Below the pieces are notes generated by a model. It was not told the DNA's origin, did no database searches, and saw only the letters and a program-made list of their open reading frames with translations. Of a stretch of DNA of 64,000 nt, positions 1 through 64,000 are shown in pieces; the stretch's first letter is position 1, and every line of letters starts with the position of its first letter. This DNA is from Lama guanicoe (taxonomy: Eukaryota). Position numbers and translations under genes: made by a program. Location: contig MU055753.1 of NCBI GenBank assembly GCA_013239625.1, positions 3,892,153 to 3,956,152 of the forward strand. Direction: 5' to 3'.

Positions 1-429
1 CCCTCTAGAGGCCTGGGAAATGTCTGGTGAAGAGCCCCCTATGACGATCCCCCCTGCAGCTTCCTCACCCACTGGCTTTAGACAAGGATGGGGGCCAGGC
101 CTCCAGACCCAGCGTCTGTCCAGGAAGGAACGAAGGAGTGGTCTGGGGTGTCTTTGCCCCTCCCCTCCAGGATACCCACTGCCCTCTGTGCTGTACCTCA
201 AGCCCTCCTCTCTGAGAAGGTTCTGGTGATCACCCACTGGGGCAAACAGACCTTGGCCCTGGTGCTCTGGCAGCCCTCACACAAGTTTCAGCTTCTCGGC
301 CCCCCAGCCCAGGCCTGCTGCCAAGGAGAGGCCCCAATGAAGTCCCACAGGTGGAGCAAGCCTGAAACCTGTGTGCACCGGCAAGAACCCATGGTGGATA
401 CGCAACCAGCGGGCCAAAGGGGGAAAGGG

Positions 430-1035
430 GACAAGATGGTCACATGGTCACAAATCACTTGTTAATTAAAAGGGAAAGTAGCTTTACAGAGAAACTGATG
501 GATCAGGCTGATGTCACTGGGATGGACAGACATGGTGTTCCTCCCAGGGCAATGCCTTAGAAGGACACAGCGACATTTACCTGCTGTTCCGAAGAGCACA
601 GGAGCTGAATCTCAAGAATCGTCAAAACGAACCCCATATAGGGACATGCTACCAAGTGACTGGCTGGACCTTCTAAGACCACAGGGGAGGCAGACGTGGG
701 CACACTTGGGGTCAAAGGATCCTCCAGACTGGTGCCCAGGAGCACAGGAAGGTGCTGGGAACATTCAAGTGAGGTGGCCCCATCCATGTTATGTCCCTGG
801 TTTTCCTCACTATGCTCTGGTTACATAGGTCAGTCCTTGGCCTTACAAGAGATACACTGGACATTTTAAGGGCACAATTAGGGGCAACTGATGATCAAAT
901 GGTTCAGAAATGTTAGACTGTGAGCATGAAAAAACAGCTGTGTCAAAATGTTAGCAACAGGGAATCTGGTGAAGGGTGTGAAGTACTATGTTAGCTGACT
1001 CTCTGAAATTACATCAAAGTAAATTTTCAAGCACA
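430..1035 (+). mobile_element. Old LINE-1 (L1MC/ME-like) 3'UTR remnants
   Basis: AT-richer block with tcacttgttaattaaaagggaaa and caaaatgttagcaacagggaatctggtgaagggt...ctgaaattacatcaaa. Confidence 0.55.
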
Positions 1036-2233
1036 GGAGGGAGCTGGCAAGAATGGACTTCAACAGATCACCGTCCCTCTCTGAGGCCCTTCCCAGTGGG
1101 TGGCTGTGGGGGGAAACGTCCACTTCTCAGGGCAGCCTGAGGGTCAGCCTAGGAGAGGCTGCAGCTTGAGGTTCTGCCAAGTCAGTGAGGCAGGTGTGCT
1201 CAAGAGTCCTGGGTTGGGGATGAGAGCACAGATGAAGGCCATCCCTCAGCAGGGGCTGTATGGGTCCAGGGACGACAGACAGGACAGGAGCAGCCTGGGA
1301 TGTGCAAGTGGCATCTCTTCGTGGCTGCCAGTGGCTAGAGTGACCAGTATTCCCTTGGCCAGCTCTGGTAGCAGGCTGGGGCTGGCCTTTGGGAGATGGG
1401 CAGGGAGCCCCACACCCGGCACAGATTGACAGCTGCCAGGCAAGGCCTGGGACATGGCCACCACTGCCTGGTGGGCTGGGCAGATCAGGGGAGAAAATTC
1501 AGTGGGAGGGGTGGCAGACCCCGTGTGCCATCTCCGAGTCTTGGCATTTGGTGACCGGGAAGGCGGCCCCAGAAATACAGGTGACAGAGGCTATTCTCAG
1601 CAGGTCTGGGTGTTAGTCTTGCCCTCCATGACTCGTGTGGGGCCCTCTGCTGACCCTTGGTGGAGATGCAGGCCTGGGAGTTGCTGAGTGACCTCTTTGG
1701 GCTCCAACCCCTCCCCTCCACAGCCTGGACAACAGGCAGAGGAAGCTACCTGAGGGTCCCTGGAGGCTGCAGGACAGGTAGAGTCCATCAGGTAGTGCCC
1801 CTACCCTGCAGGGAGTCCTTAGGGTTCAGGCAATGACATATTCATCAGAGACAGGAGTGGCTCACCACCACCACCACCCTGCTCCCAGACAGGCCTGCAT
1901 CCCTGCCCTCGGCCCGGTCCTGGGAGCTCCCCGACACCAGGGCAAGGCCAAAAATGGAAAGGAAGTGGCCCTGGGTCCATCCACCCATGCCAGGACATCT
2001 TCAAGGGACCAGAGCCTACACATTCACCCACCTGACCTGCAAAGAGGCCTGCTTCAGGGGACAAGGTTCCCAATGTCCCCCAGCTTAGCATCAAACAGGA
2101 AATGGGCATAGTAGTCAGCTCAGGACAAACAGTGGAAGCCAGCTGTCCCACTGCCCCAAGAGAAGGGGTGCCTCCCTAGACCCACTGCCCACATGGTGAT
2201 GGGAGGCAGAGGTGTACTCCAAACACGAGAGGC

Positions 2234-2239
2234 TTTATT
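2234..2239 (-). terminator. PIGQ: PIGQ polyadenylation signal AATAAA
   Basis: tttatt on +, about 1.2 kb past the stop; GU-rich sequence follows on the minus strand. Confidence 0.75.
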
Positions 2240-3464
2240 GTCTCAGCAGAAAAAGGCAGAGCCAGGACCCCTCCCACCCAACACTGGGCTGGTGGGGACT
2301 CCCCCAGAAGCCCCCCCACTGTGGCCCATAGCCAAGGAGTGTGGGTGGCAGAAGTGGACAGCTCAGGCTGCCTGGGATGGACAGGGAGCACTGCCCTCCC
2401 CCACCCCACGTCCAACCCCAAGATGACACACTGAACGTGAAGCCATTCGCATCTCCATGCTTCCTCCCCCCGGGATTCTGGGCTTCAAAATCACACTTGA
2501 TTCTGCCTGCAGTCAGCAAGCAGATGCAGCTTGAGTGCTAGGACCCCTCCCTGGGGGCTACAGAAGCATCTGCCCAGGAGCTGCCTGCTTCTGCGAGAAG
2601 TCAGTGAATGAAATGGAAGATTTGGCTCCGGTTCAGGGCAGGAACGGGGCAGCTGGGTGAGTAGTGCTCTGCTGCCAGCTCTGGGCACCCCATGTGGCCT
2701 GGTTTTACACACCCAAAGGCCTGTGGGCAGCTCCTCCTACAGAGTATCCTCTCCAGGAGCATCAAGTAAAGCCTGTGCAATTCAGGGCATGAGGGGCGCT
2801 GCCACTCAGCTTCCTGGAGGGCCCCTCCTGGCTCTCAGAGGCTGCTGGTTTCGGCTGGGGGTCAGCAGTGGTTTGGACCCCCTAGACTGGCTGGCTGTTG
2901 CTCCACTGAGACAGCTGGAAGGAACTGAGGATGCAGAAGGGTATCCTGCAGAAAACCGCTCAGGGAAGGAGATGCTTGGGGGCCAGAGTCTCAAGGACTG
3001 TTGAATGCACCCTAGGAAGGGTCCTTCTAACCCGTGACAGGGTCGGGCACCTGGGAGCAGCCGGAGAGGTCTGCCAGCTCACCCCACTGGGAACTGACCC
3101 AGTGGGTAGAGGCGGGGCTCAGTAAACCTCTGCTAGGGTCTGGTGTAGGGGTGGGGGCAGTCCTGGGAGGCTAGTGGGCATGGGCTAACAGTGCATCATA
3201 GCAGATCAGAAGGTGGGTCCCAAGGCAAACAAGCCAGTGCCAGAGTGGAGGCCAGCTGGCCTGGCTGGCCACTCCTGCATCCTCCAGTTCACCACTCCCA
3301 CGACCTCAGAGTCAGGAGATGCGACAGGCAGGGCCCCAGCAGGGCCTGCAGAGGTCCCAGACAACTGGGGGCAGGGAAGGCAAAGAGCAGGGACGTGTGC
3401 TGCCCTGACAGTCAAAGCCACCCTGGCAGCTGGTAGTGCTGGGGTTTCTGGTGGCCTGGTTCCC

Positions 3465-12393
<8,929 letters not shown>

Positions 12394-14029
12394 GCTGGGA
12401 ACGCTAGAAGAGAGGAGCGGGGCTCAGCTCAGAGCTGCTGCCGTTGCTGCTGTGGTGCCCCAATGACCCCAGGGTGGCTGGCAGTGCCAGGGCTGCAGGC
12501 CCTGGCTAATACATGACATGAATGGCCCTGACAAACACATCCACACAGCCACTGGGCCCATAGGTTGGGGCAATGCAGCTTTGGGTCTGGTCACAGGGCT
12601 GGTAGTGGGCCCAGGTATCCATCTCCAGTCCAGGCTGCTGTGAGCATAGGCCCAAGCTACCCCCCACCGTTACCCTGAGAGAGGTCAGTGCTTTCCCTCC
12701 CATCCCCAGAGACAAGCAGGTAGAACAGGTGAGGTCACATGACCTTCTCACCAGGGCGCACAGGGCTGAACACAAGGGAACTGATTACAGTTCATGTGCA
12801 GCACGTGAAAAAATGCACAATCTCATTAACAATTAAAGTAATGTAGATTAAAAATCTTACAAACCTTGATTAACTTACTAAGCTAGCAAGAATAAAGATA
12901 AAAATTGACACAAGTTGCTGCTGAACTGAGGGAAATCGCATGCTGCTGACAGCTGTGGGCATTGTTGCAGGTGCCCCAGAAGGTGCCTGGGGACACGCCT
13001 GGTGCCCAAGTCCATCTGCTGCCCAGTCAGCCCCTGGGGAAGCCTCAGTGCTCAGCCAACAGGCCCAGCTCCATGGGGCTCCTGCCTCTGCCCTGACCCT
13101 GCAGCCTCCAGTGGTGCCCATCCTTCCCTGGGAGCCCCATCCTCTTGTCACAGCCAAACACTGCCTTCAGGACCTATTCCCCAGCCAGGAAGTGTTCTAG
13201 AAAGGGGGGTGGGAGTTCTCCAGCCCTGGAGAATGGATGAGGGGACGCCCGCCTTCCTGGCCTCCACTACCTTCACCTGACCCCTGAGCAGCAAGGACAG
13301 CCCCAAGTGGCTGTGACTCCTGAATTCTGTGTGACCCTGAGCCTTGCCCAGCCCCGGCTTCAGCCAGCTGTAGATGTGAACTCTCAGTAAGCACCCCATT
13401 TCCCACCTGAGCCCTCCCAGATGGGGCCTGATGGACAGCAGGTTTGCCTGGGTAGGGGTTTGCCTTGGGGCTGGCCCTTTCCCAGACACTGATGACCCCA
13501 CTGCACCAGCACAAAGGGCAGAGCAGCTGCCCTGAGCAAAGACCCCTTCAAGTTGGAGCCACACCTGAGGAAAGGACACAGGTGAGGACAGGAGGACAGA
13601 GAGGGACACACGTGTTGGGGAGATGCAACTGGTACAGCTGCTTTCCTCCCCTGCAGGTGGTCCAGAGCGGGGCTGGAGGGGTGAGGCCTCTTCCACCTGT
13701 AGGTTCTGAGTAAAAAGGGTCCCTCTGAGTGAAGCAATAGCCAGACTCCCAAATGGCCCACCCCCCAGTGACCAGAAAGGGCAGGGAACATGGGTGTCGA
13801 CAGGGGAAGTCCCTGTGGCCATCGGCAAGGGCATCAAGGGCCACCTTGTCTTCCTGACACTTCTGCAGGACCATTGTGAGAGGGACAGAGCGATTCTGTC
13901 AGGCTCCTGGAGCATCTGGCTTGGTGACCACTGTGGGGGATCAGCCAGCATGGTCCAAGTCTCTCAGCACCAGCCTGTCAGGACCACCAGCTCAGCCAAA
14001 TGACAAGATCATACCCTGCTTGGGGACTC

Positions 14030-14235
14030 CTTTCACAGCAGCTAAGGAAAACTGCCAAAGCTACTGTCAGAAAAGAAACACAATTGGGCAAACAGTAATC
14101 AGATGCTCTGGGGGAAGCTGGTTACATGGCGGGTTCACTTTCAGAAAATTCATTGAGCTGTACATGTACGATCTGTGCACTTTCTTTGTGTGTCTTATGC
14201 TTCATCTTCAAAGTTGACCTTAAAAAAAAAAACAA
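14030..14235 (+). mobile_element. Old LINE-1 3' end with A tail
   Basis: ggttacatgg...ttcactttcagaaaattcattgagctgtaca...tgtgcactttct followed by poly-A. Confidence 0.6.
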
Positions 14236-15029
14236 AACCTCCTCATGTCTCGGGAAGCGTGGAGGGCAGAGGTTGGTGTTCCCAACCATGGGGTAGTGAG
14301 AGAGAATTCAAATCACAGGGCAAGTTCCCATTCCCACCCTGCACCTCAGCCTCTGGGAGTAGCCAACACAAAGAAGTCTGCTCTGATCAGACAGCCAGGA
14401 AAAGATGAAAGAGCAGGCAATCAATAGCAGAGGTACAGATGGGAGAAAGCAGGGCAGTAACTCGGTACCGTGTGCAGCTTTAAAGACTGTGATAAAAACA
14501 AGGGCGCAGGCCTGGGAATGCTGCCTCTGTTAAGAACGATGCCCAGTTCTCTGTGACCTGGCCCACTCCCAGATCAGTCAGGTAACGCAGTCTCTGGGAC
14601 GCCCCTTGTCACAAAACATGAACTCAACAGTCTACCTTAGGAAGTGGACAGCCTCCCATCCCTTGCATGAACTGATTCAGGGCAAAAGCCCAGTTATGAC
14701 TGGCCAGGGACATTTCACTAAGACCCTCCTTTGTAGAGTCTCACCCTCACTGATCCTCAAGAGCTCACAGGAATTCGTTTTCACTCCATGTGTTTGTGTT
14801 TAAAAAACAACAAGCATTCAGTAAACAGTACTTTTCCCCTCTCGTTTCAGAATGGACATGAATCTAGGACTCTTTTTCCACAGTTACTGCAGTCAAGGAC
14901 ACTACTACTGTAAAGCGCTGACAGCCAGTTCCATTGACCCTGAATGCTCTTCGAAAGAGTGCACATCGGGACACAAGTTGGTTGAGCGCAGAAGAAACCA
15001 GCCAGGCCCTCTCCACCCCACAGGGCTGG

Positions 15030-15670
15030 GGTGCACCCCAGTGGGATGTACCCCGGCCAAGAGCACTCACGCGGCCCTGCCGCAAACCCGGGGGTGGGTG
15101 GGCGCGCTCCTGAAGCGGGTGGCGGGGCCTCACAGCCCTCCCGAGTCTCAGACCCGCCGTTCCCAGCGGCCAGCAGAGCCCCCATTTTACGGATGAGGAA
15201 ACAGACTCTCCGAGAGGCAAGAAGCCTGCGCAGCTCCGAGAGGAGGCTCCGGAGACCCTTGGGCTCCTCAGCCTGCGCCTGGGACCACCGCAGCGGGAGT
15301 CGGAGCCCGTGGTCCGGCGGGGGCAGCTCCCCAAGGTCGCGCCTCATGGACGCCGGCCCGCCCCCCAAGTGCTCACCGGCTGCTCCCCGGGGCCGCGCCC
15401 TCGGGCGGCGGGGTCGAGATGAGGTTGGGGACCGCGTCGGGCGGGCGCGGGCGAACGGCGGCTCTCGCTGGCCCCAGCCCAGCCGCGGCTGTGCCGCGGG
15501 ACACTAACCCCATTTCCGCCGGCTCCAGGCGTTGCCGCGTGACGGTCCTCCTTGAAAGGCACCCGGGCTGCCCGCCAGCCCCTGGCCCGTGCGTTCCGTG
15601 TACGCAACGTTCCGGCCCCCGGAGCTAGAGGCCTGCGTGCGGCGCCCTTGTCCCCGCTCAGAATCTTTGT
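15030..15670 (-). promoter_or_regulatory. PIGQ: PIGQ CpG-island promoter with non-coding exon 1 (3' end 15377, TSS about 15500-15550)
   Basis: Dense CpG; consensus donor CCG|GTGAGC at 15376; ETS-like (tttccg) and RFX-like (gttgccgcgtgac) motifs near 15510-15545. Confidence 0.8.
15178..15235. mobile_element. MIR core fragment
   Basis: ccccattttacggatgaggaaacagactc...gagagg. Confidence 0.6.
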
Positions 15671-16055
15671 CCCCACTCCAGTCTACCTAGTGCCCCCAAT
15701 ACCTCTGCCTTCCAGTTCCCCACCTTCCCACAGCCACCAAACCTCCCCCATCCCTGCTTTCCTCATGTAAGTGACTTAGTGGACTCGACATTTGAGGATC
15801 CCAGACCTTATCTTACACCCACCCTTCCAGATGATAGGGCCTCTAGGCCCTGGGTAGAGTCCCAGGCTGACCCCCTTGTACCCTGGTCCCTACATAGGGC
15901 CCCCCACCCAGGTCCCTCGAGGGCCAAAAGAGCTAGGAAGTTTGGAGGGCCAGCCTGGAGGCTGAAGCCATCTGATCTGATAATCAGGAGGCATCCCTGA
16001 CCCTCCTGCTCCTGGGAACGGTATCCCTAATACCAGCAGCAACAACTAACTCATG

Positions 16056-16061
16056 TTTATT
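16056..16061 (-). terminator. NHLRC4: Probable NHLRC4 polyadenylation signal AATAAA, inside an ancient L2/MIR-like fragment
   Basis: tttatt in 'catgtttattgagtacctgcta'; the only AATAAA I found between the NHLRC4 stop and the PIGQ promoter. Confidence 0.55.
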
Positions 16062-16872
16062 GAGTACCTGCTACACATCTCCTTACACCGACCCACTTAA
16101 TCCACCCTTTTCTCCACAGGTCCTTGTGATTGGTGCATCCCCTCACCAGCTCCCAGGGACAGGACTAGGCACTGTCTCCTCCCTCTGAAGACCCCTCACT
16201 AGAACTAGAAGCCTGGCTGGGCCCCAGACTCAGTGTAACCCCAAACCTCCCCAACCTTTTCAGCTTCATTTTCGTGCTGCTTTTAAGCAGCAGGAGTCTG
16301 TCCTCACAGGAGGGCTCTCTTACACTTGACCACTGCCCATAACTCTCCCAGCACCCCCACATGAGCTTGCAGCTCTTTGATCCCATCTGCAGAGGAGAAA
16401 ATGAAGGCTCAGTTTCACATGGGAGAAAGAGCCGGCATGGAGGCTTCCAACCCAGCCATGTGTCACCACAGGGCTCCTCCAGGGTGGCCCCTCCTCTGCT
16501 CCCCCCTTACCTCAGCTGGGCCCAGAGAAGCTGCAGGAGACTCGGCACCTGGGGCCTCTGAGGATGGGGGACAGTGAGGGGCCACACCCCTACCCAAACT
16601 ACACTGCCCGGCCCAGCTCAGCCCAGCCATACCCTCCCTGCCTGCCTCTGTCTGATTAGGAGCTAGGACTGTCAAGGAAGTCTGAATCCTCTGTGAGAGA
16701 GACAGGAGGACAGTCCAAGGCCTGGCTCAGAAGTGTCACAAACATGCAGGGTCAGGAAGGCATGGCCAGCAGCCCTCCAGGACCCCACCAACCCTGAACA
16801 TTCCTCCCATCATTGTCCGGGCCCTGGAGGCTGGGACCATGCACAGCTGGTCTCCCCTGCAAGCCCACCAGA

Positions 16873-17786
16873 TCAGGCCAGATCCAAAAGGTACTGGTAC
16901 ACTTTGATGTAGCCATCCCCTGCATCCGCCACCATGAGCTGGCCCTGGGGTGTACAGGCCACACCCAGGGGCTGCCCTAGCCCCTCAGACACCAGGCAGA
17001 TGGGTGCCCTGTCCCGGGGGAACAGGGTCACCTGGCACTGCTGCTCGTCCACCACAATGACACTGCCCGCTGCATCAGTGCACACACCTGCTGGGCTGCC
17101 AAAGCTGTGCCCAGTCAGTCCTCTCAGGGAGCCCAGGGGCTGGCAGGCACTGCCAAACAGCCGCACATCCCCAAACTCTTCACTCACAGCCAGGCCCCCA
17201 TCAGGCCCTGGGCCCACCCAGCAGGGGCCCTCCAGGCCCAGTATGGAGGCAGGGGCCAGTGGCTCTAAGGCAGGGCCCAGTGTGAAGCTGTGCACAGCCC
17301 CGGGCACATAATCTGTCACCAAGACTCGACCAAAGGCATCCACAGCCAGCCCCTGGGGGGCCAAGAAGTTGCCCACTGTCACCCAGCGGCCCTGAGGGGC
17401 TCGGGCAGTGTGCTGGAGTGCACGGACAGTCCCGTGGACGAGGTCACTGACTACCACGAGGCCAGCAGCTGTCACAGCCACATCCTCTGGCACGAAGTCC
17501 CCAGCCCCTGGAATGTGGCAGGGCAGGTGGCAGACAGAGCGTCCCTCAAGGTCCAGCACGTGGATGCAGGGTGCAGTCCCCGCTGTCAGGAAGAGCAGGC
17601 CATCTGGGGAGCAGTGCAGGCCCCGGGGCCCCCCTGCAGCCCCTTCAGGCACCGAGATCCGCCCCAGCAGCTGGGGCTGCCAGGAGTGAACAGGGTCTCC
17701 AGGCAAATCCAGTGTGAGGTGCAGTCCTTGGGGGGTGGCTGATGAACTGGTAGGGGAGGTCCAGGAGGTCGAAGTAGGTGGATGGA
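16873..17786 (-). CDS. NHLRC4: NHLRC4, NHL-repeat beta-propeller ORF (six repeats); start codon unresolved
   Basis: The C-terminal 123 aa (ILGLEGPCWVGPGPDGGLAVSEEFGDVRLFGS...IKVYQYLLDLA*) match human NHLRC4. The frame is open upstream through three more NHL repeats, and the gene sits in the syntenic position between PRR35 and PIGQ. Confidence 0.88.
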
Positions 17787-18029
17787 ATCAAGGTCCAGCA
17801 CGTGGATGCAGGGTGCAGTCCCCCGCTGTCAGGAAGAGCAGGCCATCTGGGGAGCAGTGCAGGCCCCGGGGCCCCCCTGCAGCCCCTTCAGGCACCGAGA
17901 TCCGCCCCAGCAGCTGGGGCTGCCAGGAGTGAACAGGGTCTCCAGGCAAATCCAGTGTGAGGTGCAGTCCTTGGGGGGTGGCTGATGAACTGGTAGGGGA
18001 GGTCCAGGAGGTCGAAGTAGGTGGATGGA
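17546..18029. repeat. Direct tandem duplication: copy 1 at 17546-17786 (241 bp), copy 2 at 17788-18029 (242 bp)
   Basis: Copies are identical by eye except one homopolymer (C4 vs C5 in gcagtcccc(c)gctg), with a 1-nt spacer. Confidence 0.95.
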
Positions 18030-18159
18030 CAGATGTCACAGCCTCAGCCTCTCCAAGCCAGTCCTACAGCTGGGCCAAGTTTGAGGCTACAAGAGAAATA
18101 ACACCCCACCCCATGCCATGCAGCGCTACATTGGTTCCCCTGCACACTTCTTGGCAGGC

Positions 18160-18260
18160 AGGTGACCTCGTTTCACAGATGAGGAGATGGAGGCTTGGGG
18201 CATGAGACGGATTCAACTCAGTTCCACCAGGTCCCAAGTACCAGCCATGGCTTGGGACCC
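18160..18260. mobile_element. MIR fragment
   Basis: cgtttcacagatgaggagatggaggct. Confidence 0.5.
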
Positions 18261-18597
18261 CATTTTCCCAGATGTGGTCCCTGAACACAAATCTGGGAGA
18301 CACACCCCAGGAAGGATACTGTGGGTTTTACTCTGAGGCCCAAATGATCTCAGGGGCACCTAGATGTCTGAGGTGGGGGTTGGGGTGACAGATGAGCGGT
18401 ACTTCTCAGACTCATCTGCCTACGGAACCACTCCTTCAAGCAGGGAAAGTGACCCTTCTTGGGGGCAGCCCAAGCCCTCGCCCATTGCCCCAGATAGCCC
18501 TTGGAGACTTCCAAGCCCTGAAGGGTAAAGCAGGGGCCCTTTCCTAGGCCTCTCTGCCCACTCCCACTGAAAGAGGCTGTGGGGAGGGGTCTCCTAC

Positions 18598-18892
18598 CTG
18601 GAGCCAGTCTCCCTGGTCCCTGCTGGGCATTAGCCTCTGTTGTTGGAAACCACAGCTCAAGGGAGTGGGAGGAGCCACCTCGGCCTGCGGGGGCGGGGAG
18701 GGGCAGGCGGAGCTCTAGCCATGGCTACCTTAGAGCCTCAGCCCAAAGAAGCTCTAAGGAATCCTGTCACTCAGCTGCTAAACCTCCCAGGTGCTCTCCA
18801 GTGTTGCTGCATTCCTGCCTCAGAGCCTTTGCACTGGCCTCTGGAACATTCTTCACTCTGCCCCTGAATAGCTAGATGTAATCCTGGTCCAC
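18598..18892 (-). other. NHLRC4: Candidate upstream NHLRC4 exon (non-coding or decayed coding)
   Basis: Strong donor CAG|GTAGGA at 18597. Its phase matches the strong acceptor tatttctcttgtag| at 18086 in the NHL frame, but that frame carries stops. Confidence 0.45.
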
Positions 18893-20167
18893 CCAGCCCC
18901 TCTCCACAGGGGGCCCAGTGCCTCCACAACCTGCTGAATGTGAATCAAGGGCTTGGTACTCAGGAGACAGCACTCCCACCATCCTCCAGCAGGACCACAA
19001 GGTCAAGACCTCAGGGAAGGAGCTGTGCCCCTGACCTGCTAGCTGGATCACCTACCAGAGTCCAGGGTGGGAGACCTCTAGGGGGTCCGTCCTGCCTCCC
19101 ACAGACTAGGCAGGTTGAGTCCTGTCTCTCTGGTCCTGTTTCTGCACCTATGAAGCAGGGATCATGCCCTCCCCTCTCAGCAGGGACAGGCTTCTGTCTG
19201 TCCAGTGATTAGAAACTGGGGTGCATAGGCACATGGGAGTGTTAACGGGAGGGCAAGGGGTGTCTCCCTCAGACTCAGGACCTGGGGATTCTCCAGACAC
19301 CTCCTGACTCAGCCCACAGCCCCCATAAGCCCATACAGGAAACCCCTGGAAGGTTGGGGGTCAGCCCATGTCTGTGACCCACTCCCTACCTGGCCACCCG
19401 CAGCCCATTTCTGGACACTGCAGAGGGCAGGTTAGTGATGCTATCTGCTGCTCGGCAGAGTTAATGGGGCAGCCGCGGGTCCTGATCCGACTGGCCCAGC
19501 CTGGTCAACCCAGCTCAAGGAGCCAGGCGCAGGCAGGAACCGCACTCCCTAGGGCCATTCCTGGGTGGGCATGGAGGTGTGGCCAGCTCCCGGGGAGAGA
19601 AGCTGTTAGCTGGGTCCGACAGTCCCCCAGGCACCCCTCCCTACCTGTCCCCCGCCTCCCCTTCCAGCCCCCCACTGTGGGAAAGCCAAGTCTGGTGGTG
19701 CTAGGAGGTAGGCAGTGAGCTGTGAAGGCCACCCGATGCCTATCGTGGCTGCAGGGCCTGGCAGGGGCCCAGCAGAGGCCATGCTAGGCGAGCAGCCCCA
19801 GGCCACAGAATGTGGGGGGCACTGTTTCACCACAGGGGGAGCAGCCTCCCACATGAATCAGATATTAGGACTGCCTTGCCAGACGCGGGGGCTGGAGGCT
19901 TTCCTAGGGGCCCCCACCCACCCCCCACATGCAGAAACAGGCCTGACCAGCTCCTAGACCATGCACACCTGCCTCTGTACCCCTCCTTGCTCTGTCCCCT
20001 CCATGGAAAGCCCCCCACTCTCTCCCCAGACTTCGGCCCCCCCAGGAGGTCCCAGTCTACAAGAGGAGGCTGAGGACACTGCCCTCTATGTCCCATCTGG
20101 GGACATTTCCACGGAGGAAGCAGCAAGGGAAGGAGGCCCAGACAGAGTGTGTGAAGGTGGTTTCTAT

Positions 20168-20173
20168 TTTAAT
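20168..20173 (-). terminator. PRR35: Probable PRR35 polyadenylation signal ATTAAA
   Basis: tttaat on +, about 190 nt past the stop. Confidence 0.5.
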
Positions 20174-20359
20174 ATCCACACTGTGATCAGTAAAGAGCTG
20201 TGACTCTCTTCTGTGCCTGTGTGGCCCCAGACAGGCAAGGTCACAGCAGGTGGGGGTCTGTCCATGGGCATGCTGGGACAGGTAATGGGGCCAGGTGGTG
20301 GGCACAGGGTTAGAAGGGCCCCTGTCCCTTAAAGACAGAGGTGGCAGCAGGAGCTGTGG

Positions 20360-22304
<1,945 letters not shown>

Positions 22305-22521
22305 CTAGTGGGCTGGCCCTGGCACCATGGCGACCTGCGGAGGGGGGCTTCGGTCAGCACTGTCTGCTCTGACCAACGCCCCCTCCCCTCTGTCACAGCT
22401 CGAAGGATAAGAGCTGGGACACTGTCACCCCTTGGCCCTCGGGCTCCCTGGCTTTGGCATGCGCAGCCCCGGCCTGGAACAGCCTCCCCGCCTCCCTCCT
22501 AGTTCATCTCACCCACACTTG

Positions 22522-22690
22522 TAGGGTCAGCAGACGTGGTGGATAAAAACACAGGATGCCCAGTCAAATCTGACACAGGCAAATAGTAAATACTTTTTTA
22601 GTATAAGTCTGGCCTAGCTAGTATTTGGAATGTACACTAAAAACGTATTTGTTGTTTATCTGAAATTTAGGTTTACTTGATTGATGGAGC
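22522..22690. mobile_element. MER53-like non-autonomous hAT DNA transposon (degenerate palindrome)
   Basis: tagggt...ataaaaacacaggatgcccagtcaaatctga...ttttttagtataagt...tttgttgtttatctgaaatt resembles the MER53 consensus as I recall it. Confidence 0.75.
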
Positions 22691-24065
22691 CTATACACAC
22701 CTTGCCCCCCAGGCCTGGCCAGCCCCCAGGAGGCTCATTCCTGGGGTGATTCCATCCATGCCCATTGCCCCCACACCATCGGAGCTTGAGTCTCCATCTA
22801 CCCAACAGGCATTTGGAGAGTGACGGGAAGAAGCCAAGTATGACCAGATTCCTTCCTAGGGTACACAGCCCTTCCTTGTCTTAGTTCCTCCAGAGACCCA
22901 TGCCCGTGTGGGAACAGAGATATAAGCCATGAGATGAGAGACCAGCAGACGCTCTAAGCGCCTGATTAACAATGTGAGTTCTGCTCCGCAGGGCGTCAGG
23001 TGGGCACTGAGGTCTCAGAGGGGGCCAGCCTCACGTGGGCCAGTCCAGGCTGGGGGGCGTGGATGTCCCAACACGGCCCCATGGCACAGCCACCTGCTCA
23101 GCCTGGCTCCATCTGGGTGGCTGCAGGCATGTCAGCGGCCAAGCCTGCAGCGGCCCAGCTTGGCCAAGACCCTCCTCTCCCCACGCCCCACACAATCGCT
23201 CAAGACGCTCTCCATCTGGGTTGCCACCTGGGCCATACACCGCCCCAGTGCGCGTCTTAGCTGGGTGCTCGGTGAGTGTGTGCACACAAGCATGCAGGGC
23301 TTCCAAAGACCCCTCACGTGGTGCCTGGAGGGACCACCTCTGCATGGCTGGGCTGACGTGAAACAGAGAACAGGGTGGGCCACCAAAATGCAAGGAGTCC
23401 GAGCACATGTACACATGAGGCTCACACCCCACTCAGAGGGGCAAGGTCACTGCACACATGCATGCACTCAGCACAGCACGCACACACCCCCACCCCCAAA
23501 ACACACACAATCACAGCCACTCATAGTTGTGGACACACATACACTCGCCCTGCTACCCAGGGCTCAGGGATTGCCAGTGGGCTGAGCAGGGCAGGGCTGG
23601 GGCAGCTGGACATTAGGAGCAGGCCATCTTCCCTGTTGGTTTTTGGGCTCTGCACACAGCAGGCAGTCGTGTCTGCTGCCCCCAAACACTGGGTAGGCAC
23701 CTCCATTAATGGAAACGGCCAGAGGGGTGGAGAGTACTGCCCATCTGAATGGACCCTGCAGAGGAGAGGTTGGCATGGCTGTGGCCAGGGTGTGGAGGGT
23801 GGCACAAGCAGAGCTTAACTGATCGGCTTGTGAATGAATGTCTGTATCTAGGAGGGGACGGGGCTCTGAGAGGTGTGCAGGGGTTGAGAGGACGGGGCTG
23901 GGGCCAAGAAAGGAACTGCGGCTCTCCAAGGAGCTGCAGGCACTCACTGGACATGACGATGGGTGCAGAGGCAGGCCCCCTCCCCGCCCCCTACCCCCCC
24001 AAAAAACAGATGACAAATGGGTGTGTGAGATCTGGAGACAGAGGCGGCTGTGCTGGGACCATCGA

Positions 24066-24202
24066 TCACCCAGCCCTGGGAGCCACACAGCTGTGCTGCC
24101 TGGTGCCACCACCCACCCCACCTCCCAGCCACATCAGTCACCCAGCCCTGGGAGCCACACAGCTGTGCTGCCTGGTGCCACCACCCACCCCACCTCCCAG
24201 CC
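24066..24202. repeat. Tandem duplication: two identical 65-bp copies (24066-24130 and 24138-24202), period 72
   Basis: tcacccagccctgggagccacacagctgtgctgcctggtgccaccacccaccccacctcccagcc occurs twice. Confidence 0.95.
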
Positions 24203-24849
24203 GAGCCCCTGGACTGGGGGGGGGCTCCTAAGCCTCTGGACTAAGGAAGCAAAGGGCTCTCCCTGTGCCCCCTTTTCAGATCAGTCACCTGGTTGTGGGG
24301 TTGTTGGGGGGGGCTTGGTTGGGAACCATCTCAGCAGCTGCTGACTCCCCGGAGACCCAGAGGATGCCTGGCCCCAGCCCAGCATGCTTGTGCACAAGCA
24401 GAAGATACCCCCAGACACCAGCACACACCCCCACACACCCAAAGGCACATTCATTCGCACACGTGTCCCAACCCGTGACAAGGTGCATGCTCCCAGGGTG
24501 GCCTGCACCCGCAGTGTGCCTGCCCAAACACTTGGTTCCACTATCCTTTCCCTGTCTGGGAGAGAACTAGTGACTGGCCAGGAGCCGAAGGCCCCACCCC
24601 AGGGTGGGAGAGGGGGCACGCATCTCCTGGAGCCACCACCAGCCACCAGGGGATTATTGCTCACCCTTCCCTGCTGGCTCCCTTGGGACTTGGGGATCAT
24701 CCCACAGGATGTGGTGCAGAGGAGGTGACCAGGCTCCTTGGCTGAAGTCGCGACCCCAACCTCCCTTCCCAACTGCTTTATCCTACTCAACCTCGCTGGG
24801 GAGGGCGCCCTCCCACAGGGATGGGGCTGCTGTGCCCAAATGGTCCCGG

Positions 24850-25760
24850 TGCGCAAAGCCTGGACGCCGCGAGGTGGGGGACATTGAGGATGGAGCTGAC
24901 CCGCCCGCGCCCCAAAAATCCTAGCTTCCCGCCGTCCCCACGCCCCTTGCGCCCAGCCCGGCCCCACGCAGCCCTTAAACTTCGTCCGACGCGCGCCCGC
25001 CCGCCCTACCTGCGCCCCGGGTGGAGCGGAGCGGGCAGAGCCCGGGTAGGTCTGCGTGTGGCCCCAGGACCGGGCGGGAACTTCCCGCTCCGCCTCGCCT
25101 GGCGCCCGTCCCCGCCCGGCGCCCGCCGCGACCCGGCACCCCGCGAGACCCGCACAGGCTCTCGGGGCCGCAACTCGGACTCCCGCAGGGGAAACTGAGG
25201 AGCATCCTCCGCGGGGTCTGCGGTCACTCACTCGGCAGCGAGTCCCCGAAGCGTCAGCCACGGACCGCGTCCCCCCGACGCCGACTCGCACCTACCGAAG
25301 TTGGCGGCAGGAGCGGCCGCGCTTGCGCCACGGCATCGGGCTCCGGGGGGCGCAGCGACCTCCGACCCGGGCTCGCGGGGGGAGGGGGGTGCGGGAAAGC
25401 CAACAGCCGTCTCCCCTCTGCCACCTCAGGTGTCCCCTGCCCCAGTCTCTTCCCGTCTACTGCCCACAGTCTCACGCCATCCCCCGCGCACTCACCGGCC
25501 TTGCGCGCTCGGGAGCCGCTCAGCAATACCCGCAGCTCCCGTAACTCATGGATGGAATGGTGGCCGGTGACATCGGTGGCACCACACGAGCAGGGCAAGG
25601 ATGGGCGGCGGCGCGGAGGAGCCCGGAGTGGAGACGCAGGTGTGCGGCCGAATGAGGGGCGCCTGGCACGGTCTCCGCCCCCATTGCCTGCAGGCTGCCG
25701 CGGGGGTGCAGCAGAGGCGGTCAGGTCTCCCGGGGTCCACACAGCGGTGTGATGGGGTGT
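24850..25760 (-). promoter_or_regulatory. PRR35: PRR35 CpG-island promoter and non-coding first exon(s)
   Basis: CpG-dense; consensus minus-strand donors with exon ends at 25010 (CAG|GTAGGG), 25232 (CGA|GTGAGT) and 25496 (CCG|GTGAGT). Confidence 0.7.
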
Positions 25761-28700
25761 CATTGGCCGAGGGCTCAGGGAGTGGGGACGTCAGCACTCA
25801 TCTGTCAGGCTGAGGGCTGAGCCCCAGGACAGGGGGTCTTTGGGGAGCAGAGCCAGCCTAGGGAAAGCTGCAGCCCAGCCCAGAAGGGTACAGAGTTTGG
25901 CTCCTGGAGGGCTGGAGCCCGGTGCATACAGTGGAGCACATCTACTTCCCTGGGCAGGACTTGCCTTCAGTGCCCTTCCCTGTTCTCCAAACAGGAGGCT
26001 GAATGGGTCTGCATCCCAGACCCCTGCCCTGCCCACTGACAGCCACTGGCTCAGGAAGGGAGGGTCACATGCACTTACTTCCCCTTTCTGGAAGCATTAC
26101 CCTCTAGCAATCACTCCTTACTCCCCTGCAGGTGCCCAAGGAAGGCTGCTGGGCTGGACGCTGCACCACTCATCTCTCCACCAGCTGTCCCTCCTGGGAG
26201 GACCAGGGGTGAATGAGGTTGGGACAGAGAAAGGGCTTCATGGCCAGAGCTGCTCCCAGCCCCACGTCCCAGGGTACCAGGTTCCATGTTGATCTCCAAG
26301 CTGTCCAAACTTAACAGTCTGGGGTCCCACTTCTCAGCTGGATCCTAGCAGAAGTTTGTCTGACCAGCCAGTTCCATTCCAGACTTGGACACAGACACGT
26401 AGGACAGGACAGTTGGGTTTCTCAGGGAATTTCTGCCTTTGTTTAGGGTAAGGTGCCTTAACCCACAGATGTGTGGTGTGCCACTGCGGGCTTGGGACAG
26501 GGTCTGCCATTGGAGGGGTGCGTGCTGCTCCAGCTCACTCCGTGGAGGCACAGAGGGCCCCATGAGGGTCCACTTGGCTCTCCTTGCAGGCTCAGCTACA
26601 GGTTCCTGGGGTATCCCAGCTCAGTTTGTGGAGCAGGGGCACTCTGGGGAAGGAAGGAGTACCCTGCAGGGGTCCAAGGGGTGGGGAACACTGGGTCCAC
26701 AGTCTTTCATCTCCTGGGCCCTGTGAGCCTGGCCTTGGTCTCCCCATCTGTGCTGGAAGGTGACAAGTCACAGCCTAGTTGTTGGAGTTATGGTCAACCA
26801 TGATGGGTGTCTGTAAGGAGCAGGGCACCGTGGTTCTGGAGGCATCCAGTGCAAGGACACTGAAGTGAGGGTGGCTACCCAGTGTCACCTTCCCTGATAC
26901 AAGCGGGGGAGCCCCACTTCTCCCCATCAAGTCCCCGGGGCAGGGCAAAGCGCCCCAGACTTTTCCTCTCCACCCACCTGGCCTGGCCCAGCTGACCAGC
27001 TGACCGTGCAGGCTGCTTGAGGCCAGGAGACAGCTTGAGCAGTCGTGACGCCAGCAGCCCTGTGGAGAGTGGGGGCCGGGAGGTCTGCTCCTTCTGCCCA
27101 TGAACCCCACTCCAGACATATTCAGCCAGGCCTGGGCCCCTTGTCTTGGGCACTGCTCACTCTGAGACAGTGGGGTGGGGGTCCCAGGGATGGCTCTGGG
27201 ATTCCTGGCCCGGACTTCTGCCCCTTCTGAGGGCCTGGGAGAGGCCATGCTGCCAACATAGGGGGTGGGCTGGTTGGAGGCCATTGCCGTCCTCTAGGGG
27301 AAGGAAGGGGCTGGATTGGGAAGCCCTTGTTCTGGGCACCCCAGCCTCTCAGCATATGGAGAGGACAGCCAGTGAAGCCAGGTAACCAAGGAGTCCTGAG
27401 GAGGGGGAAGGGGCCAGGACTCTGGGCCTTGGGAAAAGCAGGAGGAGTCCAGAGAGGACAGCTCAGCAGCAGCTGTGGAGGCAGCCCCTGTGGATAGGCC
27501 TTTCCAGAAGTTCGAGTGGGAGGAACTCAGCAGCCAAGGAGACTCACGACCTGGGGAGTGTCTGGGCTTCCAGGTTGGGTATTGCTGGGAGTGCAGGGGG
27601 CCCTGAGCTTGCTCCTGGGGTCCCAAGATCTCTGCTGTGGCTGCAACCTAATGGGTTACACATGGGGGTGGAGTCAGGTCAGCCCATCGGTGCACGGATG
27701 ACATCCCACCATCCGTGACCAAGCGAGGCTGGGACAGCAGTGCCAACCCCTGGTGCCCCATGCTCTCTGCCTGAGGCACTCCTAGGCACATCTGCTCCTT
27801 CACAGCTGGCACAAGTTGTGCCCGATGCCTGTCCCACTTTCCACCCGAAAAGGAGTGGTAGTAGTCATGACCCGCCTGCTGAGACCCGCCCCTGGCATGC
27901 TGGGATAAGCATGGGCCCGGGGAGGTAGCCCCTGCCCCCTGAGGTGGTGTCAGGAAGCCTCATGCTTTGGGGCTTGGTCCCCATTTGGCCCTGAGCCCTG
28001 AGAACCCTGCCCATGCTCCCTGGACCTCAGTCCCCTCGTCTGCAGATTGGCTGGTGGCAGATTTGGTCTCTGGGTGCTTCTGGCACCAGTGGGGTCCTAG
28101 GGAGCAGCCTTCTCTCCTCAGCTGGTCCTGGTGCAGGCAGCCCCTCCCTCTGCCCCCAGCCATAGGCATCTCAGCCATTAACCTCCTCTGCCCGCTTACC
28201 CACGGCCTCCTGCCTGTCACCTCCATTAATGCCAGTACTTGTGTGCCAGGGGCACGGTGGGCAGGACGGACAGTGGGCACAGGGAAGGTAGGGAACAGTG
28301 GCGCAGTGCCTGGAGCAGGCCTGTCTCATCCCCTCAGTGTCCACAGATAGCCCTCACCAAGACAGGTGTAGGAGGTGGGCCAGCCTCTGCACGCCCAGTG
28401 GGTAGAGGGATAGGGTGTTGAGCCCCTAGACAGAGTCTCAGAGCCCCTGGGAGGGGTCAGTACCAAGCAGGATGATGGCCATGGCTCATATTCACCCTGA
28501 GGCACATGGTAGCCCCCAGAGGGTCTGAGCCCCACCCCCACCCCCAGGCCAGAGCACGGGCTGTGCTAGGCACTTCCTCCTCCTTGCCCATTCAAGGTAG
28601 CCTCAGGGACCCCCATCTCGTTCAAAGTGGGCAGGGCCATACCTGAGGGCCCTGGACACCAGTCTGAGTCCTGTGACCCTGAGAGCTCTGGGAAGCCATA

Positions 28701-31472
28701 GCAGGTTCACAGCAGGTTTGTGAGGGAGCAGTGGAGCCAGAGTGATGAGGCTGGGTGACTGTATGGTCAGGGCTGCAGGGAGGTTTGGGGGAGCACCCTT
28801 ACTATAGACCTGTGAGGATGGGCAGAGTGTGGCCCACGGGGGCACACTCAAGGCCCAGGGATACTCCAGGGAGTGTTTGAGGGTCTGCCCAAGCTGGCCC
28901 AGGGACATGCGGTGGAGCAGGCCCACATGGAGGGAGAGGGCGTCCATCTTGGAGGCTCCTGGCACCCCAGGAGAAGGCCCCTGTCTGACTGCTGGGTGGC
29001 TGACCCCTGCCTAGTGACCCCAGCCTGCCCCATACCTGTTCACTGTAGTCCCTCCCCACAACTAGCTCCCTCCTTTGGGACCCCCACCTGCTATCCCAAA
29101 CCATCCCCCACAATGTGCTCCACCTCAGGACCTGTGTGATCATTGGACACCCCTGGGGCAAGGTATGGCGTGACCCTCTTCGCCTTAGACCCTGGGACAG
29201 ATGGGCTCTAGGATGCTCTCTGGAGGCACCAAGGGGCTGCAGTGGGAGTGAGCTCCCCATCGTGGGAGGCATGCAAGCTAGGGGCAGGGGCCTTTCAAAT
29301 CACAGAGGGAGCAGCCTGGCGAGGCGGGTGGGAGGAGCGGCTCAGGCCACGGAGCCCCCACCCAGCTTCAGAGCTGCACTGGCCGAGCAGTGCCTGGGGC
29401 CGACAGCAACCATATGTTGGAAAAGGAGCTGTGTGCGTCCCTCTGCGGCCCCGGGGGCCCGGCCTTCCTGGGCCTGTCACAGGCGATTTTCCCTGCCTGA
29501 GTGGCAGGCCGGCCAGCGGGCGGGGCGGGCGGGGGCTGCGGGGGCTGCGGAGCCGCTCTAGGTCCATCAGCACTGGTCCTGCCACTCGGGGAGATGCAGG
29601 TGCTGGGCCTGGAGCGTGAGACCACCCATATCCCACTGGACACTTCCCCCTGTGGTCATCCCCATCCAGGTCAAGGTCGGGGGCCCTGAGAGGAGCCCTG
29701 GACAGCAGGCAGGACCGGCCTGCTGCTCCATTGTGGGCAGGTGCCTGGAGCAGGCAGGAGAGTCAGCCCAGCGCCCAGAGCCCAAAGCTGAGCGGAGGAG
29801 GCGGGAGGCCGCGGCTAATTTGTACACTAAGTGCTTCTGACAGGGATGCCTCACAAGTGAGAACACACCACTACTCGCCTCAGGAAGGCTGCGGCCAACG
29901 GGTGGGCAACCAGGCGGCCTGGGTGAGGGGCTGGAAGAGGGACCGTAGGGGGAGCTGCCCAGCAGAGGGCCTGGCAGAGATGGGGAGGGGGCCAGGGACA
30001 TGGGAAGGGGAAGGTGGGGATGAGACAGGGAGAGAAGTGGGCTCAAGACCAGGAGCCCCAGTGGTCAGAGGGTCAGAGACGCAGTAGGCAGTAGGCTGAG
30101 CAGGGAGCCAGGGCCAGACAGTGCAGAGGTGGCTCTCCCTTGTCCACTTCTCACACCTGGCCTGGGCCCAGGTGCCACCCTGTGATGGCCAAGGGCATGG
30201 GGGACAAAGTCCCCTCTCAGGCTGGCTCCCCCATCCTCTCCTCACAGGAGCTACCTCCCCAGGAGCCCCCGACCCTGGCCAGGCCTCCACCTCCACCCTG
30301 GCCAGCACTTCCCATGAGCTTTCACGTCCTGACAAAGCATCCCACCTGCAGGTCCCTGACTCCTCCTGACACTTTGTACTCTTTGGGGCTGGGGGCTTCT
30401 GGCCCTCATTTCCCTCAGCCCCTCCCTGATGGAGCAGGGGTGGGAAGAGGGTGCTGGTTGGGGCAAGCTGGGCTCTGCAGGCCAGTTGACAGGGTGGGCA
30501 CACAGCCCCATCCCACTGTGGAGACCCCTGCCTGGGTGCACAAGGATGTTGGACACCTGCTGTCAAATTTCGCTTCCTGGGCCTTCCTGGGGCTGGAGGA
30601 ATGCAAGTCCAGTCTGCCCAGGAGGCCCCAGGGGTGGTGGAGCCAGCTCTGTGCCAACATGGGGGTGCACACGGCTGTCCCTGCAACCCCCACTCCTGGG
30701 ACAAAGTCCAGTGTGGCCGGCGCAGCCATGGTGGAGGAAGGCGGGCGTTTGCGGGCGCCGAGGTGAGATGTGTTGTGGCAGCTCCCCCGCTGCCCGAGGC
30801 CCGCCCGGAGCGAACACTGCTGGTGGCTTTAATTGCTTTCACATTCGATAGGCTGGCCTGTGACAGGCCTCTTACACCCTCCAAGCGGCCTCTGCACCCT
30901 AGCTCCCCTCTCAGCAGCCCTCCGTCCAGGGAGACCAGCTTCTGCTGTGGATCCTGCCCAGGTGCCCAGTCTGAGACTGCCAACTGCGTGCCCAGCCTCG
31001 GCTACCACCTGTGCAACAAGGACGGCAGGGAAGGGGCACGCAGACCAACTTTTCTCTCCACACAGCCCCTTGCTCCATCTGCTTCTCTGAATGACTCTGA
31101 TGGATTCAGACAGGCCCTCCGAACGCAGGTGTCTCTCTGGGAAAAGCTGCGCATGCATACAGTCTCTGCCTGCATGGGGCTGAGGCCTTGTGGGGATCAG
31201 TCTGCCAACCATCGTGAGGTCTGGCCTGAGCCTTCCCGCACTCCATCCTTCCTGGGGCACAGGCAGCTAGTGAGCAGGGTGTCCCTCAAGGCTCCCTGTG
31301 GGGCTGACCTCAGGCCCTGGCTGAGCAATCCCCACCTCCCAGGAGCTGTCGCCAGGTGGGCCTGGGTGCTCTCCAGCATAGTTCTGCCCCTGAAGGGGAG
31401 GGGAGGGGCCTGGAATCCCTCGGGGAGAGGGGAACAGACAGATGAGGAGGAATCGTTACAAAACAAAACATT

Positions 31473-31478
31473 TTTATT
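31473..31478 (-). terminator. CAPN15: CAPN15 polyadenylation signal AATAAA
   Basis: tttatt on +, about 1.25 kb past the stop, at the end of an AU-rich UTR segment. Confidence 0.8.
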
Positions 31479-32230
31479 TGGTCCTTCGGAGCCTGAGTCT
31501 GGGAACACCCATGGAGTCATCCTATAGGGATGGTACTGACAATTGATAAAATAGTCTCTGCGTCAGAAGAGCTGCCGTATGTACAGGGTTAAAAATACTC
31601 ACAGCTCAGGTAAAAGGAGAAAGTATAAAGGAGGTCCAAGGGGTAGCCTAGTGCTTCTGGTTGCTTCTCCAGGTGTAAGCCCACCCCCTGCAAGCCCCAT
31701 GGGAAGTGAGGGGCAGTGGGCAGGGCCACCTGCTACCTGGGGGCCGCAGGACAGGGGGCCGGGTGGGCCTCGGGGAAGCTGGCCTCAGACATCCCTGGGC
31801 AGATACAGAACTCAGGGCAGAGCAGCCATGGGGAGGATGCTGGGCTTCTGAGGTGGGGAGAGGCTGGGAGGGGCCGCACCCTGTGTGTGCCTGGATAGGG
31901 CTGGCCAAGGATTTCTGCTGGACTGTGTTCCTCCCGGCAGAGGTCAGGTGGTGCCTACCTCACCTAGCAGCAGAGCTGGGCTCAGGCCCACCTGACCTGC
32001 TGCCCCCACTGCAGCCCAGGACATGGCTTCGATCCTGGCTGGCACTCCAGGAATTGCATAGTGTCCCTCCCCACCCTTACTTGAGCCCATGGTCACCAGG
32101 CACCTGCTTCCTGGGACACACTGCTGGACTTCAGGGACTCCTACGTGCCTCATGGGGGTTGAGGGGGGAGACAGGTACCAGGGCCAAACTGGGGAGAAAA
32201 AGCTCCTGATCTCATGCCCCACTAGGGGAG

Positions 32231-32400
32231 TAGTCCCTGCTCTTGCCCTGGGGTTCTGGCCTGTGACCCCCCAAAGAGGTGGTCCCTGTTCTCATCCTGG
32301 GGTCCCGGCTTCTGGTCCCTGCTCACCCCAGCGTCCTGGCCTCTGACTCCCACAGAGGAGCTGGTCTCTGCTCTCACCCTGGGGTCCTGGCCTTTGAACC
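32231..32400. repeat. Degenerate minisatellite (4 units of about 33-50 bp) in the CAPN15 3'UTR
   Basis: Repeated ggtccctg(c/t)tc(tc)accctggggtcctggcct core. Confidence 0.7.
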
Positions 32401-32718
32401 GCCCAGATTTGGTTCTGTGAATGGAGCTCTTGGCTGCCTCACCCAGGAAGGAGGCCCTAGCAGTCTGAGCCCGACCTCAAGGTGGGCTGGTCAGAGGGGC
32501 TGCCACATAGCCCCTTTGAGCTAAAGGCCAGTTCGAGGTATTCTGCTTGGGCTGGGAGGCCCTGGACAGGAGGAAGGGGCAGGGAGGAAGGCCCAGGGGA
32601 AGCTGCACCCTGTGGCTGGCACTCCCTAGTTTGGGTCCTGAGATTCTGGTTCAAGCGTCCTGTGTTGGGGTCTCCCTCATAAAGTGCGTGTGGGGGCAGG
32701 CAGGTAGGCGTGGGGCGG

Positions 32719-38526
<5,808 letters not shown>

Positions 38527-38575
38527 GGGCCCAGGCGAGTGCGTGTGGCTGCAAGGAAAGGCAGCAGTCAGGGAG

Positions 38576-39480
38576 TGTTGACAAGATTGTCAAGATCATT
38601 TGATGGGGAGTGAATGGTCTTTTCAACAAACGGTGCTGGGAAAACTGGATCTAAATGCTGAAAAATGAGATTGGACCCTTACCCTACCCCATATTCAAAA
38701 ACTAACTCAAGACAGACCAATGACCTAAGTGTAGGAATGAAAACTAGAAAACTCTTAGAAGAAGAGAGAAAAGTAAACTTTCACAACCTTGGATTTGGCA
38801 GTGATGACACCAAAAGCACAGGTAAATAAAGGAAAGTAAGAGGACTATATCAAGATTAGCAACTTTCATGCTTTAAAAGACACCACTGAGAAAGTGAAGA
38901 GAACCCACAGCATAGAAAGTATCTGCAAATCATGTAACTGATAATGCTCTAGTATCCAGAATATGTAAATAGTTCTTCAAACTACACAACAACCAACCTG
39001 TCTTAAAAATGGGCAGAGGACTTGAAGACACAAAGAGATCCAGAATCAAAAGGGAGACTGAAACAGTGTTGGCAAGAACATGGAGAAACCAGAATCTTTC
39101 CTACATTGCTGGTGGGACTGGAAAACAGTTTGACAGTTACCCCAAAAGTTGAAGAGGACCACCATGTGACCCAGCAATTCCATCCCTGGGTCCACACTCG
39201 AAGAGCTGAACACTGGCGCACTTCACAAACACACACAGCAGATCTGCTCACAACAGTCAAAAAGGTGGAAACCACCCAAGTATCCATCAATGAATAAATG
39301 GATAAACAAAATGTGGAATGTTATTCAGCCACCATGGAGGATGAAGAACAACACACTACAACACAGGTGAGCCTTGAGAGACACAAAAGGCCATGTGCGG
39401 TGTGATTCTGTCTGCAGGAAATGTTCAGGACGGGCAAATCCAGCGGGAGAAAGGAGCTGGAAATCCCTAGAGGGGAGGGA
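38576..39480 (+). mobile_element. Old LINE-1 (L1M-type) fragment, end of ORF2 and 3'UTR
   Basis: tcttttcaacaaacggtgctgggaaaactggat..., acccagcaattccatccctggg, tatccatcaatgaataaatggataaacaaaatgtgg; A-rich and frame-broken. Confidence 0.85.
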
Positions 39481-41939
39481 GGGAACAGGAGCATCTGGGG
39501 GTGGGCAGCGCTGGCCTTTTGACCTGCCTTTCGAGGGCTAATCCAGGTGCGAGCGGGTGTTTACACTCCTCAGCACACACAGTCTCCCACACTGACTGGA
39601 GTCGCTCTGCTCGGCAGAAAAATCAGTTGTTCTTCACAACAAGGCATGAAGCTTGTGCTTCTCATGCTACGTTTGTGCCAAACCCTTCAGGAAGAAAGAA
39701 AACTTGCCTCTTCAAAAACAATAAACTAAAAACCTCCCCCGAGCAGCACGACTGTTTCTCGGCCCAGAGCAAACTGTGAAGCCGCCCTGTGTGGCTGAGA
39801 CTTAAGAACTGCCCACAGCTTTGCCCAGGGCGCCCACGCGGATGGGTAGGGTGGGTAGGTGGGGGCATCCAGCACCAGCAGGGTGGCCTGGCTAGGTCAG
39901 CTTTGGCCTTGGCCTTTGTACTACGAAAAGCCAAAGAAATCTGCCTGGAGACGACCGGGGGTTCCCCTACAACCAGGGCTCCCCGCTCAGAGAAGGGTCC
40001 ATGCTTAAGGCATGGGCACATGTGTGCCCACACAGACAGACACACAGACAGACACACACACACTGGGTCCTGGGCAGCCTCCGCCCAGGCCCCAGGCTCA
40101 GAGGATGGTCACTCCCAGTGTGCCCCACCTGGCCTGGTCACATGGGCCTGCAGAGCTGGTCTGACCTTTTGTAGACCACCTGCTGCTGGGAGAGGTCTCC
40201 AGGGACAAGATTCAGGCCCCTGCCCCCAGCACAGGACAGGTGGGCTGGGGCCCTCCTAGGACACACCTGCCCTTGGCTCCCGATGGTTCCAGATGCGCTG
40301 AGCAGACCCTGGGGGAGAGAGGGAGCCCAAGTCTCACCAACCCTCACGACCCCATGATGGGGTGTCACGACCAGGACAGGCGTGACACAGGGCAGGTTTC
40401 ACAGCAGTTCTGGTGTACCAGCTGAATCAGGAAGATTGTGTGTGGAGTTCAGAAAGTTTGCCTGAAAACACTGCCTGGAGGTCAAATACAGCCCCAGGGA
40501 GGCAGAGGGAAGCCCAGGGCTGGAAGGAGGCAGTGGGGGCTGCGTTCTCTCACCCCTGTGGCCCACACCTCAGTCCGTACCTCAACATCACCGGCTGGGC
40601 TGAGACAAGGTGACCCAGGGGTTGGTGATCGGGTGTCCTGAGGAGCCCTGAGCAGGGAGCTTGCCAGAGGGGATCCTGGGCCTGAGTCCCACTCAGTTCC
40701 CCAGCTCCCCAGCTCCAGTCTCTACAACCCAGGGTCACTCTCACGGCCACCTTGCCTCACTAGGGGCCCAGGCCTGGGATCCTTACAATGTGTGAAGGTG
40801 AGGGCAGACCACAGACAAAGCCTGGAACTAAGAGATAGGCACCCAGAACCCAGGGTCAAACCAAAGCCTCAACCCAACCCCTCCCATGCTCATGCAGAGG
40901 CCACCACACCCACCTCCAGGACATAGAGGAAACGACTCAAGTTACTCCTCACGACAGAAAGGCTGAGTGGGAAACTGAGGTGACTGTCCAGGAAAACCCG
41001 ACACCGAATGCCTGCTCTGCTCTCAGTTATCTGGGAGCAGCAACACTTGGCCCCAACTCAAGAGAGAGGTGATGGAGGTGCCCAGGACATTCCGGGGACA
41101 CCTGGGGACAGGCAGGGATGGCCTACCACCACCTTGGGTGCAGCCCAGGCCTGGGAGATGGCCTCCTCCTTCCCAGGGAAGCTGAGAGCAGTTAGTGGTC
41201 TCTGCACTCAAGGACCTCAGTCAGGCCACCAGACCTGAGGCCAGGCTCCTGTGCAGGATGTGGCTACCTGTCCCCTGACCCTCGCTGGTTCTGAGGTATA
41301 CCTAGGCGCCTCCCTCTGAGATCACCCTCAGCTTGCCTCGGTTGTCCTCTGTCTGTGTCCCCAGGGAAGGCCTGGAGCTTGCAGGTGGTTGACACCCATA
41401 TCAATGGGGATGGGTGACATGCCCAGACATGGAGGCTCTTCAGTGAGTGGGGCAGCCTAGGGCTGGTTTCTTCACCGTGCGCATGCCCACTGGAGCAGGG
41501 GAAGGGTCTGCCTGACTGTGTCCCATGCACGTGCCCAGCTGCCCCTGAGGTGCCAGAGCAGCACATGTGCGTGTCCAGGTATCCAGGTGTAGGTGCAAAG
41601 AGGGGTTCTGCTGGGCCGCCTGCCTTTCTGCCCTTCTTCCCACCATCTGCCACGTCCAGCTCCCTGCACTGTCCCTTCTCACTGCTAGCCTGGGTGTCTG
41701 GACTCCTCGAGGTCACTAACAGCACTTCCTCCTGATCCGCTCTCAGTGGTGTCTGGTGGTCGGGCCGCCTGCCTTCATTGCCTGGGGAGGGGCCTGGCAG
41801 GAGGGAGAGAAGGAGAAAGGGCAATGTCACCCAGGCCACCCGCAGGACAGTGTGAGCCAGGGTCCAACAGGCCCGAGCAGCCTGGGGTACGGGGTCTCCA
41901 TCTCACTGCTGCTTGCTTCAGGCCCAGCCTCCCTCCTCA

Positions 41940-42720
41940 GACCCAGTAATTCTACTCCTAGCAATTTATCCTGAGGAAACAAATATGTGGAAATAAATGC
42001 CATGTGTGCTGGAGAGAGGTGTGAAGAGATGCACCAGCCACCAGGGAGACGCAGACCAAACCACCGGGAGGCTGGGACCGCGGGCAGTAACAGCTTCGGA
42101 GCGTGTGGAGATACCAGGGCCCTCCCCACACGGCTGCTGGGGACGCAAAACAGCACAGCCGCTAGAGAAAACAGCCTGGCAGTTTCTCAGAAAGTTAATC
42201 ATAAACTTAAATAAACCTCAGCAATTCCGTTCGAGGTGTCTACCCAAGAGAAGTGAAAAAATGTCCACGCAAAAACCCACACAGAAACTTTCACAGCAGC
42301 AGATTCATAAAATCCAAACTCAAACGTCCATCAGCTAATGAGCAGGCCAACTCCATGCGTGGTGTGTCGCTTGGCTGTAAAGAAGGGAAGCACCAACACT
42401 CGCTATAACGTGGATGAGCCCTGAGAACACGAGGCTCAGTCACAAAAGCAGACACAGCAGGTCACACATTGCGTGATTCCCCTGATACCAAGCGTCCAGA
42501 ACAAGCAATCCACAAACACCAAAAATGGATGAGTGGTTTCCAGGGGCTGGAGGGGAGGGGGTGACTGCAAGTGGGCAGGATCTTTTGGGGTCACTGAGAT
42601 GCTGTGAAGCTGGGTTGTGGTAACAACTGCACAACCCCACAAATGGACTAAAACCACTGAGCTGAACACTTGTGAGTGGTGAATTTGACTGTATGTAAGT
42701 TACACCTCAATAAAAGTGTC
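41940..42720 (+). mobile_element. Old LINE-1 (L1MB-like) 3' end, fragmented
   Basis: gacccagtaattctactcctagcaatttatcc; ctagagaaaacagcctggcagtttctcagaaagttaa; terminal gtgaatttgactgtatgtaagttacacctcaataaa. Confidence 0.8.
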
Positions 42721-43791
42721 ATCGATACAGTAACAAGAGAACTGAAGCGATTTGCTAACTCGCTTGTCCCTGCCACCATCTGCTTCCCAGCACATCCCTC
42801 AGGACCTCAAGCTCCCATGACTCCGTCCACTGAAGATAACACAGACAAGACTTTGCGACTCCCTGGGCAGCCTCCCAGGAGGCTGGTCCTGCTCCTGCAC
42901 ACTTACCAGGGCCCTGCCTGCTAGTCACCTAGTGGGTAGGCCTGGGACACATCTGGGGCCCACAGACCCTGGGGAATGTTCTATACAAGTGAGCTGGGTC
43001 CGAGGGAAGTGACAGAAAAGGGCCACTGCAGGTGCCTTCAAGAGACAGAGGATGGTGTCTGCTACCCACTGAACCCAGGCCTGGGCGGCCAGGAGTGAGG
43101 GCTGCCTTTGGCCCAAGGTCTGGGGACCCAAAAGTCTGCTGAGCCCTGGGCATCCTTCCCTCCAGTGAGGCCACAGGATGCGGTGAAGGCAGGGGTGTCA
43201 GTATGGGTTGGGATGTTGGAGCCCAACTTGCCCCACTCTGTCACCCCAGCACCTAGCGGGGAAGCCCTCCAGGTGATCTGGGGCAGCCTGAGCAGAGAAA
43301 CCTGGGCTGTGTCCGGCCACAGCTGTAGCTGGAAGAAGCTGACAGGTGAAGGTTTGCCAGTAGGGCCCCACAGTCCCCACTGCACCCCTGCAGGCAGCCA
43401 TGTCAGAGCAGGAGCCCCCACACAGGCAGGGGGCCAGGGTAGTGCCCCAAAGTCCCATGAGAAGCAAGCCAGCATCCCCCGTGCACGCCCCTCCCCTGCA
43501 AGAAGCTCCAGCAGCAGCTCCAGCTTCAGCATTAGATAAGCAAGCCCCGGGCCAAAGGCAGGCAGTGTGTGCCTGTCCCAACTACCTCCAGCCAGCCAGG
43601 CTGAGACCCACTACCATGCTAAGGGAGGGGCCAGCATCCCAGACCTTCTCTGCTGGGTGAGCAACCCCAGGGTACCCTAAGGAACAGAGACCCATTTCTC
43701 TGAAAGCCCTTCTGTCAAGGAGGGCGCACCCTGACAAAGCAGCACCCGCCCTTCTGGGTCCTTCGGGGCCAACCCCTCCCCACCTTCTTAC

Positions 43792-43973
43792 CTTCGGGCC
43801 CGGGGGCGTGGGGGCTGATGCTGCCGGGTGACCAGGGTGCTGCCCCAGACAGGCCCCCCGGGGCCACTCCTACACCAGCCGGCTGCTGCCGGGGGCCCTG
43901 GGTAGGATGGTCCCCCGGGGAAGCCGTGGTCCGACTCGGTCTCGGCGGCCAGCGAGGAGGCGGAGCTCCCCAT
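43792..43973 (-). CDS. CAPN15: Putative alternative upstream coding exon of CAPN15 (exon about 44081-43792; ATG at 43973) encoding an MGSSASS... N-terminal extension
   Basis: Kozak-optimal gccATGg and 182 coding nt ending at donor AAG|GTAAGA. Phase 2 joins in frame through the 22-nt leader of the 38548 exon. There is a long pyrimidine tract upstream and local CpG retention. Confidence 0.65.
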
Positions 43974-45321
43974 GGCCTCCGCGACAGTGGCCACGCTGAG
44001 AGCCGGGCCTGGTCACATGTGGCCGGCGGTGGCGGGCGAGGTGGAGCATGGAGCACCCACACCGGAGACAGGGCAGCTGGGCTGGTCCAAGTCACATGAC
44101 AACAACAGAAATAAACACAGAATAAAGAGAAAGAGAAAAGATAGCGTGATTCACAGGCATGGAGTCCCCAGAAGCCCTGGGAGGTTCTCCAGTGCCCCCA
44201 TAGCCAGGGGTCCTACCAGGGCCTCGGGCTCAGCATTGACAGAGCTGCACCCCCGGCACACGGCACGCCTCTGCCCCGTAATGACGCCCTCTTCTCTGTT
44301 TCTGAAAACCCACACCAACCCATCAGCCACCCACGGAAGAGAGACGGCTGTGCCACAGCCACTGGTCTTTAAAGAGGGTGTTATCCTTAGACGAAAGGAT
44401 GGAGGAGATATTTAACTAGAGGAAAGGAAAGTAAGGGAAGAGAGCCCAGTGGGGCAGGTGAGCCCTGGCAAGACGGCCTCCAAGAGGGGCACTGGGTGCT
44501 GCCCACAGCCACAGGGAGGCCACCATGGCCTTTCTAGAGGGATAGCCTTCCCAACCCAGAGATGGGTGACCCGAGAGGGACCCGGGAGGCTGCAAGGCCT
44601 CCAGTAGGGTGACTGCCTGCCCTCTCGGGAAGGCCGATGGGTCCAAGAGCATCTGCCCTGTAACAAGAGACCAGGTGCATCCCATTTCAAACGAGGCAAG
44701 TCCCAGTCAGTTCAGGAAAGACACCTGGGCTGGGCTTTGGCCCAGTGTGGGTGTCTGCTTGGCTTTCTGGCCTAGCAGGTGACCAGCAGCTCTGCCCCTA
44801 CCACCTGGTCTGCATCACCCAATGACACCCTCCCCCAGCTTCCTAGTAAGTCCCTTGTGCACAGGGGTCAGCGGTGGGGTAAAACCGAGGGGAGCTGTCC
44901 TTGCATACAGGTGAGCCAGTGAGCGCCCAAGCCCCCTAGAAATACTGGTCCATGCTGCACCAGGGTATACAAGTAAGTCTGCCCACACCTGGGAGTGACC
45001 AGCATGCGCAGCTCTGGAACCTGGGGCACCAACCGCCACAGGACAGGGGTGGGAGAAGTCTGGGCCCACTGCCCCATTAGAGCTTCAGTCAGAACAGCTG
45101 AGTCTCCTGCAGTGATACCGTTTGCCTGGACCCTTATTCTGAGGGACATGGACAGAGCAACACAGGCCCTGACAGGCTTGACGACCTTGAAAGTCACCTA
45201 CCACTCAAGTGTCCTCTGCTCAGCAGGACCAGAGCCAAGTGGTGGTACAGAGGCCCCGTGTCCTGCAAGCCGACAGTGCCCACCTGGACCCTGAAAGAAG
45301 GGCTGGGCCTCCGGCTACAGG

Positions 45322-45480
45322 AGCACAGCCCAGTAGGAACATTGTGTGAGCCACACGTGTCATTTCTAACCCTCCGACAGCCACGTGAAAAAGATAAGAC
45401 AGGTAAAAGGAGTCTTGATAACCTATCCTAGGTAACCCAACATATCCAAAACATCACCGTGTCATTTAGAAATCAGGATG
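45322..45480 (+). mobile_element. MER33-like (hAT-Charlie) DNA transposon fragment
   Basis: gagccacacgtgtcatttc...agccacgtgaaaaag...acaggtaaaa...taacccaacatatccaaaacatca resembles the MER33 5' half as I recall it. Confidence 0.6.
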
Positions 45481-48400
45481 AAGCCCCACGCGACTCACGC
45501 GCCACCTGTGTTCAGTCAAGGTCCTTCCCCTACGGTGGTTGATGCTCTTCTCCATGGAGACCAGCCACACTCCGGGGGCAGCAGCCACGCATGCCAGAGG
45601 TGAGCAGGGTCATTTACATCTGCTTTGCCCATGGTTATGAGTCGGATACTAGAACCACTGGAACAGCTCCCCCAGGTTCCTGAACCCCACCGCATCCAGA
45701 AGGCCCTCACAGGAAGAGAGCCCAGGTGTTCCTGACACTCCCCTTTCACAGTCAAATCCTGGGTGGGTGATGGCCTGAGCTGAAGCTGGGCTCAGCGAAG
45801 CTGCCCATGGAGCAGAACTGCTCAAGCTCGATCCAGGGCTGCTCTACCCCTGAGTAAGAGCTCAACCCGTGTCCACTGTGAGAGCAGAGCATGGGTGAGA
45901 GTAGACAGTGTGCCCGTGGCCCGGTCAGCTGGCATCATGTGCATCTGATGCAGGTACAGCCAGGGAGGAAACCAGCCCCAGTGAAAAGTGAGGTGTAGCC
46001 CTGGGCCCATGGGGGATCTGCGGGCCACAGGGCCTGGCTCTGCCTGGAGAAAAGGGCACCAAAGTCCTGTGAGGACCGCCTGCTCTTCATCAATGCTTTA
46101 AACTTTGGGGTAGTGGGTGCTCAGGCACAGACATTTGGGGTGCACGCCAGTGACCCCACTGCATGTGGGAAGAGCACACGGTACTGAGCAGGGCCAGCTC
46201 TGCACCCAAGTCTCAACAGCAGCCACACCCTATGTGCCGGCCTCCTGACCTGCCTTCAGGAAACACTGACCCTGCAAATAAGAGGGTCTGGGGCAGCCAG
46301 GCCACCATGTAGCCCACCCTCATTGAGGCCTCCAAGAGAAAGTATGGATGCCCCCTAGGAAGCAGCCAGCTCTGGAGGGGCCTCTCCCGGGATGCCAGAA
46401 CCCAAAACCCTCACACTCTAGCTCTGGCCTGCGGGGGTGGTGAGGAGCCCTGGCTTGCCCTGGCTCAAGGGTCCCCCTGCCCAGGGTGATGCGTGGAAAC
46501 CCATATCAGGACAACCCACCAGGGAGGTGGCTTTCACAAACACAGCTACCCAGGCCCCGGGCAAGAGCCTCGTCGCCTCTGCTCCTGCCCCAAGAACCAA
46601 GTCCTTTCATCCCCTCTTTTCTGAGTCCTCGCTTACTAAGCCGGCACCCAGACCACTTGGGCACCGACAACACTGCCCCAGGGGGCTCCCCGGCTGCTGT
46701 GGCTTAAGAACAACACTATGTAAGCAGGCCTCCCAGCAGAAGCTGGAGCACACATGCCAGCAGCACCAGCCTCCCGCCAGCACGAGGGGCGGGCGCTCCA
46801 GGACAGGGTACCAGGGGATGAGGTGCCTGCCCCACCACCCACAGACCATGCTGGCTCCTCCTTGTCCTCATTCTGGAACCACTGTCCTAGATCTGAATGG
46901 GACGGCGGCCTAGATCTGGCCTCAAGGAAACATGGAGGTGGGGCTGCAGCCACTCCCCGCCCCAAATGAAAACCAGGGTTAACCAGCACCCCCGTTAAGT
47001 GCCTGAGAAGACAGCAGGGGACTCTTCCCCAGAGTGATGGGGAAGGGCTCGATCAGGGCGACCCTCTCCTCAGGACCCTGTGTGGGGCACATCTGTCTCA
47101 GTGGTGGCAGGCCAGGCCCTGGGGGCGACACCTCACTTCCTCATCCAGTTCAGTGCCTCTCATTGCTCCCCAGGGCCTTCCGACACCTGAGGCAGGAAGA
47201 GGGGCAGGTGCCGTGAGGCAAGGACACAGGCTCGAGGGCACTTCCCTGCAGGTGACAGGTGAGTTGCTCCCACCAAGCGAGTTACCTGGCCAAGGACTGG
47301 GAGAATTGGGGAGCCGAGACCTGGCAGAAGCCGAGCCCCAGGTACTGGTCAGGGAGGGTGCACGGTCCTCATGCCCCATCCCCCCAAACTCGGGGGCTCC
47401 ACACAGACATGTGTGTATACACCTGGCCCAGGTCTGTGTTCAGGACCCACGCACCTGATGCCTGGCTGATTCTCTCCAGGTGAGCAGGCCTGTCCCAACT
47501 GCACAACACCTTGGGCCCAGGGCCCAAGTCTCATTAAATCTCAAGACCCATCTCTCCATCTCGTAATAATGGTGTTCTCACCAACTGCAACAACCCTTAC
47601 AGGATGCATGAACTAGGCCTGGGATGGGGTGCAAAGGAAGAAAGGCTCACTGAGGGGACCCCAGGCTTTTCTGGGGCATCATTCCCTGGGCCACCAAGGC
47701 TGCACCCATTAGAGGTGAAGCCTGAACCCTGGGCAGAAATGCGGAGGACCTGAAACTTCTGCCTGAGTGAACCCTCCTAAGTCCCTTCCAGAAACCAGGC
47801 TGGGATCCCACCCTGGGAGGGCCTCGACTTTGACCTCTCTGCCCCCAGCATCGATGGGACAGCATCCTCTGGCAGCCACCCTCCCTCAAAGTGGTCAGCT
47901 GCCTGCATCAGCAGCTCATGTCAGAGGTGGGGCCATCAGGGACGTGGGGATTCTATGTGGGGGGAACACCAAAGGGACTACAGACACAGCCCAGCCAAAA
48001 GTCTGCCTTGCAGTGCGCTTGGAACTATGGGACCACAGCCCCAGGCCTCAGATGCATGGCGGCACACAGGGCTGTGAGGACCAGGCTTGGTCAGGGCAGG
48101 AGTCCGGGAAGAAAGGTTCTGTGAATCAAGGGTTTTGAGACAGGCCTGCACACCACCTCAGAGGGGGTGCCCACACGGCTCCACTGCAGCAGGACAAACC
48201 CACAGAGCTCATGCCTGGGTCTTTGCCTTGGGAGGCAAGGCTCCATGGCAAACTTGCCAAGAACACGTCTATCCAGAGGGCAAGCCCCACTCTCCTGGGA
48301 GGGTCTGGACTCTGGCCCTGGAGCAGCAGCCCCAACCCCCAGGCTTATCAGCAGGAGCCACAGTCCACTGGAGAGTGGTACCGACCAGTCACGTGGTCTG

Positions 48401-51400
48401 GGCCTGGCAGCCACCTGAACTCCTAATAGAGGACTCTGTCCCCACCCCAAGAACAGTCCTATGGGAGGAAGTCAGGGACCATGTCCCTTTAGAAGACACA
48501 TATGTCCCTCACCCAGAGTAGGCTGGAGGCCCCAGGGGCATGTCGTGACCCAGCCACTCCTTGTTGCTTACTCCAAGACCATGACCACCTCTAAGCCAGT
48601 CAGGGGCACAGGGGATAGTCCTCTGCCTATGGCTAGGGCCACCAGGGACAGGTGCCCAGGTAGGGCAGGGCTCTGGGTGAGCAGCCAGTAGCCATGGAGA
48701 TTCACCTGGACCTAGGTCCCGGTACCACCTGGCCACTCCACTGGCCCACAGGGTACATATGCCCCTTCCTGTCCTTCCCAAAACCAGTGTGAGGCCTGAC
48801 GCCTCCCCTACCTGGGCCAGTACCCTGCAATAGCGCTATCAATCTCTGAGAGGGGACTGTAGAGGTTCTGCTGAAAATTATCATAAACATCCCTCTAAGA
48901 ACCAGGTCCAGGAACAAAATCATAACCAGCACTTCCTAGTATCCAACTTCCTGAGAAGAATGCGTGGGCCCCAAACCCCTGCCCGCGTATGCTCCAAGGC
49001 AGATGCTCTGCCTGGTGTTTCTGGACTTGTGTGTGTCTGTCAGCCCTGAAGGGTCAGGGTGCCCTGCATGCTCAGAGCCACTGACGCTGGTGATGTAAAC
49101 GACTGGCAAGTGTCTGGCGGGATTTGCTCTGTTCCCGAGGCCCCTGCTTTCTGGCTGGGGTGGAGGAGCGGAGACAGGTCCCTCAAAATCAAACCCACGG
49201 GGAGGAGCAGCTCACCAGCAGGGAGGCCAGAGCATGAGCACACAGGGGCCCTTGGCTACCTCCTGGAAGGGGAAGGAGGTCACTGTGTATCCTCTGGTAT
49301 CTTTGAAGCCCAACCTACCTCACTCATGCATTGTGAAAAAGGATACTGTCAGGGACGCCACCAGTTTCTAGTTCATGAGTTCAATATTGTCTAGTTACAA
49401 ATACTATTTTTAATACTATTTTTAACAGGAAAAGAGAGGCACCAGATGAGCACTCTTGCTCTCTGGCACATCCACATTTCTGATTGCCAAGTGGTGGCAG
49501 GAGCAACCCTGGCCTGGTCAGCCTGGTGACCTTGGGCCTCGCTAGTGGCACAGCTGCTGCACAGGGACATGAGGGCACTCAGCCTCCAGCTCACCCCAAA
49601 GGGAGGCAGATGTCGAGTAGGGGAGCCTCTGAAGCCACCTCTTCAGGAGCAGCAGGGGCTCCAAACACGCTGCCCTTCCTCTTCCACTGGGGCTGGGGCA
49701 GGAGACCCTAGAAGCACTGATGTGGAGGTGGACGGGTGTAGAGGAATTCCTCTACTCTATGTGTGGGCTATGACCACCCAGAGGAGCAGAACCTATGTGG
49801 TTGCCTTCCCTGGGACCCAGACGCTGTGACTCTTCCCAACAGCAGCTATCAACCTGTTTTCCTCCTGATATCCTGCAGCACCATCCAGGCATGTCCCCCA
49901 GCCCGGCCACAGGGGAGATGGAGGGGAACGGCGCAGTCCTTGACCTCAGGGAACAGGGTGTGGAGCAGCTGTCCAAGGGAGACAGAGCTGCTAGGGCAGA
50001 GAGTGAGGCCATGTGTTCCACTTGGTCTTGTATGAATCCACGCTGGGTACCCTGGACAGGTCCTGCTGGAAGGACAGCACATCCCACAGGCACCAGGAGG
50101 CCCCACAGTGTCCTCCTCCAGCCTGCAGCTCCCTGCACTTTCCTGGCAGCACCAACAGCTTCTGCGAGCCTCTGCTCAGACCCCACCCTGGGCCACTGCC
50201 AGAGTGACAGGGTGTGGCTAGGCAGGTCTCCAAGCCCAAACTCCACTCACAGCCTCCCTACTATTCATTCAAAGAAGGCAGAGGCAGGTGAGCCCCTCAT
50301 CCCAAAGAGCCTGTGGGTGCTGTTCCAGGCCACCCTGGGAGCTCCCCTCCAAGTTCAGAGCTGGGTCACCAGAGCTGCCAGCCTGTATGTAGATGACTAA
50401 GGACGCTCTTGGACCACCCCCTCGGTGTGGATGGGGCAGTGCTGGGCATATGCCTGAGACCTTGGCAGAAGGGAGTAGGCGAGAAACACAACCATGTTCC
50501 TGCTTTGGGATGTTCCCACAGGTGCTGGAAGCCGAATAATGGGGTGCCATAATTATGGGGCGGGAGGTGCCAGAGGCAGTCCAGGCAGAAAAGCAGGGTG
50601 AAGAACCAGCTGATCAGAGCCCTCTGACCAGCTAGGGCCCACGAAGACATCTGTGGTTTCTGAGGATTTTTAGGGCAGCAGAATCCTTCCCGTCTCTGTG
50701 CATAAAAGACATAAACAGTAGGTGGTGGAACAAGGAAGTTGAAAGGCAATCCTCGAGGATCAGAGCTGAATGTGCAGTCTGTCTGCCCCTCCCCCACCAG
50801 CAACGGCTGCCCCTCAGCCTCGTCTCCTGATCTGTGAAGCTTAGCAGAGTGCTACCCGCGAGACACGAGCCCTGAGACAAGGAGCTTCAGCAAAGGCACC
50901 CTATCAAGAAGGGCAGAGGAGCTCAGAGCAACCCTCATGGATACAGGATTAGAGTGCCCATCCACTTCCTGTTCTTGGAGCCCGAAGTCTGGGGGGTCAA
51001 AGCAGAGACAGTAGATCTCAGACTGAAAGTCCCTTTTTAAAGCCATGCAGTCACTGAGCCTTGGGCCCAGGAAGGCTTAAGCCTGGCTCTCAGTAGGTCA
51101 CGATGTCATCAGCCTGACAGGAAAAGCAGCTTGAGAGAGTTTCAGATGCAGAAGGGAAGAGGGGTGCTACTCTTGGGAGCAGAACGACCTGAGACGAAGT
51201 AAGAGGAGCCCAAAACCAAGGCTAGGCTGAGCTGGCCTCTCACAAGACCCACTTCCACCAGCCAGCCACAGAGCAGTGCCTCCCAGGCTCCCCTGTCTGC
51301 CTGGGGCCTTCTTCCTGCGACTTGGGCCAAGGAAACACAATCTCTCTTTCTCTCCACACTTGAGAAAGTCATTTAGAAGTAGAAGGATGGAATTACTCCA

Positions 51401-51879
51401 GCCTAGCCTCTGGGGGTAGGAAGGTGATCACGGGCATCTTCCCGACAGTGGCTTACAGAGCTCCCCAGACCTGGGCAGAGGGAAGAGCTCAGGGATTCCT
51501 AAAGGAGGGGCTCCCAGGAAGAGTGTGGACCTACTCAGCACCTACCTGAGCCCCAGTTCCCCGACAGCACAACACAGCACCAAGCTGCAAGACCCCAAAC
51601 TCCCGGGCCTGGTCTCACTGGGGTCCTGTTGCCCATGGTCCGGTCACAAATTCCTGTGTGTTACGGCCCTCCTCTCCTCCTGGAGCCAGTCCAGTCAGGG
51701 CCACTTGACCATACAACAAGGGTGCACTAGTCAGGACCGGAAGGGCCCCTCCTTAGGCAGTAAAACAGTCCGGTCGGCCGGTAGTCTGGCAAACATTCTT
51801 TGGGCCACCTTGGGTAACTTCTCCACAGCAACAGCAAGAGAGGAACCGGGAGGAGGAAGTATGGTGGCCAGTGGGCCCC

Positions 51880-53280
51880 CAGGGCGCGCTTGCGCTCCCC
51901 ACTCCACGGGACCCCCGGACACATCCCCTAACGCTTCCAGAGCCAGGACACTGCCCAGAAATAAGGGCACTCAAGGGCAGGAGGGGCTGAGGCCGCCTCC
52001 CGTGTCCGCAGCACCCTGGGCTGGTCTCCCGCTGCCCGGTGCCCCAGGTCACGCTGGCTCCCCTCTCCAGCAGCGCCCCCAGCCCGGCAGGACTGGCCAA
52101 TGCCCAGCAGGCGCCGCTCGGCCGGCCCGGCCAGGAAGGGGTCCAGGCCGCGCCCCTGGCCCCGGTCCGGCCCGGTCGGCGGGGCTCACCTCCACAACCC
52201 CGCGGCGCCTCCTCAGTCCCCGTGGCCCGGGCCCGCTCGTCTGCGCCGGCCGGCCCACAACTTGTTCTCGAAGGGCAGGACGGCCCCTGTGCCGCCGGCG
52301 CGCTGCCCTGATGGCCTCCCGCACTGAGTGGCAGAGCCGGCAAGCACCACGACCGGGCCCAGCCCGCGCCGCGCCCTGCGCCGCTTCCGTAGCGTAGCGC
52401 CCGGCCGGGGCCCCGCGGCTACGGCGCGCCTGGGGCGCACGCGGCGCTGTGAATCGCGCGCTAGGACTACGGCTCCCACAGGGCGGCGCGGCGCGCCAGG
52501 CAGGCCGGGAGGCGGGGCCCGGCGCGGTGCGTGAGGCAGGTGGGGAGGCGGAGTTCGGGGCGGTGGCCAGTATTGGAGGCTCTCCAGGGGCCCGCCGACT
52601 TCCCGGGCCTACCGGACCGCGGGCGCTCAAGTAGGTGGCTGAGCCCTGGGTCCCAGGAGGCGCTGCAAGTCGTGGGGCGAGGGGCAGGCGCCGAGGACGG
52701 GACCCAGACTACAGCTCCTAGAATGCCCGGCGCGGGAGGAAGGGGCGGGACCCGAGTCGCGGCGCTTCCGGCTGCCGTACGGCGAAGCCGGGGTTGCGGC
52801 AGCCAACGCCAACCGGGTCCCTGTGGTCCGCGGGGCCACCGGACCCAATAGCTTTCTTCTGGGACCCCTCTGGACATGTCAGTCTCCCTGGCTCCCCGCA
52901 GGTCATGGTCAAGAGCCCCAGTTTCGCTGGGACCGACCCGGGCTGAGCACGGCCGCGCCACTCGGTGTGACTTGGGCACGCCGCTTGTTTGAACCGGTTT
53001 CTCCTCGGCCAGCAAGGAAACTAGTATCCCGGGCCACTGGGAGGACCGAGGGAGGCACAGGGCGCAGCTCAGTGCCTGGCGGGAAGGAATCCTGTGTCGT
53101 GCGCGGGGCCTCTGAGCGGAACTCGCGCTCTCGCCGCCCCCCGCCCCACCCCATTCGCAAAGAACTTCCTCAGGTGCGGTCACTCCCTGGGAGGTCACTC
53201 TCACACCCAGCAGCCACGGAACTGGGGCTGGGGGGATCCTGCCCTCCGTCGCCTTGATGTCCTGGAGGCTGCGGGACCTG
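51880..53280 (-). promoter_or_regulatory. CAPN15: CAPN15 CpG-island promoter with non-coding exon 1 (3' end 52190, TSS about 52400)
   Basis: Very CpG-dense; donor GAG|GTGAGC at 52189; ETS motif (gcttccg) at about 52385; GC boxes and CCAAT (attgg) at about 52540-52575. Confidence 0.82.
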
Positions 53281-56200
53281 CAGGAAAGGGCTTTGGTGTC
53301 AGCGGTTTACCGAGTGCAACTAACTGAAGCACAGAGAGGGAGAGGCTGCATTGGGGAGTGGGGATGCTAAGGTCGGATCTCCAAGGATCTTGGCTTTCAG
53401 GGGCGGGTGGGGAGCCTGAGAAGGCACAGGCCTTGCTGGAGACAAGAAAGCGAGGCCCCTTGGCTAAGACAGATTTCAGGAAAGTGGGTTGTGGTCCAGC
53501 TCTGCCTCCAGATGGAGTATAGTTTTATAAAACGGAGGTTGGGCGATTTTTGCTCAGCAGCACCTACAGTGACAGCACTCACGGCTCCTGGAACACCTCC
53601 GTCCTACTCTCCTGTTGTGGCAGCCAAGTCACCCAGAAGCCAACTGCAGAGGGTTGGACTTCAGCCACAGCCAAGATAGTGCCTGCAGGGACTCAGCCCA
53701 CCCCCAACTTCCTCACCTGCATGGAAGTGACAACGAACAGCCTCTGATCGAGTGTGGCTGCGGGATCACGAGAAGATGGATTCAAGAGCCAGCTGCTAGT
53801 GTGGGCTCAGTGACCACGGTTCCCTCTCCTTCCCAGCCTCTTTCCCTGTGCACTGCCTGGGGTGATTGGGTCAGGACTGGTGTCCACAGCCCTATAACCT
53901 CCCTGAACAGCTGAAGTTGAGCCTGGTGACCTGATAGACAAGGTTCCCGCCCACTCACTGCACAGTTTTGTGGAGCCAGTCCTACATGGGGGTGGGGAGA
54001 GAGCAGGAGCATATCAGCCCTCCACAATAAGGGGCCAAGGCCTGTTATGGAGAGAAACCTGGGTCCCCAGAAAAGGGCCTCAGGGGAAGTCTTCAAGTCT
54101 GTCCCAGGAGGGAACTGGAACAGGTTCTACATGCAGGGGAGGCAGGAGACCAGAGCAGCATCTGTGGTGTCAGCCTGTAATCACCTCTCATGTTCTGAGG
54201 AACACAGATGGACAGTTTAACTCTAAAGCAAAAGATATGGGATTTCAAGGGATAGCAGCCCCGGGGGGAGAGGAAAGAGCCCACCTGGAGGGGTCGGGGA
54301 GGGCAGAAAGAGTCCTCTGGGGTGGGATGGGAGGCATTAGGTCAAGCGTCTCTGGGTAGGTCTCACTGGTGCCCACACTTGCCATGGCTTTGGGACACAG
54401 CAGTGAATAAGACACCCAGATGCCCTTAAGGAGTGGAGATTCTGTGGGATGAGGGACCCTCCCTGGTGTGACACACCTGTGCTCTGGCTAGTTTTACATA
54501 ATGATCCATGGGTGAGCTACCTTCTTTAGGCCTCCATCTTCTGGTCCTGAACCACCCACAGATGGAGTGACAGGCACTGGGACACATTCCTTTAGAGTGG
54601 ACAGGCTGGAGCAGGCCTGAGCGGAGGGCCTGGTAAGTGCCCATGGGACACTGGAGGAACCACGGGCAGGGGCCCGCCTGTGCAGCCACCTGCCAGCAGT
54701 CTTCTTCCAGGGGAGGGGCAGAGCCTTGCTCTGTGCTCTTCAGTCAAGAACTGGCCAAGACTTTGGTCAAGCCACAGCTCTAGCAACATAAGTAGAGCCC
54801 AGGGCCAGGACACTTTGGGGCTGGGGGGGGGGTGGAAGGTCCCCATACAGAAGAGATGTACTTGGGCCTTGATACTGGCCTCATGTGTCCCACAGCAGCC
54901 CCCTCCAGCATGCTCTGCCCGGGCCACCTGTAAGCAGCTCTCTAGGAAGATCTTCCCGGACAGCAGCCAGGTACTGCCCTGTTTCCATTTACAATGGGTT
55001 TTTGTTACATGTTCTCCCACCCTACCCTATCCTGAGGGGAGGGCTGTGTCTCTCTGTTGGGCTGGGGATCCCTTCAAGACCAGGGAAGGGATCTCAGCAT
55101 CGGCTGTTGGTGGAGCCAGCTGGACTGCAGAGAGGCCCCCACGTGTTTAAGAGTGGAAATGGAATGGAGGGGTTGGCAGGCACCGGTGGGCATGGGGAGG
55201 AGGAAGCTGCTCCCGCTCCTCCCCTTCCTGGTTCTGCCCTACCCTGATGGAGGGAGAGGCCCCACCCCATACCTGGTTTGTCCTTGCTGAGTTGGCCCCG
55301 CAGGCTCCAGGCAGACACATAAGGATGTGTCATCAAAGTCAAAGCAGAGGCACTGGCTTCTTGGACCACCAGGGATCCCCTCAGTGCAGCTGGGCTGGGG
55401 ACAAGGCCCTCCCAGGTGGCCTCCTGAACCCGCTGTGGCAGCTGGGCACCCCCAGCGCTGAGTCCCACCAGAAGCCTGGGGGTGAAGCCCACACACCAGT
55501 GCCCTCCCTGACTGCTCCCTGGCTGTGTGGCCAGTTAGTCCCACCTGGCAAGGACTTGTACCCTTAGGTACAAGTCCCAACCCCACTAATGGACTAGATA
55601 ATGTGTTCGATTGACTCTGGGGAGCTACCACCTATGAGCACCAGGAGCCCAGGTGGGGGCCTGCATCCTCTCCAGACCCTCTCCTGGAATCCTGCTGGCT
55701 CCACACAGGAACTCTACACTCTCCAAGTTGCCTCCTCAGTGCCACCTTGTGCATCATCCAGGACTCCTGGCCTGACTGCTGACCCTTGGAGTCCTAATGC
55801 CACACCCTAGCTGAGGATGAGGCCTGGGGCCCTGCTCACTGCAGGCCAGGCCAGGTCAACCATCGTCAGTCTGGACTGGGGAATCAAGTTGGGGGACTGT
55901 TGGCTAACAACCCCCCTTTCAAGTCAGATTTGGTCACTTACACTTAGGACCTCCTTGGTGGTGTCCCCATGAGTGTAGTAGCACCTGAGCTCTCCTTCCC
56001 CAGCCCCTTGCCCACATCTCCAGCCTAATTCCAGGGAGCCCTTGTATTTCCTGTGCTTTCATCTGGGTACTCTGTTCACAGCCCCTCCTGGGGCCCTTTT
56101 CTTCATTCCTGATTACGTGTCCTACCGGGACGGGCCCCAGAGACTTGTGATGCTGCCCCTGTTCCTCCCTTTCCCACCATGCTGGCCCTTGGCACTGTGC

Positions 56201-56645
56201 TGGCAGCTGGGCTGCACCTGGGTACCATGAATAAATGGTCCTCTACCTTGCTGCCCTGCCCCAGGAGCATCTTTGCTGGACTCTGGGGGCCCAGCCTGGA
56301 GATAACCAACCCGTGGCCTCTGGGAGGGGTTGGCTCGACCAGAAGGCCTCCCACTGTCTAAGCCCAGATGATTCCTTGGGGAGCTCCTGCCCGCCCCTCA
56401 GCCCTGGCAGAGGCAGCACCACCTCTCATCTGTGCGGCCCACCCCTCACCCCACCTCACTCTCCCACATCTAGGCCTCTGTCACTCTGCCTGGAAGTCTT
56501 TCTCAAAGGGGTAAAAACAGGGTCAGTGTGCAAGTCAGTGCCTGGCATTCGCATGAAGGTCATAGCCACAGCTGTCAAGTGAGGCACAGAAACAGACCCA
56601 GTCTGCGTGGCAGGGCGCAGCAGGGCAGGAAGCAGAGTTCCAGTG

Positions 56646-56651
56646 TTTATT
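56646..56651 (-). terminator. RAB11FIP3: RAB11FIP3 polyadenylation signal AATAAA
   Basis: tttatt on +, about 1.3 kb past the stop, next to the assembly gap. Confidence 0.7.
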
Positions 56652-56661
56652 ATCATACATA

Positions 56662-56826
56662 NNNNNNNNNNNNNNNNNNNNNNNNNNNNNNNNNNNNNNN
56701 NNNNNNNNNNNNNNNNNNNNNNNNNNNNNNNNNNNNNNNNNNNNNNNNNNNNNNNNNNNNNNNNNNNNNNNNNNNNNNNNNNNNNNNNNNNNNNNNNNNN
56801 NNNNNNNNNNNNNNNNNNNNNNNNNN
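56662..56826. other. Assembly gap (165 N) in the RAB11FIP3 3'UTR
   Basis: Run of N. Confidence 1.
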
Positions 56827-57969
56827 GCAACGTCTTAAATCTTAGTGTAGAAGGTGGGCCACGTGAGGGTGGAGGGACACAGGGCCACACATGCTCACAC
56901 ACACACGCACGCATACACACACCCTCACATACGTGCTCACACACAGCAGTGGCCAGCCTGTGTGCAGGGTTATGGCCCACCTGGGAGCACCCGGAGGCTC
57001 CTGGCCAGTGCTCAGGCTTGGGGTGGGGGGCAGGCCCAGCAGACCCCGTGGAGTGACGCTGCTGCTCCTGGCAGTGCAGGCGCCGGGCAGGGGCTTCCTT
57101 AAAGGAACCCCAAGCCACCAGGAAGGCCTTGATCTGTGTACCTGGAGAACCTGCCCTGCCCAGCCTCCTGCAAAATGCACCTCGGGGAGGCACGAGAACT
57201 TCTAAAGACTTCAAACCTCCCGAAGAGATGTGGTTCAGACCTAGGAAACCTGGGCTTCCCCAGAGACAGCCGAGGTCCGCACAGGGAAGGGGGACACACC
57301 CCTGGGGAGGCAGCACCTTGCCTCAGCCCTGCCTGCATCCCCAGACTTGGCAGGGACCAGTGACACCCACCTAGGCCAGACAGCACATTCCACCCTGTTG
57401 GATTCTCAAGTCAGAGCCCCTGAGAGTTACTGCAGCGAGGGCAAAGCTGTGTGGCCTGAAGGGCCCCTGGGCCTGAAGCTGGACCAAGGTGCCTTCTGGA
57501 TGGGTGGTGGCCTGAGCAGCCCCACGAAAGCTGGGGGGTCCCTGCAGTTCCTGGTCAGACCCTGACTCTCACTGGCATCGCCCACCTGCCTTCCCCACTC
57601 CACCATGTCTGGTGCCAGGGTCCTGGGGCCTCTACACCCTCCAGGAGCGGCCAAGGCTTGGGCGGCACCAGGTCAGGGGGCCTGTGCAGGCACAGGTAGC
57701 AGCACCCCCAGCAGGGACCCATTTCCTTCCTACCTTCTTTCCCTGACAAGGCAGGAAGTAGTTGAGAAGTCAGAGAGGCTCACCCCTAGACTGAGAGACT
57801 GTCCCCACCTCTGCACAGAGAGCTGCTGTGAGCTCAGTCCCGGCGTCTCTCCTCCCCCTGCCCCTGCCCAGTTGCGTGCTCCGGTGGTCAGCGTGGGACC
57901 TCTGGTCTCTGCCTGTGTGTGTGTGCTGCGGTGAGTCCTGAATGCAGTGGGGGCGGGGCCTTCCTGCCT

Positions 57970-58083
57970 CTACTTGACCTCCAGGATGGACGGGTTGGTC
58001 TCCATAATGGCCACAATGATCCTGTCGATGTAGTCCTGCAGGCGGAAGTTGATCTCTTCCTGCTTCTGGATCGCTTCCATGAG
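57970..58083 (-). CDS. RAB11FIP3: RAB11FIP3 last coding exon (114 nt)
   Basis: LMEAIQKQEEINFRLQDYIDRIIVAIMETNPSILEVK TAG. Confidence 0.96.
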   Translation of the reverse strand, partial: LMEAIQKQEEINFRLQDYIDRIIVAIMETNPSILEVK

Positions 58084-61000
58084 CTGTGGGAGGAGCAAGG
58101 GTTGGTGTCTGATGTACAGACCGCAGGCACCTGCAGGTGGCCGGGCCAAGCCAGGGGTGGGGGGCGCTACCTCGTCTCGAGAGACAGAGCTGATCTCTGC
58201 GGCCAGGGACTCAGAGAAGGACGTGGAGAAGAGGTTCTTGGCGCCCTGGATACTCAGGTTGATGATCTGCCCATTGAGCTCATCATTCTGCTCCTTCAGG
58301 CTGCGGTTGTCCTAGGGGGAACACAGCAGCCTCACTGCTTGGGGCCATGGTCCCCAGACGGCCGAGGCTGCACAGAGACTAGCAGGGGCAGGACCCCGTC
58401 TGGGCGCTGACCTGCACACGCTCCACGCCACCCCCAGAAGCCTGCCCAGCCCCTCACCTGCTTCAGCCTTCGGACCTCCTGCTCCAGCTCGCTCTCCCGC
58501 GTGCGGCTGTTGTACTCCTGCAGGCCCACACTGCTGCTCCGGCCCCTCCTCTGCTCTGCCTCCAGCTTGAAGAGCTGCAGATGCTCCAGCTGCTTGCGCA
58601 GGTCCTCGATCAGCTGTGGCCATGGGTGTCAGCTCAGCCTTGGCCTCAGGGCAGCCTGAACACCAATCCCTCCATGCGCCCAGCACCTCCACCCCAGGGG
58701 CCGGCTGCGGGCTGGCCTGCGTGCACCTGGGTGCCATACTCACCTCCTGGGTAGCCTCTTTGTCCCTCTGGAACTGGTGCCTCTCATGGCTCAGTCTGTC
58801 CCCCAGCTTCCTCCTGTTCTCCTGCTCATCGCTGAGCCGCAGCGACAACTCCTCGATCTCATCCAGCAACTTCTGCTTCTCCTGCAAGTGACACAGTTGT
58901 GTGGCCGTGCACACCTGCCGCTGTTTGCACAGCTCTCTTCAGCTATTGATGCCCTGGCTCTTGATGCACTGAGTCCAGGGGCTGCACCTGGGAACTTCCA
59001 TCACGGGCGGGCGTGGATCCAGCCAATGCACATGGCAGGTGTGCCTGCGAGGCCCCAGGGACTGTTTCTCAGGGGCAGGGCAGAAAGGACCGACACAAGA
59101 GTAGGAGGTGACCCCCAGCTACTCAGCAGGGGCTAGAAGTGCTCTCAGACGTTCCCAGGGTGCAGAGCTGTCTAGGGGACGCTGGGCGGGGTGGGTGAAG
59201 AAGGGGCACCAGGGGCCAAGCTGAAGTCAGCCCTCAAGGACATCATCCCTGGACTCAAACCAGGGGTTAATCTAAGCATGAATCTCTGAGCCCAAGAATC
59301 CTGAGAAGTGGGCAGGGTCCATCATCTTCCAGCAAAGTGACGACCAGGCCCAAGCTATCCTTGTCTACCACCTCACCTCCCCAGGCTGTAGGGCCTGGTG
59401 TCACCAGCCTGCACTTTGGAGCAGCACAGCTTGGCTGGCTACACCCTGGCAGACCCATGGGCAGACTGTGCAGCTGCCCCACTTTGGAGCACCTCTCAGC
59501 ACATCCCAACAGGCGCAGAGGCGGGGAGACAGCTCAGCTGGCAGCTCACCTCCTCCAGGCGCTCGATGCTGGCCTTCAGGCAGGGCGTGCAGGACCTCAG
59601 CTCACTGTTCTCCTCGTCCAGCTGCTGCAGCCTAGGGCACAGGAACAAGGCTGGGACCCGCTTCCCAGGAAATGCACCTCCTCGGGGAAACCTTGCTAGG
59701 AGCCGCCCAGGGACCCATGGAGCTGTCCCCCTATTGCCACATGCACCCACACAAGGGCTCTGGGCCATCGCTTCTTCATGAGTCTGGATGGTGTTTATAT
59801 ACAACTCAGGTTTGGGGAAAATCTTGGGTTTACAGAAAAGCTGCAGACAGAGAGCGAGGTCCTGTGGACCCTGAGCCCACACCGGACACACCAGACACAC
59901 TGGTAACCAAAACACGGACTCCACCCAGCTTTCCCACCAGTGCGCGTTCTGGTCTGGGGTCCCTCCCTCCCAGGAGCGCCTGGCGTTAGCCCTCATGGCT
60001 CCTGAACTTCCTGTGGTTTATAAAAGTCTCTGGACAGCCCTGGTTCTTCATGACCATGACAGTTTTGAGCAGTGTATATGGTAGAATGTCCCTCAAATTG
60101 CCTTGTCCAGTGTTTTCTCCAGACTGGACAGGATGTGGGATGGGGAGAGTCCCTTCCTGTCACAGGTGACATTGACCTGGATCACCTGGTTGAGGTGTGT
60201 GCCAGGTGTCTCCCCTATCAGATTCTACTCTTCCTGTCCATTCTCTGTTCTCTGGAAGCCAGCCATGGAGTACAGCCTGCGCTCCAACTTCCGCCTCCAT
60301 GTGTTATTTGGACCTCCTCTACGGGAGCCTCACATTGGGCTACGCCCTGGGTGGTGGTCTAGTGGTGTCATCAACTCTTGACTACTGGGGGTCCCTCAAC
60401 ACACTGTCATCCATGTGCCCTTCTGTTTGAGCATTTCCCTACTTTCTGCCTTTTCCATGTGCTCCCAGCTCAGCCACAGACCCGGCCCTTTCTCCATGGA
60501 GCCCTGGACCCCTCCACAGCCTGGCTGTCATCATCCTGCTACACTGCAGCTACTATTGTACACAATGGGCCGAGGCCAAGCCGAGGAGGCTCCTATGCTT
60601 AGCTGACCTCAGGGCTCCAGGGCTTCTGAAGGTCTGAGCAAGAACCCCAGGGAGCTGTGGGAGGCCAATAGGGCCCAGGTACACACAGATGCTGGCCTGA
60701 GGTGCACAAAGCAGGCAGTGCGTTTGCTCAGAAGCAGTGGTGACCCTGAGTCCCGCCTCACTCCCTGAGAGCCTCACAAGGCCCCATCCACTTTGTGCCC
60801 CTCCAGCTGCTGCCTGCTTGGCCAGCAGGATGCCCTGAGGTGCAGGGTCTGGTATGCAACCGTGGGAGATGGATGGCCCACCTCAGCATCCACAGCCCCT
60901 GTGGAGAGGGCCTCAGCATGCGGAGAGACACCGCTTTCTCTGTGTCCACTGGATGGCACCATGCTGAGGCCCCAGAAAGGCCTGGCTGCCCCAGGAGGTG

Positions 61001-61920
61001 GTCTCCCTATCCAGGGAGACCCTGGCACAGTTCTGCATGCAGCCCCTCTTGCCACCCTCCGTTTTGAAGATGTGTCAATGTGTATTTTCTGGGCTTTAAG
61101 AACTAGAGACAAACATACTAAGGGGCCTGGGGTTGTACACGAGTAAGTAAAACTACTGCACACTGAACTCTTCGGGCGGTGCCAGCTCAGTTAAAAAAAC
61201 TATGAAGTATCCCCACCCTCATTGTGCACCCAGGAGCGGAACTCTGGGGAAGGATAGGCAGGAACCCCAGGGTGACCTTTAAGCTGTGGCCATTTAGGTT
61301 CTCCGCCGGTTTTCTTTGACAAACACGGTTTGAGAAGCACTGGTCACCATGAGTGCTGCCTGCCCTCCAGCCCAAGCTCCTGGTTCCCGGCTGTGCCTCT
61401 GTGTGGGGTCTGCACAGCCTTCCCTCTTCACCTCCCCTTCTTCCGACTCAACTAAGGATTATGCTTCAGAGGAGCATCAGGGTAATTTTCTCAAGATGCC
61501 TTAAAAAGAGATTTCAACTTTGATTTCGATTGGTGTGACCTCCACTGGAGAAAGATTACGGAAGTAACATCTGTGTAGGGTCAGCCCTTGATTTCAGGTC
61601 TTTTGTGGCCTTTAGTAGAGTGGTACAGTTTTCTTCACAGATGCTTTTCACTGTTCTTAGAGTCAAACCTGTGCCTGGGTATCCTGCCCTCCTGGGGTGG
61701 GAGCTGTTGTTGCCTGCGTGTCTCACGATCGCTCTCCCCCGACCAGGCCTGCAGGGTCTCGATCCCACTCTCCCCGCACCTGGCCTGCAGGTTCTCGATC
61801 TCGATGCTCTTCTCCCGCTCCATCTTGCACAGGAGTTCCTTCTGCTTGCGCGTCTCTTCCAGAACCATTTCACAGGCTCTCAGCTCCTGCTCCTTCAGCT
61901 GCTCCTCCAAGGCATTGGCT
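57970..61920 (-). CDS. RAB11FIP3: RAB11FIP3 (Rab11 family-interacting protein 3), 3' part only. join(61920-61780, 59631-59550, 58881-58744, 58613-58458, 58311-58171, 58083-57970); upstream exons are not in the window
   Basis: Coiled coil ANALEEQLKEQELRACEM... through the Rab11-binding domain SVSRDELMEAIQKQEEINFRLQDYIDRIIVAIMETNPSILEVK*. Confidence 0.97.
58171..58311 (-). CDS. RAB11FIP3: RAB11FIP3 coding exon (141 nt)
   Basis: DNRSLKEQNDELNGQIINLSIQGAK...SSVSRDE|GTAGCG. Confidence 0.95.
58458..58613 (-). CDS. RAB11FIP3: RAB11FIP3 coding exon (156 nt)
   Basis: LIEDLRKQLEHLQLFKLEAEQRRGRSSS...EVRRLKQ|GTGAGG. Confidence 0.95.
58744..58881 (-). CDS. RAB11FIP3: RAB11FIP3 coding exon (138 nt)
   Basis: EKQKLLDEIEE...QRDKEATQE|GTGAGT. 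Confidence 0.95.
59550..59631 (-). CDS. RAB11FIP3: RAB11FIP3 coding exon (82 nt)
   Basis: LQQLDEENSELRSCTPCLKASIERLEE|GTGAGC. Confidence 0.95.
59790..60330 (-). mobile_element. Old LINE-1 (L1MC/L1ME-like) 3'UTR fragment
   Basis: ggtttacagaaaagctgca..., tagaatgtccctcaa..., ggtgacattgacctggatcacctggttgaggtg: antisense L1MC-type motifs from memory. Confidence 0.6.
61480..61685 (-). mobile_element. Short old LINE-1 ORF2 fragment
   Basis: T-rich ttgatttcaggtcttttgtggcctttagtagagtggtacagttttcttcacagat. Confidence 0.5.
61780..61920 (-). CDS. RAB11FIP3: RAB11FIP3 coding exon (141 nt)
   Basis: ANALEEQLKEQ...SIEIENLQAR; donor AG|GTGCGG. Confidence 0.95.
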
Positions 61921-62519
61921 CTGCAAAGGCAGATGGGGAGGGGAGAGACTGTCCTGAGATGCTGTGCCTGGTCCTGGAGAGAGAGGCCCTACCCGGAGGA
62001 GGACGTCCCCCCACAACCTACAGCCCCAGTCAAGGGCAGTTCTGAAGCAGGGGATGTACCCTCCAAACAGCCTCCACCCCCACACTGAGGGTGCAAGGGG
62101 TTCAGACCACAGCACAGTCCTGACAGCACAGAGAGTCCCTACCACTCTCGGGGAGACTCACCTTCAGCCCAGCCTGCACCAACAGTTGCCATCTGTTCAC
62201 TCTGTGTGGACAGGAGACCCTCTTGGGCACAAGCCCACCAGGTGCCCGTCCCCAGGGCACCTCACCTGACACTCCAGGCTGGGGACCTGGGGTACAGTCC
62301 CGCTCTGCCCAGGCCAGCCACAGCAGATGCAAAAGCAGGTTTAGCCAGAACACGGGGACAAAGGGAATGCTCACTTGGAGTCTTGACCCTGGCCCCTTCC
62401 AAAACCATCATGCCCACCTGCAGGAGACACGAAATGACCATCCCAAAGAGAAGGGCTCCAGACCCTGCCCATGAGTGGCATGGTTCACACACACGGGGCT
62501 TCTCGTCTGCTTTTTGGTG

Positions 62520-63150
62520 CCTCCCATCTGAGAATGAATAGACGGCCAAAGATCACCAGACACCACGAGAAAGCTCTTAACACAGAATGGCTAAAGCAAA
62601 CAGAAAAAATGACCTGAAGGAAACATACATTGTGCAGGAAACACACAGAAAGCCCTGTAGCTAAAACCCTCAGAGGCCTGAGACACCACATCCATGAAAC
62701 AGGAGCAGATGTCTCAGAGGGAATGGATAACAGAAGTAACTCAGTAATTAAAACTGGGATAAGGAGAAGTCTCAAATTCAACAGAATTGAAGGAGAAAAC
62801 CACTGATACTACACACAAAAAAAGAAAACAGAGAGTAGGAAAGCACAGCAAATGAGAGGGAAAGCCCACAAGGTCTAACATTCGATTGACAGAAGTTCAG
62901 CCAGACAAGAAAGAGGGGAAAACCGCACAGAGAAATAATCCTGGAAATCCTCCTGAAGTGGAGGGGGACAGTCTCCAGATTTGAGGCTGGAAACCACTTG
63001 CGCAGCACAGGAAATGATGAGATCCTCATGTGTCCAGGAACAGAATAGGAAGAGAACAAACAGAGCAGGGAGACCAGGGCACCAGCCCTCTTCCTACCAG
63101 AGCCTACTTCCAACCAGAACTACAGACTCAGCCACGCTACCAAAGGGGAG
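62520..63150 (+). mobile_element. Degenerate HAL1 / L1-ORF1-like fragment
   Basis: A-rich; caaagatcaccagacacc..., ggtctaacattcgattgacagaagttc, agaaataatc...ctcctgaag...tctccagatt. Confidence 0.55.
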
Positions 63151-64000
63151 GGGAGGAGCGGGGGACACCAAACACATTTTCATATGTGCGAGGTCCTAGA
63201 GGACCTGGCTCCTAAGCACACTTTCCCAGGCAATAGGGGATCTGTTCAGAAAATGAGTAAGCAGAGAACTTGTGGAATCTGGAAAGTCAGAAACCAAACA
63301 CGGACAAAGCACGTGGAGTTCCTACAACGGCAGTCAAAGGAGAGCAGAAGCGGCGGCAGAAGCATGTTGTTTAGGGGAACTCAGGCAAACACCAGAAGAA
63401 ACATCCCCAGGAACTGGACATGGCTGACCCCGGAGCTGCTGGCGGGTAGGGCACGGAGCGTGGACTCTCCACTATGTACGTGGATGACTGACAAATGCCC
63501 ATCAGATTAGATGAACCTCCCTAGTCAGCTAGAGAAAGGATCTGGTGGCCCACCCAGATCCCTGGACAAGGATGGGGAAGGAGGAAGAGTGTCTCTGGAG
63601 ATGCATCACATTCTTGGTGCAGCACTGGAAACCCAGCCCTCAAAGCAGTGTGTGGAGGAGCCCACGATGACATGCTGCACCCCAGCTCTAAGCCTCCAGA
63701 GAGCAGATTGCCTTCCTGACACCAGAGGACAGGTCATGAAGGCCAGCCTCGCCCAGGGTGGGAAGTAAGGCAGGGGTCCAGTAGCCATGGTGCACACGCC
63801 CGGTGCTGGGTCGTTGGGGAGGAGCCCGAGCAGAGCCAGGCCTCAATAGCCACCTGGCAAAAACATGCCACACGCACAGCGCTTCCAGCCTCCGGTGCCC
63901 ACCAGCTTGGCCCCAGAAGCAGTGTGTCCCCACAGCTCGTACTTTGCAGAAGCACTGCTCTGAGGTTCACGTCATGACTGGCTTCCTGACACTGAAAAGG

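Follow-up and report, generated by a model that had tools for sequence, protein, structure and literature searches.

The window analysed here is a 64,000-nucleotide stretch of Lama guanicoe DNA (assembly GCA_013239625.1, contig MU055753.1, positions 3,892,153 to 3,956,152), and its minus strand carries an open frame for the NHL-repeat protein NHLRC4 in which the only ATG lies close to the stop codon. This raises the question of where translation of the protein begins. We consider it probable that camelid NHLRC4, a predicted six-bladed propeller, is translated from a CUG codon at position 17712 of the window, since placental mammals likely lost the AUG and the helical N terminus that precede this site in other vertebrates.

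The NHLRC4 frame and its gene

16873..17712, minus strand: likely NHLRC4 coding sequence, CUG to TGA, 279 aa, predicted six-bladed NHL propeller
17710..17712, minus strand: CUG with A at –3 and G at +4, the codon predicted for human by Ivanov et al. 2011
17653..17673, minus strand: N-terminal strand, residues 14 to 20 from the CUG (strand E61-67 of the alpaca model), likely completing blade 6
17242..17244, minus strand: ATA (Ile157), site of the annotated human start Met
16933..16935, minus strand: sole ATG in frame from 18086 to the stop codon, 20 codons short of it
16056..16061, minus strand: AATAAA, candidate polyadenylation signal

The stop-to-stop frame at 16873-17787 (minus strand) is open for 304 codons and contains all six NHL repeats together with the preceding strand QLLGRISV, as the original prediction, made from this DNA by itself, had read it. 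That prediction also placed the only in-frame ATG about 20 codons from the end and gave the codon of the human start Met as ATA; both are found, at 16935 and 17244-17242, respectively. In 200 mononucleotide shuffles of 16001-19000, the frame averaged 178 codons and never exceeded 297; this is a weak control, and it is orthology that decides. The frame shares 302 of 303 residues with Vicugna pacos XP_015094573.1 and 294 of 303 with the Camelus NHLRC4 proteins XP_014420681.1 and XP_031303431.1, and Camelus ferus NHLRC4 stands in the list of closest named matches at 97%; judged by sequence, the gene in the window is camelid NHLRC4. Pfam family PF01436 (NHL) is detected in the camelid protein with an E value of 7e-12 (45.2 bits against a curated cut-off of 20). 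In Camelus ferus, a Val occupies the position of the one in-frame Met of the window, leaving its propeller entirely free of Met downstream of the CUG.

PIGQ lies downstream of NHLRC4 on the same strand, with matches at 12402-11761, 9877-9743, and 9603-9469, and was placed by means of the PIGQ part of an NHLRC4-PIGQ fused model. On the other side, a coding exon of the upstream gene, which we take to be PRR35, lies at 20372-20737 (minus strand) and matches the N-terminal part of one fused model at 78%.

RefSeq holds NHLRC4 models of 280 to 451 aa for camelids, equids, ruminants, and bats, and many primate and rodent records of 123 to 139 aa; a partial human record has 303 aa (EAW85801.1). The short human form of about 123 aa starting with MLGLEGPCW, which the original prediction had cited, has its counterpart in several primates, and the claim that the protein is more than twice that size is supported by the 279 aa from the CUG and by the longer RefSeq models for other placentals. 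The camelid RefSeq entries annotate the full propeller, as in the window frame; unlike the window, they carry no duplication, and their spliced AUG start is probably wrong.

Predicted structure and conservation of the propeller

The AlphaFold model of the alpaca protein (326 aa, one residue different from the window frame) begins with 57 residues of pLDDT below 50, followed by 24 strands, with a pTM of 0.77. Foldseek matched it to the NHL domain of TRIM2 (7qrv; E value, 7e-18), and its residues 59 to 323 align with TRIM3 (7qrw) with a Z score of 31.6 and an rmsd of 2.6 over 255 residues. The NHL domains of TRIM2, TRIM3, and TRIM71 (7qrv, 7qrw, and 8j72) consist of six four-stranded blades like the NHLRC4 model, at 21 to 24% identity, and their N- and C-terminal ends are described as sharing blade 6 (PMC9634614). 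NHLRC4 is likewise predicted to form a full propeller in which each of the six blades has four strands and the N-terminal strand belongs to blade 6. The complete propeller proposed in the original prediction, which had suggested modelling the product, is thereby supported at the level of predicted structure: the strand number, the whole-domain match to TRIM3, and the similarity to closed six-blade NHL domains agree with it. Because the N-terminal strand likely completes blade 6, any start codon must lie upstream of this closing strand.

Among 12 placental sequences picked by lineage, the mean pairwise identity (two pairs of close relatives omitted) was 0.78 for residues 22 to 156, 0.77 for residues 157 to 273, and 0.61 for residues 1 to 21; these are protein identities, not dN/dS values, from databases that favour intact frames. 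Ten of 11 sequences align to the camelid protein without gaps, the exception being a gopher model. Blades 1 to 3 are, at the sequence level, conserved as well as the annotated half, and the frame upstream of the human Met, whose retention the original prediction had proposed to check, is kept in these sequences. Of 115 placental entries, 112 carry the motif, and their residue at the human Met site is M in 52, L in 29, V in 23, and I in 8; M is overcounted because some records write M at their own first codon. No Met occurs up to this site in 40 of the 45 proteins that cover blade 1 to the end.

The CUG codon at 17712

The CUG at 17712 opens a product of 279 aa. It is seen at the DNA level in the window and in human mRNA, and elsewhere it is deduced from residues: among placental models that reach the site, 38 of 39 have Leu, the residue before it points to a purine at –3 in all 39, and the residue after it to a G at +4 in 37, although this set is redundant (many ruminants, equids, and bats) and a Leu residue need not mean a CUG codon. 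In equids, a Met stands one codon before the Leu, and RefSeq begins 280-aa proteins there.

The sequence upstream of the CUG behaves differently from the propeller. The horse leader aligns to different camelid frames in turn, as expected of noncoding DNA; in ruminants, the frame stays that of the camelid over some 19 codons before the CUG. Counted from the Leu, placental models start at 22 distinct positions, a scatter that resembles gene-finding programs settling on whichever AUG is available. A conserved coding signal thus precedes the first in-frame AUG, and its limit is set by a frame break and by an in-frame TAG at 18066-18064. The CUG, one of three candidates in the original prediction, emerges as the best-supported start by its context and its conserved Leu, and it is likely the best, and probably the sole, start of the propeller. 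Human NHLRC4 has an AUG at the annotated site, whereas camelids have none, from which exclusive use of the CUG in camelids would follow.

The following course of events would fit this arrangement. The mRNA would consist of two exons with a noncoding leader; scanning ribosomes would mostly bypass a weak AUG in exon 1, and some would initiate at the CUG. Ribosomes that miss the CUG would next encounter seven ATGs in other frames before the late in-frame one, leaving the CUG as the only route to the propeller, with low output. Translation from this codon would be the consequence of the likely placental loss of the upstream AUG and the helical N terminus.

Non-placental orthologues and a probably lost N terminus

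A Tasmanian devil query retrieved orthologues from marsupials, birds, reptiles, amphibians, catshark, and paddlefish, mostly of 336 to 375 aa; monotremes, as well as named afrotherians and xenarthrans, were absent from the matches. In 45 of 46 full-length non-placental orthologues (a count that omits shorter and PIGQ-fused matches), a Met stands 63 or 64 residues before the Leu of the CUG site. The additional N-terminal region has an identity of 0.53 among 11 non-placentals, on a par with the first propeller half there. In a turtle model, it comprises helices 5 to 38 and 47 to 72 (pLDDT, 55 to 87), a two-helix hairpin of about 70 residues; the Leu of the CUG site is Leu64/65 and lies inside helix 2 of the non-placental orthologues. 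An ESM Atlas search with the turtle N terminus gave a single low match (0.76) and was uninformative. Several bird models fuse the N terminus and first blades of NHLRC4 to PIGQ, which may reflect read-through transcripts or model errors.

Of the 11 placental models long enough to compare, one has a Met at the 63- to 64-residue distance, and none contains the hairpin sequence. A frameshift-tolerant search found no remnant of the hairpin in the camelid leader, the score being below 139 of 145 background windows; with no trace detectable there, the argument for hairpin loss is a phylogenetic one throughout. Its simplest reading is that the AUG and the hairpin were lost after the split from marsupials, an internal codon taking over. 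The ancestral NHLRC4 was thus likely longer still than the original prediction supposed, AUG started, and provided with a helical N terminus that the prediction overlooked. Since the CUG leucine is internal in non-placental orthologues, initiation at the CUG probably arose in placentals, in contrast to the published pan-vertebrate view; additional use of the CUG in birds is possible. The good context of the codon could be inherited, since non-placentals have D or E on both sides of the Leu.

On balance we lean toward the full scenario, in which the placental stem lost the AUG and the 63-residue hairpin, an internal Leu CUG whose context was already ideal became the only start, equids later regained an AUG one codon away, the human 123-aa form is a half-propeller rather than the true product, and the pan-vertebrate view is wrong. 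No published account of a placental switch from AUG to CUG was found in the open-access literature searched, and we regard this as a modest addition.

Alternative readings of the locus

18598..18630, minus strand: 3' end of exon 1, likely noncoding; by-eye match to human mRNA at 22 of the last 27 nt
18597-18596, minus strand: exon-1 donor GT, directly after 18598
18630, minus strand: weak-context ATG, absent from the human leader
18030..18088, minus strand: likely acceptor AG (18088-18087) and exon-2 leader; by-eye match to human mRNA at 18 of 23 nt after the junction
18065-18064, minus strand: AG of the RefSeq camelid model, 23 nt inside the likely exon 2

Placental NHLRC4 might be decaying, its AUG lost and its frame barely translated, with the window copy further damaged by duplication. 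The missing AUG and hairpin of the placental models would fit such decay, as would the broken state of some of these models, the absence of NHLRC4 from the accessible PhyloSET and RiboSET tables of Fedorova et al. 2022 (PMC9789052), and a literature search that met NHLRC4 in no title or abstract of the papers listed. However, 77 to 78% identity extends gap-free over 250 residues in primates, rodents, bats, horses, and artiodactyls, while the leader beside it shifts frame, and a genuine duplication would still leave the downstream copy in the window with its CUG and complete frame. We regard decay as improbable, and the recent inactivation that the original prediction had offered as its alternative fares poorly against the even identity across placentals and the frame intact from the CUG.

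Broken or short models are those of hippopotamus and Phyllostomus (both labelled "LOW QUALITY"), Diceros, and titi monkey, and some lineages may be able to do without the gene; together with one ENA record, these models look frameshifted or cut, and lineage-specific loss of NHLRC4 is possible.

Initiation in camelids at the exon-1 ATG (18630), with splicing to 18063 and the 326-aa RefSeq form as product, is about as doubtful as decay. Four camelid records have precisely this N terminus, and the donor GT and the AG exist at the positions needed, so that the spliced start named in the original prediction is equivalent to the RefSeq camelid model. Human mRNA, however, joins the donor corresponding to 18598 to the acceptor at 18088-18087 and contains no AUG there (by eye); with this acceptor, 23 nt further upstream, ATG 18630 opens a 27-codon out-of-frame ORF ending at 18036, which makes the model unlikely. 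The two AGs are similar in pyrimidine content (0.63 versus 0.58), and sequence alone cannot pick between them. The extra 47 residues of the 326-aa form are disordered in the model, and the scatter of placental start sites also argues against it.

Least probable of all is another start, at a different near-cognate codon (GUG 18039, a second CUG four codons before the main one, or the GUG after the closing strand) or on a read-through transcript of the upstream gene: such in-frame codons are present and one automatic model joins the upstream gene to NHLRC4, but GUG 18039, a further candidate of the original prediction, sits in the leader that changes frame between orders, the Leu of the upstream CUG is not retained in ruminants, a start at Val21 would lose the closing strand, and longer forms sought with the turtle N terminus appeared in 4 of 47 candidates, all of them bird PIGQ-fused models.

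The tandem duplication

17546..18029: 243-bp two-copy tandem duplication, the copies differing by a single additional G in the upstream one
17788-18029, minus strand: upstream copy, extra G in the run 17820-17824, ending in a stop
17953..17955, minus strand: duplicate CUG in the upstream copy, which would yield only a 55-codon product

With good probability the 243-bp duplication, absent from camelid RefSeq proteins, is an assembly artefact, although it may be a private allele. Of 2,671 words, 58 (2.2%) occur in the two-copy allele alone, and the top 14 of the 24 runs listed contain 0.95 to 0.97 of the words, shares that weakly fit the absence of a duplication; five RNA runs and one possible RNA run, with shares of 0.05 to 0.29, were set aside as evidence. 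If real, the duplication would add a 55-codon CUG ORF upstream and leave the 279-codon frame whole. Exact repeats of at least 60 bp within 3 kb occur twice in 464 kb, both in the window, and with just two such repeats we rejected the notion that the assembly is generally prone to duplication artefacts. The second lies 6 kb away at 24066-24202 (72-bp unit, 1.9 copies, 100% match, non-simple).

Relation to TRIM-NHL proteins and to genes with non-AUG starts

Searches of the camelid, turtle, and catshark proteins gave only NHL-type Pfam matches and no RING, B-box, or filamin family; with neither RING nor B-box among them, NHLRC4 would not be a TRIM-NHL E3 ligase. The RNA-binding face is reported as strongly basic in TRIM71 and mixed in TRIM2/3 (PMC9634614), whereas the camelid propeller is acidic (12 K+R versus 23 D+E, counted over the whole domain) and those of turtle and catshark are near neutral. 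The contrast with TRIM71 makes protein binding more likely than RNA binding; from fold and whole-domain composition, NHLRC4 would be a stand-alone propeller binding proteins through its top face, probably not an RNA binder. The ancestral hairpin may have had an oligomerization role.

As described for EIF4G2 and R3HCC1, NHLRC4 has a near-cognate codon in favourable context as its predicted start, and AUGs in other frames that would block initiation further downstream. EIF4G2 initiates exclusively or predominantly at a non-AUG codon (PMC9082881), and this is shown or widely accepted, whereas the CUG start of NHLRC4 is predicted. Unlike in genes of the EIF4G2/R3HCC1 type, the CUG of NHLRC4 probably began as an internal Leu codon rather than by mutation of an AUG, and the comparison with non-placentals would provide a worked example of an exclusive CUG start derived from an internal codon once an N-terminal domain had been lost. 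If this is true, human NHLRC4 is annotated at less than half its length, variants in 156 coding codons are misread as UTR, and 123-aa constructs express half a propeller. Lacking an AUG where the human start Met lies, the camelid copy offers a clean test; the impact is limited by how little the function of NHLRC4 has been studied.

Prior work

The core of this proposal, a full propeller started at the CUG, was already predicted in 2011: Ivanov et al. gave the same codon for human FLJ36208/NHLRC4 (Supplementary Dataset 1, entry 7), with a CUG product of 28.6 kDa against an AUG product of 12.6 kDa, and noted pan-vertebrate non-AUG initiation (PMC3105428). Gene and codon agree with ours, but the orthologue models here show a conserved upstream AUG outside placentals. 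According to Fedorova et al. 2022, NHLRC4 is one of 28 genes that GENCODE v35 did not yet annotate as non-AUG initiated (PMC9789052). NHLRC4 was not found in one supplement of PMC11317171 or in the accessible text of the review PMC9082881, and searches for NHLRC4 with CUG, or for "NHL-repeat-containing protein 4," returned no literature.

A metagenome scan for orthologous DNA gave 175 pattern matches, of which 0 were confirmed, and a whole-library profile search returned mostly long multirepeat proteins and added two full-length orthologues. NHLRC4 does appear, at the gene level, in the RiboSET_ext localization sheet of Fedorova et al., a set drawn from the top 5,000 Trips-Viz extensions (PMC9789052); supplementary file 13 of the same work lists its Human Protein Atlas location as mitochondria.
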